A DNA stretch of 64,000 bases from Kiritimatiellia bacterium (GTDB lineage: Bacteria; Verrucomicrobiota; Kiritimatiellia; RFP12; UBA1067), in NCBI GenBank assembly GCA_050949565.1, contig JBMNFY010000010.1, positions 128,001 through 192,000 of the forward strand, read 5' to 3'. Below are positions 1-64,000 of this stretch, piece after piece. Below the pieces are notes generated by a model. It searched no databases, was not told the DNA's origin, and saw only the letters and a list, made by a program, of their open reading frames with translations. How positions within the stretch are numbered: the stretch's first letter is position 1; each line of letters begins with the position of its first letter. The position numbers were made by a program, and so were the translations under genes.

Positions 1-1
1 C

Positions 2-118
2 AGCAAGGTACGCCTGCTCTTTGTCCACGCGCCGGCAGACCTGCCGCTCAGTACCTTCATGCCCGGCGTCCGCGCAGTCGCCGACCGCCTCAACTTGGTT
101 TACGTGTTTGGCAATTGA
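2..118 (+). CDS. 3' end of a CDS entering from the left edge, function unknown
   Basis: Open frame from base 2 (SKVRLLFVHAPADLP...LNLVYVFGN*) with GC-rich codon usage, TGA at 116-118; not in ORF track. Confidence 0.55.
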   Translation, partial: SKVRLLFVHAPADLPLSTFMPGVRAVADRLNLVYVFGN

Positions 119-202
119 GCCGAGCAATCGGTTGATGACAGGGGGCATGCGAGTCGAGCGCGTGTTTTGTGTGTTCGCAGTCGGGAGCGGGCGTCCCCGC
201 CC

Positions 203-352
203 GCTGAACGTTGAGCGGTGAATGTTGAAAGTTGAACCTAAAAAGAGCAGTTGAACCTTCAACTCTCTTTGGTTTCTGGTTTCTGGTTTCAAGGTTTCAA
301 GGTTTCATGGTTTCATCCAAATCGGGATCGGGATCGCTATCGGGATCGATTG
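203..352. repeat. Short tandem arrays (GTTGAAN, GGTTTCT/AGGTTTCA, ATCGGG)
   Basis: Directly visible degenerate 6-8-mer tandem repeats. Confidence 0.85.
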
Positions 353-534
353 TTTAACCACGGAACACACCGAACACACGGAAAGGCATGGCTCTGTTTC
401 CGTGTGTTTAGTGTGTTCCGTGGTTCCAATCAGAAATGGCGTTCTGCACCAAATAGGTGCGGCGCGGATCTCAACGGAAGCCAATGTTTACGGGGCTTTG
501 CTCAAAATCTGCATGCTCAACTGCTCTTTTTAGG
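237..534. mobile_element. MITE/IS-remnant-like segment bounded by perfect 18-bp inverted repeats
   Basis: CCTAAAAAGAGCAGTTGA at 237-254 and its exact reverse complement at 517-534; the right copy lies where the 471-746 ORF loses similarity to its paralogs; no transposase, no clear TSD. Confidence 0.55.
356..425. repeat. Nonamer-built long palindrome (AACCACGGAACACAC...GTGTGTTCCGTGGTT)
   Basis: Arms 356-384 and 397-425 are near-perfect reverse complements. Confidence 0.85.
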
Positions 535-746
535 GTAAATGTTTCTGGATTGCCATCCAATGAAACCCCCGACCACACCATCACGTCTGACAATGGATGC
601 CCACCCTGATCGATGCAACAAAGGACGACTTTCATTCTGGCTATTGCATTGTAAGATCCCCTCTTCCTCCTCCCCTCAACGTTGATTTGTGCCACCACGG
701 CAAAAGCAACCATACAGGTCAAAACAACAGCAGTAAGTTTTTTCAT
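535..746 (-). pseudogene. Truncated partner (putative immunity) gene, copy 4
   Basis: Signal peptide, then ARMKVVLCCIDQGGHPLSDVMV resembling ALAKVTLRVVDSRGNPVPDADV of the 3713-4864 paralog; interrupted at the inverted repeat at 534; ATG overlaps the TGA of an upstream hydrolase tail. Confidence 0.65.
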
Positions 747-838
747 TCCAGACCTCCTTTGACGACGACATCCCTGAACACATTGTACACGTAGAAAAAC
801 GCCACATCTTTCAAGTCACTGTGTTTCCAGCGTCGTGC
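743..838 (-). pseudogene. Orphan C-terminal tail of an alpha/beta-hydrolase toxin variant
   Basis: Hand translation ARRWKHSDLKDVAFFYVYNVFRDVVVKGGLE* aligns to MRWLHGDLKDMAFFYNHKLFEDVTAKGGLK* (2028-3635); in-frame stop upstream at 857-859, no ATG. Confidence 0.85.
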
Positions 839-867
839 GGAACACAAGCCCCTTGATTATCCGCTTA

Positions 868-2031
868 TCACGGATAAGGTCCTTTGATCTCAAGATTCGT
901 ATCACCCGGATTCGGATTCAGATAATACGACAATAGCACACCGCAGTAATTAGTCCCACGATCAGAGCCGCCGAACTCAAAATCGCTGACCACTGCAAAC
1001 CGCTTTCTTTCTCCTCTCCGCACGGCAACCACCCAGTACTCCTCTTTGCCGAGTGCGACATTGCTCAATATCTTGTCTTTTGTCCGAACCATGCCGAGCG
1101 TTAAGTCAGAGACCCACCCTGAATCCGGCGGCGCATACGCGAATTTGAAATCGCTGAATGAATCCTTGCGCATGGCCGCGATAGTTGCACCGCTCTCCGC
1201 CGTGACCACAAAACAGTTGGAGTAACAGTATGGTTCCGTATATTGCCATGAGTCAAACCAAAATGACAGATCCGCGACCTTCCCCGTCCCGAACGGTTCA
1301 ACCAAATCTCCGGTTTCGACGTCAAAACCCACTGTCTGATGCTTGGGGAATGTAAGCCATAACCTGTCTTTGCGTTGCATGCTAACCGGATTGCGCTTCT
1401 CCTTCAGCACGATTTCAACTGTCGGATTCCACGGCAGCCAGCGTCCGTCTTTGGCACAATCGTAACCGTTCTTGAAAAACCAGTATCGGATCACAGATGA
1501 ATAATGAGCTTGTTTTTCAATGGTGAAATTCACAAAACCCATGTTCTCGTTTTCAAGAGAGACTATTCCGTCCGCATCGGTCTCGATTTCAAAACGTCTC
1601 TTGTCTTTTGGTTGTCTTTGATTAAAGAATGCGCCTCTGACGGTCGCACTTGGAACGGGAAGCCCGCTGGAGTCAACCACACGGAGTGTGATGGCACCGA
1701 GCAAGCCGTGCTCCACCCCGCGCCTCATTTCCGGCGTATCAACCAACTGTTCGGGCAATCCGTGGTCTATTTCCAGAACCGTTACCGCACCAGAACCGAT
1801 ACTCAGCCTGCTTGTTCTGAACACATTCGATGGCTTCGCCGTCTGCTCTCGATAATTGCCAGATGTTCCAACTGCATTTTGGGCTCTAACAATCGAAGCC
1901 GCTTGTCCGGCCAACTTGTCCTCCGGCCTTCCAGTAATAGTCTCCGTGTGCTTCACAGGCCATCTTGACAAAAGGAACAATAATATGCCCGTCAAAACAG
2001 TTGCGATCACCACATATAGTGCCTGTTTCAT
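868..2031 (-). CDS. Membrane-anchored partner protein (putative immunity, copy 3) with carboxypeptidase-regulatory-like domain
   Basis: 387 aa; N-terminal TM helix; motifs ITLRVVDSSGLPVP, GRWLPWNPTVEIVLKEKRNP and YYLNPNPGDTNLE shared with 3713-4864; ATGA overlap with upstream hydrolase; visibly lower GC. Confidence 0.75.
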   Translation of the reverse strand: MKQALYVVIATVLTGILLFLLSRWPVKHTETITGRPEDKLAGQAASIVRAQNAVGTSGNYREQTAKPSNVFRTSRLSIGSGAVTVLEIDHGLPEQLVDTPEMRRGVEHGLLGAITLRVVDSSGLPVPSATVRGAFFNQRQPKDKRRFEIETDADGIVSLENENMGFVNFTIEKQAHYSSVIRYWFFKNGYDCAKDGRWLPWNPTVEIVLKEKRNPVSMQRKDRLWLTFPKHQTVGFDVETGDLVEPFGTGKVADLSFWFDSWQYTEPYCYSNCFVVTAESGATIAAMRKDSFSDFKFAYAPPDSGWVSDLTLGMVRTKDKILSNVALGKEEYWVVAVRRGERKRFAVVSDFEFGGSDRGTNYCGVLLSYYLNPNPGDTNLEIKGPYP

Positions 2032-3635
2032 TTCAAGCCTCCTTTCGCGGTGACATCCTCAAACAGTTTGTGGTTGTAGAAGAATGCCATGTCCTTCAAA
2101 TCACCGTGCAGCCAGCGCATTTGTAAATCATCATGATTCCGCCCCCATCCGTTGGGACGGGCAACCGTATCCATGTTGATATTTCTATTAGGAAGCGGAT
2201 TGCCAGCGACATCCTTGATGTTAACGATTTGTCCCCCAGTCGGCCCCGACAACGCAGGTAGCCCTCGCGCTAGTAGCTCATTCTGCGTTGCGACGGGGAT
2301 TGTGTTGGTGAACATGGACGCGGGGCAGCGCAGGAACACCGGATGCTCGCCGAGTTCGGAGAGTAGGACGGATTCGGTCTGCACGGCAGGCGGATAAAAG
2401 GCGCCGTTGGGGGTGATCATATGGAAACCCGGACCGACCGCGCCCGACCATGAACTGGTCACGGCGGGTTCCTGATAGGTGTAGCTGTAGACGAAGCCCC
2501 ACCCGGCCCAGGATGTGCCCTCTGGGGTGACACCTTGGCTGAGACGGCCTTTGTGAACCTCCTGCTTGTGCCACGCGAACCATCCCCACGTCAGTTTATC
2601 CCAGATATCCATCCCTTCATTACTGCTGGGAGTGCCAGAAAAGAGTTCCAGCACCTCGTCGCCAGATGAGTAGTAGTTGTAAAGCTCGGTCAAGGCAGAC
2701 ACAGATGCGAGACGGTCCTTCCACGTGAGTTTCCTGCGGTCATCGGTCGGGTCGCCGGCAAAGAACTCGTGCCACTTGGCGCTCCAGCAGGTGTTGGTGT
2801 AGTCGCGCCAGTGTTCATGTGCCATCCAGTTGGCGGTGTCGGGCAAGTCACACCAATGAGACGAATCAAATGCCTCCGCCGCGACAGCGGCGTGGAACAT
2901 GAAGTACTTGTGAACGCTCATGCCGTGGTCGGCGATGGCCGATGAGACGACCATGTTGCCGAGACTGTGCGCCATGATGACCTTCTGGCCCAAAAGTCTG
3001 TTGACATAGCTCTTGAGGTGCGGCGCGGTTGCGAAGGCGGAGACCACATCTTCGTGGTAGCGAAAGACGTTTATGCCGCCAATATCGCCCCGCCACGTCA
3101 CCCCGTGGAAGCGCGCTTTGGAGCCGGACTGCCAGAGGCGCTTGAACATCTCGGAGTGCCAGGCGCGCGCCTCTTCCGGCGTGACGTTGAAGCCGTGCAG
3201 GAAGACGACGTTCGTGCCGTTCGCGGGCGGGAGGCAGGAACCCGGCGTCACGGCGGCGGCGCCGTCGCGCAGGTTGACGCGGGCGTACATCTGCTCCACG
3301 GGCGCGACGTGCAGGGGCAGCGACTTCTCCAGGACCTTCCTGCCTTTGCGCCAGATTTCAAGGACGAGGGGCTCGGTGGTCGCCGCGCGGCCCTCGATGA
3401 GGATGACGCCCTTGGACGGGTCGGCGCGGACGGCATCGGCGAAGACGCCGGGGAGCGCCACGCCGTCGGCGGTGATCTTGCGCGTGGCAACGGTCGGCGC
3501 GGCGGATGTTTGTTCCGGCGAGCGGCTGGCGTGTTCCACCACGGCAGCGCGTTTTGTCGTTTGGGTACGGACAACAAACAAGGCTATTATCGCCAGCACA
3601 AAAGATGCAACAATGATGACAGAGCGTTTGTTCAT
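2028..3635 (-). CDS. Chimeric alpha/beta-hydrolase: partner-type TM N-terminus fused to hydrolase toxin C-terminal module
   Basis: First ~50 aa (MNKRSVII...EQTSAAPTVAT) resemble the N-terminus of 3713-4864 (MNKRTIII...EQTSAVPAVVT); the rest is near-identical to, then diverges from, the C-terminus of 4861-9132; motifs HGFN, AHSLG, RWLHGD. Confidence 0.8.
   Translation of the reverse strand: MNKRSVIIVASFVLAIIALFVVRTQTTKRAAVVEHASRSPEQTSAAPTVATRKITADGVALPGVFADAVRADPSKGVILIEGRAATTEPLVLEIWRKGRKVLEKSLPLHVAPVEQMYARVNLRDGAAAVTPGSCLPPANGTNVVFLHGFNVTPEEARAWHSEMFKRLWQSGSKARFHGVTWRGDIGGINVFRYHEDVVSAFATAPHLKSYVNRLLGQKVIMAHSLGNMVVSSAIADHGMSVHKYFMFHAAVAAEAFDSSHWCDLPDTANWMAHEHWRDYTNTCWSAKWHEFFAGDPTDDRRKLTWKDRLASVSALTELYNYYSSGDEVLELFSGTPSSNEGMDIWDKLTWGWFAWHKQEVHKGRLSQGVTPEGTSWAGWGFVYSYTYQEPAVTSSWSGAVGPGFHMITPNGAFYPPAVQTESVLLSELGEHPVFLRCPASMFTNTIPVATQNELLARGLPALSGPTGGQIVNIKDVAGNPLPNRNINMDTVARPNGWGRNHDDLQMRWLHGDLKDMAFFYNHKLFEDVTAKGGLK
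2895..3488. repeat. ~594-bp direct repeat, copy A (copy B at 5677-6270)
   Basis: Long near-identical stretch at constant offset 2782 encoding RKIT..GVALPG...KYFMF. Confidence 0.9.
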
Positions 3636-3682
3636 TTCAGATCCCCCTTCTGGACAATGTCGTCAAACAGAGGCGCGATGTA
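3632..3682 (-). pseudogene. Short orphan hydrolase C-terminal tail
   Basis: Hand translation YIAPLFDDIVQKGDLK* resembles YNHKLFEDVTAKGGLK* and YNHKIFDSIVEQGNLQ*; TGA overlaps the ATG at 3635 as in the intact pairs. Confidence 0.7.
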
Positions 3683-3712
3683 GGAGCCGCAAAACACTTG
3701 CTCCTGTTCGTC

Positions 3713-4864
3713 CTATGGATATATCTCTTTCCCTTCTAAATTCCGATCATTGTTGGTTGGATTGTAGCGATACTGCAATAACATGTATCCGGTTTCTCCG
3801 TCACGACTTTCGTCAAAAACAAATCGGTAGAACTTGCTGTATAATGATTCCAATATCTTACCGCTTTCGTCGGTAACGCATCTTGATTTCATGATGATAT
3901 AATTATCAGCCGACAAGCTCGTGTCTACCTCAATAACCGTTGGGGTGCGCCTGAATGAAAAAGAAAACTCACGGGTATATCCTGAGGCTGGTGCTTCATG
4001 TAGAGAGACAAACTGGCTATACAAATCCTTCTGCAGAATGATTGCCCCGCATCCCTCGTCAAACGACAGAACAAGGTCTTTTTTTAGGTTAGATCGATCA
4101 TTCCCGTTTGATGTGTATGTTAAAAAGAAATCAGCTACCGTTCCTGACCCATGGGGATCAACCAGTGCTCGTTTTTTACAATCAAACCCAACACGAATTC
4201 CTTTGGGCAAAAGAACTTTAATGTTCTGCACGGAAATCAGGTCGATCGGGTTACGTTTCTCCTTCATCACAACTTCCAGCGTGGGGTTCCACGGAACCCA
4301 TCTTCCGTTTTCAGCGCAGGGTTTGCCTTCGCGGTAAAACCAGTAATTGCGGTAGGTCCTGTAGTATCCCTCTTTCGAGGCATGGAAATGGACGTCCGAC
4401 TCCGACATGTGCTTCGCCGTGAAAAACCCGTTTTTATCGGTCTTGCCGTCAACGGAGTACGGGCCGCGATGGAAGAAGGCGACCTTGACATCGGCGTCCG
4501 GCACGGGGTTGCCGCGCGAGTCCACCACGCGGAGCGTGACCTTGGCGAGCGCGCCGTTCCTCTTCGCGTCCTTGACGGCCGGCGTGTTAGGCCCCCGTTC
4601 GCCGAGCTTGTACTCCTGCTGCGCCTGTGTCAGGTAGAGGGTCGAGCCAGGGGCGCAAAAGGGATGGGCACCGCCCTCGCGCGGACGCGTTTCCTTTTTC
4701 CCGCCCATAGTGACAACGGCTGGCACGGCAGATGTTTGTTCGGAAGCGCGGCGGACTTCGCTTGAAAGGGCAGGCGGTTTTTCGACACGGCTTCGGGTAA
4801 AAACAAGTCCGACCCCGAATATGACTAACGCAAAAACCGTGATGATAATCGTTCGCTTGTTCAT
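3713..4864 (-). CDS. Membrane-anchored partner protein (putative cognate immunity, copy 1)
   Basis: 383 aa; TM N-terminus; VTLRVVDSRGNPVP, GRWVPWNPTLEVVMKEKRNP, YNPTNNDRNLE; ATGA-coupled to the large hydrolase. Confidence 0.78.
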   Translation of the reverse strand: MNKRTIIITVFALVIFGVGLVFTRSRVEKPPALSSEVRRASEQTSAVPAVVTMGGKKETRPREGGAHPFCAPGSTLYLTQAQQEYKLGERGPNTPAVKDAKRNGALAKVTLRVVDSRGNPVPDADVKVAFFHRGPYSVDGKTDKNGFFTAKHMSESDVHFHASKEGYYRTYRNYWFYREGKPCAENGRWVPWNPTLEVVMKEKRNPIDLISVQNIKVLLPKGIRVGFDCKKRALVDPHGSGTVADFFLTYTSNGNDRSNLKKDLVLSFDEGCGAIILQKDLYSQFVSLHEAPASGYTREFSFSFRRTPTVIEVDTSLSADNYIIMKSRCVTDESGKILESLYSKFYRFVFDESRDGETGYMLLQYRYNPTNNDRNLEGKEIYP

Positions 4865-7800
4865 TGTAAATTCCCCTGTTCAACAATGCTGTCGAAAATC
4901 TTGTGGTTGTAAAAATACGACATGTTCTTGATGTCGCCGTGCAGCCATCTGTCCTGATAGGTGCCATGCATCCTCCCCCAACCGTTTGGACGATAACTAA
5001 TATCATTCATATCAACATTGTTATCGCTCAAAATTTCAGGGACATTCCTATTCCCCGCCGCGCCGGAGAGGGCGGGAACCGCCTTGGCGAGGAGGGCGAA
5101 TCGGTCGGCCTCCGTGATCGGGTTTGCGAACATGCTGTCGGGAGCATGCCGGAAGCTGATGCAGACGAGGCCGGTGAGTTCCGTTTCCGAAAAGGCGTTC
5201 GCCTCGGCGGCGGTGTGGAGCGGGTGCGGCTCCTCGTTCATCATGGAGACCAGCTCAAAGCCCCAGCCCGCCCACGAGGTGCCGAAAAGCCCGGCAAATT
5301 CGTCTATCCCGGTGCGCCCCTTGTACAGTTCCTGTTTCTGCCATGAGTAGCGTTCCCTACCCGTCACGACCGGAATGCCGAGGTGAAGCTCAACCCCCTC
5401 CGTGGGAATGGGAGTCCCGTCGTACTGCTCGAAAATCTCATCCCCTGACGAATAGTAGTTGTAGAGACCGGGCAGGCAGGCGGTGAAACGCCCCTTCCAT
5501 GTGAGCGAGTGGCGGTCGTCATTCCCGAACACAAGATCAGGGTCGAACAACTGGTGATAAAGGGCGGACCACGTTCTGGGCAGGTAATCTGCCCAATCTT
5601 CATGCACCATGTTGTTGGCGGCGACCGTGGCGTTCCAGAGCGTGGGGTCGTACGCCTCGGCGGGGACGGCGGCGTTGAACATGAAGTACTTGTGAACGCT
5701 CATGCCGTGGTCGGCGATGGCCGAGGAGACGACCATGTTGCCCAAGCTGTGCGCCATCATGATTTTCTCGCCGGACAAGCCGTTGACGTAGTTCTTGAGG
5801 TGCGGCGCGGTTGCGAAGGCACTGACCACATCCTCGTGGTAGCGAAGGGCATTAGGCCATCCGATGTCACCCTCCCACGTCACCCCGTGGAAGCGCGCTT
5901 TGGAGCCGGACTGCCAGAGGCGCTTGAACATCTCGGCATGCCGTGCGCGCGCCTCTTCCGCATTCACATTGTAGCCGTGCAGGAAGACGACGTTCGTGCC
6001 GTTCGCGGGCGGGAGGCAGGACCCCGGCGTCACGGCGGCGGCGCCGTCGCGCAGGTTGACGCGGGTGTACATCTGCTCCACGGGCGCGACGCACAGGGGG
6101 AGCGACTTCTCCAGGACCTTCTTGCCCTTGCGCCAGATTTCAAGGACGAGGGGTTCGGTGGTCTCGGCGCGGCCCTCGATGAGGATGACGCCCTTGGACG
6201 GGTCGGCGCGGACGGCATCGACGAAGACGCCGGGGAGCGCCACGCCGTCGTCGGTGATCTTGCGCGTGGCGGCGGAGGCGAGTCCCGCGACGTCCGAAAC
6301 GAGGAAGGCGCCGGCGTCGTTGGTGGAGAGCGCGGTCGGGACGTAGGCGAGCGCGTTCCTGGCGTGGCGGAGCTTGATCTCGATCCTGCCGCCGCCGGGC
6401 ACCGCGTCGAGAAGGGCGAGGGCTTCGCTAAGATCCAGCCACACGGGGAAGAAGTCCGGCAGGTCGGCGCGGCCGTTGACGCGCTTGTCCCTGAAGTTGG
6501 CCCTGGACAGCCAGCCGGAGGACCGGCCGGGCCGGTCGCTTTCGCCCTCCGCGACGTCGCCCGTGTCCGCGTCGTCGTTGATCCAGAGGCGGAAGGTGTC
6601 CCCGGACACTTCAGCGGGGGAGATCTCGCGGTCGCGGTTGTAGTCGGGGACGAGCCCGGCGCGGATGACGGTGATCCGGGCGCTCTTCCCGGCGGCGTAG
6701 AAGGTGTCGCCCTCGTTATGGACGCCGAGGATGCCGTCGGGGTCGTCGGCGAGGACGGCCATGCCGGGCGCGGAGGCGTCCGGGGAGAACTCAAGCGTGT
6801 CGTCGTAGTCGGGGCGGGGGGTGTCGTCGTAGTCGGGGTCGGTGGCGACGTGTTCGAGCGCGACCTCGTAGGTCGCTCCGGCGGCAAGCCTGACGGTGAG
6901 CGGGTCGGGCTGGCCGAACGCGCGGTTCACCAGCGTCCAGCCGGGGCGGGCGTCGCCGGATACCGGGGTGACCGTCAGGCGGTATTTTTCGGAGTGGCTG
7001 CCGCTCGTGTCGCCGAAGAGGACCGTGAAGGGGACGGCCTCGCGGGGCTGGCTGTCGGCGGGGTCGAGCGGGTCGAACTCCGGCATGTTCCGGAACTCCC
7101 AGTAATCGTTCAGCCCGTCGCCGTCGGTGTCGGGGTTGAGCGGGTCGGTGCCGGCATCCACCTCGTTGCCGTCCGCAAGGCCGTCGCCGTCGGTGTCGTA
7201 ACCAAACGGGTCGGTGCCGAGGGCAAGCTCCGCGCCGTCGTTCAGCCTGTCGTCGTCGGTGTCGGGGTCGAGCGGGTCGGTGCCGATCCCGAAGCGGTAT
7301 TCCAGCGCGAGGCCGTCCGCGACGGACGCTGTTTCGCATGAAAACTGGAGCGCCTGCGGGACCGTCCGCGCCCCCAGCGTGGCCGAGCGCCCGTCGCCGT
7401 AGCCGCCGACGTTCCGGTAGAACACGCGGAAGCGGTTCGAAACGCCCTCCTCGAAGACAAGTTGGAACGAGACGAGGTTGTTCGTGGTCGCGCCGCCGGA
7501 ACGGAAGCCCGCGTCTTTGTATTCGATGACGCAGTGGCGGTGGCCGTTTGTCGTGACATCCGCCAGCGTGACGGCGGAACCGAGGTCTGCGGGGTAGAGG
7601 CACAGGTCGTCCCAGAACCCGGCGGCGAGCAGGCCGCAGCCGGACGGCATGTACGTATCGCCCATTTCGTCATTGGCGTGCCGCCCGGTGCCGATCGTCC
7701 CGGCTCCCGGGAAAAACCCGGCGATCCCGTTGGCGTTGGCCGACAGGTTGGTCAGCACCCGCCCCCCGAAGAAGAGCGGAAACGGGAGCGGCTCCTCCAC

Positions 7801-9132
7801 GCAGCCCCCGTTCATGTCGGGCGCGAACCGCGCGGTCAGGTCCGTCCCGCCCGACGCGTCGAACCACCGGAAGGCCGTCGCCGCGACCGACGGCGGGCCG
7901 TATTCCTCCCCGTCCGTGAGGCCGTCGTCGTCGCTGTCGCTGTCGCGCGGATTCGTCCCCAGCGCGGCCTCCAGGGCGTTCGAAAGCCCGTCGCCGTCGG
8001 GGTCGGCGTCGGGGCCGTCGCTCCCGTCGAGCGGATTCAGTCCCAGCGCGATCTCCGCGCCGTCGGGACACCCGTCGTTGTCCGTGTCGGCGTCGTCCGG
8101 GTCGGTGAGATAGACCCATGTCTCCATCGCGTCGGAAAGGCCGTCGCCGTCCGCGTCGATGAGCGGGGCGGCGCGGAAAAACGCGGAGGCTGACACCTCC
8201 GCATTGAACCGTGTGGCGACGTTTGTGTAGGCCACGCCGGAGACATAAAGGGAGTCGGCCGTGTTCGTGACGGCCGGCCCCTCGGGGCCCTCCGCCCGCA
8301 CGGGAGGGGGGAGCAGGTTCAAGGGAATCGAGTTGGATGCGGAGCCCCCGGACGGCTCGACCGGGATCTGCGCCAGCGGATGCCACGCGGTGCCGCCCGC
8401 CGCGTTCGTCGCGTCGAGGCGCGGCGCGCAGAGGATGTCCAGCCGGTTCCCCGGCAGCGGATGGCCGTCCGGCCACGCCAGGGCGATCTGCACGGCATTG
8501 GAGTCCACCCGGATGCCCGTGAACCGCAGCCCGTTCGTCCCGCCCGTCCCGCCTCCGCCCGGCGGGTTCCAGAAGCTCTGCCGCGCCTCCGCATAGGCGC
8601 CGAGGTTGGCCGCGTCGACAAAATGCCATTCCATGTCGACATGCGACGGCAGCAGCAGCAGGCGCGTGAAGTCCAGCGCGGACTGGGAGACGCCGTTCGT
8701 CGGCGCGTCCGGCACGCCGTGCAGCTCCGCGATCCAGTCCGGGGTGTAGCCCGCGCCGAGCAGCGGCGGCAGCGTGTCGAACAGGGAGCCGCCCGCGTTG
8801 TAGAAGCCGATGACGCCGCTCGCGTCGTCCGTGCGCAGCGTGACGGGGAAAATCTCGACCCCGCCGAAATTCGTCGCCGTGAGCCCCCCCAGGAACCCCG
8901 CGCCGAATCCGTTCGTGGCGGCCGCCGTCCGGTCGACCGCCCCGCCCCACACCGTGAGGACGCGGTTCGTCACGGGGAAGAACACCCCGATGCCCGACGC
9001 CTGCTCCCGTTCGTACGCCAGCGCCAGGTCCGTCACGTTTTGCGGCTCGCCCGCAAATCCCGGAGGGGGGAAGCCCGCCGCCGCCCGCGCGAGCGTCACC
9101 AGCACGAAACAGAGACGCAGGACGGCAGGCAT
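4861..9132 (-). CDS. Large secreted DxDxDG-repeat protein with C-terminal alpha/beta-hydrolase (lipase-like; putative polymorphic toxin)
   Basis: Signal peptide from likely start MPAVLRLCF at 9132 (ORF extends to 9246); two blocks of TSP3-like Ca-binding DxDxDG repeats; HGYN, AHSLG nucleophile elbow, SSGDE, terminal RWLHGD. Confidence 0.8.
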   Translation of the reverse strand: MPAVLRLCFVLVTLARAAAGFPPPGFAGEPQNVTDLALAYEREQASGIGVFFPVTNRVLTVWGGAVDRTAAATNGFGAGFLGGLTATNFGGVEIFPVTLRTDDASGVIGFYNAGGSLFDTLPPLLGAGYTPDWIAELHGVPDAPTNGVSQSALDFTRLLLLPSHVDMEWHFVDAANLGAYAEARQSFWNPPGGGGTGGTNGLRFTGIRVDSNAVQIALAWPDGHPLPGNRLDILCAPRLDATNAAGGTAWHPLAQIPVEPSGGSASNSIPLNLLPPPVRAEGPEGPAVTNTADSLYVSGVAYTNVATRFNAEVSASAFFRAAPLIDADGDGLSDAMETWVYLTDPDDADTDNDGCPDGAEIALGLNPLDGSDGPDADPDGDGLSNALEAALGTNPRDSDSDDDGLTDGEEYGPPSVAATAFRWFDASGGTDLTARFAPDMNGGCVEEPLPFPLFFGGRVLTNLSANANGIAGFFPGAGTIGTGRHANDEMGDTYMPSGCGLLAAGFWDDLCLYPADLGSAVTLADVTTNGHRHCVIEYKDAGFRSGGATTNNLVSFQLVFEEGVSNRFRVFYRNVGGYGDGRSATLGARTVPQALQFSCETASVADGLALEYRFGIGTDPLDPDTDDDRLNDGAELALGTDPFGYDTDGDGLADGNEVDAGTDPLNPDTDGDGLNDYWEFRNMPEFDPLDPADSQPREAVPFTVLFGDTSGSHSEKYRLTVTPVSGDARPGWTLVNRAFGQPDPLTVRLAAGATYEVALEHVATDPDYDDTPRPDYDDTLEFSPDASAPGMAVLADDPDGILGVHNEGDTFYAAGKSARITVIRAGLVPDYNRDREISPAEVSGDTFRLWINDDADTGDVAEGESDRPGRSSGWLSRANFRDKRVNGRADLPDFFPVWLDLSEALALLDAVPGGGRIEIKLRHARNALAYVPTALSTNDAGAFLVSDVAGLASAATRKITDDGVALPGVFVDAVRADPSKGVILIEGRAETTEPLVLEIWRKGKKVLEKSLPLCVAPVEQMYTRVNLRDGAAAVTPGSCLPPANGTNVVFLHGYNVNAEEARARHAEMFKRLWQSGSKARFHGVTWEGDIGWPNALRYHEDVVSAFATAPHLKNYVNGLSGEKIMMAHSLGNMVVSSAIADHGMSVHKYFMFNAAVPAEAYDPTLWNATVAANNMVHEDWADYLPRTWSALYHQLFDPDLVFGNDDRHSLTWKGRFTACLPGLYNYYSSGDEIFEQYDGTPIPTEGVELHLGIPVVTGRERYSWQKQELYKGRTGIDEFAGLFGTSWAGWGFELVSMMNEEPHPLHTAAEANAFSETELTGLVCISFRHAPDSMFANPITEADRFALLAKAVPALSGAAGNRNVPEILSDNNVDMNDISYRPNGWGRMHGTYQDRWLHGDIKNMSYFYNHKIFDSIVEQGNLQ
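5677..6270. repeat. ~594-bp direct repeat, copy B
   Basis: Matches 2895-3488. Confidence 0.9.
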
Positions 9133-9496
9133 TTTCGCTTTTGTGCTTTTCTTGCTCGTGTCTAGATCACCCGTTGCCTCAATTGCCTTGTCACGACAAC
9201 ATATTATCACACCGCGAAAACGCTTCGCAATCCCTGATTGTCTCATGTCAAACTACTACGTCCCAACAACCATCACTAAACCGGCCACAAATAGCAGTGC
9301 ACTTCTTGATAACGCATCTGTTTTTCATGAAGTTTCATGTGTTTCATGGTTCCACTTGAATGTTGAACGCTATGGTCGTTGCCCAGCGGTGTTGCAAGCA
9401 AGCAGCAACATAAATTGTGGCCGGGTCAGTAACTTTCGCCTGTCGTTTCAGCGTCGGGTATTATATGCTGAGGTAATCGGACAGAGGAGAACGTAG

Positions 9497-10900
9497 ATGA
9501 TCAAACTCACCTTTTTCGGCGCCGCGCAAACCACGACCGGATCCATGCATGTGGTCGAAGCGAACGGAATGAAGATCCTGCTCGACTGCGGGTTGTTTCA
9601 AGGCAGGCGCAAAGAGGCCTTCGAACGCAACCGCAACATGCAGATCACCCCCGCCACCATTGACGCCGTGGTGCTCTCGCACGCGCATATCGACCACAGC
9701 GGCAACCTGCCGACCCTCGCCCGCAACGGCTTTCGCGGCAAGGTCTACTGTACCCCGGCCACGCGCGACCTGTGTGAGATCATGCTGCGTGACTCGGCCT
9801 ATCTGCAGGCGCGCGACCTCGAATACATCAACAAGAAGCGCGCACAGCAGGGCAAGAACCTCTTTGAACCGCTCTATGAGCAGCAGGATGTCGACACGAT
9901 CATGCGTCGCTTCAAGCCCGAACCGCTCAAGCGCCTAGTCGATCTCGGCAATGGCGTCTCGCTGGTCTTTCACAATGCGGGGCACATTTTGGGGTCGGTC
10001 CTGACTCAGCTTGATGTGAAGGACTCCTCGGGCCACTCTCGCCGCCTGCTTTTTACCGGCGACCTGGGACAACCCAACCAGCCGATTCTGCGTGATTACG
10101 ATATGCCGCAGGGTGCCGACATCCTGCTGATCGAAAGCACCTACGCCGACCGCGACCACCCCCCCTCCGATGATGTCAAGGGACGTCTCAAGGGGTTTAT
10201 CGAGGATATCCACCAGTTGAAATCGCGGCTCATCATTCCGGCCTTCAGTGTCGGTCGCACCCAGAACATCCTCTACACCCTGAACCGTCTGACCGAAGAG
10301 GGCCGCATGCCCTCCACGCCGGTGTATGTCGACAGTCCGCTCTCGCTCAAGGCAACCCAAGTCTACGCCAAGCACCGGGAGTGCTATGACGAAGAGGCCT
10401 CGGACATTCTGCGCCAAGGGATCGACCCCATGAAGTTCCCCGGCCTGCGCTTCATCGAGACGCCTGACCAGTCGAAAGCACTGAACGACCTGCCCGGGCC
10501 GCTGATCATCATTGCCGCTTCAGGGATGTGCGAGGGCGGGCGCGTGCTCCACCATCTGCAACGCGCGGTGGGTGATCCGCGCAACATCATTTTGATCGTC
10601 GGCTTTCAGGCCGAGCATACATTGGGACGCCGCATTGTGGAACGCCAGTCGCCCCTCAAGATTCTGGGCGACGAGTTTGAACTGAACGCGCGCGTCCACA
10701 CGATCAACGCCCTTTCGGCGCATGCCGACCGCACGGCGTTGATGCGCTGGTTCGACGGCATCAAGGGAACGCGCCTGAGCCGTGTCTTCGCGGTTCACGG
10801 CGAACCCGAAAAGGTGGCCGCTATGACTGAACTGGTCAAGCAGCACGGCGTGGAGAACGTTGTCGCGCCGGTGCCGGGGCAGACCTTCAAAAATGTCTGA
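9497..10900 (+). CDS. MBL-fold beta-CASP metallo-hydrolase (RNA-processing exonuclease family)
   Basis: LLDCG, SHAHIDH, AGHILGS, ESTY, PAFSVGR, SGMCEGGR, SAHAD, VHGE motifs. Confidence 0.92.
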   Translation: MIKLTFFGAAQTTTGSMHVVEANGMKILLDCGLFQGRRKEAFERNRNMQITPATIDAVVLSHAHIDHSGNLPTLARNGFRGKVYCTPATRDLCEIMLRDSAYLQARDLEYINKKRAQQGKNLFEPLYEQQDVDTIMRRFKPEPLKRLVDLGNGVSLVFHNAGHILGSVLTQLDVKDSSGHSRRLLFTGDLGQPNQPILRDYDMPQGADILLIESTYADRDHPPSDDVKGRLKGFIEDIHQLKSRLIIPAFSVGRTQNILYTLNRLTEEGRMPSTPVYVDSPLSLKATQVYAKHRECYDEEASDILRQGIDPMKFPGLRFIETPDQSKALNDLPGPLIIIAASGMCEGGRVLHHLQRAVGDPRNIILIVGFQAEHTLGRRIVERQSPLKILGDEFELNARVHTINALSAHADRTALMRWFDGIKGTRLSRVFAVHGEPEKVAAMTELVKQHGVENVVAPVPGQTFKNV

Positions 10901-13303
10901 CGGCAACGGACAGGGGATGAAACGTCTTCGCGGACTTGGCGTTTGTCTGGCGGCCGCCGCCTTCGGTGCCGTCACGCTGGCGTCGCAGACGTTGTTGCTG
11001 CGGCGCTTTCTGTGGCGTTTCGAATCCACCGAGTTGGGTGTCGCGATCTTCTTCTCCTCATGGCTACTCGGTGGTGGCCTGGGCGCGGCGGTCGCCGCCA
11101 CGCCGCCGGGCCGCCGACTCGTTCCGCCTGCTGGCCCGTTACGTATGGTTGCCGCCTCTGGTCTGTGCGCTTCTCTACTTCGCGCACTATGCCGTCATCG
11201 GCAACCTGCGCGCCTGGATGGGGTTGCCCGCCTACCACGCCTTCCCGCTGCTCCATCTGGCGCTCGGTTGCCTGCTGGCCAATCTCCCGTTCTGCTTCGC
11301 GATCGGCTGGGGCGTGCCCGCGTTCTGCCTGGCCCTCGAAAACCAAGGGCTTCCGGCGGGACGCGCCTTCGCCGCCGAAGCTTTGGGCTCGGCGCTCTGC
11401 GGAGCACTCGTGACGGCACTGTTGGCCGTCGGCATTGCGCCGGATCCGCGCGACGTAGCGGAATGGTATCGCTTCTTTCCGCAAACCGATACCGCGCCGG
11501 GCCGCTTTGAAACCGGCGGCGGCACCACGCTCTACGGCACGCACGGCGACTCTTTCTACGCTCTCACTGCGGGTGGCGTCAGCGAACTACTGCCGGAAGG
11601 CGACCGCGCCGTTGAACAGGCCGTGCTTGCGCTCTCGCAGCGTCCTTATGCGACCAACGCCCTGCTGATCGGACAGGTGCAACTCGCCACGGCCCGCGCC
11701 TTGGAATCGCTGCGGCCTGACCTTGCCATCACATGGTGCCCCCCGGACGCACGCTACGGAACGCTGCTGCTCAACGCCGTCACCGCCGCCGGCGCCCGCA
11801 CCAACATCCGGGCACCGGGCGTCCAGCCCCGCCGATTCTTGGCCGAGCAACCGGAGAGCAGCTTCGATCTCGTCTTGGTGCAACCGCCCCCTTCGACATC
11901 GCTTGGCGGTGCGGCCTGGCACGATCCGGCGTTCATCCGTGCCGTGAGGCGCGTCACGCAGCGTACCGGCGTCGCGCTGTTCGCGCTGCCGTGTGACGTC
12001 GCGCATGTGACACCGGAACGCGCCGCCCTGCTGGATGCGTTCGTCCGTCCGCTCCGTCAGGTCTGGCCCGAGAGCGGCGTGCTGGTGCCCGGCGCTGGCG
12101 GCTGGTGGATCGCCGCGCAGATTCCGGGACTGGCCTACGGAGCGGATACCGCGCCCGCCCGCTTTGCCCTGTTGAAAAAGAGTGCGCGATTCCCGACTGA
12201 AGCGGTCGCCCTGCTCTACGACGCACCGCGCGCGGCGCGGTTGGCCGAGGCCTGCCCGGCACTGGATCCAGCGCAGCGCGTCTTTCATCTGGAAGGGTTT
12301 CGCGTCGAGCGTGTGCTGGCACTGGGACTGGCCGACGCCATGCGCACCGAGTATCCGGCCTCGACACCTGCCGCTACGCTCGCCTGGTTGACTGGCCATG
12401 GAGGGAATAGGGGAGGCCGACTGCTCGGCCTGTTGCTCGTGATGCTGTGGGCCGCTCCGGTTGCACTGGGCAATGACCGTCATGCGTCGCGCCGCTTGTG
12501 GACAGCGTGGCTGGCCAGTTGCGGTGCATTTGGACTCGTCATGTCATTAGCGATAAACTATCAACTCCACGCACGTTTCGGTGCGCTCTATGCGCTGGTT
12601 GGTGCGGGTAGCGCGCTCTATCTGGGCGGCCTGTTCTGCGGCAACCGAATGAGCGAACGGCTGACCGCACGCTGGCCGGTCGAGAGCATCGCATGGCGCG
12701 TGGCGGCACTTCTGCTGCCGCTGGCACAGGCAGGTGTGGCGTGGGCGATCCTGTCGGGGTGCACTCATCTGAGTGCGGCATGGAGCGTTGTCGCGCTCTG
12801 CCTGCCTGCTGGCGTGGCGGCCGGTGCCGCCGTGCCGGTGGCATTGGGTGCGCGGCGCGATCGGCGCACCGAGGATACGGCCCTTTTCGTGCTGGCCGAT
12901 GCCGCAGGCGCGGCATTGGCCGGACTCGCCTTCACCGTGCTTGGTGCCGCTCGCGGGTCTTAATGGTGCGGTGCTTTACTTCGCGGCCTTGGCTGTCGGG
13001 ATCGGCCTCTGCGTAGCGGCGGGCGGTGAAACGCCGCGATTGGCAACCGGCCTGGCTCTGGTTATCGCGACGGTTTTGTTTATCGTCGGCTTGCGCCCCG
13101 CGCAATTTGACGAGCGGCCAACTCGGCGTGAGTCACACGCCGCCGCTCAAGAGACGCGCACACGCACATCGCGTCCGTCCGTTGCGCTCGATCCCGATAC
13201 GATAGGTCCGCGCGGCATTCCGCGCAAACTGGACGAACCGCGCATCCGCGAGCAGTTGCGCACGGGCAGGCTATCGACAAACGAAGCCGCGTTCTGGGAG
13301 TGA
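10893..13303 (+). pseudogene. Multi-TM spermidine-synthase-like membrane protein split by two +1 frameshifts
   Basis: A continuous protein is recovered by joining frames at ~11124 (GTTCCGC) and ~12943 (CTTGGTG); TM block, degenerate methyltransferase-like domain (SFDLVLV), TM block. Confidence 0.6.
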
Positions 13304-13309
13304 GCGATT

Positions 13310-13334
13310 TTTGTGACCACCGAGTGGTCACAAA
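13310..13334. repeat. Palindrome TTTGTGACCAC-N3-GTGGTCACAAA (family copy 1)
   Basis: Other copies at 26630-26654 and 52965-52989; GCGA variants at 25961-25985 and 54503-54526. Confidence 0.88.
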
Positions 13335-13385
13335 GACGAGTGTAAAAAAGGACGGCGTGATCGCCGCCGGGCTCGCGAGGCGCCG

Positions 13386-13536
13386 GGAGGGGCAAGCGTC
13401 TGCTTGCCCGCGGACGAGCAGACGCTCGTCCCGACGATCAAAAACAAAAAAGAAACGAGGGCCTTGCAAAACCCCTTGCCTGCAGGTGTGGCACGGGCAT
13501 CTTGCCCGTGTTTCATGGGCGGGACGCCCATGCCAC
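13386..13536. repeat. REP-like hairpin pairs
   Basis: GGCAAGCGTCTGCTTGCC / GGACGAGCAGACGCTCGTCC (related copy at 42751-42775) and GTGGCACGGGCATCTTGCCCGTG...CATGGGCGGGACGCCCATGCCAC. Confidence 0.7.
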
Positions 13537-13703
13537 GAGAGGTTTTACAAGATCCTCGAAACATCTGCGCAATCCGCGGATGAAACCGGAAACCGCAAGA
13601 CACGTTGTGGCGGACAAGGACGTCCGCGCCCGGCTCTCTGCTCCCCTTTTCACCAGAAACGCATGATCTTCGCACCCCCCTGTCACTAACCGATTACCGG
13701 CCA

Positions 13704-13732
13704 TTGACACCGACGACGAGTATCACTATAGT
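13704..13732 (+). promoter_or_regulatory. Sigma70-type promoter of the TA operon with overlapping AGTATCAC direct repeat
   Basis: TTGACA-17 nt-TATAGT; ATG at 13739 directly downstream (leaderless); AGTATCAC twice, a candidate autorepression operator. Confidence 0.65.
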
Positions 13733-13738
13733 ATCACC

Positions 13739-14005
13739 ATGAAAACGATGAAAACGGAACTCGTGACTACTCTCAAGCGTCAAGCCACGTGACTCATCGC
13801 GCAAATTCAGAAAGATCGCGAACCGGTCTTGATCACTGAGCATGGCCGACCAGCCGTCTACCTCATCGATGTGCAGACTTTCAATGAGCAACAGGACAGG
13901 ATTCGGATTCTTGAGGGTATTGCGCGTGGAGAACGCGCAGTACAAGAGAAGCGCACTGTCGCGCACGATCAGGCCAAGAAAAGGATGAGGCGATGGGGCG
14001 TCTGA
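13739..14005 (+). pseudogene. Phd/YefM family antitoxin with in-frame stop
   Basis: MKTMKTELVTTLKRQAT*LIAQIQKDREPVLITEHGRPAVYL...; TGA at 13790-13792. Confidence 0.85.
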
Positions 14006-14040
14006 TCTGGGCTGAGTCTGCGCTGAATGATCTGACTTAG
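13993..14040 (+). pseudogene. RelE/ParE toxin N-terminal stub
   Basis: MGRLIWAESALNDLT* resembles the typical ParE start and overlaps the antitoxin end. Confidence 0.7.
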
Positions 14041-14591
14041 CCTCGCAACGCGGTCGCGCCGACTACGATCAGCAACAGCCCTAGCAACGCGGTGAGCACG
14101 CCGCTTATCCTGAACAGCGTGGGACGCGCGATACACCAGTCGATCGCCTGGCGCAACTTCCACGGGTAGAGCAGCAGGATCATGCCTTCGACGATGCAAA
14201 TGTAGGCGAACGTCACCACCAGCAGCCGCCAAGGCGAGGCGTGAGCACGCGCCACACGCAGCAGCTCATACGGGAAAAGCACCAGGATGCCGCCCAGCGC
14301 ACGGCACGGCAACAGGTTGTCGAGCCAGAACCACGTAAGCGGAATGCAGACCAGCACGACCACCGGAAGGTACTTTAGAAACGGCCGCAGGAAATCGAGG
14401 CCCATCGCCCAGACGGCGTATCCCGCCCAGATCCATGCCACGGTGCTGATCACCATGCCCGCCACCTTGCTGCGGGGGAACGCCTTGTACACATGCGCCA
14501 TGCGCTCCGGTGCAAGCGCGACAGCCACGCCCGGCAGTAAACAGATCAACCCTAACAAATAACACCAACACGACAACGGCATAACAGACAC
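14037..14591 (-). CDS. Integral membrane protein of unknown function
   Basis: 184 aa, about 6 hydrophobic helices; start uncertain. Confidence 0.7.
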   Translation of the reverse strand: MSVMPLSCWCYLLGLICLLPGVAVALAPERMAHVYKAFPRSKVAGMVISTVAWIWAGYAVWAMGLDFLRPFLKYLPVVVLVCIPLTWFWLDNLLPCRALGGILVLFPYELLRVARAHASPWRLLVVTFAYICIVEGMILLLYPWKLRQAIDWCIARPTLFRISGVLTALLGLLLIVVGATALRG

Positions 14592-14621
14592 TCCTGTTCT
14601 CAGAAAGCAGGATAGTAGGAC

Positions 14622-14873
14622 TTATTCGGCATCAAGGTCAAGCGGTTCGACACTTACGCCGCCCTTGCCGTCATCCATGATCTTTTCAATTCGCTTCTCT
14701 ACATCGTTCAGAGTCGAGTTGCACTGCTTGACCAGACGTTGCCCCTCTTCGAACAGGGCGATCATCGTATCGAGATCGACCTCACCCGCCTCCATGCGCT
14801 CCACGATCTCTTCCAGACGCTTCAGCGCCGCCTCAAAACTCAACGTTTGCTGCTCTTCAGTATTTTTAGCCAT
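14622..14873 (-). CDS. xseB: Exodeoxyribonuclease VII small subunit
   Basis: SFEAALKRLEEIVERME...LFEEG; adjacent to xseA. Confidence 0.95.
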   Translation of the reverse strand: MAKNTEEQQTLSFEAALKRLEEIVERMEAGEVDLDTMIALFEEGQRLVKQCNSTLNDVEKRIEKIMDDGKGGVSVEPLDLDAE

Positions 14874-14887
14874 TCCGTCCTCCTTTG

Positions 14888-16237
14888 TCAGCGCACAATC
14901 GATGCAACGCTGCCGTCCTTGAGTTGTGTTGAAATCTCCGTGCCCGATGCAAGGTCACGCACCGAGCGCACCAGCCGACCGTCCGGGCCGCGCGTCAGCG
15001 AATACCCGCGATCCAGCACGGCCAATGGACTCAGCAAGTCGATCTGTCGCGCGTTCCCCGCCACATCTGCCTGCAAGCGTTCCAGCCGCAACCGGCATGC
15101 CCGCTCCAGCCGCCGCGCGTTGTCATCGATACGCGCGCGAGTCAGATGCATGAGTCCCTCACGCACCACGCGCAAACGCCCATGTGCGTGCTCGGTTCGC
15201 TGCCGCCCCTCCCGAACGCGCAGAGCGGCCGCATGGCCCATGCGCATCGCCAGCGTGTCAACCTGCTGGGCGCGGCGTTCGACAAGTAGCAACGGCTGCT
15301 GGAAAAAACGCGAAGAGCGCGCGGTCACCACGCGCATACGCAGCGCCGTGACCTGCCGGAGCAACGCCTGCCGCAAGGCGCGCATATGCTGCGCGAGAAG
15401 CTGCTCCCACTCCTGCTTTGTAGTCACCGCCATTTCGGCTGCGGCCGACGGGGTCGGCGCACGCAGATCCGCCGCAAAATCACACAGCGAAACGTCGGTG
15501 TCGTGTCCCACGGCGGAGATCACGGGAATCGCCGATTCGGCAACCGCGCGCGCCACGCACTCTTCGTTAAACGCCCACAAATCCTCCAGGCTGCCGCCGC
15601 CGCGACCGACGATCAAAAGATCCGCCGGCCATACGCTGTCGGGGCCACAGGTGCGGTTGAAGAGACGCACAGCCGCCGCGATCTCCTGCGCCGCGCCAGC
15701 CCCCTGCACCCTGACCGGCGCCAGACGGATGTGCAGGTTCGGGAAGCGCCGTCCCAGAACGGTCACCATGTCGTGAATCACGGCACCGGTGGGCGACGTC
15801 ACGATACCGATGCGCTGCGACAATACGGGCAGGGGCTGTTTGCGCGCTGCATCAAAAAGTCCTTCCGCTTCCAGCTTCCGCTTCAGCTCCAGAAAGCGCT
15901 GCATCAGGTCGCCAGTTCCCAACGGCTCGATCTTGCGCACGATCAACTGATACTGACCGCGACCTTCAAAAACCGTGATCTCGCCATAGGCGCGGACGCG
16001 CTGCCCATCCTCAAGGCGGGTGCCTGCCGCCACCCCCGACCGCGAACCCGCGAAAAGAACCGCGTTCAACTGGGCACCGGCGTCCTTCAGGCTGAAATAG
16101 GCATGACCCGAAGAGTAGACCTTAAAGTTCGAGATCTCGCCCTCGACCCAGACGCGGCCGACCTCGTCTTCCAGCGTCTGTTTGATGAGACGTGTCAGCT
16201 CGGAGATCGAATAGACTCTGCGCCCCGCTATCTCCAC
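14888..16237 (-). CDS. xseA: Exodeoxyribonuclease VII large subunit
   Basis: WVEGEISN, SGHAYFSLKD, TSPTGAVIHD, GRGGGSLEDLWAFN, SAVGHDTD; probable GTG start at 16237. Confidence 0.96.
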   Translation of the reverse strand: MEIAGRRVYSISELTRLIKQTLEDEVGRVWVEGEISNFKVYSSGHAYFSLKDAGAQLNAVLFAGSRSGVAAGTRLEDGQRVRAYGEITVFEGRGQYQLIVRKIEPLGTGDLMQRFLELKRKLEAEGLFDAARKQPLPVLSQRIGIVTSPTGAVIHDMVTVLGRRFPNLHIRLAPVRVQGAGAAQEIAAAVRLFNRTCGPDSVWPADLLIVGRGGGSLEDLWAFNEECVARAVAESAIPVISAVGHDTDVSLCDFAADLRAPTPSAAAEMAVTTKQEWEQLLAQHMRALRQALLRQVTALRMRVVTARSSRFFQQPLLLVERRAQQVDTLAMRMGHAAALRVREGRQRTEHAHGRLRVVREGLMHLTRARIDDNARRLERACRLRLERLQADVAGNARQIDLLSPLAVLDRGYSLTRGPDGRLVRSVRDLASGTEISTQLKDGSVASIVR

Positions 16238-16238
16238 A

Positions 16239-17051
16239 TCAGGCCCCCTTGCCCGGCGGCGTCTGATCCGCCTCACTCGTTTCCCGATAGCGGTAGGCCG
16301 TGATGCTGAGCGCACGGCCAGTGGCACGGTCAAGCTCCAGCACGGCACCTTCAAGCACGCAGGGACCGCTCGCGACCTCAAAGCGGGACGGCATGCCGGT
16401 CGTGAATTTTCTGAGAACCGGCGCAATTTCGCGGCCGATCACCGAGTAGGCCGGTCCCGTCATGCCGAGATCCGTCATGTAGGCCGTGCCCTTGGGCAGC
16501 AACACCGCGTCGCTGGTCTGGACATGCGTGTGCGTGCCGACCACGGCGGCCACCCGGCCGTCCAGATGGTGGCCCATCGCAACTTTTTCCGAGGTCGCCT
16601 CGGCATGAAAATCCACGATGACCGGCACGTTGCGTGGCAATGTGTTGAGCAACGCATCCATCGCGCGGAACGGGCAGTCCGTCGGATTCATGAAGACGCG
16701 CCCGAGCAGGCTGACAACCGTTAGCGGCCCCAGCGCGGTCTGCACGGTCACGGAGCCTTGCCCCGGCGTGCCGGGCGGAGAATTCACGGGACGAATTAAC
16801 CTTTTCTCGCCGCCGATTGTGTTTTCCAGGTCGCGCTGACCCCATGCGTGGTCGCCCATCGTGATCACATCCGCGCCCGCCGCAAAGATCTCTTGGGCCA
16901 ACGCCATGGTGATGCCGCTGCCCGCCGCCGCGTTCTCGGCGTTGACCACCACGGCATGCACCGCGCTCTCCGCGCGTAACCGCTTCACGACCTCGCGGAA
17001 CACACGTCGCCCAGGGCTGCCCACAACATCTCCTGCCAACAACACCTTCAT
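16239..17051 (-). CDS. YmdB/TIGR00282 family metallophosphoesterase
   Basis: GDVVG, NAENAA, DFHAEATSEK, GTHTHV, TDLGMTG; follows rny as is usual. Confidence 0.93.
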   Translation of the reverse strand: MKVLLAGDVVGSPGRRVFREVVKRLRAESAVHAVVVNAENAAAGSGITMALAQEIFAAGADVITMGDHAWGQRDLENTIGGEKRLIRPVNSPPGTPGQGSVTVQTALGPLTVVSLLGRVFMNPTDCPFRAMDALLNTLPRNVPVIVDFHAEATSEKVAMGHHLDGRVAAVVGTHTHVQTSDAVLLPKGTAYMTDLGMTGPAYSVIGREIAPVLRKFTTGMPSRFEVASGPCVLEGAVLELDRATGRALSITAYRYRETSEADQTPPGKGA

Positions 17052-17060
17052 GCTCTGTTC

Positions 17061-17243
17061 CCTTGCCTATAACTTGAACTCAGAACGTCGAACTCAGAAC
17101 GCTGAACTCAGAAGTAGAAAATGCCTTGCCTATAACTTGGATGTTTTGCCGCAGTTACCCCATGGTTTTTTCGCGGCGAAGCCGCGCGGCAGGCTAACTC
17201 CTAACTCCTAACTCCTAACTCCTAAATCCTAACTCCTAACTGC
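17061..17243. repeat. Heptamer arrays (NNNGAAC)n and (CCTAACT)n; first array bracketed by a 16-bp direct repeat
   Basis: CCTTGCCTATAACTTG at 17061-17076 and 17124-17139; CCTAACT about 6 times at ~17195-17243. Confidence 0.88.
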
Positions 17244-17247
17244 CTCA

Positions 17248-18825
17248 CTACTTCGCAAACTCGACACAGCGCTTCTCGCGCACCACCACGACCTTGATCT
17301 GACCGGGGAACTGCATCGTCGAGGAGATCTGCTGACTGATCTCGCGCGCCATCAGCATCGCATCATTATCGCTCACTTCGTCGGGCTCGACAATCACGCG
17401 CACCTCGCGGCCGGCCTGCACAGCGAAGGTCTTTTTGACCCCCTCGAAGCTGTTGGCAATCGCTTCCAACTTCTCCAGCCGCTGCACGTACACACCCATG
17501 GTTTCTGAACGGGCGCCCGGACGTGCACTTGAGATCGCATCGGCCGCCGCGCACAACACGCCGTAAATCCCCTCGGCTGGCACATCCTCGTGATGCGCGG
17601 CGACGCCGTTGACCACCTCTGGTGCCTCGCCATGCTGCTTGAGAAACTCCGCGCCGATCACCGCATGCGCACCCTGCGTTTCATGGTCCAGCGCCTTGCC
17701 GATGTCGTGGAAGAACCCCACGCGACGCGCGATCGCCGGGTCCGCGCCCATCTCCGCCGCCAGCATGCCCATCAGGTGAGCGACCTCAACCGAGTGCCGC
17801 AGGACGTTCTGTGTGAAGCTGGTACGGAACTTGAGACGTCCCACGCAGCGCAACAGCTCATTGGGCACCCCCTGCACCTGCGCCTCGTAAGCGGCCGCTT
17901 CACCCGCCTCGAAAATGGTCTTATCCATGCTTTCAGACACATTCTGCACAACCTCTTCGATGCGGGCTGGATGGATGCGCCCGTCTGACACGAGTTGTTC
18001 GAGCGCTTGTCGCGCGATCTCGCGCCGTATCGGGTCAAAGCCGGAGATGACGACCGCCTCCGGCGTGTCATCGATCAGCATGGTGACGCCCGTGACGGCT
18101 TCGAGTGTCCGGATATTGCGTCCTTCGCGTCCGATGATGCGTCCCTTGACGTCATCGCTCGGCAGCGGCACCGTGCAGGTCATCATCTCGCCGGCGTGTG
18201 CCAGGGCGAATCGTTGTACGGCGGTCGCAACGATGCGGGCGGCCTCGCGGTCCGCTATTTCCTTGGCCTCTTCCTGCGCGCGGCGGATCAAGCTACCTGC
18301 TTCGCTGCGGAACTCCTGTTCAGCATTCTGGCGTACCTCTTTGCGGGCTTCTTCGTGCGTCATTCCGGCCAATTTCTGTAAGCGTTGTTCTGCTTCGGCC
18401 CAGCGTTTATCCGCCTCGGCGCGGCGGTTTTGCGCATCCTCCGTCCGGCGCTGCGCCTCTTCCTGTTTCTGTGTGACGGCCTGCTCCTTCTTCTCCAGCA
18501 GGATCGCTTTTTTATCCATGTTTTCTTCACGGATCGTCAGGCGCTCCTCGATGTCTTGCAACTCCCTACGGCGGGCCTTGGTGCTCTTTTCAAACTCCTC
18601 ACGCGCCTTGACGACTTCCGCGCGCGCCAGAATATCGGCCTCTTTCAGCCGATTCCTGACCTCGCTCTCCGCCTCTGCCAGCCTGAGCTGCGCCTGTTTC
18701 TCAATGGCGTCCGCCTGCCAACGGCCGACCAGTCCACGCAATGCATATCCGCCAAGCATGCCGGCCAGCCCGAACAAGAGTCCGACCGTGGCATCGCTCA
18801 CATCGTACCACGTAAAGTTTGTCAT
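17248..18825 (-). CDS. rny: Ribonuclease Y
   Basis: TM anchor, coiled coil, KH domain (KGRIIGREGRNIR), HD domain (HDIGKA); likely start MTNFTW at 18825. Confidence 0.96.
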   Translation of the reverse strand: MTNFTWYDVSDATVGLLFGLAGMLGGYALRGLVGRWQADAIEKQAQLRLAEAESEVRNRLKEADILARAEVVKAREEFEKSTKARRRELQDIEERLTIREENMDKKAILLEKKEQAVTQKQEEAQRRTEDAQNRRAEADKRWAEAEQRLQKLAGMTHEEARKEVRQNAEQEFRSEAGSLIRRAQEEAKEIADREAARIVATAVQRFALAHAGEMMTCTVPLPSDDVKGRIIGREGRNIRTLEAVTGVTMLIDDTPEAVVISGFDPIRREIARQALEQLVSDGRIHPARIEEVVQNVSESMDKTIFEAGEAAAYEAQVQGVPNELLRCVGRLKFRTSFTQNVLRHSVEVAHLMGMLAAEMGADPAIARRVGFFHDIGKALDHETQGAHAVIGAEFLKQHGEAPEVVNGVAAHHEDVPAEGIYGVLCAAADAISSARPGARSETMGVYVQRLEKLEAIANSFEGVKKTFAVQAGREVRVIVEPDEVSDNDAMLMAREISQQISSTMQFPGQIKVVVVREKRCVEFAK

Positions 18826-18991
18826 AACATGAATCCTAACGCGTTTCCGCCTATTACCGTCCACATCCGCGACCGCACAAGCATCGGCACAACCGGTCAC
18901 GGGTCCATTCACACACGATCTTAACCTTTTTAACGCGCCGCTTCAACCCCATCTGTATTGACTTCCCGGCCGAAAATGCGACAATCAACAC

Positions 18992-19867
18992 ATGAAAACC
19001 GTGTTTATTTCCTTGTTGATCGCCGTTGGATTCTTGGCTGCTCCTTCCGTTTCCGCGCAGGCACCGAACCAAGACGAAGCCAAACGGGGTGCCATCGATT
19101 GGCAGCCGACGAAGACCGATACCTGGAAGCGTTTCACGCGCCACCACTTCACGGTGGACGGCAAGTCGTGCTGGGTGGCGGTTCCGCCCAGTCCACGCTC
19201 CGGTAATCCGTGGGTCTGGTGCATGGAGTTCCCCACGGCATTTGACGACCGCACCGGCGTCGTGCCGCTGGTGGAGAACGGCTTCTACTACGCCTACATG
19301 AACGTCGGCAACACCTTCGGCAGTCCGGCTGCGCAGGAGCATTTCGACCGCTTTTATGAGCACATGACCGCGAAGGGGCTCAGTCCGCGTGTCTCGCTGA
19401 TCGGTGTCAGCCGCGGCGGTCTCTACGCATACCGGTTTGCCTCCCGCAACCCCGCGCGCGTTGTCTGCATCTATGGCGATGCGCCGGTCTGCGACTTCAA
19501 AAGCTGGCCTGGCGGCAAGGGTAAAGGTAAGGGCAGCAGTGGTGACTGGCAAAGCCTACTGAAACACTACGGTTTCAAGGACGAGGCGGAAGCTCTGGCG
19601 TATCCCGGTAATCCGGTTGACACCCTTGCGCCCTTGGCCGCAGCCAACATCCCGTTGATTCATGTAGTCGGCGACACCGATGACGTTGTGCCGGTCGAAG
19701 AGAACACGGCGGTGATCGAGCAGCGTTACAAGGCTTTGGGCGGCACGATCACTGTCTTCCACAAGCCTGGCGTGGGTCATCATCCGCACGGCCTTGATGA
19801 TCCCGCGCCTGTGGCCGAGTTGATCCAGACCTACACGACGCGCCGGGATACCGAGAAACGTCAGTGA
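18992..19867 (+). CDS. Secreted alpha/beta hydrolase (esterase-like)
   Basis: Signal peptide, GVSRGG, GDTDDVV, GHHPHG. Confidence 0.85.
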   Translation: MKTVFISLLIAVGFLAAPSVSAQAPNQDEAKRGAIDWQPTKTDTWKRFTRHHFTVDGKSCWVAVPPSPRSGNPWVWCMEFPTAFDDRTGVVPLVENGFYYAYMNVGNTFGSPAAQEHFDRFYEHMTAKGLSPRVSLIGVSRGGLYAYRFASRNPARVVCIYGDAPVCDFKSWPGGKGKGKGSSGDWQSLLKHYGFKDEAEALAYPGNPVDTLAPLAAANIPLIHVVGDTDDVVPVEENTAVIEQRYKALGGTITVFHKPGVGHHPHGLDDPAPVAELIQTYTTRRDTEKRQ

Positions 19868-21249
19868 CGCAAAGCAACACCGACATCTTGCTGGTGGGCG
19901 TGAATGCGCGTTACAGCCATTGCGCGTTCGCCGCGCGATCGCTGATCGCCAATCTGGGTGCGCTCGCACCGCGCGCCAGTCTGTTGGAGTGTGATCTGGA
20001 GATCACGCCGCTGCAGCTTGCACAGCGCATCCTTGCTTATTCGCCGCGCGTGGTCAGCTTCACAACCTACCTTTGGAACGTGCGCCTCGTCGAGGCGACC
20101 GCGCGCATCCTGCGCAGGGTATCGCCCGGCGTGCGCCTTGTAGCCGGCGGTCCTGAGCTTACCGCCGACTACCCGCACACCGACCTGTTCGACACCGTGA
20201 TCGTAGGGGAGGGGGAATCCGCCTTCCGCGCCTTCTGTGAAAGTGTGCTGACTGACGATGACGAATCCCCGTTCCCTGCTGTCGTGATCAAGGATACGGG
20301 AGAAAACCCCGCCACCCTCGCGCTGCCTTACGATCTCTACACCGACACCGACCTCGCCCAACGTACGGTTTATGTTGAGACGAGCCGCGGCTGCCCATTC
20401 TCCTGCGCTTACTGCACGTCGGCTGGCACCGGCCTCCGCCTGCTCCCGCTCTCGCGCCTGCTACCCGCCTTTGACCGACTCTGGCAGCGTGGTCTGCGTC
20501 AGTTCAAGTTTCTTGACCGTAGTTTCAATGCACCGGTCGCACACGCCTGCGCGGTACTCGACTTTTTCCTCGACCGCGTCACCGACGATACCCGCCTGCA
20601 TCTAGAAATCCAAGCCGATTGCCTGCACCCGGATGTGCTCAAGCGACTGACCGCTTTCCCAAACGAGACCCTGCATCTCGAAGTCGGTGTCCAGACCTTG
20701 ACCCCGCACGTCGCAGCCACGATCGGTCGCAGTCCCGACACCGCGCACACGCTTGAAAATGTACGCGTCTTGACGCAAGAGACCGGCGCGACGGTTCATG
20801 CCGACCTGATTTTTGGATTGCCCGGCGAGGACGAGGCGGCCTTCGCGCGCAGCTTCAACAAACTGGTCACCGTCTGCGCTCCCCCCAAAGTGCAGGTCAA
20901 CTTGCTGAAAGGCCTGCCGGGCACGCGTTTCGTGCGCGAGGCGCAACGCTTCGGCCTCGTCTTCAACCCCGAACCGCCTTACGAACTGCTGTACTCTGAC
21001 GCGATGGACTTTGCAACGCTCGCGCGAGTCCAGCGTTTCGCGCGTTGCTGGGAGTTGGTACACAACCGCGGCCACTTCGGCGAGGCGTGCCGTCGCCTGC
21101 GCATGCTGGCCGACGGCGATCCCTACGCCTGCTATCAGGCGTTGACCGACCATCTGAGCGCGGCCGAAGGCAAGCTCTTCGCTATTGCGCGTGCGCGTCT
21201 CGCCGTCCTGCTGGATGACTTTCTCTCCGCCCAATCCCATGAGTGTTGA
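19864..21249 (+). CDS. B12-binding domain radical SAM protein
   Basis: ETSRGCPFSCAYC (CxxxCxxC), GEGE, DLIFGLPGE. Confidence 0.9.
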   Translation: MTQSNTDILLVGVNARYSHCAFAARSLIANLGALAPRASLLECDLEITPLQLAQRILAYSPRVVSFTTYLWNVRLVEATARILRRVSPGVRLVAGGPELTADYPHTDLFDTVIVGEGESAFRAFCESVLTDDDESPFPAVVIKDTGENPATLALPYDLYTDTDLAQRTVYVETSRGCPFSCAYCTSAGTGLRLLPLSRLLPAFDRLWQRGLRQFKFLDRSFNAPVAHACAVLDFFLDRVTDDTRLHLEIQADCLHPDVLKRLTAFPNETLHLEVGVQTLTPHVAATIGRSPDTAHTLENVRVLTQETGATVHADLIFGLPGEDEAAFARSFNKLVTVCAPPKVQVNLLKGLPGTRFVREAQRFGLVFNPEPPYELLYSDAMDFATLARVQRFARCWELVHNRGHFGEACRRLRMLADGDPYACYQALTDHLSAAEGKLFAIARARLAVLLDDFLSAQSHEC

Positions 21250-21997
21250 ATCCATTACGCCTTACAGCAGTGGCGAACGCAAGCGCGAGCAGATCACGCA
21301 AGCCTTCGATGTGATTGCACACCGCTACGACCGTCTTAACCGCATTCTTTCGTTCGGCATCGATAGCGGTTGGCGGCGGCGTGCGTTGCGTCTGCTCGTA
21401 CAAGATCAACCACCGCCGGAGCGTATACTGGATGTTGCGACGGGAACGGCGGATTTCGCGATCCTCGCCGCACGCCGTCTGCCGCGCGCCCACATCACGG
21501 GCATTGATCTGTCGGCGGGCATGCTGGCGACAGGCCGTGCAAAAATCGAACGTGCGAAATTGTGTGACCGTATTGATTTGGTACACGGGGACTGTCTGGA
21601 ACTGCCGTTTGCGGATGGCTCGTTTGATGCGGTGACCGTTGCCTTCGGCGTGCGCAATTTTGAAAACATCGCGGCGGGGCTGGCAGAGATGCGCCGCGTG
21701 CTCGCGCCGGGCGGATGCGTTGTGATCCTTGAACTTTCACAGCCTGAGCGTATGCCGATGCGCGCACTCTTCCGGCTCTACCTCAGGGGCGTCATGCCGC
21801 TGCTCGGGCGTCTCTTCTCAGGACACGTACAAGAGTACCGCTATCTGCCGGCTTCGATCGAACAGGTGCCGCAAGGCCAAGTTATGCTGGATTTGCTGTG
21901 CGCGGCTGGCTTTGACGCCTGCCACAGCACGTGTTATACCTTCGGCATCTGCTCGTGCTACACCGGGAAAAACCATGAGACACCTGAAGTCTCATGA
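21239..21997 (+). CDS. ubiE: Demethylmenaquinone/ubiquinone methyltransferase (UbiE/MenG)
   Basis: YDRLNRILSFG, LDVATGTAD, AFGVRNF, RVLAPGG; likely start MSVESI at 21239. Confidence 0.92.
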   Translation: MSVESITPYSSGERKREQITQAFDVIAHRYDRLNRILSFGIDSGWRRRALRLLVQDQPPPERILDVATGTADFAILAARRLPRAHITGIDLSAGMLATGRAKIERAKLCDRIDLVHGDCLELPFADGSFDAVTVAFGVRNFENIAAGLAEMRRVLAPGGCVVILELSQPERMPMRALFRLYLRGVMPLLGRLFSGHVQEYRYLPASIEQVPQGQVMLDLLCAAGFDACHSTCYTFGICSCYTGKNHETPEVS

Positions 21998-22131
21998 AAC
22001 CTCGGTTTCATTCTGGGTGTTTTGGGTAGCTGGGATTCAACGAAGTTGAATCGCATCAGCCAATCTTTCGCCTTGCGAATGATGCGCATATCTGATTAAC
22101 TATGCGCGTTTTCGAGCGGAAGTGAACGCGA

Positions 22132-22911
22132 ATGAGTGAAACCGCAACCAAAGAGTTGGCCGAAGTCCGCTGGCGCAAGCTTCGCGACCTCGTGCATGAA
22201 CACGGCATCCTGCGCGTGGAGGAGTTGGCCGCAGAGCTAGGGGTCTCAGCCGCCACGGTGCGGCGTGATTTGGCCGCGCTCGAGGCCTCCGGTGAGTTGC
22301 GCCGCATCCATGGCGGTGCCATGGCACCGGAACGGTGCGCTGCGGAACCGTTGTTCGACGATAAGACCGCTATGGCCGCGCCGGAGAAACAACGCATCGC
22401 CGAAGCCGCCCTCACGCTTGTTGGCCCGCGTGATGTCATCTATCTCGACGGTGGCAGTACGACCGTCGCGCTGGCGCGCTTACTCATTCCGTTCAAGCAG
22501 TTGACCGTCGTTACCAACTCGTTGCGCGTGGCGCAGGTTTTCAGTAACGGCGGTCCCCGCATGATCCTGACCGGCGGCGAGTGTCGCTTGCTCAGCCAGA
22601 CGTTCGTCGGGCCGCTCACGCGCGCGGTGCTGGATCAGATGCATCTCGATATCGCTTTTATGGGCACCATCGGTGTTTCGGTCCAGCAGGGTATGACCAC
22701 CACCGATCCAGCCGAGGCTTTCACCAAAGAGCAGGCGATGGCGCGCGCCTCACGCATCGTGCTGCTGGCCGACAGTACGAAGTTCGGTAAGACGAGCTTC
22801 GTGAGATTCGGTACGATCGACCAGATTTCTACCGTGATCACAGACAAACAGATGCCGACCGCTGAGCGGAAGGCGTTCCAACGCGCCGGAGTCGATACCA
22901 TTCTTGTTTAA
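22132..22911 (+). CDS. DeoR/GlpR family transcriptional regulator
   Basis: VSAATVRRDL, RIHGGA, LDGGSTT, VVTNS, DSTKFG. Confidence 0.95.
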   Translation: MSETATKELAEVRWRKLRDLVHEHGILRVEELAAELGVSAATVRRDLAALEASGELRRIHGGAMAPERCAAEPLFDDKTAMAAPEKQRIAEAALTLVGPRDVIYLDGGSTTVALARLLIPFKQLTVVTNSLRVAQVFSNGGPRMILTGGECRLLSQTFVGPLTRAVLDQMHLDIAFMGTIGVSVQQGMTTTDPAEAFTKEQAMARASRIVLLADSTKFGKTSFVRFGTIDQISTVITDKQMPTAERKAFQRAGVDTILV

Positions 22912-22940
22912 CCCCACACTAACCGAAAGACACGATCATT

Positions 22941-25238
22941 ATGAGTACGAACAACTACCTCAGCACGCTGAAACCGAAGTTCAAGCCGACCGTCCACTCG
23001 CTCGGCAAGATCCCCGCCTACCAGTACAAGGGTTCACTGAAAGAGGAACTCGCCGCTGGCACCCTCACGCCCGCTCAGACTGTCGATGTGTTGGAAGACA
23101 TGTTGATGATCCGCGAGTTTGAAGAGATGATCGTCAAGCTGCGCTCCGGCGCGTACGATGCTTGCAAAGGCTATCAGTACCGCGGTCCCACGCACGTCTC
23201 GATCGGACAGGAAGCCACATCCGTCGGTTGCTGCGCGGCGATGCGCTATGACGACCAGATCACCTCGACCCACCGCGGTCACGGCGATTCACTGGCCAAA
23301 GGGTGCGCCGCCATCCGCGGCATGAGCGTGGACGAGTTGAAGGCCCGTATTCCGGATTGCAAAGCTGCCAAGCGCAAAGAGCTGATTGAAGCCGCCCTGG
23401 AAGATCACGTCTACCGGGCGATCGCTGAGCTGTTCGGCAAAGAGGACGGCTACTGCAAGGGGCGCGGCGGCGGCATGCACATCGCGGATTTCTCGGCCGG
23501 CCACCTTGGCGCTAACGCGATCGTCGGCGGCGGCGTGCCGATCGCCACCGGTTCAGCGATCAGCTCGCGCTACTTCAAGAATGGCAAGGTCACCTGTTGC
23601 TTCGCGGGCGACGGCGCTTACGCCAACGGCGTCGTGCTGGAGTCGCTCAACTGGGCTGCCATGGGTCAGTTCGCCAATCCTGACTACACCAAGGAGCCTT
23701 TCGGTCTGCCTATTGTCTATGCCATCATCAACAACCACTATGGCTTTACCGGGCGCACGGACGGCGAGGTTTCGGGCACCGCCACGGTTGCGCGTCGCGC
23801 GGCTGGCTTCGCGGACAACAACATGCACGCCGAGGTGATTAACGGCATGGATATTCTTGCCTGCATGGACGCCATGCGCCGCGCAGCCGAGCTGTGCCGC
23901 AAGGGCGAAGGTCCCGTGTTGCTGGAGTTCGACACCTACCGTAACTACGGCCATTCGCTCGGCGACCCGCGTAACGAATACCGCACTAAAGAGGAAGAGG
24001 CCGCATGGAAGGCGCTCGACCCGATCGCGAACTTCGAGCAGCAGATGCTCGACAACGGCTGCATCACGCCCAAGAAGCTCGCCGATCTCAAAGCCAAGGT
24101 GGCTGACCGCAATGCCCGCATGGCAGCCAAGGCCGCGTGGTCACAGGATCCCGATCCGGCCGACGTGATCAAATACATGTACACCGACACCCGCGTGGAC
24201 ACGGTGCCCGAGGAGTTCGCCACCGTCAAGCCCGTGGGCGAGTTGCCTGTGATCAAGCGCACTGAAGACGGCCAGATCACCTACAAGGACGCGATCAAGG
24301 AAGCGATGATCGAAGAGATGCTGCGCGACAGCCGCGTGGTGCAATGGGGCGAGGACATCGCCGAGTACGGCGGCGCCTTCAAGGTCACCAAGGGGCTGAC
24401 CGAGGCTTTTGGTCGTGACCGCGTCTTCAATGCGCCGATTTCGGAAGCCTGCATCTGCGGCACGGCGGTCGGTGCGTCCATGACCGGCCTGCGTCCGGTG
24501 GTCGAGCTGATGTATATGGACTTTGGCCTGATGGCCTCCGACCAGATTTCCAATCAGGCGGCCAAATGGCACTACATGTCCGGTGCCAGCATTGAGGTGC
24601 CGCTGGTCATCCGCGCCTCGGTCGGCGGTGGCAAGGGCTACGGCGGCCAGCACTCCCAGACGCTGGAGTCAATGTTCGCCCACATTCCGGGGCTTTACGT
24701 CGTCTATCCGGCCACGCCCTACGATGCCAAAGGCATGCTGAAGAGCGCGATCCGCGACAACAATCCGGTTCTCTTCGTTGAGTCGCAGATCATGTACAAC
24801 TACAAAGGCGTGGTGCCGGCGGAAGAGTACCTGATCCCGCTGGGCAAGGCCGATGTCAAACGCGCCGGCGATAAGGTTTCGATCATCACGTGGGGGCCGA
24901 TGCTCTACGAGGCGCTGAAGGCGGCGGACACGCTCGCTGCGCAGGATATCTCAGCCGAGGTTGTCGACATCCGCTCACTGGTGCCGCTGGACATCGAGAC
25001 GATCCTCGCCTCGGTGCGCAAGACCGGCCGCTGCGTGGTTGCCAGCCATTGTGTCGACATCGGTAGCTACACCGGCGAGATCGCGTCGCGTATCATGGCC
25101 GAAGCCTTTGATTCGTTGGACGCTCCGGTTCTGCGCGTCGGTGCCAAGAACGGCATCGCGCCGCAGGCCTATTCGCTGGAAGACGCCTTCCTGCCGCATG
25201 ACCGCGACATCGTCGCCGCAGTGAACCAGCTTCTCTAA
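22941..25238 (+). CDS. Fused alpha/beta E1 component of a 2-oxoacid/acetoin dehydrogenase (TPP-dependent)
   Basis: GQEA, THRGHG, GRGGGMH, GDGA...NN, GEDIAEYGG, PISEA, QHSQ. Confidence 0.92.
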   Translation: MSTNNYLSTLKPKFKPTVHSLGKIPAYQYKGSLKEELAAGTLTPAQTVDVLEDMLMIREFEEMIVKLRSGAYDACKGYQYRGPTHVSIGQEATSVGCCAAMRYDDQITSTHRGHGDSLAKGCAAIRGMSVDELKARIPDCKAAKRKELIEAALEDHVYRAIAELFGKEDGYCKGRGGGMHIADFSAGHLGANAIVGGGVPIATGSAISSRYFKNGKVTCCFAGDGAYANGVVLESLNWAAMGQFANPDYTKEPFGLPIVYAIINNHYGFTGRTDGEVSGTATVARRAAGFADNNMHAEVINGMDILACMDAMRRAAELCRKGEGPVLLEFDTYRNYGHSLGDPRNEYRTKEEEAAWKALDPIANFEQQMLDNGCITPKKLADLKAKVADRNARMAAKAAWSQDPDPADVIKYMYTDTRVDTVPEEFATVKPVGELPVIKRTEDGQITYKDAIKEAMIEEMLRDSRVVQWGEDIAEYGGAFKVTKGLTEAFGRDRVFNAPISEACICGTAVGASMTGLRPVVELMYMDFGLMASDQISNQAAKWHYMSGASIEVPLVIRASVGGGKGYGGQHSQTLESMFAHIPGLYVVYPATPYDAKGMLKSAIRDNNPVLFVESQIMYNYKGVVPAEEYLIPLGKADVKRAGDKVSIITWGPMLYEALKAADTLAAQDISAEVVDIRSLVPLDIETILASVRKTGRCVVASHCVDIGSYTGEIASRIMAEAFDSLDAPVLRVGAKNGIAPQAYSLEDAFLPHDRDIVAAVNQLL

Positions 25239-25272
25239 TCACGGAAACGAACGGACCTGTTTAGAGTCGAAC

Positions 25273-25307
25273 GGGATGGCGGAATATTCGCCATCCCCTT
25301 TTTTTTT
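25273..25307 (+). terminator. Rho-independent terminator
   Basis: GGGATGGCG-loop-CGCCATCCC followed by a long T tract. Confidence 0.85.
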
Positions 25308-25445
25308 GTTTTGTGAGAACGCCGAATGTCGAACGTCAAACATCGAACACAGAAGTGTTAAACTTGAAGCTAGGAACCCTCTTCATCTCATTATTGCATC
25401 TGTGCGGCAGACGTGCTACGGTCTAGCGATGAAGGAGGAGCAGTC

Positions 25446-25859
25446 ATGTCCCTGACACGTTTCAGCGTCTCGTTGGAAGAGTCGCTCATGCGGCAGTTCG
25501 ATGCGAAAATCAAGGCGGAGCGTTGTCCGACCCGCTCGAAGGCGGTCGGCGACCTGATCCGCGCCAGTCTGGTGCAGACCGAGTGGCAGGACGGAGAAGA
25601 GGTGGCTGGCGCGATCGTGCTGGTCTACGACCACCACACCAGCAACATTGTTAAAATCCTCACGCAGGTTCAGCACGACCACCACACGGCGATCATCTCG
25701 ACGCAGCATGTGCATCTCGATCATCACAACTGCCTAGAGATCATCGCCGTGCGCGGCCAACCTTCCGAAATCCACACGCTGCTCAACCGCCTCAAAGCCA
25801 TCAAAGGGCTCAAGCATGTGTCGCTGGCGGCCGGGACGACGGGCGAGCGGCTTGTGTAG
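25446..25859 (+). CDS. nikR: Nickel-responsive regulator NikR
   Basis: RFSVSL, RSKAVGDLIR, YDHH, HVHLDHHNCLE; GAAGGAGGAG RBS before ATG at 25446. Confidence 0.93.
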   Translation: MSLTRFSVSLEESLMRQFDAKIKAERCPTRSKAVGDLIRASLVQTEWQDGEEVAGAIVLVYDHHTSNIVKILTQVQHDHHTAIISTQHVHLDHHNCLEIIAVRGQPSEIHTLLNRLKAIKGLKHVSLAAGTTGERLV

Positions 25860-26016
25860 TGAACAGACAATATAATAACGGGCTGGGCGGAAACAATTTG
25901 TGATTTGAGATTGGAGCCCTTGGCGGTCGCACGTCGCGGGTCACGAGTCAACCCCTCTTATTGCGACCACGTAGTGGCTCGCAATCTTGAGAGCAAAAGC
26001 ATTGCTCGGTTTTTAT

Positions 26017-26312
26017 TTTGGAGTGCGAGTGACAAGAGCCGCGCTGTGCGCGGGTCGCGGCACCGCTTTCCGGTCCGTCCACGCTAAAGCGGCGTCGCGC
26101 GGAATACCGCTTGCCGCCGCTCCAAATCATTTGCCAGACTTGCGAGCATCTTAAATTGAGTTGTGGGCTCCGCCTGCAGGAGTTCGTTAGTGCATGAGCG
26201 TTGAGCGCAGAGCCAAAGCCCCGGAGTGGCGGCTTCACCTTAGCCCAGGGTAAGCGGAACGCCGCCTTGGGTCTGGGTCACGCCAACATTCGTGGCCTGA
26301 AGGGCCACTTCA
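26017..26312. repeat. Cluster of REP-like palindromes
   Basis: TTTGGAGTGCG...CGCTTT / AAAGCGGCG...GCCGCTCCAAA inverted pair; AGCCCAGGG...GCCTTGGG; GGCCTGAAGGGCC. Confidence 0.65.
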
Positions 26313-26391
26313 AAAAACGAGCCACGTGGGGATCTGTTATATTCCTGTTAAATCGGTATTAGACGACTAAAGGGACAGGTGTTTGGACGAC

Positions 26392-26600
26392 TCATGGAGA
26401 ATCCTTGGTCTTTGCCTCTTGCAATTGCAAGATGAAGCGGTCGTAGTCCGACAGGAAGAGTTTGTCTTGGAGATTGTAGTGATCCACTGAACGTGTGACT
26501 TGGCGTCCACCTTCCTACTGAACTATTCGAAATTTTCGAATAGTTGCCTCTGGTAGCAATTCGAGGCTCTCGAATATCTTCTTGATGTGATAATTGACGT
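26392..26600 (-). pseudogene. RhuM (virulence RhuM family) remnant
   Basis: VNYHIKKIFESLELLPEATIRKFRIVQ*EGGRQVTRSVDHYNLQ joined directly to C-terminal-like DKLFLSDYDRF. Confidence 0.8.
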
Positions 26601-26689
26601 CTAAATACCTGTCCTTAGTCGCGCTCAGCTTTGTGACCACTTGGTGATCACAAAAAGTTAGACAACCAAGGGATGGGTAATTTGAAGCG

Positions 26690-26750
26690 CCCGCTGCCCA
26701 CTGCTCACTGCCCATTACCTATTACTTCTTACCTCTTACCTCTTACTTCC
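26690..26750. repeat. Heptamer array (CACTGCC / CTTACCT)
   Basis: Visible degenerate tandem 7-mers upstream of lysS. Confidence 0.8.
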
Positions 26751-26840
26751 AACCGCGTGGTCCGCGGTGAAATTGTTCTCGTGACTGACACGGGGTGCAA
26801 AGTATGCTACAGTGTGCCGTCACGGAAGGAAAACTAGGTC

Positions 26841-28307
26841 ATGTCAGAGGAACAACAACAATCGGTCAATGAGTACCGCGCGCAGCGCATTGTGAATCTC
26901 CGGAAGCTGGAGGAGTTGGGCTTCGAACCGTACGGACGGGCGTTCGAACGTACCCGTCTTTCCGAAGTACGCGCTGGATTTGAAGAGGATAAAAAAGTGC
27001 GGGCGGCGGGTCGGCTGATGACGATCCGGCGCATGGGCAAGGCCTCGTTCGCCACGATCAGCGACGGGACGGCCAACTTCCAGATCTTCATCAAGAAGGA
27101 TCTGCTCAGCGAGACGTTGTTCGAGGGCTTCAAACATCTGGACCTTGGCGATTTCATCGGGGTCGAGGGGCGGCTTTTCACGACCCGCGCGGGCGAGCCG
27201 ACCATTGAAGTGCATTCATGGAGTTTCCTGGGCAAGGCGATTTTACAGCCGCCGGAGAAGTTCCACGGCTTGCAGGATGTCGAGGAACGCTACCGCAAGC
27301 GGTATCTGGATCTGATGATGAATCCCGAGTCGCGCGACCGCTTCAACAAGCGCAGCGCGATCCTCGCGGAAATCCGTAACTTTTTGCATGCCCGCGGCTT
27401 TATCGAGGTCGAGACTCCGATGATGCAGGCTCAGGCCGGCGGCGCCGCTGCCAAGCCCTTCTACACGCACCACAACGCGCTCGATACCGAGATGGTGATG
27501 CGTATCGCACCGGAACTCTACCTCAAGCGCCTGATTGTGGGCGGTTTCGACAAGATTTTCGAACTGGGCAAGAACTTCCGCAACGAGGGCATCGACCGCA
27601 CGCACAATCCTGAATTCACGGTGCTCGAGGTCTACGAGGCGTATGGCGACCGCACCTCGATGAAGGCGATTATCGAGGGACTGCTGCCGCACCTCTGCGA
27701 GAAGGTTTTGGGACGCCTGACCGTCGAGTACGGCGAAGCCAAGGAGATTTTAGACTTCACGCCGCCTTACCGCGAGATCGCCTACAAGGACGCGGTCAAG
27801 GAGATGATGGGGCAGGACTGGTTCGATTTGACGGTGCAGCAGGCGCGTGCCAAGGCAGAGGCACAGGGGCTTGAGATCGATCCGGCGTGGGATCACCTAC
27901 TGATTACCCACGAAGTTTACGACAAATTGGTTGAAAAGACGTTGCGTCAGCCGACGTTCGTGACGCGCGTTCCGCGTCAGTTCGTGCCGCTGGCCAAAGC
28001 CTGCGCGGATGATCCGGAACTGGTCGACGTCTTTGAGTTTGTCGTTGCCGGCAAGGAGTTGTGCCCCGGCTATACCGAGCAGAATGACCCCGAAGCGCAA
28101 CGCAAAGCGTTTGCCGACCAGGTGGGCGAAGACACGGAAAAGATCGACGAGGATTTTATCACCGCGCTGGAGCACGGCATGCCGCCGACGGGCGGGCTCG
28201 GTATGGGGATTGACCGGCTGGTCATGATGCTGACCGGTACCGAGGTGATTCGCGACGTGATTCTCTTCCCGCAGCTGAAGAAACTGCAAACTCCCAGTCG
28301 GCAGTAA
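26841..28307 (+). CDS. lysS: Lysine--tRNA ligase, class II
   Basis: AGRL..RRMGKASF, RYRKRYLDL, RIAPELYLKRL, FRNEG, HNPEF, GMPPTGGLGMGIDRL. Confidence 0.98.
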   Translation: MSEEQQQSVNEYRAQRIVNLRKLEELGFEPYGRAFERTRLSEVRAGFEEDKKVRAAGRLMTIRRMGKASFATISDGTANFQIFIKKDLLSETLFEGFKHLDLGDFIGVEGRLFTTRAGEPTIEVHSWSFLGKAILQPPEKFHGLQDVEERYRKRYLDLMMNPESRDRFNKRSAILAEIRNFLHARGFIEVETPMMQAQAGGAAAKPFYTHHNALDTEMVMRIAPELYLKRLIVGGFDKIFELGKNFRNEGIDRTHNPEFTVLEVYEAYGDRTSMKAIIEGLLPHLCEKVLGRLTVEYGEAKEILDFTPPYREIAYKDAVKEMMGQDWFDLTVQQARAKAEAQGLEIDPAWDHLLITHEVYDKLVEKTLRQPTFVTRVPRQFVPLAKACADDPELVDVFEFVVAGKELCPGYTEQNDPEAQRKAFADQVGEDTEKIDEDFITALEHGMPPTGGLGMGIDRLVMMLTGTEVIRDVILFPQLKKLQTPSRQ

Positions 28308-28480
28308 GGCAGTGGGCAGTGGCGGTAAGGCTGTGAGGCGGTAAGGCAGTGAGGCGGTAAGGCTGTGAGGTGGCTCAGAACGCAGAACGTAGAACACAGA
28401 ACGCAGAAGTAGAAAACTCCTAACTCCTAAATCCTAAATAATCCGGGGGCGCGTTCAACGGAGTTGAATCGCCCCCGGGT
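28296..28480. repeat. Octamer/heptamer arrays plus palindrome
   Basis: (GGTAAGGC/TGTGAGGC)n, (NNAGAAC)n, (CTCCTAA)n, then CCGGGGGCG.TTCAAC.GA.GTTGAA.CGCCCCCGG. Confidence 0.85.
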
Positions 28481-28548
28481 TGAAGCTTGACTCTCATTGA
28501 AGAAACACGGAAAATACGCTCGTTTTCAATTCATTAGGAAATAACAGC

Positions 28549-29313
28549 ATGCGTGTAATAGGCGTGATCCCGTCGCGCTGGGGTTCGACGCGGTTTCCAG
28601 GCAAGAGCCTGCACCCGATTTGTGGGAAGCCATTGGTGCAGTGGGTCGTGGAAGCGGCGCGGCGGGCGAGTGCGCTTGATGACATTATGGTCGCCACTGA
28701 TGACGTCCGGATTGCGGACGCGGTGTCCGGTTTTGTCAAAGTGGCGATGACGCGCGCCGACCATCCATCCGGCACCGACCGGGTGGCCGAGGCGGCGCAG
28801 CCCAGCGATGACGATATCGTGATCAATATCCAGGGGGACGAGCCGTTGATCGATCCGGCGCTGATCAACGCGCTGGCCGCGCGTATGAAGGCAGATGCCG
28901 GCTGGGCCATGGCGACCGCTGCGTGTCCGATCCGTTCGATGCGCGATCTCGAAGCGCGTACGGTGGTCAAGGTGGTGTTGGCGCGTGACGGCGGGGCGCT
29001 TTACTTTTCGCGGCTGCCGATTCCGTGTCGCCGCGACGGTGAACCGGATTTGGCGTCCGGGCTCTATCTGCGCCACCTGGGCATCTATGCCTATCGCGGC
29101 GCGTTTCTGAAGCGGCTCGTGCGGGAGCCGCCGTGCCTATTGGAGCGGACTGAGAGTTTGGAGCAGTTGCGTGCCCTCTATCTGGGCGCGCGTATCGCGG
29201 TCATTCAGACCGAGGATTTGGGTGTGGGCGTTGACACGCCGGAGGATGTGCCGGCGGTCGAAGCAATGCTTAGGCAAAGAGTGGAAAGCGAAGGCCAGGA
29301 GTCGAAAGAGTGA
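28549..29313 (+). CDS. kdsB: 3-deoxy-manno-octulosonate cytidylyltransferase
   Basis: IPSRWGSTRFPGK, SGTDR, NIQGDEP, ALYFSR, HLGIYAY, ESLEQLR. Confidence 0.96.
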   Translation: MRVIGVIPSRWGSTRFPGKSLHPICGKPLVQWVVEAARRASALDDIMVATDDVRIADAVSGFVKVAMTRADHPSGTDRVAEAAQPSDDDIVINIQGDEPLIDPALINALAARMKADAGWAMATAACPIRSMRDLEARTVVKVVLARDGGALYFSRLPIPCRRDGEPDLASGLYLRHLGIYAYRGAFLKRLVREPPCLLERTESLEQLRALYLGARIAVIQTEDLGVGVDTPEDVPAVEAMLRQRVESEGQESKE

Positions 29314-30128
29314 GCGTGAAACAGGTCAAAGTGGGCAACGTCGTGTTCGGCGGCAAGCGGCTGGCATTCATTGCCGGACCGTGCGTGATTGAGTCGACCA
29401 AGGGCACGGTGGACCTCGCGGCGCGTCTGGTGCGGCTCGCAGAAGAGCTGGAGGTGCCGCTGGTTTTCAAGGCTTCGTTCGACAAGGCGAACCGCACCTC
29501 GGTGGATTCCTATCGCGGGCCGGGGTTGGTCGAAGGACTGGCGGTGTTGCAAGAGGTGCGTGACCGCTTCGGGGTGCCGGTCCTGACCGACATCCATGAG
29601 CCTGATCAGGCGGCGATTGCCGCCGAGGTGGTGGACATCCTGCAGATTCCGGCGTTCCTGTGCCGTCAGACTGACCTCGTGGTGGCGGCGGCGGAGACCG
29701 GCAAGGCGGTCAACGTCAAGAAGGGGCAGTTCCTCGCGCCTGAAGACATGGTCAACGTGATTGAGAAGATCCGTTCGGCCGGAAACGACAAGATCATCCT
29801 GACCGAGCGCGGGGCGAGCTTTGGCTATCACAATCTGGTGGCGGATATGCGCAGTTTGCTGATTATGCGTGAATTGGGCGTGCCGGTGGTGTTCGACGCC
29901 ACACACAGCGTGCAGCGGCCGGGCGGCGCGGGCAAGATGAGCGGGGGGGACGGACGCTGGGCACCGGCCTTGGCGCGCGCTGCGGTGGCGACGGGGGTCG
30001 ACGGCGTGTTCATGGAGACGCATGTCAATCCTGCCGAAGCCCTCTCGGACAAGGCGAACGCCATTCCCTTCAAGGATTTGAAACGATTGTGGCAAACGCT
30101 GGGAGCGATTCATGGTCTGGTGCGCTGA
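29310..30128 (+). CDS. kdsA: KDO 8-phosphate synthase
   Basis: AGPCVIE, FKASFDKANRTS, PAFLCRQTDL, KKGQF, DATHSVQ. Confidence 0.97.
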   Translation: MSVKQVKVGNVVFGGKRLAFIAGPCVIESTKGTVDLAARLVRLAEELEVPLVFKASFDKANRTSVDSYRGPGLVEGLAVLQEVRDRFGVPVLTDIHEPDQAAIAAEVVDILQIPAFLCRQTDLVVAAAETGKAVNVKKGQFLAPEDMVNVIEKIRSAGNDKIILTERGASFGYHNLVADMRSLLIMRELGVPVVFDATHSVQRPGGAGKMSGGDGRWAPALARAAVATGVDGVFMETHVNPAEALSDKANAIPFKDLKRLWQTLGAIHGLVR

Positions 30129-30657
30129 ACAGAGGCGCAGCGTATTGCGCGTGGCGCTGGCGGTCTTCGCGGCGAGCGTCGTCCAGGCGACGGCGACGGC
30201 CGAGGATCCGGACGTCGCGCGTTGGTTCAACCGGCACGACGATGCTGCGTGGCGTCCGTTGGCCGAACGTTGGTCAACGGCCAAGGCGGCCATGACGACG
30301 CCGGTCGAAAACCTCGCGTTGCCGCTGGACTACTACGAAGACGGGCGCATCCGGGCGCGGTTGCGCGCGGAAAAGGCGCAGGTCTTCACGAACGGCTTGA
30401 TTTTTGCGGAAGGTGTGACGGTAGAGCTTTTGACGGCCGAGGGAAAGCCAGACGGCGTGCTCACGGCCGAGGGATGCCTGTTTGATCGCGAGGCCCGGCA
30501 CGGGTACTGCGATGGTCGGGTGACGGTTGAAAAGGACAATGACCGGCTTAAAGGGCGCGGTATGTACTTTTCAACGGTGGGCGAGTATATTAAGATCATG
30601 GGCGAGTGCGAGATACGGACGTATCGCATTCGGAGTAATTTCGGGAGGCTCTTATGA
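30112..30657 (+). CDS. LptC-like LPS export protein
   Basis: Beta-jellyroll-like sequence and position just before lptA/lptB. Confidence 0.6.
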   Translation: MVWCAEQRRSVLRVALAVFAASVVQATATAEDPDVARWFNRHDDAAWRPLAERWSTAKAAMTTPVENLALPLDYYEDGRIRARLRAEKAQVFTNGLIFAEGVTVELLTAEGKPDGVLTAEGCLFDREARHGYCDGRVTVEKDNDRLKGRGMYFSTVGEYIKIMGECEIRTYRIRSNFGRLL

Positions 30658-31280
30658 AACTGAAACGGTTTACGGGGATGATTGTCGTGGCGGCGGGGTT
30701 GCTGGCGGCGGCAGGTGTGTTTGCCCAAGCGGCGGCGGATGGCGGCGCGGCCAAGGAGGTCGGAGAGGCCAAGGAAGCCGGCGCAACCAAGGAAGCCGGC
30801 GTGGCCAAAGTAACCGATGCGAAGGCGGCGGGGGCTGGGACGCAGGCGGAACCCCAGCGCGAGGCGGTGATCACCGCTGAACGCATTGAGTTTGACAATA
30901 AAGAGGGTGTGATCCTTTTTGATGAAAATGTGGTGGTGGACGACCCACAGTTCATGATGAGCTCGGACCGCCTGCTGGTGTTCATGGAGGGAACCAACGA
31001 CGTGCAGCAGATTATGGCGGTCGGCAAGGTGGTCATCACCAACCTCAACCGGTTGGCGAGTTGTGACAAGGCAGTCTATACCAGAAAGGATGGCCAGATC
31101 GTGATGACCGGCAATGCCCGCCTGATGCGGCAGGGCGATGAGGGCGGCGAGGTGACCGGTAACCGCATTACGTTCTGGCTGGACGATGAGCGGATGGAGG
31201 TGTCGCCGGGACGCGTGGTGCTGCCGCCGGGTACCTTCAACAAAGCCGACACCAAGAAACTGATCCCGCAGGGAATGTGA
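30654..31280 (+). CDS. lptA: LptA/OstA family protein
   Basis: Signal peptide; ITAERIEFD, ASCDKAVY, IVMTGNA, GNRIT; upstream of lptB. Confidence 0.78.
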   Translation: MKLKRFTGMIVVAAGLLAAAGVFAQAAADGGAAKEVGEAKEAGATKEAGVAKVTDAKAAGAGTQAEPQREAVITAERIEFDNKEGVILFDENVVVDDPQFMMSSDRLLVFMEGTNDVQQIMAVGKVVITNLNRLASCDKAVYTRKDGQIVMTGNARLMRQGDEGGEVTGNRITFWLDDERMEVSPGRVVLPPGTFNKADTKKLIPQGM

Positions 31281-32044
31281 TTTCACGAATGAATGATGCA
31301 GTTGAACAAAACATCGAGCGAGAGCCGGATATTCAAGCGGACGGCTTGGTGAAGCATTACGGGACGCGCACCGTCGTGGATGGTGTGTCGCTGCACGTCT
31401 CGTGTGGCGAGATCGTCGGTCTGTTGGGGCCTAACGGAGCGGGCAAAACGACCACCTTTTACATGGTGGTGGGCTTGGTGCGTCCGAATGACGGTACGGT
31501 CACGTTCCGCGGGCAGGACATCACGCGCATGCCGGTCTACCGTCGTGCGCGGCTTGGACTGGGTTATCTGGCGCAGGAGCCCTCCACCTTCCGTAAGCTG
31601 ACGGTGGAGGAGAATGTGCTGGCGATTCTTGAAACCATGGATTTGACGAAAGCCGAACGCCGCGCACGCGCCGAGGAACTGCTCGCCAGCCTGAACCTGA
31701 CGAAGGTTGCCCGGCAACGCGCCTACACGCTGAGCGGCGGCGAGCGGCGCAAGCTTGAGATCGCGCGCGCACTGGTGCGCAGTCCGGCGATCCTGATGCT
31801 GGACGAACCGTTCAGCGGGGTGGATCCGTTGGCGGTGCATGACATCCAGGAGATCGTCAGGGGGCTGCGCGACCGCGGGCTCGGCATCATCGTGACCGAT
31901 CACAACGTTCGCGAGACGCTGTCGATCGTGGACCGTGCTTATCTCGTTTATGACGGTAAGATCCTGCGCGAAGGATCGAGTGATTTCTTAGTGCAGGATG
32001 AGACGGCGCGCCGTCTCTATCTCGGACAGAATTTCAGAATGTAA
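31277..32044 (+). CDS. lptB: LPS export ABC transporter ATPase
   Basis: GLLGPNGAGKTTTFYM, LSGGERR, LDEPFSGVDP, TDHNVRETL, YLGQNF. Confidence 0.97.
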   Translation: MISRMNDAVEQNIEREPDIQADGLVKHYGTRTVVDGVSLHVSCGEIVGLLGPNGAGKTTTFYMVVGLVRPNDGTVTFRGQDITRMPVYRRARLGLGYLAQEPSTFRKLTVEENVLAILETMDLTKAERRARAEELLASLNLTKVARQRAYTLSGGERRKLEIARALVRSPAILMLDEPFSGVDPLAVHDIQEIVRGLRDRGLGIIVTDHNVRETLSIVDRAYLVYDGKILREGSSDFLVQDETARRLYLGQNFRM

Positions 32045-32086
32045 CCAAACTAACAAGCCCGCTCCCATGCGGGACAACCAAGGAGG

Positions 32087-32419
32087 ATGCCACCTATGCC
32101 AGTTATGCCCATTGAAGTGACGATTCGTCAGCAAGATGCACCGCCCGGAATCAAGAGATATGCGGAACTCCGCGCGACCAAGTTGGTAGAGGAGTTCCCA
32201 AGAATCGAGAGCGTGCGCGTGGTCGTGGATATGCAGCGCCATATGTACGAGGCGCAGGTCGTTGCGCAACAGAAGAACCTGACAGCGGTCGGTAGCAAAG
32301 AGTTTGCCGATAACGCGCGCGCGGCGATCGACACGGCCGTGGCGCGTGTTGAAAAGCAACTGCGCAAGACGATTCGCAAGCGCAAACATTCGTATACACG
32401 GGTCGCGAGCAGGAAGTAA
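32087..32419 (+). CDS. hpf: Ribosome hibernation factor HPF/RaiA (short form)
   Basis: AAIDTAVARVEKQLRK motif; position after lptB; start may be slightly downstream. Confidence 0.8.
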   Translation: MPPMPVMPIEVTIRQQDAPPGIKRYAELRATKLVEEFPRIESVRVVVDMQRHMYEAQVVAQQKNLTAVGSKEFADNARAAIDTAVARVEKQLRKTIRKRKHSYTRVASRK

Positions 32420-33381
32420 TGGCGGGACCGAAGCAGAGCCAAGCCCGGCCGTCACGCGTTACGGTCGGCCAGTTTTTTGAGGCCGGCCGTGAACGGCTTG
32501 GCTTGGAACTGGTGACGGGACGGATCGGTCTGCGACGGGTAATTGTTGAGCCTGTCGCACACCGCCCCGGTCTCGCCTTGTCGGGTTTTTACCGGCACTT
32601 CGCGCACAAGCGCATCCAAGTGATCGGTATGGCAGAGTTCGAGTATCTCTCGTCCATGCCCGAGGCGCAGCGCGTGCAGCGCCTTGAAGAGTTGTTTGCA
32701 AAAAAAATCCCGTGCATCGTCTTTACGCGCGGCAAGCGCATTTTCCCAGAAGTGGAGCGCTTGGCCAAGCGTAACAACGTCTGTGTGCTGCGGACAAACA
32801 TGGTGACGCGCCACTTTGTCCATTCCGTCTCCTTTGTGCTGGAGGAGCTGTACGCGCCGCGGTGCAAGGTTCACGGAACGATGTTGGAGGTGGCGGGAGT
32901 CGGCGTCTTCATTGAGGGCGCGGCCGGGCTCGGCAAAAGCGAGACCGCGCTGGGGCTAATCAAGCGGGGGCATGCGCTGGTCGCGGACGACCTGACGCAG
33001 TTCCGGCGTGACAGCAACAACACCCTGCTGGGGTCGGCTTTGCCGGTGACCCAGTACTTCATGGAGATCCGCGGGATCGGGATTATCCACGTGCCTTCTA
33101 TTTTCGGCGTGGCGGCGGTGCGTGGCGAGAAACAGGTGGACCTGGTGGTGACGCTGAAACGGCAGGGCGAGGCCGATGCCGAGTTGGACCGCACAGGAAT
33201 GGATGATTTACGTCGTGAATTTCTCGGTGTGGAGGTGCCGCAATTGGTTATCCCCGTGGCTCTAGGCCGTGATCTGGTGAATCTGGTGGAGACGGCGGCG
33301 CAAGAACACAAGGTTCGATCATCGGGGTTTGTCGCGGTGAGCGAGTTGGAGTCGCGGATTAAGCGACACCATTCCACATAG
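32419..33381 (+). CDS. hprK: HPr(Ser) kinase/phosphatase
   Basis: RPGLALSG, HG, GAAGLGKSETAL, LVADD, MEIRGIGII. Confidence 0.95.
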   Translation: MAGPKQSQARPSRVTVGQFFEAGRERLGLELVTGRIGLRRVIVEPVAHRPGLALSGFYRHFAHKRIQVIGMAEFEYLSSMPEAQRVQRLEELFAKKIPCIVFTRGKRIFPEVERLAKRNNVCVLRTNMVTRHFVHSVSFVLEELYAPRCKVHGTMLEVAGVGVFIEGAAGLGKSETALGLIKRGHALVADDLTQFRRDSNNTLLGSALPVTQYFMEIRGIGIIHVPSIFGVAAVRGEKQVDLVVTLKRQGEADAELDRTGMDDLRREFLGVEVPQLVIPVALGRDLVNLVETAAQEHKVRSSGFVAVSELESRIKRHHST

Positions 33382-33395
33382 AGGAGAGCGGGAAA

Positions 33396-33692
33396 GTGGC
33401 CAAGACTACTACAAACAAAGAAACCCGGGAATTCGTGCTGCTGAATAAATACGGCATGCATGTCCGTCCGGCGGGACTTTTCGCCAAGGTGGCATCACGC
33501 TTCAATGCTGAAGTCGATGTCGAAAAGGACGGAACCGTCGTGTCCGGCAAGAGCATTATGGCCTTGATGACGCTGGAAGCAGTGTGCGGCACCAAGCTTA
33601 AGGTTACGGCATCCGGTCCGCAGTCGCACGATGTACTTGATGAGTTGGAGGCGCTGGTCGCCCGTAAGTTCGATATTCCCGATGAACAGTGA
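33396..33692 (+). CDS. ptsH: Phosphocarrier HPr
   Basis: GMHVRPA (His15) and GKSIM (Ser46). Confidence 0.93.
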   Translation: MAKTTTNKETREFVLLNKYGMHVRPAGLFAKVASRFNAEVDVEKDGTVVSGKSIMALMTLEAVCGTKLKVTASGPQSHDVLDELEALVARKFDIPDEQ

Positions 33693-35493
33693 CACACATG
33701 CCGCCTGCGATACCGCGCGTGACGAGATGCGCGTAATGACAGGACTAGCCGTTTCCCGTGGATTCGTCATGGGGCCGGCCTTTCTGTATCGTGCCGGTTC
33801 CAGCGAGCAGGTGCCGGAATACCGGATCGAGCCGGAACAGGTCGAACATGAAGTGGCACGGCTGGTGGATGCGTTTGCGTTGACGCGGACGCAGATCAAT
33901 ACGCTGGCGCAGGAGTTGAAAAAACGCATCAACGGTGATGAAGCCTCCATTTTTGACGGTCATCTGATGATTCTTGATGATCCGACTCTACAGAGTACCT
34001 GCAAAGAAAAAATCGTTAAAGACCTGCGTAACGCCGAGGCAGCGGTCAAGCAGGTTGCCGACACCTACTCGTCCATTTTCGATGCGATGGACGACTCCTA
34101 TTTGCGCGAGCGTGCGCAGGATGTCGGCGATATCGTAAAACGTATTCTGCGTAATTTGTCGGGCGTCGGCAGTGATGCGTCTGCGTTGCGCGTGGAGTAT
34201 CCGTGCATCGTGGTGGCAGACGAACTCTCGCCCTCTGAGGCAATTTCGCTCCCCAAGCATCAGATCCTCGGGTTTGCCACCGACCGCGGTAGTACCACGT
34301 CGCACGCTTCATTGCTGGCGCGTGCGCTGGGTATTCCCGCCGTGGTCGGACTGGGCGCGCTTTCGGCACACGTCAAGAGCGGTGACCTGCTGTTGCTCGA
34401 TGGGACGCGCGGCAAGGTGGTCGTCAATCCGGACAGTGAAGAGCGCGCAGCCTTTGAAAAAATGATGGCCCGCTCGCGGACGCTGACAGAGTCGCTGGAA
34501 CAAGCCACGATGCAACCGGGGCGCACACTGGATGTCCGCCCTGTGCCGTTTTTAGCGAATGTCGACAGCAGTACGGCGCTGGCCGATCTGCATACGGCCG
34601 GTGCCGAGGGAATCGGCCTCTACCGCACTGAGTACTTGTGGCTGCAAGAAGACCGCGAGCCGAGCGAGGAGGAGCAGACGCAGGCATATACGGAGGTGGC
34701 GCGCGCTTTGCCGGACGGACAAGCGGTTGCTATACGCGTGTTGGATCTGGGCGGCGACAAGATGCCCAAAAGCGGCGGCATAATGCACAGAGAGGCCAAT
34801 CCGTTCCTGGGTAACCGCTCGATCCGCTTCCTTTTGCGCAATCCCGATGTCTTTCATCGCCAACTGCGTGCCGTTCTGCGCGCCAGCGCGCACGGCAACG
34901 TGCAGATCCTGTACCCGATGGTCACGACGATTGATGAACTGCATGCCGCCAACATGGAACTGCACACCTGCATGGCTGAACTGAAGGCCCAAGGCATCCC
35001 CTTTGACGAATCGATCCAGCGTGGTGTGATGATCGAAGTTCCGGCTGCGGCACTGATCGCGGATGCGCTGGCCAAGGAGTGCGAGTTTTTCTCGATCGGT
35101 ACCAACGACCTGATCCAGTACACGCTGGCTGTTGACCGCGTGAATGAAACGGTCGCGCGTCTCTATCAACCGACACATCCGGCCGTGCTGCAATTGATCG
35201 ACCTTGCTGTGACGGCCGCGCATGCCAACGGCCTGAGGGTTTCGGTGTGCGGCGAAACGGCGGCCGATCCGGTGATGGCGATGTTATTTATCGGCATGGG
35301 CGTGGATGAACTCAGCATGTCGCCGAATCTCATCCGCCTTGTGAAACGGGCCATCAGCCAGATTTCGTTTGCCGACGCCAAGGCGCTGGCCGACAGTGTA
35401 CGGCGCATGATGGGCACACCGGCCGACCAGATTTACGCTTTCTGTCGTAACCAGCTCATCAAGCTGGTACCGGATCTTCTCTATTTACAGTGA
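33682..35493 (+). CDS. ptsP: PEP-protein phosphotransferase (PTS enzyme I)
   Basis: TSHASLLAR, GIGLYRTE, DLGGDK, NPFLG, MIEVP, SIGTNDL, CGE; likely start MNSDTH at 33682. Confidence 0.96.
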   Translation: MNSDTHAACDTARDEMRVMTGLAVSRGFVMGPAFLYRAGSSEQVPEYRIEPEQVEHEVARLVDAFALTRTQINTLAQELKKRINGDEASIFDGHLMILDDPTLQSTCKEKIVKDLRNAEAAVKQVADTYSSIFDAMDDSYLRERAQDVGDIVKRILRNLSGVGSDASALRVEYPCIVVADELSPSEAISLPKHQILGFATDRGSTTSHASLLARALGIPAVVGLGALSAHVKSGDLLLLDGTRGKVVVNPDSEERAAFEKMMARSRTLTESLEQATMQPGRTLDVRPVPFLANVDSSTALADLHTAGAEGIGLYRTEYLWLQEDREPSEEEQTQAYTEVARALPDGQAVAIRVLDLGGDKMPKSGGIMHREANPFLGNRSIRFLLRNPDVFHRQLRAVLRASAHGNVQILYPMVTTIDELHAANMELHTCMAELKAQGIPFDESIQRGVMIEVPAAALIADALAKECEFFSIGTNDLIQYTLAVDRVNETVARLYQPTHPAVLQLIDLAVTAAHANGLRVSVCGETAADPVMAMLFIGMGVDELSMSPNLIRLVKRAISQISFADAKALADSVRRMMGTPADQIYAFCRNQLIKLVPDLLYLQ

Positions 35494-36143
35494 AGAAATC
35501 ACAAACAAAAATTATCGCGGCAGATGATCCTGTCAGCACGCGCCAGAAGATATTGGACGCTGCGGCCGAAACCTTCGCCGAGCACGGCTTCCGCGCCGCC
35601 ACGACGCGCATGATTTGCGCGAAGGCCGGAGTTAACGTTGCGCTCGTGAATTACTACTTTCATTCCAAGGCTGAGCTTTACAAGGCGGTGATCGCGACCC
35701 TGTTCGAAAATATGGGCAAGACACTGCTGACAATCCCCGACACCGTTACTGATGCAGCCTCGTGGCAGCGGGCCGTGCGGACGTGGGTGGCACGTTCACT
35801 GCAAATTTGCGCGGCGCAAAAACCGCCCGAACTCTGGGTGGCGCGTCTGATGGCGCTTGAAGAGTGCGTGCCGTCAGACCTGACGTACGATATCGAAGAA
35901 AAGTTCGCCAAACCGGTGCGCCAATGCTTCCTGCGTCTCTTGCGCATGGGCTTGCAGGATGACGACCCCGTGACGCTTGCCCTCTGGGCCAGCAACATCC
36001 AATCGCAATGCGTGATCTACGCCTTGACCAAGCAAGGGTGGGGGGCGCGGTTCCGTCCGCCGGACGTGAGCCATGAGGAGTGGATCAAGCGCCTCGAAGA
36101 TCACATTTGCGACGGCATCTTCCAGCGCTTGAAGTATAGCTGA
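35490..36143 (+). CDS. TetR family regulator (CerR-like C-terminus)
   Basis: TRQKILDAA..FAEHGF..TTRMICAKAGVNVALVNYYF. Confidence 0.9.
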   Translation: MKKSQTKIIAADDPVSTRQKILDAAAETFAEHGFRAATTRMICAKAGVNVALVNYYFHSKAELYKAVIATLFENMGKTLLTIPDTVTDAASWQRAVRTWVARSLQICAAQKPPELWVARLMALEECVPSDLTYDIEEKFAKPVRQCFLRLLRMGLQDDDPVTLALWASNIQSQCVIYALTKQGWGARFRPPDVSHEEWIKRLEDHICDGIFQRLKYS

Positions 36144-36149
36144 CGCGCG

Positions 36150-37157
36150 TTACTTCGCGGCCGCTGCCGGAGCAGCTGGCTTTGCATCCGCCGCCGGAGC
36201 CGGAGCGGGAGCAGGCTTTGCTGCTGCGGGAGTCGGCTTTGCCGGTTCTGCCGGAACTGCCGCTGTCGGCTTGGCTACCGGAGCAGGTGCAGGTGCCGGT
36301 TTCGCATCCGCCGCGGGAGCAGGTGCCGGTGTCGCTGCAGCGGGCGCCGCCGGAGCGGGCGCAGGCACCGGTACCGCCGGAACTGCGACCGGAGGTGTCG
36401 TTGCAGGCACGGTGATCGGGGCTGGCGCGTCAACAGCCTTGGCGGCCTCATTGGCAGCGTCAAACAGCGAACGTTCCGCACGCGGCTCGTAACGGGTGAT
36501 CACCCCTTCGAGGTTGGCGATTGCCATTTCCCAGACGGCGTCGTCCGTTTTTTCAGCTTTCAGGTTTTCGAGGAGTTTTTTTGCCTCATCCTTCTTGCCT
36601 TGCAGGGTCATGACGCGGGCGATTCCCATAACGGCCTGGGGACGCAGAAAATGGTTGGCGTAGTTCTTCTCAAATGTCTGGAAAGCCTGTAACGCCTCGT
36701 CCAGCCGGTTGAGACCTTCCAGCGTATGTGCACGCCCCAACTCCGCAATCTCTTTAAAGCCAGCCGGTGCGCCCTTGCGCAGGCAGAGATCGTACGCTTG
36801 CAGCGCCTCTTCATATTTCGACGCATCAAAATACGCTTTGGCCAGCCGCATCCGCGTCGCATTCCCGGCCTTGGTCGAGCCGTATTTTGCGACTGCTGCC
36901 TCCAACTCATCCAACGAATTGGCCCTGAGCAGTTCCTGATTGGCAGCGGCGATCTTGCCTGTGCGCACGCGCTTGAACGTGAGCGCACCGCTCAACAGCA
37001 CCGCCGCGACAGCCAATGTAATCAAAAACTGCTTGCCGTTCGCCTTCCACCAATCATAGAGGGGCAACAACTCTTCCGGCAGGTTCTCAGGGATCGGCAC
37101 CTCCACCGGTTTGGGTGTCTCAGGTGCGACGCTCTTCTTTCCGCTTTTTCCGCTCAT
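36150..37157 (-). CDS. YfgM-like TM/TPR protein with Pro/Ala-rich tail
   Basis: DWWKANG plus TM helix, TPR-like helices, PAPA repeats; likely start MSGKSG at 37157. Confidence 0.75.
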   Translation of the reverse strand: MSGKSGKKSVAPETPKPVEVPIPENLPEELLPLYDWWKANGKQFLITLAVAAVLLSGALTFKRVRTGKIAAANQELLRANSLDELEAAVAKYGSTKAGNATRMRLAKAYFDASKYEEALQAYDLCLRKGAPAGFKEIAELGRAHTLEGLNRLDEALQAFQTFEKNYANHFLRPQAVMGIARVMTLQGKKDEAKKLLENLKAEKTDDAVWEMAIANLEGVITRYEPRAERSLFDAANEAAKAVDAPAPITVPATTPPVAVPAVPVPAPAPAAPAAATPAPAPAADAKPAPAPAPVAKPTAAVPAEPAKPTPAAAKPAPAPAPAADAKPAAPAAAAK

Positions 37158-37236
37158 GTAAATCGCCTTTTGGTAATTGAAAGTGGCCGACATTATCAAC
37201 AATTTCGCATGAAAGATGCAAGTCAAAACCCTACCT

Positions 37237-38586
37237 TTAAATAATCACCGCACCGAGTTTAGCCAGATTTTCCCTTACGGCCTTCGCAGATATCTGCGGT
37301 ACGGTTTTTGAACCTGAGACCGCCAACGCAGCCGCGACTCCGGCGGCTTCACCGGTCTGATTGAGATTGACCATCACCCGCACGGCACCGAACGCAACGC
37401 GGTCAGCCGAAATCATGCGGCCAGCCAACACAAGATTCGGACTTTTGTCGCTTACCATCGTCGAAAAGGGGATTTGATAAAAATCACCCTTTAAACGCTG
37501 GAACTTGTATGTGCCGGTCTTAGGGTCATGGATGTCGACGGGATAAGTCCCGTTGGCGATCGCGTCCTCGAAGCGTCTGCATGCAAGCACATCCTCACCG
37601 GTTAACGTGTAGTTGGCGCTAAATGATCTCGTTTCGCGAATGCCGAGCGATGATGGCAGATCAAGCAGGCAGGGCTTATTAAACTCTCCGCCATATTTTC
37701 GTGCGATGTTCATATAGACACGAACTTGACGTCGCCCTTCGATCTCGGCGGCTGTCAACTGATCTGCATCGGTGGCGACCGTATCGAAGACATGACGATA
37801 CGCGCACATTTTAACTCCGCTGGAGCTCGGGATTTCCGCATCCCATGTGGCGTCTGGCACCAGCCCGAACTCCTCCCGATGCACGTCAATCAGCTTACGG
37901 ATATTTTTAGGCAACCCGATGATTTTCGCACAGGTGGTCGGCGGCTGTAGGCCATCGCGTATTTCAAACGGTAGCCCGGCGTGCATCGCCAGATCGCCAT
38001 CGCCGGTAGCATCGATAAAGACCTTCGCCCTGATTGCCTGGCGTCCATTTTTATTCTCGATGAAAACCGCGTTGATCTGGTTGTGCTGCAGTTGCGCACC
38101 GACATAAACCGTATTGAGATACGGGGTGATTTTATGTTCCAACACAAGTGCATCAAGCTCAATTTTCAACTCTTCAGTATTGAGATAAAATCCGTGGGCA
38201 TCTGAATTTACCGCCCCAAGCAGTTCGAGCTTTTTGATCACCTGCTCGGTCAATCCGCCGATGATCTGCTTTCTGTCTTGGCTATTGCTGATGAGTTTGT
38301 GCCAGACGTTGACGATGCCTGCGGTGGCCATGCCGCCAAATGCGTTCTGTTTTTCAACCAGTGCTACACGAGCGCCCATCTGCGCCGCCCGAACGGCGGC
38401 AAAGACACCCGTGCAGCCACCGCCTAGCACACACACGTCACACGCTTTCACGACAGGAACTTTGCGCGGTTTTTCTTCGATTGAATCAAGCGATGGAGTC
38501 TGTTGCAAAACCATCGTCTCCTGCGCCAGCGCCCTCATTCCCGTCACAGCCAAAGCCGTCGTACTCAAAAATGTTCTTCTGTTCAT
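37237..38586 (-). CDS. Tat-exported FAD-dependent oxidoreductase
   Basis: NRRTFL, DVCVLGGG.TG, FIDATGDGD, GIRETR, AGRMIS, GEAAG. Confidence 0.88.
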   Translation of the reverse strand: MNRRTFLSTTALAVTGMRALAQETMVLQQTPSLDSIEEKPRKVPVVKACDVCVLGGGCTGVFAAVRAAQMGARVALVEKQNAFGGMATAGIVNVWHKLISNSQDRKQIIGGLTEQVIKKLELLGAVNSDAHGFYLNTEELKIELDALVLEHKITPYLNTVYVGAQLQHNQINAVFIENKNGRQAIRAKVFIDATGDGDLAMHAGLPFEIRDGLQPPTTCAKIIGLPKNIRKLIDVHREEFGLVPDATWDAEIPSSSGVKMCAYRHVFDTVATDADQLTAAEIEGRRQVRVYMNIARKYGGEFNKPCLLDLPSSLGIRETRSFSANYTLTGEDVLACRRFEDAIANGTYPVDIHDPKTGTYKFQRLKGDFYQIPFSTMVSDKSPNLVLAGRMISADRVAFGAVRVMVNLNQTGEAAGVAAALAVSGSKTVPQISAKAVRENLAKLGAVII

Positions 38587-38613
38587 TTCTACTCCTTCTC
38601 TTTTTTTGACGTT

Positions 38614-39999
38614 TCAATTAACGCAAATGGGCTTCTTTTCGCATGTGTCGTCTTCTTTGATTTCAACGCGCAGGTAGACGAGGCCCTTGTTGAGGATCAT
38701 GGCGACGCCGCTGACGCCGGGGGCGCTGTCGGTGAAGCTGATGTAGGGCGGGTTGATGTTGAACGCCGTGTCGAGAAAAATGGGTTGTATTGCGGCGAAG
38801 GCCTCGGTAGCCGACGGCTCGGGCGTGGCGGGTTTGAGATGCCACGAGCGCATGCACAGCAGGGGCAGCGCTGCGACTGCGCAGTCGGGATGTGCGAAGA
38901 GCACGATCTCCAGCGGCTTCACACCACGGAAGAGGGCGAACCCGGTGGCCTCCTGCGGCAGTTCGGGCAGGGCGGGCTCCGGCATGACGGCATCGGCCAT
39001 GAAAACCGGCTTGCGCCGCTTGGACGAGCCGCGCTCGGCTTTTACGACGTAAAGCAACTCTTTCTCCACGAGTCCGGGCGCGAACACAGAGTCGTGCAGA
39101 ACCCGGACGCGACCGAGCGTTGTGTCGAGCACCTCATGCTGTACCGCCAACACGCAGTGTCCTTGCTCTACCCTCATCTGCAGTTTGCACAGGGAGTCGG
39201 TCTCCGTGCGGCAGGTGATTGCGGCGGTGCCTTCGCGTATGGCCGACGCGAGCGGCATGACTCCCGTCGGACGCACTGCGCGCAACGGCAGGACGGAGAG
39301 GTGGCCGAACGGCAGCAGCGGACCGCACGGCTTGCAGGCAATCGCGGTACGGCACTCGGCCAATTGTTCTGCAAGGCGGCGTTCGGCCTCCTCGGCCTTG
39401 CGTTTCAACTCTTCCTGACGGGCTTGTTCCGCAACCGCTACGCCGTCGGCGACCGTGCCTTTGAGCAGGCGGTAGAAAAGCTGGGTTTCGGGCCACAGGC
39501 CGCCCGCATGGAAAAGCGGCCGCATCTCGTCCCGAAATGCATCGAGCGCGGTATGCGTGTAGCGTGCCCGGTTTTGCCACAGTCCCAGAAGTTGATGGTG
39601 CCAGACCGCTTCGGTGGTGTCGGCGGAACGGCCGGCCAGATCGGCGACCTGTTCAGCGGCCCAGACCTCCAGCCTGATTGGTGTGCGGTTGTCGGGATCG
39701 TCCGGCCCGGCCAGCCGCGCTTCCAGACGCACGATACCGCGATCAACCAGCGGTGCGAGGTAAGCGGCGTCGTGGCGCGGCAGATGCCCCGCCTGGCCAC
39801 CGCCCGGCACATAGACGGCGATGGCGTCGGCGTCGTGGGGATTGTCGGGCTGACGCTCGCAAAAGAGGGCGGTGTCGGCAGGAGGAACTGTAGCGTAGTA
39901 GCGTCGGCCGACGATCCAGGTGGGGATCCACCCGAGCTTTTGGGGAAGTAGAGTTGGGGAGGTTTCTGGACTAAGAATCGGAGTGATTTCGGCCGACAC
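38614..39999 (-). CDS. HIRAN domain protein with a possible degenerate ARPP-1/DUF6569-like C-terminal domain
   Basis: IVGRRYY...ERQPDNPHDADAIAV...GHLPR..AAYLAPLVD (HIRAN); GTG start with AGGAGA RBS; C-terminal call is by eye. Confidence 0.75.
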   Translation of the reverse strand: MSAEITPILSPETSPTLLPQKLGWIPTWIVGRRYYATVPPADTALFCERQPDNPHDADAIAVYVPGGGQAGHLPRHDAAYLAPLVDRGIVRLEARLAGPDDPDNRTPIRLEVWAAEQVADLAGRSADTTEAVWHHQLLGLWQNRARYTHTALDAFRDEMRPLFHAGGLWPETQLFYRLLKGTVADGVAVAEQARQEELKRKAEEAERRLAEQLAECRTAIACKPCGPLLPFGHLSVLPLRAVRPTGVMPLASAIREGTAAITCRTETDSLCKLQMRVEQGHCVLAVQHEVLDTTLGRVRVLHDSVFAPGLVEKELLYVVKAERGSSKRRKPVFMADAVMPEPALPELPQEATGFALFRGVKPLEIVLFAHPDCAVAALPLLCMRSWHLKPATPEPSATEAFAAIQPIFLDTAFNINPPYISFTDSAPGVSGVAMILNKGLVYLRVEIKEDDTCEKKPICVN

Positions 40000-40206
40000 G
40001 GTGTTCTCCTTTTTTCAAATTGCGGTTTCCGTGGCATCTGAACGCGTCTTCATAGTGCCATAAAATCAATGGAAAAGGAAGGGGGCATTAGTGCGTTAGT
40101 GATGAAACCCGAAACCACCAACCACTGCCACTAATCTTATGACGTGGCGGGGGTTCTGTGTTACACTCTTGCTGTTTTTTTGTAACCCGTATCATTTGGT
40201 TTTCAC

Positions 40207-41238
40207 ATGATCTGTAAAAATGTTCAGGCCCTGACAGCCTACACGCCCGGTGAGCAGCCGAAAGACGCGCGTATCATCAAGCTCAACACCAACGAGAATC
40301 CCTATGCGCCGAGTCCCAAGGTGGCCGAGGCGCTGCGCACGTTTGATGCCGCCCGGTTGCGCCTCTACCCCGACCCTGTTTTCATGGCGCTGCGGCAACG
40401 GATCGCCGAGATCCATGGCTGCACGGTCGAGCAGGTTTTTGTCGGTAACGGATCGGATGAGATTCTGGCGCTCTGCACGCGCGCGTTTGTTGAGAACGAC
40501 GGCAGCGTGGGATACTTCGAGCCTTCCTATTCGCTCTATCCGGTGCTGACGGATATCCGCGGTGTGACGCGGCGTCCGGTTGCGCTGGGGCCGGGGTTCA
40601 CATGGCGTACGCCGGCGGATGACGCCGCTTCGCTCTTTTTCATCACCAACCCCAACGCGCCGACCAGCCTGATGCACGACAAGGCGTCGGTCTCCGCCTT
40701 CTGCCGCACCTTCCGCGGCGTGGTGATGATCGATGAGGCGTACGGCGACTTCGCCGACGATACCTGCATGGATCTAGCTTTGGCAGCGGACAACGCCAAC
40801 ACGCTGGTGATGCGTACGCTCTCCAAGTCCTTCTCGTTGGCGGGTCTGCGTTTCGGCTACGTGATCGGCCCGTCCGCGTTGATCGGTGCGCTCTATAAGA
40901 TCAAGGACTCGTACAACATGGACATGCTAGCGCAGCTCCTAGGCCTGGCCGCGTTGAACGACCTGCCGCACATGCAGGAGAATGTGCGGCGCATCCGCGC
41001 CACCCGCGCCCGACTGACGACGGAACTGCGTCAGCGCGGTTGGACAGTCTGCGATTCGCAAACCAACTTCCTGTTCGCGCGTCCGCCGGATGGCGACGCC
41101 GCGCGGCTCTTTGAGGCGCTCAAGACCGAGAAAATCTACGTGCGTTATTTTCCCGGCCCCGAGACGGGAGAATACTTGCGTATCACGATCGGGACCGAAT
41201 CCCAGACCGACGCGCTGTTGGCCGCGCTGGACGGCTGA
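40207..41238 (+). CDS. hisC: Histidinol-phosphate aminotransferase
   Basis: YTPGEQP, KLNTNENPY, GNGSDE, NPNAPT, IDEAY, RTLSKSFSLAGLRFG. Confidence 0.95.
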   Translation: MICKNVQALTAYTPGEQPKDARIIKLNTNENPYAPSPKVAEALRTFDAARLRLYPDPVFMALRQRIAEIHGCTVEQVFVGNGSDEILALCTRAFVENDGSVGYFEPSYSLYPVLTDIRGVTRRPVALGPGFTWRTPADDAASLFFITNPNAPTSLMHDKASVSAFCRTFRGVVMIDEAYGDFADDTCMDLALAADNANTLVMRTLSKSFSLAGLRFGYVIGPSALIGALYKIKDSYNMDMLAQLLGLAALNDLPHMQENVRRIRATRARLTTELRQRGWTVCDSQTNFLFARPPDGDAARLFEALKTEKIYVRYFPGPETGEYLRITIGTESQTDALLAALDG

Positions 41239-41257
41239 ACTGGACGGCTGAGCCCGG

Positions 41258-42718
41258 TCACGAGCGCGGCGCACGTGATATTCGGCTCGCGATGAGGCGG
41301 TAGGCCAGAGCGGCCAATAGCAGGGCGCCTATGAGTTGCAACGCGCGGTGGAAGAGGTGGTCAATCAGCGCTTCGGTCTCCGCGCGGGTGCGCCGGACAA
41401 CAGGGTCGATCTGTGCCGCCAGCGCTTCGCGGCTGTTGGCGCCGAGGGTTTGGTCGAAGGTCTGGAGCAGTTCGGTCAGACGCAGCGCGGAGGCCTCAAG
41501 TCGTTCGGCTGCCTCGCTGTAGTCCTGAATGCGGAAGGGTGTGCTCTCTTCCCTTGCCGCCGCCTGTGCTGGTGGGGCGTTGCTCTTCGAGCTATCAACC
41601 CCCATCCGCTCCAGTACGCCGTCGAACGTAGCGAGCATGGTGGTGGCATTCGTGGCGAGTCCGGAGCCTGCCAGCAGAGTCTCCCGTACACCTTCCACGA
41701 GAGGCGTGAGGGTCTTTTCCTGCTCGTCGCGCAACGTCTTTACCAGAGCTTCACGCTCGGCGGCAACCTGGGACGGCAGTTGCTCGGCTGTCGTAGCGAG
41801 GCGCGAGGCGGCCTCGGCAACGTGGGATACGGTCTTCTCCATGCGGCTTGCCGCCTGCACCAGATGGGGCACGTTGGTGGTCCACATCTGGATGACGGGC
41901 TGTTCCAGCGTCGTCTGGCTGAGCAGTTCAACCTGCCAGCGCAGCAGGTAGGGCATGTTGCGCCCGACGAAGAGTGCGCGCTCGGCAAAAAGGCGTATTT
42001 CGGCGAGTTCCCGGCGGGTGGGATCGAGTTTCGCCAACGGGTCGAGCAACAGCGCTCCGAGGAGATTGACACCTTGGCCGCTACTCTGACGCCTCGCCTG
42101 CACGATCTCGATCGCCAATCCTACCGTGCGCACGCCGGGCGGCCAATCACCCGTCGAGTTCTGACGATGCCAGAGGTCGATCGCCTCGCGCAGTTCGGTC
42201 TGCTGCTCCGGCTTAAGAATCCGCTCGCAGACACTCCAGAGGCCGGTCTCGGCGTTGAGACACGTTTCCACCAGCGGCAGTGCCGTGGCACCGAAGCGCT
42301 CCGCATATCGCGGTGTCTCGAGTGACATGCGCGTCTCCATGACGAAGGCGGTCATGTCGAGGAGGTTGGCCTGGATGTTGGGCCCCGAGGCAATGGCGCA
42401 GACGGCCGAGCCCACTGCGAGCTTGCTGCGCAGCTTCTCGGTCGTCGGCATGGGCTCGCCGTTCATTTGGAGCGCGTCGATGCCCGTGGTCAAGCGACTG
42501 ATAAAATCGTCGCCAAAGCGCATCACCAACGACTGAATCTCGACTGGATCGGGACCTTCTTCTTTGGCCTGCACGCTGGGCGGGGTGACGGCGCGGACCG
42601 CCTGTCCCGGCGCATCGGCCGCGGACTGGACCACGCGGCACCCTGAAACCGCAGCGGCAACGAAGAGCAGAACCGCAACCCATTTGTAACCGACGAGGTG
42701 CTTCGTTACGGGTGTCAT
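41258..42718 (-). CDS. Helical lipoprotein of unknown function with C-terminal TM helix
   Basis: VSGC lipobox, coiled-coil segments, hydrophobic C-terminus. Confidence 0.7.
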   Translation of the reverse strand: MTPVTKHLVGYKWVAVLLFVAAAVSGCRVVQSAADAPGQAVRAVTPPSVQAKEEGPDPVEIQSLVMRFGDDFISRLTTGIDALQMNGEPMPTTEKLRSKLAVGSAVCAIASGPNIQANLLDMTAFVMETRMSLETPRYAERFGATALPLVETCLNAETGLWSVCERILKPEQQTELREAIDLWHRQNSTGDWPPGVRTVGLAIEIVQARRQSSGQGVNLLGALLLDPLAKLDPTRRELAEIRLFAERALFVGRNMPYLLRWQVELLSQTTLEQPVIQMWTTNVPHLVQAASRMEKTVSHVAEAASRLATTAEQLPSQVAAEREALVKTLRDEQEKTLTPLVEGVRETLLAGSGLATNATTMLATFDGVLERMGVDSSKSNAPPAQAAAREESTPFRIQDYSEAAERLEASALRLTELLQTFDQTLGANSREALAAQIDPVVRRTRAETEALIDHLFHRALQLIGALLLAALAYRLIASRISRAPRS

Positions 42719-42750
42719 TACAAATCCTTTTGCCAGGCTTGCGGAGCGCC

Positions 42751-42867
42751 GGAGGGACGAGCGTCTGCTCGTCCGGGCGGCGTTTCACGCCGCTTCTGAA
42801 CGCAGAACGTGGAACTCAGAACATTGAACTCAGAAGTGAAAAAACTCCCAACTCCCAAATCCTAAAT
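42751..42867. repeat. REP-like hairpin plus composite heptamer element
   Basis: GGACGAGCGTCTGCTCGTCC; (NNNGAAC)5-TCAGAAGT-GAAAAAA-(CTCCYAA)3. Confidence 0.82.
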
Positions 42868-42893
42868 CGGCAACGCGTAGCACGGCTACGCGC

Positions 42894-44090
42894 TTAGCCG
42901 TTAAAGACTTCCTTATTCACCACGGTCCAGGGCAGGCCATGTCGATTGAGGGCGTCCATGAACGGATCAGGGTCGAACTGCTCCATGTTGAAGACACCCG
43001 CGCCCTGCCAGCGGCCGGTGAGGATCATCTTTGCGCCGATCATCGCGGGCACGCCCGTCGTGTAGGAGATCGCCTGCGACTTGACCTCGCGGTAACACGC
43101 TTCGTGATCACAGATGTTGTAGATGTAGTAGGTCACGGGTTTGCCTTCCGCGTCCAGCCCCTTGACCTGACAACCGATGCAGGTCTTGCCCTTGGTCAAC
43201 GGACCGAGCGAGGCGGGATCAGGCAGGAGCGCCTTGAGGAATTGCAGCGGAACGATGTCGACGCCCTTGTAATTCACGGGGTCGATGCGCGTCATGCCGA
43301 CATTCTCCAGCACTTCGAGATGCTTGAGGTAGTTGTCCGAAAAACTCATCCAGAAACGTGCGCGCTTGAGTCCCTTGATGTGCTTGGCCAGCGACTCCAA
43401 CTCTTCGTGGTACATCAGGTAGACGTTCATCGAACCGAGATCCTCGGGCAATGTGAAGGGGGCCTTGACGGAGAGCGGGTCGGTCTCTTTCCACTCACCT
43501 TCCTGCCAGTAACGGCCCTTGGCCGTGACTTCGCGGATGTTGATCTCTGGATTGAAGTTCGTCGCGAAGGGCTGGCCGTGGTTGCCGGCGTTGCAGTCGA
43601 TGATGTCGATCTCGTGGATCTCGGGCACATAGTGCTTCTGCAGGTAGGTGCAGAAGACGCTGGTGACGCCGGGATCGAAACCCGAGCCGAGCAGGGCGGT
43701 CAACCCCGCTTTCTTGAAGTCGTCATGATACGCCCACTGCCAGTGGTACTCGAACTTCGCGGTGTCGCGCGGTTCGTAGTTCGCGGTATCAAGGTAGTGC
43801 ACGCCGGCCTCAAGGCAGGCGTCCATGATGTGCAGGTCTTGATAGGGGAGGGCCACGTTGATCACGAGATCGGGGCGGTGCTTCTTGAGCAGGGCCACGG
43901 TCTCAGGCACGTTGTCGGCGTCGACCTGTGCGGTGGTGATCGGACGGGGGAGCTGCGCCGCGATCGCGTCGCATTTGCTCAGGGTACGTGACGCGAGCAC
44001 GATCTCCTCGAACACCTCGGGGACCTGCGCACATTTATGGGCAACGACTGCGCCGACACCGCCGGCGCCGATGATCATCACTTTTGCCAT
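42894..44090 (-). CDS. Saccharopine dehydrogenase family protein (carboxynorspermidine dehydrogenase type)
   Basis: IGAGGVG, NVALPYQDL, YLDTANYEP, GFDPGVT, FATNFNPEINIRE, HEELESL. Confidence 0.92.
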   Translation of the reverse strand: MAKVMIIGAGGVGAVVAHKCAQVPEVFEEIVLASRTLSKCDAIAAQLPRPITTAQVDADNVPETVALLKKHRPDLVINVALPYQDLHIMDACLEAGVHYLDTANYEPRDTAKFEYHWQWAYHDDFKKAGLTALLGSGFDPGVTSVFCTYLQKHYVPEIHEIDIIDCNAGNHGQPFATNFNPEINIREVTAKGRYWQEGEWKETDPLSVKAPFTLPEDLGSMNVYLMYHEELESLAKHIKGLKRARFWMSFSDNYLKHLEVLENVGMTRIDPVNYKGVDIVPLQFLKALLPDPASLGPLTKGKTCIGCQVKGLDAEGKPVTYYIYNICDHEACYREVKSQAISYTTGVPAMIGAKMILTGRWQGAGVFNMEQFDPDPFMDALNRHGLPWTVVNKEVFNG

Positions 44091-44345
44091 CTGAAAAATC
44101 CTCGTTCGGGGTTAAAGGTCCGGGTGATTGTCGTGAGCCAGGCATGCCAAGGCATGCGGACATTCACCACTGCCCGTCATTATATGAAAAGGGGGCTGAA
44201 AAAGCAAACGAACGACGAGGGATTTAGAAGAACGCGGAGCCGAAGCCGATTCGTGTATTGATTTCTGGCCCGTTGTTCCCTACACTGGAACCTATGTCGC
44301 GGCGGTCTGTCAGAGCCGCCTGTTAAAGAAAGGGGAGATGTTTGC

Positions 44346-46205
44346 GTGAATCGTTTTACAGGAATCTTTGTGTCCATCGGGCTTGCCGCCGGTTTTGCGG
44401 TTGCGGAGCGCACCGCGCCAGCCGTTTTTCATGTCGATAGCGAAGCGGGGAATGACAGCGCGGAGGGCACGCGGCCCGATGCCGCGTGGCGTACGCTCGA
44501 CAAGGTTAACACGGCCACGCTCATTCCCGGCGACCGGGTGCTCTTCAAATGCGGCGGACTCTGGCGCGGGCAGCTCATGCCGAAGAGCGGTACGCCCGAT
44601 GCGCGCATTCTCTATGGCGCTTACGGTGAAGGCGCCAAACCGATCCTGCAAGGTTCTGTGGCCCGCGATCAGGCCGACGAGTGGAGCGAAGAGCGCCCCG
44701 GTCTCTGGGCCACCCGAAAACTTGAGCCGCGCCTGATTGGTCAGGGCACGGACCTGCGCGGTGCGACGTGGAGCAAGCACAACGAGGCTGGTGCCGCCGT
44801 GCGTATTGAGCGCGTGCAGGAAGAGGGCGCGACCTTCACCCGTGTCACCTGCGAGGCTCCCGGCAAGGCCAGCAATCACATCCAACTCTGGGGACCGGCG
44901 GTGACGCAACCCGCGCCCTGCATGATGCTGCGGTTGCGCGTCCGTTCGTCGCTCCCCTTCACACTGGAGTCTGTGCGGGCCATCCTCAACCGTTCGCCTT
45001 ATACCACTGCCCTCGCCGGCCAGAAGCGGACCGAAGTCGGCGCGGCATGGCAGACCATCGATGTGCTCCTGATGAAGCATGAGGCGGTCGCCGAAGCACC
45101 GCGTCTACACATCAACTTGGGTGACATCCTGCCCGCCGGTGCGGTGTTTGATTTCGAGACGCTCGGGCTGTGGGAGGCGAGCATCGAGCATTGCAAGCCG
45201 ATCCCCATGGACGTCGGCATCGTGATCCTCAACCACGGCGAGAAGTGGGGCGTCAAGAAGTGGTCGCTGGAGGATATCAAGTCACCGCTGGACTACTGGT
45301 ACGATCCCGAAGGGAAACGGATTTTCCTGGCGTGGTCCGCCAATCCCGCCGAGGCTTTCAATAGCGTGGAATTGGCGCTTACACGCCACATCATCAATCA
45401 AGGCGGCAGGCACGACATCACGTACGACGGACTCGCTGTCCGTTACGGCGCGGCGCACGGATTCGGCGGCGGTAGCACCCGGAACATCACCATCCGCAAC
45501 TGTGACGTCTCGTGGATCGGCGGCGGCCTGCAATATTGGAGGACACGCGATAACGGCACCCGCTATCCGGTGCGTTTCGGCAACGGCATTGAGTTCTGGG
45601 GGCATGCCCATGACCATGTGGTCGAGTACAACCGTCTGTGGCAGATCTACGACGCCGCGCTCACCAACCAAGGCCGCGATGACGACGAGATCGGCATTAT
45701 CTACCGCCACAACATCATCTGGCAGGCCGAATATTCCTTCGAGTTCTGGAACCGTGGCCGTACCGAGAACATCCTCTTCGAGTTTAACACCTGCGTGGAT
45801 GCCGGCGATTGTTGGTCGCACAATCAGCGGCCGGACCCCAACGGCGCGCATCTGATGTTCTACAACAACCGTTCGGCAACCACCAACTTCGTGATCCGCA
45901 ACAACATCTTCTGCCGCAGCAGCGACCGCTGCACGCGCATGTTCAATGACTGGCGCGAAGGGCTGACCCTAAACAACAACCTCTACTGGTCGCCGGACAA
46001 GCCGATCATGCGCTGGATGGAAAAGACGAATTACGAGCAATCGGACTTCGTCCGTTACCAGTCGGAGTTGGGGATGGATCAAGCTTCGCTCGTTGGCGAA
46101 CCGCAGTTCGTGAATCCCGCCGCCCGCGATTACCGCCTCAAGCCGGGCTCGCCCGGTAGCACGCTCGCGACCGACGGCGGACCGGTCGGCGCGCGCTGGC
46201 AGTGA
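44346..46205 (+). CDS. Secreted right-handed beta-helix protein (possible polysaccharide lyase/hydrolase)
   Basis: VDSEAGND..G....AWRTL, PGDRVLFK.G, GAYGEGAKP, GNGIEFW, RDYRLKPGSP. Confidence 0.8.
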   Translation: MNRFTGIFVSIGLAAGFAVAERTAPAVFHVDSEAGNDSAEGTRPDAAWRTLDKVNTATLIPGDRVLFKCGGLWRGQLMPKSGTPDARILYGAYGEGAKPILQGSVARDQADEWSEERPGLWATRKLEPRLIGQGTDLRGATWSKHNEAGAAVRIERVQEEGATFTRVTCEAPGKASNHIQLWGPAVTQPAPCMMLRLRVRSSLPFTLESVRAILNRSPYTTALAGQKRTEVGAAWQTIDVLLMKHEAVAEAPRLHINLGDILPAGAVFDFETLGLWEASIEHCKPIPMDVGIVILNHGEKWGVKKWSLEDIKSPLDYWYDPEGKRIFLAWSANPAEAFNSVELALTRHIINQGGRHDITYDGLAVRYGAAHGFGGGSTRNITIRNCDVSWIGGGLQYWRTRDNGTRYPVRFGNGIEFWGHAHDHVVEYNRLWQIYDAALTNQGRDDDEIGIIYRHNIIWQAEYSFEFWNRGRTENILFEFNTCVDAGDCWSHNQRPDPNGAHLMFYNNRSATTNFVIRNNIFCRSSDRCTRMFNDWREGLTLNNNLYWSPDKPIMRWMEKTNYEQSDFVRYQSELGMDQASLVGEPQFVNPAARDYRLKPGSPGSTLATDGGPVGARWQ

Positions 46206-46220
46206 GCATCTGAAGACCCA

Positions 46221-46249
46221 TTGACAACCCGTCCCGATTTAGCTACCTT
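46221..46249 (+). promoter_or_regulatory. Sigma70-type promoter
   Basis: TTGACA-17 nt-TACCTT upstream of the small Cys-rich gene. Confidence 0.55.
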
Positions 46250-46313
46250 TAACGCCATCTGAGACGCTTCAGATTTAGGACCGCTGGAGCGTCGAAGCGA
46301 TAGGAGACGACAC

Positions 46314-46562
46314 ATGAAGCGTATCGTGACAATGATGGCTCTGGCCGTAGCAATGACGGCATCGGTGGCAGTGGCGCAATGCCCGGCTGCCTGCCCGAAA
46401 GCGAAAAAGGCCACACCCAAATGCGAGACGAGCGAGTGCCCGGCACAGGTCAAACAGGCCGACGGTAAATGCGACAAGCAGGCGCAGTGCCCGAAAGCCA
46501 AGGAATGCCCGAAGGCCAAGAAGGGTGCAGCCAAGAAAGGCAATTGCCCTAAAAAGTCCTGA
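46314..46562 (+). CDS. Small secreted Cys/Lys-rich protein
   Basis: AGGAGA RBS, signal peptide (AVA), 8 Cys with repeated CPK; own promoter and terminator. Confidence 0.8.
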   Translation: MKRIVTMMALAVAMTASVAVAQCPAACPKAKKATPKCETSECPAQVKQADGKCDKQAQCPKAKECPKAKKGAAKKGNCPKKS

Positions 46563-46584
46563 GTACGCGTGACTCGATAGGAAT

Positions 46585-46623
46585 GACCACGTGGGACTGC
46601 GTAAGGTCCTGCGTGGTTTTTTT
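46585..46623 (+). terminator. Rho-independent terminator
   Basis: GACCACGTGGGAC...GTCCTGCGTGGT hairpin plus T tract. Confidence 0.7.
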
Positions 46624-46650
46624 ATGGCGCGAATCCATGTTGGCGCAACA

Positions 46651-46679
46651 TTGACAACCACGGTCGCGCGCATTACCAT
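46651..46679 (+). promoter_or_regulatory. Sigma70-type promoter
   Basis: TTGACA-17 nt-TACCAT upstream of the 46715 ORF. Confidence 0.55.
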
Positions 46680-46714
46680 TAGCCTTTCAAGTTGCTCCAG
46701 CAAGGTCATTTTCT

Positions 46715-49700
46715 ATGGTGCCCACAAACAAACTCCCGCCTGAACTGGCAGGCCGATTGAGGCGTCTAATCCGCCGCGTAAGGCTTTTGATGCTGACGCG
46801 CGGCCTGCTGGCGGTCGCGGCAGTGGCCACGGGCGCGATACTGACCGTGATGGCGATCGACGCGGCGGTGGTGCTGGCGCATCCGGCCGCGCGCTGGGCG
46901 TTTTCATTGGCGGGGTTGACCCTGACCGTCGCTGCGGCTTGGTCGATGCTGGTGGTGCCGCTCGCTCGCCCTTTGACGTTGACGCGCATGGCCCGCGTAT
47001 TGGAAACACGTCACCCCGAGATGCAGGAGCGTATCAGTTCGGCACTGGACCTGGCGACCTGTGGCGGTACGGATGCGGAATGGGCCTCCCGCGAGTTGGT
47101 CGCCTTGCTGACGCAAGAGGCGAAGAGCGATCTGGCCGATGTGTCGCCGCGCCGTGAGTTCAGCGTGCGGACGGTCAAACCTTTCTTGTTGCTGGCGGTC
47201 GCGGCGTTGTTGGTACTGGGTGTGCTTCTTGCTGTCTGGCCGCAACAAGGCTGGCTGTTGCTGATGCGGGCACTTGCGCCGCACCGCGAGTTCGATACGC
47301 TACAAGCTAGCGCCCTACAGATCGAACCCGGCGATGTGATGCTGCTGGCCGGCAAGCCGCTGCGTTTTGAGGTCGTGGCGCCCGAACGGCACGGCCTGCG
47401 TGCCGAGATTCACTTCCAGCGGACGGACGGACGCAAGACCGTGGAGCGCATGAAACGGCTGTCAGCGCCGGGTGCCGATCCCGTGACGTATGAACTGGAC
47501 CTGCCGTCGGTGGAGGAAGGATTCGAGTACCGCGTGCGCTACGGTAACGCTTGGACAAGGCCGTACACGATTCTGGTGGTCACGGCGCCCTGTGTGCGTG
47601 AGACGCGGGTGGCGTATACGTTTCCGGCCTACACCGGACTGGCTGCCACGCAGACCGTGGGCGTGGTGCAGGAGATCGCGGCACCGGCTGGCACGCGTGT
47701 GCGCATCGAAGCGGCGTTTGACCGTGCCTGCGCGGCGTCGTTCATCGTAAACGATTTGGCCTTGCCGAATCCCGGCGGTACGGCCACCAACGCAGTATGG
47801 CTGCAAACGTTGACGACCAACCGCACCGGGCGCTGGACACTCGCATTGCGCGATACGCACGGCTTCACCAATTGTCCGTCATGGTCCGCCTACACGGCGT
47901 GGCCGGACCGCCCGCCCGTAATCACGCTGGAACATCCCGAGGCATCGCGCCTGAGTCTGCCGCCGTATGACCGGCTCGTCTGCACCGGCCGCGCGACGGA
48001 CGATTACGGTTTCAGTGCCCTGACACTGGTAATCAAGGCCGAGAAACGCCCCGAGATCAGCCAGCCGCTTTCGGTGTCGGCACCCGGTGCCGTCAGCACC
48101 GAAGTTTCGGGCGGCCCGGACCTGCAAGCATTGTACGATAGCGGTGTGCGTACGTTCACGCTCTGTTTCCGCGCGGCGGACAACCAGCCGCCTGAGTTGG
48201 GCGGGCCGCAAGTCCGCGAGAGCCGCGCGATTACAGTGTATTTGAAAACAGACGCGCGCACGCTGCGCGAGCAGGTCCGCGAGGCGGCGAAGAAGGCTTT
48301 AGAGGGACAGTTGCGCAAAGCCGCGCAAGAGCTGAACGAGGCGGCGAACCGTGTCGCGCAGGAAAAGTGGTCCTACGACCGTCCCGAATTGACGGAGCGG
48401 GCGGCCGCGAAGTTGGAGCAGGCGCGCGGCGATGTTCTGCAAGCTGCGGAGCGTTTGTCGCAGACGGCGGAGCAGAGCGAGAAGACGCCTTTCGAAGCTT
48501 TCGCTGAGGCGATCCTCGACACGCGCGACACGAAGGTCGAGCCGGCGTTTCAAAAGCTGGAGCAGATTCCTTTGGCTACGTCGGAGACGCGCAAGCAGAC
48601 AGGCGAGGAGGCCGAACGCGCGCTACGCGAAGCGGCTGAAAAGGTCAATGATCTGGTCAACCGCGCGTTGCAGGAGGAGAGCCGTCAGCAGGAAGCGTTG
48701 AGTCGGTTGGCCGAGGTGGCGCAACGCGAGCAGGCGTTGGCGCAGGAGGCGACGGATGCCCCGCTGGACCGGCAGCAGATGCAGCAGTGGGTGAACCGGC
48801 AGAACGAGGCCGAACAGAAGATGTGGCAGGCCAAGCCACAGGTCGAAGAGCCGACGTTTAATGCGGCGTTGGAAGAGATTCGTCAAGCGCGTCAAGCCAT
48901 GCTGACGGCGCAACAGGCGTTGACGCCGGAACAGGAACAGGCATTGAAGCGGCAAGCCGCCGCACAGGCCAAGGCCGAGGAAGCGGCGCGTCTGGCGCAG
49001 GAAGCCGCACGCGAAGCATTGGAAGCGAACGTGCAGGCCGAAGCCGCAGCGGAAAACCGGGCGGTGACGGAAGCGTTGCAACAGGCGGCAGAGCAGAGCG
49101 CGCATGCCGCAGAGCAGGCTCAGGAGGCGGCACAGACCGCCGAAAAAGCCGCCGAACAACGCGCCGCCAATGAAGCGGTGGCAGATGCTGCCGAGCGGCA
49201 GGCGATTGCTGAACGGGCCGCGCGTGCCGCCGAGCAAGCGGCACAGGCCGCCGAGCAAGTCGGCGAGGGGACCGAGCAGGCGCGGCAAGCGACCGAGGCG
49301 CGTCAGGCCGGCCAGCAGGATCAAGCGAACGCGGCACAGGAAAAGAGCGGACAGGCGGCGGATGCCGCGACCGAACAGGCCGCGCAAGCCAATGCGGAAG
49401 CGGTGGAAGCCGCGCGCGAGGCCGCCGAACACGCCGGCATGGAGCAGGCTCAGGAGGCGGCGCAACTCGCCTCGGAATCGGCGACCATGACCCAGCGTGC
49501 CGCTGAATTGGCACGCGAGGCGACACAGGCCGCCGAACAGGCTGCCGCTCTTCCGGAAGAGCAGCGCGGCGCGGCGTTTAATGAGGCGCAGGGGTTGGCG
49601 GAACAGTCGAAGCAGGTGGCGGACGAGGCACGCGAAAAGGCGACGCAAGCGGCTGAGCAGGCGCGGCAGCAACTAGAGAAACTGGCACAGGAAGCACAGG

Positions 49701-50749
49701 CCGCGGCTGCACGCCAAGCACCGTCCGAGGCAGTGGCCGAACAGGCGCGTGAAGCGGTACAGCAGGCACAAGAGGCGGCGACGCAAGCGCAGAAGGCGGT
49801 AGCCGCCGCCGCCGATGCGGTCGAGGCATCGCAAGCGGCGGGACCCTTGTCCCAAGTGCTGGCTGAACAATTGGCCGAGGCCGCCGAGTTGGCCGGACAG
49901 GCCGCCGAGTTGGCCGAGACATCGGGCGAGCGCACGGCACAGGCCGAAGCGCAGCAGATGAGCGAGGCACAGGAACGCGCCGCCACCAGCCAGGCGTTGG
50001 AGGAGGCGCGGCAGGCGGCACGTCTGGCGGCTGAGGCGGCCGCACTGGCACAGCAGAGTACGCAGCAGGCGACCGACCGTCTGGACGGCATGAAACAGGC
50101 GGCGGCGGAAGCGGCAAAGTCGGCGGCGCAACGGGCGACCGAGGCGGCGCGCGAGGCGCAGCAGGCCGGACGGTTGGCCGAGAACGCAAAGAACCCCGAC
50201 TTGCAGGAAGCTGCGCGTCAGGGAGGTGAAGCGGCGACGCTGAGCGGTGAGGCGGCGGCTCTGGCCGAGCAGGCGCTACAGACGCTCGAACAAGCGACCG
50301 CTGCTACCGATGATCAGGCGCAAAATCAGGCGCGTGAAGGGCAAGCGAAAGCCCGGCAGGCTCTGGAATTGGCGCAGCACGCCGAACAGCAGGCCGACGC
50401 TCAAACCGAGCCGGTCAATGCGCAACAGCTTGCCGCTGCCGAAAAAGCCGACGCGGCGGCGGAACGTCTGGCGGCGGTGCTAGGTACGCACCAAGAGCGA
50501 CAGGCCGCAGCTTGGGCACAGGCGCAGGCGCGTCTGGACGGCGTTGCGCGGCGTGCGGTGACCGGACGTGGCGCGGGCGGTCAGGACGCCGCACGCCACA
50601 TACCGCTCAATCCGGCATGGATTCGCTTCCGTGGCGAATTAGGGTCGGAAGCCTATGCGGAGATGTTGAAAAAAACACCGGCCGAATACCGTGAGTTGGT
50701 AAAGCGTTATTTTGAAGAACTGGCCCGCGAAGGCGACGGCCAAAAATAG
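46715..50749 (+). CDS. Large membrane-anchored coiled-coil protein (DUF4175-like)
   Basis: 3 N-terminal TMs with ERISSAL, YTFPAYTG, PDRPP, ATDDYG; long A/Q/E-rich helix; C-terminal PAEYRELVKRYFEEL. Confidence 0.78.
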   Translation: MVPTNKLPPELAGRLRRLIRRVRLLMLTRGLLAVAAVATGAILTVMAIDAAVVLAHPAARWAFSLAGLTLTVAAAWSMLVVPLARPLTLTRMARVLETRHPEMQERISSALDLATCGGTDAEWASRELVALLTQEAKSDLADVSPRREFSVRTVKPFLLLAVAALLVLGVLLAVWPQQGWLLLMRALAPHREFDTLQASALQIEPGDVMLLAGKPLRFEVVAPERHGLRAEIHFQRTDGRKTVERMKRLSAPGADPVTYELDLPSVEEGFEYRVRYGNAWTRPYTILVVTAPCVRETRVAYTFPAYTGLAATQTVGVVQEIAAPAGTRVRIEAAFDRACAASFIVNDLALPNPGGTATNAVWLQTLTTNRTGRWTLALRDTHGFTNCPSWSAYTAWPDRPPVITLEHPEASRLSLPPYDRLVCTGRATDDYGFSALTLVIKAEKRPEISQPLSVSAPGAVSTEVSGGPDLQALYDSGVRTFTLCFRAADNQPPELGGPQVRESRAITVYLKTDARTLREQVREAAKKALEGQLRKAAQELNEAANRVAQEKWSYDRPELTERAAAKLEQARGDVLQAAERLSQTAEQSEKTPFEAFAEAILDTRDTKVEPAFQKLEQIPLATSETRKQTGEEAERALREAAEKVNDLVNRALQEESRQQEALSRLAEVAQREQALAQEATDAPLDRQQMQQWVNRQNEAEQKMWQAKPQVEEPTFNAALEEIRQARQAMLTAQQALTPEQEQALKRQAAAQAKAEEAARLAQEAAREALEANVQAEAAAENRAVTEALQQAAEQSAHAAEQAQEAAQTAEKAAEQRAANEAVADAAERQAIAERAARAAEQAAQAAEQVGEGTEQARQATEARQAGQQDQANAAQEKSGQAADAATEQAAQANAEAVEAAREAAEHAGMEQAQEAAQLASESATMTQRAAELAREATQAAEQAAALPEEQRGAAFNEAQGLAEQSKQVADEAREKATQAAEQARQQLEKLAQEAQAAAARQAPSEAVAEQAREAVQQAQEAATQAQKAVAAAADAVEASQAAGPLSQVLAEQLAEAAELAGQAAELAETSGERTAQAEAQQMSEAQERAATSQALEEARQAARLAAEAAALAQQSTQQATDRLDGMKQAAAEAAKSAAQRATEAAREAQQAGRLAENAKNPDLQEAARQGGEAATLSGEAAALAEQALQTLEQATAATDDQAQNQAREGQAKARQALELAQHAEQQADAQTEPVNAQQLAAAEKADAAAERLAAVLGTHQERQAAAWAQAQARLDGVARRAVTGRGAGGQDAARHIPLNPAWIRFRGELGSEAYAEMLKKTPAEYRELVKRYFEELAREGDGQK

Positions 50750-50760
50750 GGAGGACCATC

Positions 50761-52173
50761 ATGAAGAGCGGTTTCAAGCGTCGTACTTTTCTCCGTTCCG
50801 TCGGTGCGGCGGGCGTGTTTTCAATCCTTCCGCGTAGACTGATCGCCGGCAGCGGTGAAGCGCCGCCCAGTGAGACCGTGCGCTTCGCGGCGGTGGGTGT
50901 CGGTGGACAGGGGCGGGCCGACCTCAAGGGGTTGACCGATGCCAAACTCGGGCAGGTCGTAGCCGTGGCGGATGTCGATCCGCGCTGCCTCGCGGAGACC
51001 AAGAAGATGTTTCCGTCCGTGCTGACCTTTGCGGACTACCGCGAGATGTACGACAAAGCCGGCAAGAGCTTCGACGCGGTGCTCGTGGCGACGCCGGACC
51101 ACTGGCACGCACTGCTCACGCTCGACGCCATGCAGATCGGCAAGCATGTCTACACCGAGAAGCCGCTCGCGCGTACGGTGTGGGAGGTGAACCAGTTGAT
51201 GAAGGCCGCGCGCCGCTACAACGTGGTGACCCACATGGGCAACCAAGGTCACTCCTTCGCCAGCCACCGGACCTTCACCTCTTGGGTACGCAAGGGGCTG
51301 CTCGGCGAGATCCGCGAGGTCCATACGTGGACGACCATGCGCCTGCTCGACTCCGCCAGCAAAATCCCGGAACTGGCCAAACAGGAGCGAGTGCCCGAAG
51401 GGCTCGACTGGGATCGCTGGATCGGACCGGCCGAGTATTATCCTTACTCGCCCTATTTCACGCCCAACCGCTGGCGCGCGTGGACGCCGTTCGGCACCGG
51501 CACTCCCGGCGACTGGGGCTGCCATCTGCTCGACCCGATCTACGACGCGCTCAATCTGCGTAGCCCGCAGCGCATCATGGCAGAGGTGACGCCGGGGTGG
51601 GATCCCGTGCGCGACCGGCTGGCGTTCCCCAATGCCGCGCGCATCCGCTATGAGTACGATCTCGCCAACGGCAAGACAATGACGATCGTGTGGCATGACG
51701 GCGAGTTCTGCAACGAGGTGCCGCGACCGTCAATGCTGGAGGAGGGGCGCGAGTTGGGCAATCGCATCGTGCCGAAGCAGTGGAATGCGGGCGCGGTGGT
51801 GTACGGCAGCAAGTACACGCTCAAATACGGGTCGCATGGTGCCGACGGCTGTCGCGTGATTCCAGAAAGCGATATGCGCACGATGATCCGCGACATCAAG
51901 GCGGAGGAGAAGGCGAAGCCCAACTTCTGGATGACGCAGATCGGCAGCCACTTTGAAGATTTCACCACTGCGATCAAGATCGGCCGCAAGTCAAACAACC
52001 CGTTTGAGACGGCCGGCTATGTGGCCGAGAACGCGGCGCTCGGAGCAATCGCGGTGCGCCACCCGAATGTGCGGCTGGAGTGGGATTGCGAGGCGTTGCG
52101 CTTCACGAACTGTGAAGCCGCGAATGCCATGGTCGCGCCTGCGTATCGCAAGGGATACGCGCTCAACGTGTAG
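50761..52173 (+). CDS. Tat-exported Gfo/Idh/MocA oxidoreductase
   Basis: KRRTFL, GVGGQG, ATPDHWH, HVYTEKP, MGNQG, WDRWIGPA, GDWGCH. Confidence 0.93.
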   Translation: MKSGFKRRTFLRSVGAAGVFSILPRRLIAGSGEAPPSETVRFAAVGVGGQGRADLKGLTDAKLGQVVAVADVDPRCLAETKKMFPSVLTFADYREMYDKAGKSFDAVLVATPDHWHALLTLDAMQIGKHVYTEKPLARTVWEVNQLMKAARRYNVVTHMGNQGHSFASHRTFTSWVRKGLLGEIREVHTWTTMRLLDSASKIPELAKQERVPEGLDWDRWIGPAEYYPYSPYFTPNRWRAWTPFGTGTPGDWGCHLLDPIYDALNLRSPQRIMAEVTPGWDPVRDRLAFPNAARIRYEYDLANGKTMTIVWHDGEFCNEVPRPSMLEEGRELGNRIVPKQWNAGAVVYGSKYTLKYGSHGADGCRVIPESDMRTMIRDIKAEEKAKPNFWMTQIGSHFEDFTTAIKIGRKSNNPFETAGYVAENAALGAIAVRHPNVRLEWDCEALRFTNCEAANAMVAPAYRKGYALNV

Positions 52174-52217
52174 GGCGGTTGTGCGGGAAGAACGCATCTG
52201 AGGAGATAACAAGAGCG

Positions 52218-52907
52218 ATGAAAAAAACGATCATGGTTGCGCTTGCCCTGCTGTGTGCGGGGTGGATGGCTCAGGCAGCGGGCATTCAAAAAATCCTGTT
52301 CTTAGGTAACAGCATCACGCTGCACGGGCCGAACAAAGGTATCGGTTGGGAGGGCAACTGGGGCATGGCCGCCAGTGCGCTCGACAAGGACTACGTGCAT
52401 CTTGTGGCCAAAGGATTGAGCGGACCGGACGGCACCAAGCCGAAGATACTGGTCAAAAACATTGCGTCGTTTGAACGTCAGTACGGCACTTACGACAGCA
52501 CCGACCTAGTGAAAGAGTGTGCCGCGTTCGCGCCGGACCTGATCGTGGTCGCGATCGGCGAGAACGTGCCCGCATTGACCAACGCCACGCAGCAGACACT
52601 CTTCGCGACAAAGACCGCCGAACTGCTTACCGCCATCCGTGCGGAACGCCGTCCGCAGATCGTTGTGCGCAGTTGCTTTTGGGCAAACGCTGCGAAGGAC
52701 GGGGCGCTCAAGACAGCGTGCCAGGAGGTCGGCGGACGCTACGTTGATATCGGCGCGCTTGGCAGAGACGAGGCCAACTACGCGCGCTCCGAGCGCGAGT
52801 ACACGCACAAAGGCGTCGCCGCCCACCCCGGCGACCGCGGCATGCAAGCCATCGCCGACGCAATCATCAAAGCCGTGCGGGAAGACAGCCCAGCAAAGCG
52901 CCCGTAA
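52218..52907 (+). CDS. SGNH/GDSL hydrolase
   Basis: Signal peptide from MKKTIM; LGNSIT, IGEN, HPGDRGM. Confidence 0.88.
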   Translation: MKKTIMVALALLCAGWMAQAAGIQKILFLGNSITLHGPNKGIGWEGNWGMAASALDKDYVHLVAKGLSGPDGTKPKILVKNIASFERQYGTYDSTDLVKECAAFAPDLIVVAIGENVPALTNATQQTLFATKTAELLTAIRAERRPQIVVRSCFWANAAKDGALKTACQEVGGRYVDIGALGRDEANYARSEREYTHKGVAAHPGDRGMQAIADAIIKAVREDSPAKRP

Positions 52908-53029
52908 TGCTGTGAATGGTCGCGGGCGGAGCGCGGCTGCGCGGTGCAAGGTTTTAACCTCGTCTTTGTGACCACTGAGTGGTCACAAAAAGTGGTCGCA
53001 ATTCGGCGATGACGCGGTTGCGCATCATG

Positions 53030-53187
53030 GCCGTTGACGGTGACGCCCTGCTTGCGGAACAGCTTGGCGAGGTCGTAGGTGTCGAGGATAAGCTTGCCGG
53101 GACATTTTTCCGAGCACAACAGCGCGACCATGGGCCGGTCAAGGATGGCCGCGTTGCCTATGCTGGAGATGTTCGTGTGCCGGTCAT
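53030..53187 (-). pseudogene. DprA/Smf-like (SLOG-type) gene fragment
   Basis: IGNAAILDRPMVALLCSEKCPGKLILDTYDLAKLFRKQGVTV; the coupled ATG at 53187 is out of frame; similarity stops just before the palindrome at 52965. Confidence 0.55.
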
Positions 53188-54002
53188 GTGTTCACCGCCC
53201 CTTTGCATTGGGGATAACCAGAGCAGCCCCAGAACTGCTGACCGGCGTTCCTGCCGCTCTTGGCTGTCCGCAGCACCATGGGCTTGCCGCATTGCGGACA
53301 AGTAGGGATGTGATCAGACGGATCAGACGGATCGGCCTGATCGTGTCTGCGCCGCTCCCGCTCGACCAAGCGCGCGGCGGCGAGACGTTCGCTGTAGCCG
53401 CCGCCTTCGACGAACTGCTCTTCCACGGCTGCGATTTGCTGGTCGAGCAAGTAGTTCGCTTGGTTGATCAGGCAGATCAGCGTATTTGCGCGCACGGCGG
53501 GGTCGGCGTGTTCCAACCATGGCGCATACAGCGCCCAGCGCTCTTGATCGGTCAGATCAGTCAGATCGGCCTGATCAGTCTGATCTTCTCTGAAGCGTCG
53601 CGGGACCGCGCGTACTGCGTGCGCCTCTGCGCTGTCCCGTTTCCACTGCGGCAAGTGCCGGTGGCGCAGGAAGTCTTCGAAGTCGAGCAGCAGTTCCTCC
53701 AGGCTCGCGCGAGCGACATTGAGCAGGCGTAGCTCCGTTTGCGACGAGGTGGCCGACGCACGGCTGCCCTCGGCGATGTTCTGGCGGCCCGACCGCGCCG
53801 CCTGCACCATCTGATCCACCATGCGCGACCGCGGGTCGAGGAACTTTTCGCAGAACCAATAGGTGGCATCGTAGATGACCGTGACCGCTTGGAAGCTTGC
53901 CGTCTTGCGGTAGCCGCCGCTCGGCCGCAACTTCCTGCGTCCTCTCATCTGGTAATCCGGCCGATCTGTCTGATCCGGTACTGCTCTCCGCCGTTCCTCC
54001 AT
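53184..54002 (-). CDS. Four-helix-bundle suffix domain protein with topoisomerase-type C4 zinc ribbon
   Basis: GGYRK, DQMVQAARSGRQNIAEGS, NVARASLEELLLDFEDFLR, GGYSERL, CPQCGKPM...FWGCSGYPQC; AAGGAGG RBS before ATG at 54002. Confidence 0.9.
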   Translation of the reverse strand: MEERRRAVPDQTDRPDYQMRGRRKLRPSGGYRKTASFQAVTVIYDATYWFCEKFLDPRSRMVDQMVQAARSGRQNIAEGSRASATSSQTELRLLNVARASLEELLLDFEDFLRHRHLPQWKRDSAEAHAVRAVPRRFREDQTDQADLTDLTDQERWALYAPWLEHADPAVRANTLICLINQANYLLDQQIAAVEEQFVEGGGYSERLAAARLVERERRRHDQADPSDPSDHIPTCPQCGKPMVLRTAKSGRNAGQQFWGCSGYPQCKGAVNT

Positions 54003-54743
54003 CGCGTTCACTCCTCCTTTTAGTCTGTCGTCCTGTTCTTGCGCGCACCTTCCGGTAAGTACTGTAACAAGCGGCCTCCATGGATGCGAGCGCAAATCCC
54101 CAATCGAGCCGCGCCGATAACGCGGACACCTGTCCTGTGGTGCGTGTTCACACGCGCATCATCCGCTTCAATGGAGCTGCGCCAACAAGCCGGTGGGGAT
54201 TGAAACCGAATCGGGGATTTTTCCGGTGATGAAACACTTATAGAGCGCACATTGCCAGGGAAACGGCAATTGTCCGGTCGCTTTTTCAAACATGCTGGCG
54301 AAGTCATTCATGGGGTTCTCCGATTAAACAGGGTGTTCGCAACATACACCTTATGAATTTAACTTGCAAGCGCATTCCTAAGCAGAGTTTAAGGGGCGGG
54401 CATGTCTGCGTCGCGACCGCTCGACCAGACGCACGGCTGCGAGCAAATCGGCTCGCGGGAACGTTCGCCAAGCTCTGCATCGTGGCGTTTTTACTCTCAT
54501 GGTTGCGAGCCACTGTGTGGTCGCAACGATCACTTTCCCGCGAATGTTTGAAAAAAGTTATGTCTGAAATCGAACGCAATGGCGGTGCGTTTCCTCTATA
54601 CTCCTATCGTTGACTGGATAATGTGCATTTTTTATACTCTGTGTCATCGACTGGGCTTCGTGACAATCGCGGGGGTGTCGCTTCGGACAGAACGGTAACG
54701 GAAGTCATATTGTGGTGGATCATCAAACGGCCTTGCAGGAGGG

Positions 54744-57700
54744 TTGGATATGAACAGTGCTTGCAGATGTGTGTGGTCGGTCATCGCGTGCGTGTTGGTT
54801 GGGCATGCGTCACTCTGGGCTGCGGACGGTACTTGGTCGAGTGGTGCCGACGGTTTATGGAGCGAAACCCAGAATTGGCAGGCGGGGCAGGTTGCGTCTG
54901 GTGCGGGCTCTGTCGCTTACCTGTCGGCTGTCGGCGTGCCGGTCGCCATCCAGAATGACATGACCGGTCTGGCGCTCAAAGGGTTGGTTTCGCGCGGCGG
55001 TGCCTATTCGTTGCGGGGGCAGCCGTTGACGCTGCAAGGCGCCGTCTCGGGTGACTATGGGCTTGTGGTCGAGGAGGGGACGCTCACGGTGCAGAGCGAT
55101 GTGACGCTGAACACCGATATGCAGTTCAACGTTGCGGGTGCGGGGCAACTCACGACTGCCGGGGCGCTTGCCTATTCGGGCAACCGGACGCTGGTCAAAC
55201 GGGGCGATGGCGAGTGGGTTTTCGCGGGAACCATGGGGTTGACCAATGCCAGTTCGTATCTGGATGTCAGGGGCGGAACCCTGCGGCTTGTTTCCGGCGC
55301 GGTGTTGACGAAACGGGGCGGCGACCGCCAGACGTTTCGCGTCGGCAGCACGACGCCGGGGCGTGTGGTGGTCGAGAGCGGCGCGGCTCTGAATGTCGCG
55401 GCGTTCATGTTGGGGGAGGGATCGTCCAGCGCGACGCAGGGGAGCGGGGTGCTTTGTGTGGACGGCGGCGTGTTGACGGCGAATAGTTTCGCCGACCAAG
55501 GTACTCTAGTCGGACGTTACGCAGACTCCGTTTTTTGTGTGTCCAACAATGCGGTTGCGGAGTTCGATCGCTGGTTGAGTTTGGGGGCGTGGGCGCGCGG
55601 GGAACTGCGTATTGGCAGCGGCGGCACGGTGTCTGCGGGGCAGGTGTCTTTGGGGGTCATCCTGTATGAACAAGCGGATTTGAACGGCGGCTCGTATGTG
55701 CATATCGGTTCAGGCGGCACGCTGGCGGCGACCGACCTGTTTGCGTGGCGCTCGTCGGGTTCGGGGCCGCGCACGAATGTGGTGGTAGTCGGTGATGGCA
55801 ACCCTGGCAGTGGTCTGCTCAGTGTGCCGGCGACCACGCGGTCGGCCAACAATGTCAGCTTCGCGCGTCTGATTCTGGATGGCGGAACGCTGCGGACGAT
55901 CGGGCTGCGGAACAGCGAGAACAATGAGTCGCTGGCGGACTATCTTTACGGGCTCAATCAGTTTTGGCTGGGGCCGGGCGGCGGGGTGATCGATACGGCG
56001 GGGCAGGATGTGACGGTGGTGCAGCAGATCGCGCGCGACCCCGCGCAGACGAAAGACGGCGGGTTGGTGAAGTGCGGCGCGGGCCTCTTGGAGTTGGATG
56101 CCGTCCATACGTTCAGCGGCGCGACGATCGTTTCCAACGGCGTCCTGCGGGTGTCGCCTGCCGGTGAACTGGTCGATTCGCCGGTTACTGTCGCGGCGGG
56201 AGGCGTGCTCAGCTTGCAGGTTGCAGCCGGTGCCAGTAAGACGCTGGCCGGGCTGGTCCTTGAGGAGAACGCGGGGCTGTCGATAACCGCGCCGACGTGG
56301 CAGGCGCTTGCGGCGGGCGTGGTGTCTGTGACGGGCGATGTGGTGTTGGCTCCGGTAGAGGTGCAGCTCTGGGGGAACGGCACAATAACCAACGGGACGT
56401 ATGTACTGCTGACGTGCCAAGGCACCATCACGGGTGACCCGAGTGCCATGCGCCTGCTGACGGGAACCTTCGACAAGGGCTATACCTTTAGTGTCGTCGG
56501 AAATGAATTACGGCTCACGGTGTCAACGGCGTCAGCAGGAGCGGCGGTATGGATCAGCGCGACCGGCGGCGCGTGGGCGGATGCGGCGAACTGGGCCGAG
56601 GCGCCGGGGGCGGGCGCTGTCGGGTTGCCGGTCGGCTTTGGCGATGCGATCGGCGCGCCTGCGTCGGTCACGCTCAATGATGCCGCGACTGTGGGCGAGT
56701 TGCTGTTTAACAGCCCGCACGCCTACACGCTGACGGGTTCCGGCAGCCTGACACTGGCCACTTCCAACGAACAGTCCGTCGTGGCAAACGTCCTACGTGG
56801 CACACACGTTGTTGACGTACCGACCGTATTGCAGAACGACATGCTCGCCGACACGGGCGGTGGAGAGCTACGCCTGTCAGGGGCGGTTTCGGGGGGCGGT
56901 GCGCTGACAAAGACAGGCGGGGCGCGCTTGCGCTTGTCCGGTGCAAACAGCTATGCGGGCGGCACGGTCATTGAAAGTGGTGCCATCGACATCGCGGGCG
57001 ACTCACCGTTCGGCGTGGGGCCGGTGTTGCTCAAGCCCGGTTCTGCAATCGCGTCGAAAGAGCAGCCCGCCCGCATCGCAAACGATGTGACGATGTCCGG
57101 CGGCGTCATGTGGGTGGGGGCGTATACGCCGTTGACATTGGATGGCGATTGGACTGCCGCGCAGGGATCGAGCCTGTTGACCAAAGTCGCAACGGACGAG
57201 TTGACGTTCAACGGGAGCTTGCAGCCGACGGCGGGCGGCAGCGTCCGGCTGGAACTGCGTGTCGGCAGCGTCCGTTTTGCTTCGGGCTCCAATCTGAAGT
57301 TCGACAGCGGCAGCATACGGGATTCGATTGCCTTCGGGCCGCCGGGCGGCGTGATGGCTGAGCGCGCCTTGATTGTGGAACCGGAGGCACGCGTCGATGC
57401 CGGTTGTTTGTTTGTTGGCGACGGGGCGACGAACCGCGTCTCGGTGCTTGGCGGTGACATACGGCTGGCGGGTGGAGGGGAACATGACGACGCTATGCTG
57501 CTCGGTAATAATAACGCTACCGAAAGCAAACTCATTGTGTCCGGGGGGTCGATGATGGCCGCAGATGGAACGTGGAGCCTGCTGGGAATCACCCGTGGGA
57601 GGAGCGAACTCGCGGTCGGCGGCGGCATCCTCTCGTTGGCCAAGGTGTCGTGCGGCATTCGTGATCTGGTCGATACGACCTCCGGCTCCAGTGCATTGCC

Positions 57701-59378
57701 GTTGGCGGTGCATGTGTCGGGCGGTGTGCTTGAGGTGCGTGAGCGGTTCAACTGGATGGCCGACAGGAACGGCGCACGCGTGAACGAGGTCCGCTTGACG
57801 GGCGGCACGTTGCGTCTGCCGCCGACCTATGCGACAGTCGGCGCGCGGCTCAATCAGACCCGCCTGATCCTTGATGGCGGCGTATTGGAGAGCTGGGGTG
57901 GCGACATGAGCACTGGAACGCCGCTGGAGTATTTGTCGGGGCTCAAGCAGGCTTATGTGGGCGCTGGTGGTGCGTGGATCAATACCCGGGGACGTACCGT
58001 CAACTTGTCGCAGCGCTTGACGGCATGGGACGGCGGCGATGGCGGGGTCGTCAAGTGCGGGCCGGGTACTCTTGCTCTGTCCAGTGTTCCGTGTGTCACC
58101 GGACGGGTCGATGTCCGCTCGGGGACGTTGCGGCAGCAGCCGGACAACGGCGCGGTCTATCCGGACGATCCGCTGTTGCTACTGACGTTCGAGGACGGGG
58201 TGCTTAATGATCGTTCCACGTACAATCACACGCTGGGCGTTGTCGGGAATGTAGACAATCTGGTCAGTGTGGAACGCCCCGACGGCCATACCGGCGTGCG
58301 GTTCAACGGTTCCACGGCGCTGTATTTGAACTATCGTGACGATGTGCAGCAGGCGGACAGCTTTACGGTCTCGGCCTGGGTGCGGCTGTCCGCATACGGG
58401 GCGAACAATCAGCGCAGGACGTTTTTCGGCACCTTGGACGACTACACGGAAGATGCCCACGACTTCCTGTTGCGCGTCGTGGCAGACGGAGGGGGAACGT
58501 TCCGTTGGTTGGGGACGGGGCCCGACAAGCTTACTTATGGCCATCTTCTGGCCGATGTTGAGGGAGCGGTGCCCTTGAATACGTGGACCATGCTGACCTT
58601 TGTGGTGGACGGGCAGAACGGGTTTTCCATGTACGTCAATGGAATGCGCCGGACAATGAAAGTTAAGAAAGGGAGTGTAACGACGTTTACCGATTCGTAT
58701 GGCGCCGGACAGTCTTGGCTGCTGGTCGGCAAGAACGACGGCAAGGCTTTTAATATCGGGGCCGTTGCCAATACGGATACGGATTGTTTCACCGGCGATA
58801 TGGATGATGTTGCGGTTTATCGGCGTGCGCTGTCCGATGCCGAGATCGCCATGCTGTATGCCGCGAAAATGCCCTATGGACGTCGTGTGCGCGTGGCGGC
58901 CGGTGCGTTTTACGATCTGGCCGGCGCGGAGCAGGAGATTGATGAGGTGACGGGCGAAGGGAGGATCGACAATGGGACGGTTGCAGTGACCGGTCTCCTT
59001 GATCCTGGCCATGACCGCACCACGCCTGCGGGCGCAACGCTGACGGTCGGCGGCGGATTGACGTTGGCAACGAACGTCACCTATATCTGCGACTGGACGC
59101 CCGAGGCGAATGACTGTGTGGACGTTTGGGGAACGCTGACCGTTGAGGGTGCCGGATGTGTTGATCTCGGCTTGAGCGAGCCTTGGCAGATGCCGGGCGC
59201 ACCCCGCAACAAGGTGATCCCGATCATGTACTACTCGGCGATCGAGGGTGCCGCAAACTTTGAGCACTGGCAGGTGACGGGCACCGGGCGGTCAACGCGG
59301 GCGAGCATTCAGGCCGAAAACGGTGTGGTCGCCATTCTGCTCGAAGTGCCGAGCGGCACGCTGTTGCGACTGCGTTGA
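54744..59378 (+). CDS. Large secreted protein with autotransporter-associated beta-strand repeats and LamG domain
   Basis: Signal peptide; LVK.G.G.L.L and NSYAGGTVI repeats; FTVSAWV...WTMLTFV...GDMDDVAVYRRALS; C-terminal PSGTLLRLR. Confidence 0.88.
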   Translation: MDMNSACRCVWSVIACVLVGHASLWAADGTWSSGADGLWSETQNWQAGQVASGAGSVAYLSAVGVPVAIQNDMTGLALKGLVSRGGAYSLRGQPLTLQGAVSGDYGLVVEEGTLTVQSDVTLNTDMQFNVAGAGQLTTAGALAYSGNRTLVKRGDGEWVFAGTMGLTNASSYLDVRGGTLRLVSGAVLTKRGGDRQTFRVGSTTPGRVVVESGAALNVAAFMLGEGSSSATQGSGVLCVDGGVLTANSFADQGTLVGRYADSVFCVSNNAVAEFDRWLSLGAWARGELRIGSGGTVSAGQVSLGVILYEQADLNGGSYVHIGSGGTLAATDLFAWRSSGSGPRTNVVVVGDGNPGSGLLSVPATTRSANNVSFARLILDGGTLRTIGLRNSENNESLADYLYGLNQFWLGPGGGVIDTAGQDVTVVQQIARDPAQTKDGGLVKCGAGLLELDAVHTFSGATIVSNGVLRVSPAGELVDSPVTVAAGGVLSLQVAAGASKTLAGLVLEENAGLSITAPTWQALAAGVVSVTGDVVLAPVEVQLWGNGTITNGTYVLLTCQGTITGDPSAMRLLTGTFDKGYTFSVVGNELRLTVSTASAGAAVWISATGGAWADAANWAEAPGAGAVGLPVGFGDAIGAPASVTLNDAATVGELLFNSPHAYTLTGSGSLTLATSNEQSVVANVLRGTHVVDVPTVLQNDMLADTGGGELRLSGAVSGGGALTKTGGARLRLSGANSYAGGTVIESGAIDIAGDSPFGVGPVLLKPGSAIASKEQPARIANDVTMSGGVMWVGAYTPLTLDGDWTAAQGSSLLTKVATDELTFNGSLQPTAGGSVRLELRVGSVRFASGSNLKFDSGSIRDSIAFGPPGGVMAERALIVEPEARVDAGCLFVGDGATNRVSVLGGDIRLAGGGEHDDAMLLGNNNATESKLIVSGGSMMAADGTWSLLGITRGRSELAVGGGILSLAKVSCGIRDLVDTTSGSSALPLAVHVSGGVLEVRERFNWMADRNGARVNEVRLTGGTLRLPPTYATVGARLNQTRLILDGGVLESWGGDMSTGTPLEYLSGLKQAYVGAGGAWINTRGRTVNLSQRLTAWDGGDGGVVKCGPGTLALSSVPCVTGRVDVRSGTLRQQPDNGAVYPDDPLLLLTFEDGVLNDRSTYNHTLGVVGNVDNLVSVERPDGHTGVRFNGSTALYLNYRDDVQQADSFTVSAWVRLSAYGANNQRRTFFGTLDDYTEDAHDFLLRVVADGGGTFRWLGTGPDKLTYGHLLADVEGAVPLNTWTMLTFVVDGQNGFSMYVNGMRRTMKVKKGSVTTFTDSYGAGQSWLLVGKNDGKAFNIGAVANTDTDCFTGDMDDVAVYRRALSDAEIAMLYAAKMPYGRRVRVAAGAFYDLAGAEQEIDEVTGEGRIDNGTVAVTGLLDPGHDRTTPAGATLTVGGGLTLATNVTYICDWTPEANDCVDVWGTLTVEGAGCVDLGLSEPWQMPGAPRNKVIPIMYYSAIEGAANFEHWQVTGTGRSTRASIQAENGVVAILLEVPSGTLLRLR

Positions 59379-59431
59379 GTGTGGCTGGATTTTGGTGCAG
59401 AAAACTGTGAGATAACAAGGGCTTCTGAGGC

Positions 59432-62400
59432 ATGAGAAAAATGCACTGGTGGATGTTGGCGGTGATTTTGGCGTCGGGGACGTTGTATGCGCAGGAGGCG
59501 TCGCAACCGTTGCTGCGCGTCAGGCCGGGGGTGGCCTTGCCGTATAAGAGTAAATCGGTCACGATGGGGCAGGAATTTGTCACGCGTCAACCGCTCTATG
59601 TGACGGCCCTTGGGGTTGTCGATGAGAACGGCGACGGCCTGACGAAGGAGCTGTCTGTCAGACTCTATCGCGTGAGCGACGAGGCGTTGCTGGCTACCGT
59701 CACCGTTGCACGCGCCGCAGGTCCGGTGCGCGACGGGTTCCGGTTCGCCATGCTCAATCCGGCGGTGAAGATCCCGCCGGGACGCTATGTGGCTGCGACT
59801 GATTTCGAAGCGGATGGCGACCGCTACCTCTCTATGGTCGATGTGGCCGACTTCAATACGGCAGACGGCGCGATACACAACCCGAAGGTCGGTCGCTGGA
59901 GTTTTAGGGCGGACGAGTTCCCTGAGAATGCGCTGGCGAATAAGGACGGCATGGCGGTACACATGTGCGGTGCGAACCTGCTGTTTTCGCTGGATGCGCC
60001 AGCGCGTTGGACGGATGCGCGTCCGCTGGAACGTGTCATCGATCTGACCGACCACGAGGAGGCGCAACGACTGGAACCAGTTGCGGCGGGACCGGTCGAC
60101 CGCGAGGCGCGGCCGGTGGCGCGTGCGCTGTTGGCGGCGCTCAGCGAGTTGCCCGCCAAGAAAGAAGGGAAACTTTTAAGCGGCCAATTCATGGGCTGGT
60201 ATCCCTGTGTTTCTCTGGCCACGGCGAATGAGGTGTTCATGCAGACCAGCAACTGGGTGGCGGTCGCCGGTTTTGACTATTACGAAACGCACGTCAACAT
60301 GCCCGCAACCCAGCCCGCACGTTACAAGCCGCCGCGTTGGCAGGCGGTCAACGCGTTCATCAAGGAGTACTGGCGCGCGGGCGGCGTGGTGACGCTCTCG
60401 TGCCACATGACCAATCCCTGGAACGGTGGACTGGCGTGGGCCAAGGCGGGACGCCTCGAAGATCTACTCGACCCCTCGACGCCGGCTTACGCGCGTTACC
60501 GCGAGCAACTTGATGAGATCGCGCGGGGGCTGGCCGATCTGCAGGACGCGGGAGTGCCGGTCCTGTTCCGTCCGTTCCACGAGATGCAGGGCAACTGGTT
60601 CTGGTGGGGCGCCCGGCCGCTCGCGTACCGGCTCATCTGGCGCGATCTATTCCGCTATTTCACCCATGAGAAAGGCTTGCACAACCTGATCTGGGTGTGG
60701 TCGCCGACGGTGTCGTCACGGGCCATGGATTTCTATCCCGGCAATGCCTATGTGGACATGACCGGACTCGATATCTACGCGAACACGCTAAACGCGGCCG
60801 CACCGGTGTATGCCGAGTTGATGAAGACGGGCAAGCCCTTCGCGGTCACCGAGTTCGGCCCGCCGGGCAACGGGTTTGACAACACCTCGCCGCGCAACTA
60901 CGATTACGGTACTTTCGCTCAGCAGGTTCAGAAACACCTGCCTGACGCGGTCTTCTTTTTGGCGTGGCGTGATGCGTGGGGGCTGCACCGCAACCTCAAT
61001 GCCAAGGCGTTGCTCGATGATCCGCTGGTGCTCAACCGCGGCGAGCTGGATGTGACCGGACGCTTACAAGGCTTCGCGCATTTCGTGACGCGCGATGGTA
61101 ACCGGTTGGTGGACGGCACGCGCGAATTCCGTTTCATGGGCGCCAACATGCCGGGGCTGGTGGTGCCGTATGACTTCACGCTGCGTCTGCCGGAGCGGAT
61201 GACGCTGCCGACGCCGTGGGAAATCGAGGACGCGATGAAGACCTTGGCGCACATGGGCATGACGGTTGTGCGTACATGGAACCTGCCGATGCGCGGGCCG
61301 CAAGATCCGCTGCTGCCCTGGCATTATGTGCTGGCGCCGGGATGCTTCAATGAGGTAGCCTTTGTGACGATGGACCACATGCTGGCGTCCGCCAACCGGC
61401 ACGGTGTGCGTGTCATGATCTGTCTGACAGCCGGCTCGGGCGATTACCTCGGCGGTATCGGCACGTATGCCGCGTGGCGTGGGAAGAGACGCGCCGCATT
61501 CTTCACCGATCCGCAGTTGCGCGAAGACTACAAGACAACCCTCCGCTATGTGTTGAACCGCGTAAACACCGTGACCGGGATTCCCTACAAGGATGACCGG
61601 GCGATTCTGGCCTGGCAGTTCGGCAACGAGATTTCAAATGCCGAGCCGACTTGGCTGACCGAAATGGCCGCCTATATGAAGGCACTGGATCCGAATCATC
61701 TGGTCGCCGAGACGCGTCATCATCCGGCCTTTGCCGAACAGTTGATCGACCCGAACATCGACCTGTTGACGCGCCATTACTATACGAACTACAGGGAATC
61801 AGGAACCAACTGGGTGGCGGCGGTGCAGCGCGAGGTCGCGCAGATCAAGGGGCAACGCCCGTTCTTTGTCGGCGAGTTTGGCCCCTATATCGACGGCAAG
61901 GTGCTGACGCGCGAGAATGTTCAGGCTTCGCTGCGCGCGTTTCTCGACACCTGCATCGCCACCGAAGGCGTGAGTGGCGCTCTGTTGTGGAGCATGTATT
62001 TCCACCATGAGCGCGGCGGTTATTACTGGCACCAGATTTTCACTTATCCCAGTGTCTGGTCTTACCATTATCCCGGTTTCGCTAGCGCCGACGCGCAGGC
62101 CGAGATTGAAATCATGCGCGAGATGCGCGAGGCGGCTTTTCGCATCCGCGGCCTGCCGGTGCCGCCTGTGGCACCGCCCGATCCGCCGGTACTGCTGCCG
62201 TTCGAAGGGCTGGCGCTCTTCTCTTGGCGCGGCGCGGCGGGGGCGTCGGGTTATGATATCGAGCGTGCGCCTGCTCCCGAGGGACCTTGGACGCTGCTGG
62301 CGGAACATGTTTCGGATGCGGAGATCGCTTATCGGCCGCTCTTCTGTGATGAAAGTGCGCGGGCGGGCGAGAGTTGGTGTTACCGCGTGACGGCGCGTAA

Positions 62401-62896
62401 CGCCGGTGGGCGCTCCGTCCCCTCGAATGTGGTGGGGCCGGTCAAGCTGCGCGCCGCCTGTTTCGTCGAAGAGTTCGTCGATCTATCGCGTGCCGCCGCG
62501 CACTCGGAGGGGTTGGCGTTGGACAACACCTATAACGCGCGTTATGCCGAGCACATGTTCCGCGTGTGCGGGACAACGAATGCATGGATCGAGTATGCCG
62601 TTCCCGGGGCGGCGCGGGAGGCGCGCGTGACCGCCTTTTTTGCCACGGCGCAGGGTGAACCTGTGACGCCGCGTTTCTTGGCGTCGCGCGACGGAGAATC
62701 GTTTGCTGACGTGCAGCGCGTGCGGGCGGTTGAACGTGCCCACATCGCGCCGCCGCATGCGGGCGACGCAAACCGTCAGACGCAGGTGGATTACACGGTT
62801 CTGTTGCCCGAAGACACACGCCGCATAAAGATTGTGTGGGCGCGTCAGATGGCGCTCGACAGGCTGGAGATCGAGCATGCGGGGGCTGCTCGCTGA
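59432..62896 (+). CDS. Secreted bifunctional glycoside hydrolase GH26 + GH5 (mannanase-like) with FN3-like domain
   Basis: GH26: LFRPFHEMQGNWFWWG, YPGNAYVD, PFAVTEFG; GH5: WQFGNE, LDPNHLV, FFVGEFG, GALLWS. Confidence 0.9.
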   Translation: MRKMHWWMLAVILASGTLYAQEASQPLLRVRPGVALPYKSKSVTMGQEFVTRQPLYVTALGVVDENGDGLTKELSVRLYRVSDEALLATVTVARAAGPVRDGFRFAMLNPAVKIPPGRYVAATDFEADGDRYLSMVDVADFNTADGAIHNPKVGRWSFRADEFPENALANKDGMAVHMCGANLLFSLDAPARWTDARPLERVIDLTDHEEAQRLEPVAAGPVDREARPVARALLAALSELPAKKEGKLLSGQFMGWYPCVSLATANEVFMQTSNWVAVAGFDYYETHVNMPATQPARYKPPRWQAVNAFIKEYWRAGGVVTLSCHMTNPWNGGLAWAKAGRLEDLLDPSTPAYARYREQLDEIARGLADLQDAGVPVLFRPFHEMQGNWFWWGARPLAYRLIWRDLFRYFTHEKGLHNLIWVWSPTVSSRAMDFYPGNAYVDMTGLDIYANTLNAAAPVYAELMKTGKPFAVTEFGPPGNGFDNTSPRNYDYGTFAQQVQKHLPDAVFFLAWRDAWGLHRNLNAKALLDDPLVLNRGELDVTGRLQGFAHFVTRDGNRLVDGTREFRFMGANMPGLVVPYDFTLRLPERMTLPTPWEIEDAMKTLAHMGMTVVRTWNLPMRGPQDPLLPWHYVLAPGCFNEVAFVTMDHMLASANRHGVRVMICLTAGSGDYLGGIGTYAAWRGKRRAAFFTDPQLREDYKTTLRYVLNRVNTVTGIPYKDDRAILAWQFGNEISNAEPTWLTEMAAYMKALDPNHLVAETRHHPAFAEQLIDPNIDLLTRHYYTNYRESGTNWVAAVQREVAQIKGQRPFFVGEFGPYIDGKVLTRENVQASLRAFLDTCIATEGVSGALLWSMYFHHERGGYYWHQIFTYPSVWSYHYPGFASADAQAEIEIMREMREAAFRIRGLPVPPVAPPDPPVLLPFEGLALFSWRGAAGASGYDIERAPAPEGPWTLLAEHVSDAEIAYRPLFCDESARAGESWCYRVTARNAGGRSVPSNVVGPVKLRAACFVEEFVDLSRAAAHSEGLALDNTYNARYAEHMFRVCGTTNAWIEYAVPGAAREARVTAFFATAQGEPVTPRFLASRDGESFADVQRVRAVERAHIAPPHAGDANRQTQVDYTVLLPEDTRRIKIVWARQMALDRLEIEHAGAAR

Positions 62897-63089
62897 TTGT
62901 TTTTTAAACGCAGAGACGCGGAGACGCAGAGGTTGATTTTTGAATGCGTTTCATGGTTAGGATCGAGTGTTTTTGACTTTCAGGGTTGACTCTCTTCCCC
63001 TCCCTTTCGCATAATAAACGCCAATTTTGGAAGCGGGAACCCGTTCGTTTCCAGTCTATCTCTCTATCCTTTTTACCAGTTTAAAAGCA

Positions 63090-64000
63090 GTGATTCCAAT
63101 TCTCAAAGCTATCGCTGAAGGACGGTTGATCGAACTGCCGCCCTGCGATAAAAATCAGGCGCTCCGCACGCTTGCCGAGACGCTTTGTGCCTCTGCCGAC
63201 ATACCGGCGGGGTACAACGTGTTCGACAATGTCATTCGGCGTGAAGAGCAGGCCATCACCTACCTCAAATACGGTATTGCCTGTCCGCACGCCCGCTCGG
63301 AAGAGCATAGTGGCGAGATGGCCTGCGTCATAGGCTGGAGCCCCGACGGTCTCGATTACGGTAACACCGACGGGTGGCCGGTGCATCTGATCCTGATGTA
63401 CTACGTCCCTGGTTCTGCCCGTAATGCTTATTTGACCGAACTGGCGACGTTGGCCCGGGCGATCGAGGACGACGAGACCAAGCATGAGTTGGTCAACCTC
63501 AAGGATCTGGAGGACGTCCAGTCACGCCTCGAATCATGGATCGCGACGATTGAGGGGCGTGAAGACGCAGAGGATGATCGCGAACAAGTGCGCCGCTCTA
63601 CCAGCACAGTCCTTAGCCAACTGCTGATGCCCGACATCATCGAAATGCTGGAAGACCGGCGGTTTAATGACCTGCGCATTTTCCTTGCCGCGCAGCCTGC
63701 CCCGGAAATCGCGGAACTGATCGCGGCACTTCATGCCTCCGACCAGTTGCTGGTGTTCCGTCTGTTGCCGCGAAACATGGCCGGCGAGGTCTTCTCCCTG
63801 CTCGAATACCCCTCCCAGAACCTGCTGCTGGAAAACATGGCACAGGACGAGACGCGCCATGTTCTCACGGCGCTCACGCCGGACGACCGGACCGCGCTGT
63901 TTGAAGAGTTGCCGGCCAACGTGCTGCAAGGTCTGCTGAATCTGTTGAGCGATAAAGACCGCAAACAGGCTCTTAGCCTGCTCAGTTATCCGAAGGACAG
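63090..64000 (+). CDS. mgtE: PTS EIIA domain fused to MgtE magnesium transporter (runs off window)
   Basis: Hand-translated open frame from GTG at 63090: RREEQAIT..YGIACPHAR (EIIA), then VFRLL, AGEVF, PDDRTALFEELP, LLSYP (MgtE N-domain); not in ORF track. Confidence 0.85.
   Translation, partial: MIPILKAIAEGRLIELPPCDKNQALRTLAETLCASADIPAGYNVFDNVIRREEQAITYLKYGIACPHARSEEHSGEMACVIGWSPDGLDYGNTDGWPVHLILMYYVPGSARNAYLTELATLARAIEDDETKHELVNLKDLEDVQSRLESWIATIEGREDAEDDREQVRRSTSTVLSQLLMPDIIEMLEDRRFNDLRIFLAAQPAPEIAELIAALHASDQLLVFRLLPRNMAGEVFSLLEYPSQNLLLENMAQDETRHVLTALTPDDRTALFEELPANVLQGLLNLLSDKDRKQALSLLSYPKD

Follow-up and report, generated by a model that had tools for sequence, protein, structure and literature searches.

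The window, a 64,000-nucleotide stretch of DNA from an uncultured digester bacterium (Kiritimatiellae), holds an array of hydrolase genes, hydrolase remnants, and genes for partner proteins, all on its minus strand. In order of transcription, the array reads as follows.

4861-9246 (minus strand): T1, the full-length toxin candidate; a 1461-amino-acid ORF from the first ATG, or 1423 amino acids from M39 (position 9132), the probable start
3713-4864 (minus strand): I1, partner and immunity candidate; 383 amino acids, with a TM helix (3-24), a linker, a transthyretin-like domain (105-204), and an HmuY-like domain (207-377)
3632-3682 (minus strand): T2 tail; the last 16 codons and the stop of a displaced hydrolase
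2028-3635 (minus strand): chimera of the I2 N-terminus and T3 (I2::T3); 535 amino acids, with the TM anchor of I2 (~50 amino acids) in frame with T3 and the Ser, Asp, and His motifs retained
868-2031 (minus strand): I3, the second full-length partner; 387 amino acids, in cognate position to T3
743-838 (minus strand): T4 tail; the last 31 codons and the stop of a displaced hydrolase, with the WxHSD histidine motif retained
471-746 (minus strand): 91-amino-acid ORF where a fourth partner would be expected; begins at an ATGA junction and has a hydrophobic N-terminus, with non-significant likeness to partners

This is largely the order proposed in a sequence-only reading of the same DNA, which had placed a hydrolase of about 1420 amino acids at the head of the array. 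The ORFs, the tails, and the chimera are present as described, but the “truncated I4” at the end is not significantly similar to the partner HMM (E = 0.11), and the DNA beyond it holds no other partner remnant. The T4 tail corresponds to the last 31 positions of the hydrolase HMM (E = 1.7e-14). For the T2 tail, the match covers just 16 positions (E = 2e-4 when two sequences were searched), and these run to the exact end of the HMM. In the chimera, residues 1 to ~50 correspond to the partner family’s N-terminus (40% identity to I1 and near identity to P0017), and the sequence from residue 48 onward aligns to T1 residues 991-1461, with T3 as the equivalent of T1 993-1461; the chimera originated by a deletion at a short microhomology (GCCACG...). 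At all four junctions in the window, the stop codon of the hydrolase overlaps the start of the next partner as ATGA, just as that reading had it. The motifs HGxN, AHSLG, GRWxPWNPT..KEKRNP, and NPxxxDxNLE are all present in the array’s ORFs. Across the genome, there are two partner matches and three hydrolase matches, all at this one locus.

The carrier, the hydrolase module, and the partner

Within T1, we distinguish these features.

9073-9132 (minus strand): putative Sec-type signal peptide, residues 39-58, MPAVLRLCFVLVTLARAAAG, read directly from the sequence
7903-8163 (minus strand): TSP3 repeats, block 1 (DxDxDG, calcium-binding type), residues ~362-448
7072-7269 (minus strand): TSP3 repeats, block 2, residues ~660-725
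5654-6270 (minus strand): conserved recombination core, ~92% identical in DNA to 2872-3488, ending just past the AHSLG serine
4864-6198 (minus strand): hydrolase module, residues 1017-1461; a small beta domain and an alpha/beta-hydrolase, with HG1090-1091, S1167, D1269, and H1436
4864-5646 (minus strand): variable C-terminal part, residues 1201-1461, containing all of the predicted contacts with I1

The ESM Atlas record of T1 likewise begins at residue 39. The signal-like start at M39 and the two TSP3 blocks agree with the earlier proposal of a toxin with a Sec signal and a calcium-binding DxDxDG stalk. Pfam identifies only TSP3_bac and DUF900 domains in T1, and DUF900 (PF05990) is matched over part of its length, at profile positions 22-114 of 232, with scores of 24.6 and 25.8 bits where the cut-off is 20.5.

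The model of the hydrolase module has an alpha/beta-hydrolase fold (pLDDT 90.2). Among 42 aligned sequences, HG, S151, and H420 (module numbering) are invariant and D253 is present in at least 90%; S151 belongs to AHSLG, a nucleophile motif of the GxSxG type. The best structural matches of the model are lipases, Tle3, hornet venom PLA1, and PGAP1 (Z = 12-14), within a range (Z = 11-14) that spans dozens of families and does not separate lipases from other esterases. Foldseek TM scores are 0.22 at most. Judging from likeness of fold, the tip of T1 is most likely a lipase.

The model of the partner (pLDDT 86.6) comprises a TM helix, a transthyretin-like domain, and an HmuY-like beta domain, and it is all beta after the helix. 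At E <= 1e-30, the partner profile recovers 1587 cluster representatives (clusters at 50% identity), and every named match is “hypothetical” or “Ig-like.” We found no record describing this family in Pfam, NCBIfam, or the literature, which is consistent with the earlier statement that the toxin-immunity pair is not a described family. Pfam reported nothing on the partner beyond a sub-threshold match to CarboxypepD_reg.

When the T1 module was modeled together with I1, the complex scored 0.81 (0.81, 0.76, and 0.82 in separate runs) and the best control scored 0.00; in a benchmark, the mark was reached by 58 of the 80 complexes with solved structures and by 2 of the 110 mismatched pairs. The runs had at least 85% of their contacts in common, with a partner pLDDT of at least 89. 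On the toxin side, the predicted contacts all fall within the variable part (module residues 185-437), close to D253 and H420. In both proteins, conservation is lower at contact residues than elsewhere (0.36 versus 0.53 and 0.37 versus 0.55); that is, the predicted contacts lie on hypervariable surfaces of both proteins. Complex modeling had been named in the sequence-only reading as a check on the pair, and it came out in the pair’s favor. None of the 17 invariant columns of the partner (GRWxPWNPT..KEKRNP and N..E) is in the predicted interface, a pattern not usual in immunity proteins and a hint that the partner has some additional conserved role.

Pairing and exchange across relatives

Among 41 genomes of the order, the partner is present in 20 and the hydrolase in 21. 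A partner lies within 700 nt downstream of 33 of the 41 hydrolase matches that reach the C-terminus. For 35 T ends from 23 fetched loci and the window (one fusion ORF was left out), the junction is ATGA in 32 and GTGA in 2. In 77 loci of other species (Kiritimatiellia, Lentisphaerae, and Verrucomicrobiota), we identified 107 partner ORFs: 62 behind a hydrolase, 21 behind another partner, 11 at a contig edge, and 13 alone. With the contig-edge ORFs excluded, 96 of these partners are testable. Adjacency is conserved across genomes, with translational coupling, as expected in PVC genomes from the earlier reading: most C-termini are paired, and most testable partners follow a hydrolase. Relatives repeatedly show the T-I-(tail-I)n layout, with up to 4 to 6 partners in tandem. 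Orphan 3' tails, each with a partner behind it, occur in the window, in genomes G029, G009, G001, G015, and G022, and at loci L067-L142.

These counts bear on another explanation, in which a secreted lipase or esterase is accompanied by a membrane-anchored steric chaperone or activator (Lif-like) and serves nutrition or host interaction, not killing. The partner is predicted to be membrane-anchored and is encoded directly downstream with coupled translation, the predicted binding fits a chaperone too, and the strongly invariant partner motifs lie outside the interface. One preprint reports an immunity protein that also activates its Tle lipase (bioRxiv 10.1101/2023.03.28.534661). However, intact partners occur without a full hydrolase (in arrays of 4 to 6; of the 96, 21 come after another partner and 13 stand by themselves), and a foldase is useless without its client, so lone partners count against this explanation. 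Also, displaced tails, a fusion to an RHS protein, and hypervariable contact surfaces are traits of conflict systems. The likeness to Lif, a membrane-anchored periplasmic protein that is encoded right after a secreted lipase and binds it (as is predicted here), goes no further: the partner is all beta, matches no foldase family in Pfam or NCBIfam, and is present in orphan arrays without the lipase. The Lif foldases of Pseudomonas and Burkholderia lipases are alpha-helical. Overall, we consider a chaperone role in place of immunity to be unlikely.

Among the matches listed, the hydrolase tip is found on TSP3 carriers in 78 of 120 long homologues and once on an RHS-repeat protein (P0104); other carriers of the tip are Big_2, LTD, beta-helix, and RCC1. 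No accession that we take to be VgrG or PAAR was recognized in the 120 long homologues among the matches listed. The earlier view that the toxin is not borne on VgrG, PAAR, Rhs, or TPS carriers is correct for this locus but not for the whole family, given the RHS-repeat fusion. A paralogous carrier in this genome (C17) has a different C-terminus that is weakly CHAP-like (E = 0.004) and is followed by an ORF that overlaps it by 4 nt. Through C17, the use of one carrier for other toxin domains, a feature of polymorphic toxins, is weakly apparent.

T1 and T3 are 80-93% identical in each 30-residue window through AHSLGN to about T1 residue 1200 and 20-60% identical thereafter, which is the near-identical core and diverging C-terminus that had been noted from the letters alone. 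Protein identity is 85% over the HMM core and ~35% beyond it, and the DNA block that the two genes have in common (5654-6270 versus 2872-3488) is 618 nt long and reaches the catalytic serine. GC content is 69.7% in the N-terminal part of T1, 57% in the T variable parts, 51% in I1, and 50% in I3 (60.4% for the genome), and GC3 is 0.55-0.58 in the partners versus 0.89 in the carrier. The cassettes are of foreign composition, and the partners are indeed diverged paralogs (I1 and I3 are 32% identical) of lower GC. The carrier is 79-95% identical in genomes G002, G029, and G009, and the tips there are 47-64% identical. The C-terminal half of the partner is co-inherited with the toxin tail less tightly than the N-terminal half (r = 0.51 versus 0.70), with mosaic cases, although both halves touch the toxin in the complex model. 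As for variation of the array among related strains, it is present between congeners but not within the species population: DNA contigs of 2016 and 2025, which come from different studies, carry the array without a single changed letter, so that population shows no sign of ongoing turnover.

Most of T1 and parts of I1 and I3 are represented in RNA-library contigs from two studies, and one contig spans the T1/I1 junction; this is a weak hint of expression because DNA carry-over is possible. It could be argued that T1 and I1 alone matter, whatever their role, and that the downstream half (the chimera, I3, the T4 tail, and the last ORF) is decaying, functionless debris of old duplications. The chimera’s origin from a microhomology deletion, the tiny T2 and T4 tails, and a last ORF that is not recognizable as a partner would fit, as would the listed RNA-library contigs (two runs), which lie mostly on T1 with short pieces on the downstream genes (contigs cannot rank expression). 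But neither I3 nor the T3 module is shortened or interrupted by stops, and both retain every motif; the arrangement was unchanged from 2016 to 2025, and the C-terminal half of I3 is 78% identical to a partner in the genome of another family, which suggests recent exchange, not decay. We judge the debris explanation to be improbable.

A candidate system of antagonism

In this genome, which is 92% complete, we found no match to the T6SS sheath (TssC, PF05943) or Hcp (PF05638), and no T6SS or CDI genes lie beside the locus, where the neighbors are a beta-CASP RNase and housekeeping genes. That no injection machine was found by these TssC and Hcp searches, along with the conserved core and variable tail, the silent 3' fragments downstream, and a carrier that resembles a large TSP3/RCC1 surface protein, might point to surface-protein variation, with tails and partner copies as silent cassettes that, through gene conversion, change the enzyme or adhesin domain displayed at the C-terminus along with its membrane co-factor, as an escape from phage or predators and without a toxin role; but this is very improbable, as the HG/Ser/Asp/His catalytic set is retained across the family, the downstream genes are complete and encode exported proteins with predicted binding to the variable surface, an RHS-repeat protein bears the same tip, and array variants are absent in runs nine years apart.

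Instead, the locus probably encodes a Sec-dependent polymorphic toxin of the lipase type together with a previously undescribed, periplasm-facing immunity family. Every testable comparative prediction of a polymorphic toxin/immunity array agreed with what we found. In the mechanism that we propose, T1 would be produced with a Sec signal and then exported. Its long N-terminal part, with calcium-binding TSP3 repeats between beta-rich domains, would be a carrier or stalk, and its last ~445 residues, which form an alpha/beta-hydrolase that has an HG oxyanion motif plus a set of Ser, Asp, and His, would most likely be a (phospho)lipase that passes the producer’s outer membrane, enters the target, and attacks the membrane of neighboring bacteria from the periplasmic side. 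I1, with its translation coupled at the ATGA overlap, would be anchored in the inner membrane by its N-terminal helix, and its two periplasmic beta domains would clamp the variable cap region of the hydrolase near its catalytic Asp and His, and so would shield the producer both while the toxin is exported and from sister cells. New cassettes of toxin tail and immunity gene would recombine in at the conserved core, which ends just past the catalytic serine, and would shift the old tail and immunity gene downstream, giving rise to the T2 tail, I2::T3, I3, the T4 tail, and the last ORF. Intact orphan partners may persist because the protection that they give from other variants is still useful.

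CdiA-CT/CdiI, Rhs-CT/RhsI, and MafB are classical polymorphic toxin systems with orphan cassettes (Zhang et al. 2012, PMC3482391). The locus resembles them in its long exported protein, whose body is conserved and whose C-terminal toxin seems swappable, its immunity candidate directly downstream, the displaced toxin 3' ends with more immunity genes behind them, the presence of one tip on several carriers, and the foreign composition of the cassettes. Unlike those systems, the locus has no TPS/CdiB partner or Rhs shell, T6SS markers (sheath and Hcp) were not found in the genome, and the carrier combines a Sec signal with TSP3 repeats. For CDI in particular, Pfam found no TPS domain in T1 (only TSP3_bac and DUF900), and there is no adjacent CdiB gene. 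The break point is inside the enzyme fold, just past the catalytic serine, whereas in the classical systems it is at a demarcating motif before the toxin domain. Also unlike in those systems, the immunity gene here is a mosaic, with a second break after KEKRNP.

The T6SS effectors Tle1-4 and their Tli proteins are similar in combining a GxSxG-type alpha/beta-hydrolase with a periplasm-exposed immunity protein, and such exposure indicates a periplasmic or membrane target. Tle3 (Tle3/Tli3, PDB 8boz) is among the best structural matches to the module (Z = 13.1 and rmsd 4.0 over 215 aligned residues), and dozens of unrelated hydrolases score equally well. However, in Pfam there is no sequence match to the Tle families, just the partial DUF900; the partner’s fold (transthyretin-like plus HmuY-like) matched no Tli in fold searches; and the link to T6SS delivery is missing both from the genome (sheath and Hcp) and from the neighborhood.

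Tox-ABhydrolase-1/2/3, whose immunity proteins are SUKH, Imm66, and Imm69, are likewise alpha/beta-hydrolase tips of polymorphic toxins and are thought to attack lipids (Zhang et al. 2012, PMC3482391), but our partner is in none of the named Imm families. The Tox-ABhydrolase-2 and -3 profiles were not among our hits, although the hydrolase may still belong to one of them. A precedent for a toxic role is cinquedea of Haloferax, a secreted bactericidal phospholipase A, a DUF900-type alpha/beta-hydrolase, that kills bacteria without an injection machine (bioRxiv 10.64898/2026.06.10.730825). It is like T1 in its secretion and in being in the neighborhood of DUF900, and both it and the T1 module resemble hornet venom PLA1 (Z = 12.2 for T1). 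Unlike T1, cinquedea is an archaeal single-gene unit without a partner, a giant carrier, or a cassette array.

More tentatively, PVC bacteria (Kiritimatiellia, Lentisphaerae, and Verrucomicrobiota) might have their own form of antagonism, independent of T6SS, CDI, and Rhs, in which Sec-exported TSP3/RCC1 stalks, stiffened by calcium, would display exchangeable C-terminal toxins (lipase-type, or CHAP-like on the paralogue) to neighbors or release them into neighbors and would be matched by a two-domain, membrane-anchored immunity family with separately shuffled halves; this broader proposal is possible, although we lean somewhat against it. If the antagonism is real, then specificity would be built combinatorially, because the halves of the immunity protein are shuffled separately. 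To our knowledge, what is known of interbacterial toxin systems comes almost wholly from Proteobacteria, Bacteroidota, and Firmicutes, as well as from their injection machines. In the present case, the lipase-like tip of Sec-dependent giant proteins has a systematic partner across PVC phyla, in the form of a large family that is unannotated. If our reading of the locus as a toxin and immunity array is true, abundant bacteria of digesters, guts, soil, and water would have a competition system of their own, with a new immunity fold and with the concrete question of how a Sec-exported toxin gets into a neighbor’s periplasm, and it would be a clear case of recombination break points inside both an enzyme and its inhibitor.

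Anatomy of the array

The array lies on the minus strand of a 4.66-Mb genome that is 92% complete (the window is C10:128001-192000). By the source names of its nearest protein relatives, the genome belongs to Kiritimatiellae. The arrangement proposed in the sequence-only reading is recovered from the open reading frames and from tails matched by a profile: full-length T1 (a hydrolase and toxin candidate), its partner I1 (an immunity candidate), a T2 tail, a chimera of I2 and T3, the partner I3, and a T4 tail.

Features of the array
4861-9246, minus strand: T1, full-length hydrolase protein, 1461 aa
3713-4864, minus strand: I1, partner, 383 aa
2028-3635, minus strand: chimera I2::T3, partner N-terminus joined to a hydrolase, 535 aa
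868-2031, minus strand: I3, partner, 387 aa
471-746, minus strand: last ORF ("I4"), 91 aa

The probable start of T1 is M39, the first residue of a signal-like MPAVLRLCFVLVTLARAAAG, and the ESM Atlas record for T1 likewise begins there. The T2 tail, between I1 and the chimera, comprises the final 16 codons of a hydrolase gene (E = 2e-4 with our hydrolase HMM), and the T4 tail, between I3 and the last ORF, comprises the final 31 (E = 1.7e-14); the HMM ends exactly where each tail ends. At all four junctions, the hydrolase stop overlaps the next start as ATGA, just as had been claimed. The last ORF had been read as a truncated fourth partner. Its position and hydrophobic N-terminus agree with this, but its match to the partner HMM is not significant (E = 0.11).

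The chimera opens with ~50 residues that derive from the start of a partner gene (its membrane anchor and linker) and are nearly identical to those of an intact partner from another sample (P0017). From residue 48 onward, the chimera aligns with T1 991-1461. Because the DNA homology between the chimera and T1 starts at a short common GCCACGCGCAAG, I2 and T3 were joined by a deletion. A chimera of the reverse type occurs in another genome of the order (L060:779-2179, from G022:C31), where a single ORF has a hydrolase tail (HMM 416-518) fused in frame with a full partner (HMM 86-377).

Terminators in our scan were not above the shuffled expectation (9 versus 10.4), and the promoter scan gave only weak promoter-like sites. 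The array is flanked on one side by housekeeping-like ORFs (aminoacyl-tRNA-synthetase-like by eye) and on the other by a beta-CASP/metallo-beta-lactamase RNase gene (RNase J or CPSF-like; 9497-10900, plus strand) that is divergent from T1. The 364-bp spacer between T1 and the RNase gene (9133-9496) would house the promoters of both. Beyond it is a 675-aa ORF without a Pfam family (10936-12963, plus strand), in a region (including 11001-11500) with an extreme AT skew of -0.40 and 67% GC; long ORFs on the opposite strand overlap it (11587-12483).

A hydrolase tip on various carriers

In T1, Pfam identifies five calcium-binding repeats of the TSP3 type, together with a partial match to DUF900 (24.6 bits, cut-off 20.5, covering profile positions 22-114 of 232); an NCBIfam scan found nothing further above cut-off. 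The last 445 residues (the module, T1 residues 1017-1461) are predicted to form an alpha/beta-hydrolase behind a small beta domain (pLDDT 90.2, pTM 0.90). Across 42 homologues, HG74-75, S151, and H420 of the module are invariant and D253 is nearly so (HG1090-1091, S1167, H1436, and D1269 in T1). In a structural search of the full library, the top matches were lipases (Lip_vut1, Z 13.9) and then thioesterases, with further matches to Tle3 (Z 13.1), Legionella RavL (12.9), hornet venom PLA1 (12.2), and PGAP1 (12.2). These matches all lie within 2 Z units of dozens of other hydrolases. Foldseek with the hydrolase model gave generic matches only (TM at most 0.22), and the module's sequence had no match among solved structures at E ≤ 1. 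Because the structural matches are unspecific, we call the tip (the C-terminal hydrolase) a putative lipase at the level of its fold.

The rest of T1, its carrier, is less readily classified: Pfam scans of residues 39-359, 450-659, and 740-1016 gave no match at E ≤ 1, and ESM Atlas had no usable match for residues 735-1016. Among the matches listed, 78 of 120 long tip-bearing proteins have TSP3 repeats. Other carriers in that list have RCC1, LTD, beta-helix, fn3, or Big_2 domains, and one protein alone (P0104) has RHS repeats. Among the 120 listed proteins, we recognized no accession for VgrG, PAAR, TPS, or LXG. It had been suggested that the locus does without VgrG, PAAR, or TPS carriers, and this is borne out: Pfam finds only TSP3 and DUF900 on T1, and neither the T6SS sheath family (PF05943) nor the Hcp family (PF05638) has a match in the 92%-complete genome. 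The secretin family (PF00263) has five or six matches there, five of them above the family cut-off.

A congener (G002) has a carrier 95% identical to that of T1. In G029, from another family of the same order, the first ~690 residues of the T1 carrier (window 7050-9132) are 86-87% identical at three loci (L047, L048, and L049, on contigs C3 and C11), and despite this the tips are only 47-64% identical. This carrier identity is far above what we would expect from vertical descent and suggests that the toxin gene has spread laterally as a whole.

This genome has two carriers paralogous to that of T1. One (C17:806234-811387; L045:3234-8387, minus strand) is a giant Sec-type protein of 1717 aa with an N-domain 41% identical to that of T1, 8 TSP3 and 6 RCC1 stretches, and a weakly CHAP-like domain at its C-terminus (E = 0.004). 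A 277-aa ORF without a known family (L045:2404-3237) follows it with a 4-nt overlap. Together, the two genes may form another toxin/immunity pair, in which the tip would be a cell-wall amidase.

The partner family and its pairing with the hydrolase

The partner is modeled (pLDDT 86.6) as a transmembrane helix (residues 3-24), a disordered linker, and two beta domains. The first (105-204) has a predicted transthyretin/CarboxypepD_reg-like fold, and the second (207-377) is closest to BfrB (Z 10.8) and HmuY (Z 9.3), which are middling scores. Against solved structures, the partner profile matched only a transthyretin-like fragment (3e8v, E = 5e-4), and Foldseek with the model gave only generic matches to the transthyretin-like domain. 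Positive residues ahead of the helix (MNKR) would place the bulk of the protein in the periplasm. In the alignment, other family members start instead with an ordinary signal peptide or with an N-terminus resembling a lipobox. Among 1.84 billion cluster representatives, the profile had 8336 matches at E ≤ 0.001 (the weakest of which will contain unrelated transthyretin-like repeats), 2929 at E ≤ 1e-10, and 1587 at E ≤ 1e-30. Source names on these matches are "hypothetical" or "Ig-like domain-containing" only. In Pfam, the partner matches none of the immunity families described by Zhang et al. 2012 (PMC3482391).

Within this genome, neither family occurs outside this locus. Of 41 genomes from the order, 20 have the partner and 21 have the hydrolase. 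A partner lies at most 700 nt downstream of 33 of the 41 hydrolase matches that reach the C-terminus; conversely, of 58 partner matches, 34 have a hydrolase ahead of them, and 42 have either a hydrolase or another partner. With HMMs for both families, 23 fetched loci follow one grammar: a full toxin of 1200-3600 aa, a partner, and then toxin 3' fragments of variable length, each with a partner (at times 4 to 6 partners in a run). Leaving out one ORF in which the tail is fused to the partner, 35 hydrolase ends read ATGA (32), GTGA (2), or otherwise (1).

A pattern scan of one genome per species found 77 loci, in Kiritimatiellia, Lentisphaerae, and many Verrucomicrobiota (Opitutaceae, Lacunisphaera, Chthoniobacter, Pedosphaera, Puniceicoccales), with a few in MAGs labeled Chryseolinea, gammaproteobacterium, Phycisphaeraceae, Hydrogenedentota, and Auribacterota. 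Of their 107 partner ORFs, 62 are behind a hydrolase, 21 behind another partner, 11 at a contig edge, and 13 alone. The predicted adjacency of the two families in PVC genomes thus stands. Toxin-partner pairs on contigs binned outside PVC (L114, L121, L132, and L139 in a Chryseolinea MAG; L118, gammaproteobacterial; L122, Phycisphaeraceae) reflect either lateral transfer or mis-binning.

We predicted the complex of the T1 module with I1 residues 95-383, using alignments that we built ourselves. The score was 0.81 (runs 0.81, 0.76, and 0.82; best control 0.00). Of 80 solved complexes, 58 reached this mark, as did 2 of 110 mismatched pairs. At least 85% of contacts are common to the runs, and partner pLDDT is at least 89. 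This modeling supports binding of I1 by the T1 module. The toxin's 37 predicted contact residues all lie within module positions 185-437, where T1 and T3 differ, and are next to D253 and H420; on the partner, contacts come from both domains. Across the families, conservation is lower at contact residues than at other residues, both in the toxin's variable part (0.36 versus 0.53) and in the partner (0.37 versus 0.55), and the predicted interface contains none of the 17 residues that are invariant in the partner.

A partner that binds its hydrolase might instead be the dedicated helper of a lipase. We consider this unlikely, as arrays of orphan partners disfavor it. An immunity protein of a T6SS Tle is reported to activate its lipase too (bioRxiv 10.1101/2023.03.28.534661), so a dual role of the partner is possible.

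Mosaicism, population, and interpretation

The hydrolase modules had been described as sharing a near-identical core and diverging toward the C-terminus, and the partners as diverged paralogs of lower GC; both descriptions are confirmed. T1 and T3 have in common a 618-nt block (5654-6270 versus 2872-3488, ~92% identity) that includes the small beta domain and extends over the HG motif and the serine of AHSLG. Protein identity (in 30-residue windows) falls from 80-93% to 20-60% about 35 residues past this serine. I1 and I3 are 32% identical. GC decreases along each cassette, from 69.7% in the carrier to 57% in the variable tail and 50-51% in the partners (genome mean 60.4%); GC3 is 0.89 in the carrier and 0.55-0.58 in the partners.

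The T3 tail and the N-terminal half of I3 resemble a cassette in G009 (75% and 79%; L050, contig C161), and the C-terminal half of I3 resembles a partner in G029 (78%; L047, contig C3). Because the halves match different lineages, there is a second site of recombination within the partner, just past the invariant GRWxPWNPT..KEKRNP block; this block may itself be where recombination occurs. Among 27 of 32 toxin-partner pairs (those with truncated matches were left out), toxin tail identity correlates better with that of the partner's N-half, which is adjacent to it (r = 0.70), than with that of the C-half (r = 0.51). Physical linkage explains the N-half correlation equally well, so it may not reflect coevolution, and these 27 pairs give no clean support for toxin-partner coevolution.

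The 9-kb stretch recurs nearly unchanged in 14 DNA runs, which come from at least 12 digester and bioreactor studies (2016-2025) and contain 0.91-0.95 of its sampled words; in six RNA-library runs, this fraction is 0.32-0.47. Contigs from a 2016 and a 2025 run have zero differences over 1458-2924 and 3409/3459-5706. They span the T3/I3, I1/T2-tail/chimera, and T1/I1 junctions, with breaks confined to the repeated core. Within this population, the array is therefore fixed. The congeners G001 and G002 have different cassettes, so the expected variation among relatives is seen between congeners but not between the 2016 and 2025 runs. In all four runs examined, summed contig depth climbs by a factor of 20 to 100 at each end of the stretch (window 400-700 and 9129-9400; 284-339 and 1212-1361 in the two DNA runs, versus ~12), and many loose contig ends fall at 517-539 and 9317-9360. 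Short sequences at these ends also occur in many other organisms or in repeats of the metagenomes.

In two studies, most of T1 (4995-9055) is represented among RNA-library contigs, and short ones lie on I1 (one across the T1/I1 junction) and on I3. These are a weak hint of expression, because the contigs neither give strand nor exclude DNA; where parts of the chimera and I3 have no such contigs, this does not mean that they are silent. Independently of the other alternatives, it is improbable that the downstream half is merely inert debris. A surface-variation system is the least probable alternative.

The sequence-only reading did not recognize the toxin-immunity pair as a described family, and we also found no description of the system in the open literature on toxins and immunity in Kiritimatiellae, Kiritimatiellota, or Verrucomicrobiota. 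For thrombospondin type 3 repeats with polymorphic toxins, that literature gave only myxobacterial TraA. An archaeal secreted phospholipase of the DUF900 type is reported in a preprint to be bactericidal without injection, so enzymes of this kind can kill in that way, but it has no partner gene (bioRxiv 10.64898/2026.06.10.730825). In its working, the locus is like the Tle/Tli lipase pairs and the CDI, Rhs, and MafB polymorphic toxins (Zhang et al. 2012, PMC3482391). However, the defining delivery features of T6SS and CDI are absent, as judged from Pfam on T1 and the genome search for PF05943 and PF05638.

Overall, this is probably a polymorphic toxin-immunity locus. The toxin would be a giant Sec-exported protein whose weapon is a C-terminal lipase-type hydrolase. 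Its immunity protein would be membrane-anchored, periplasm-facing, and two-domain, and would cover the enzyme's variable cap. The downstream tails and partners would be the remains of cassette displacement at the conserved core.
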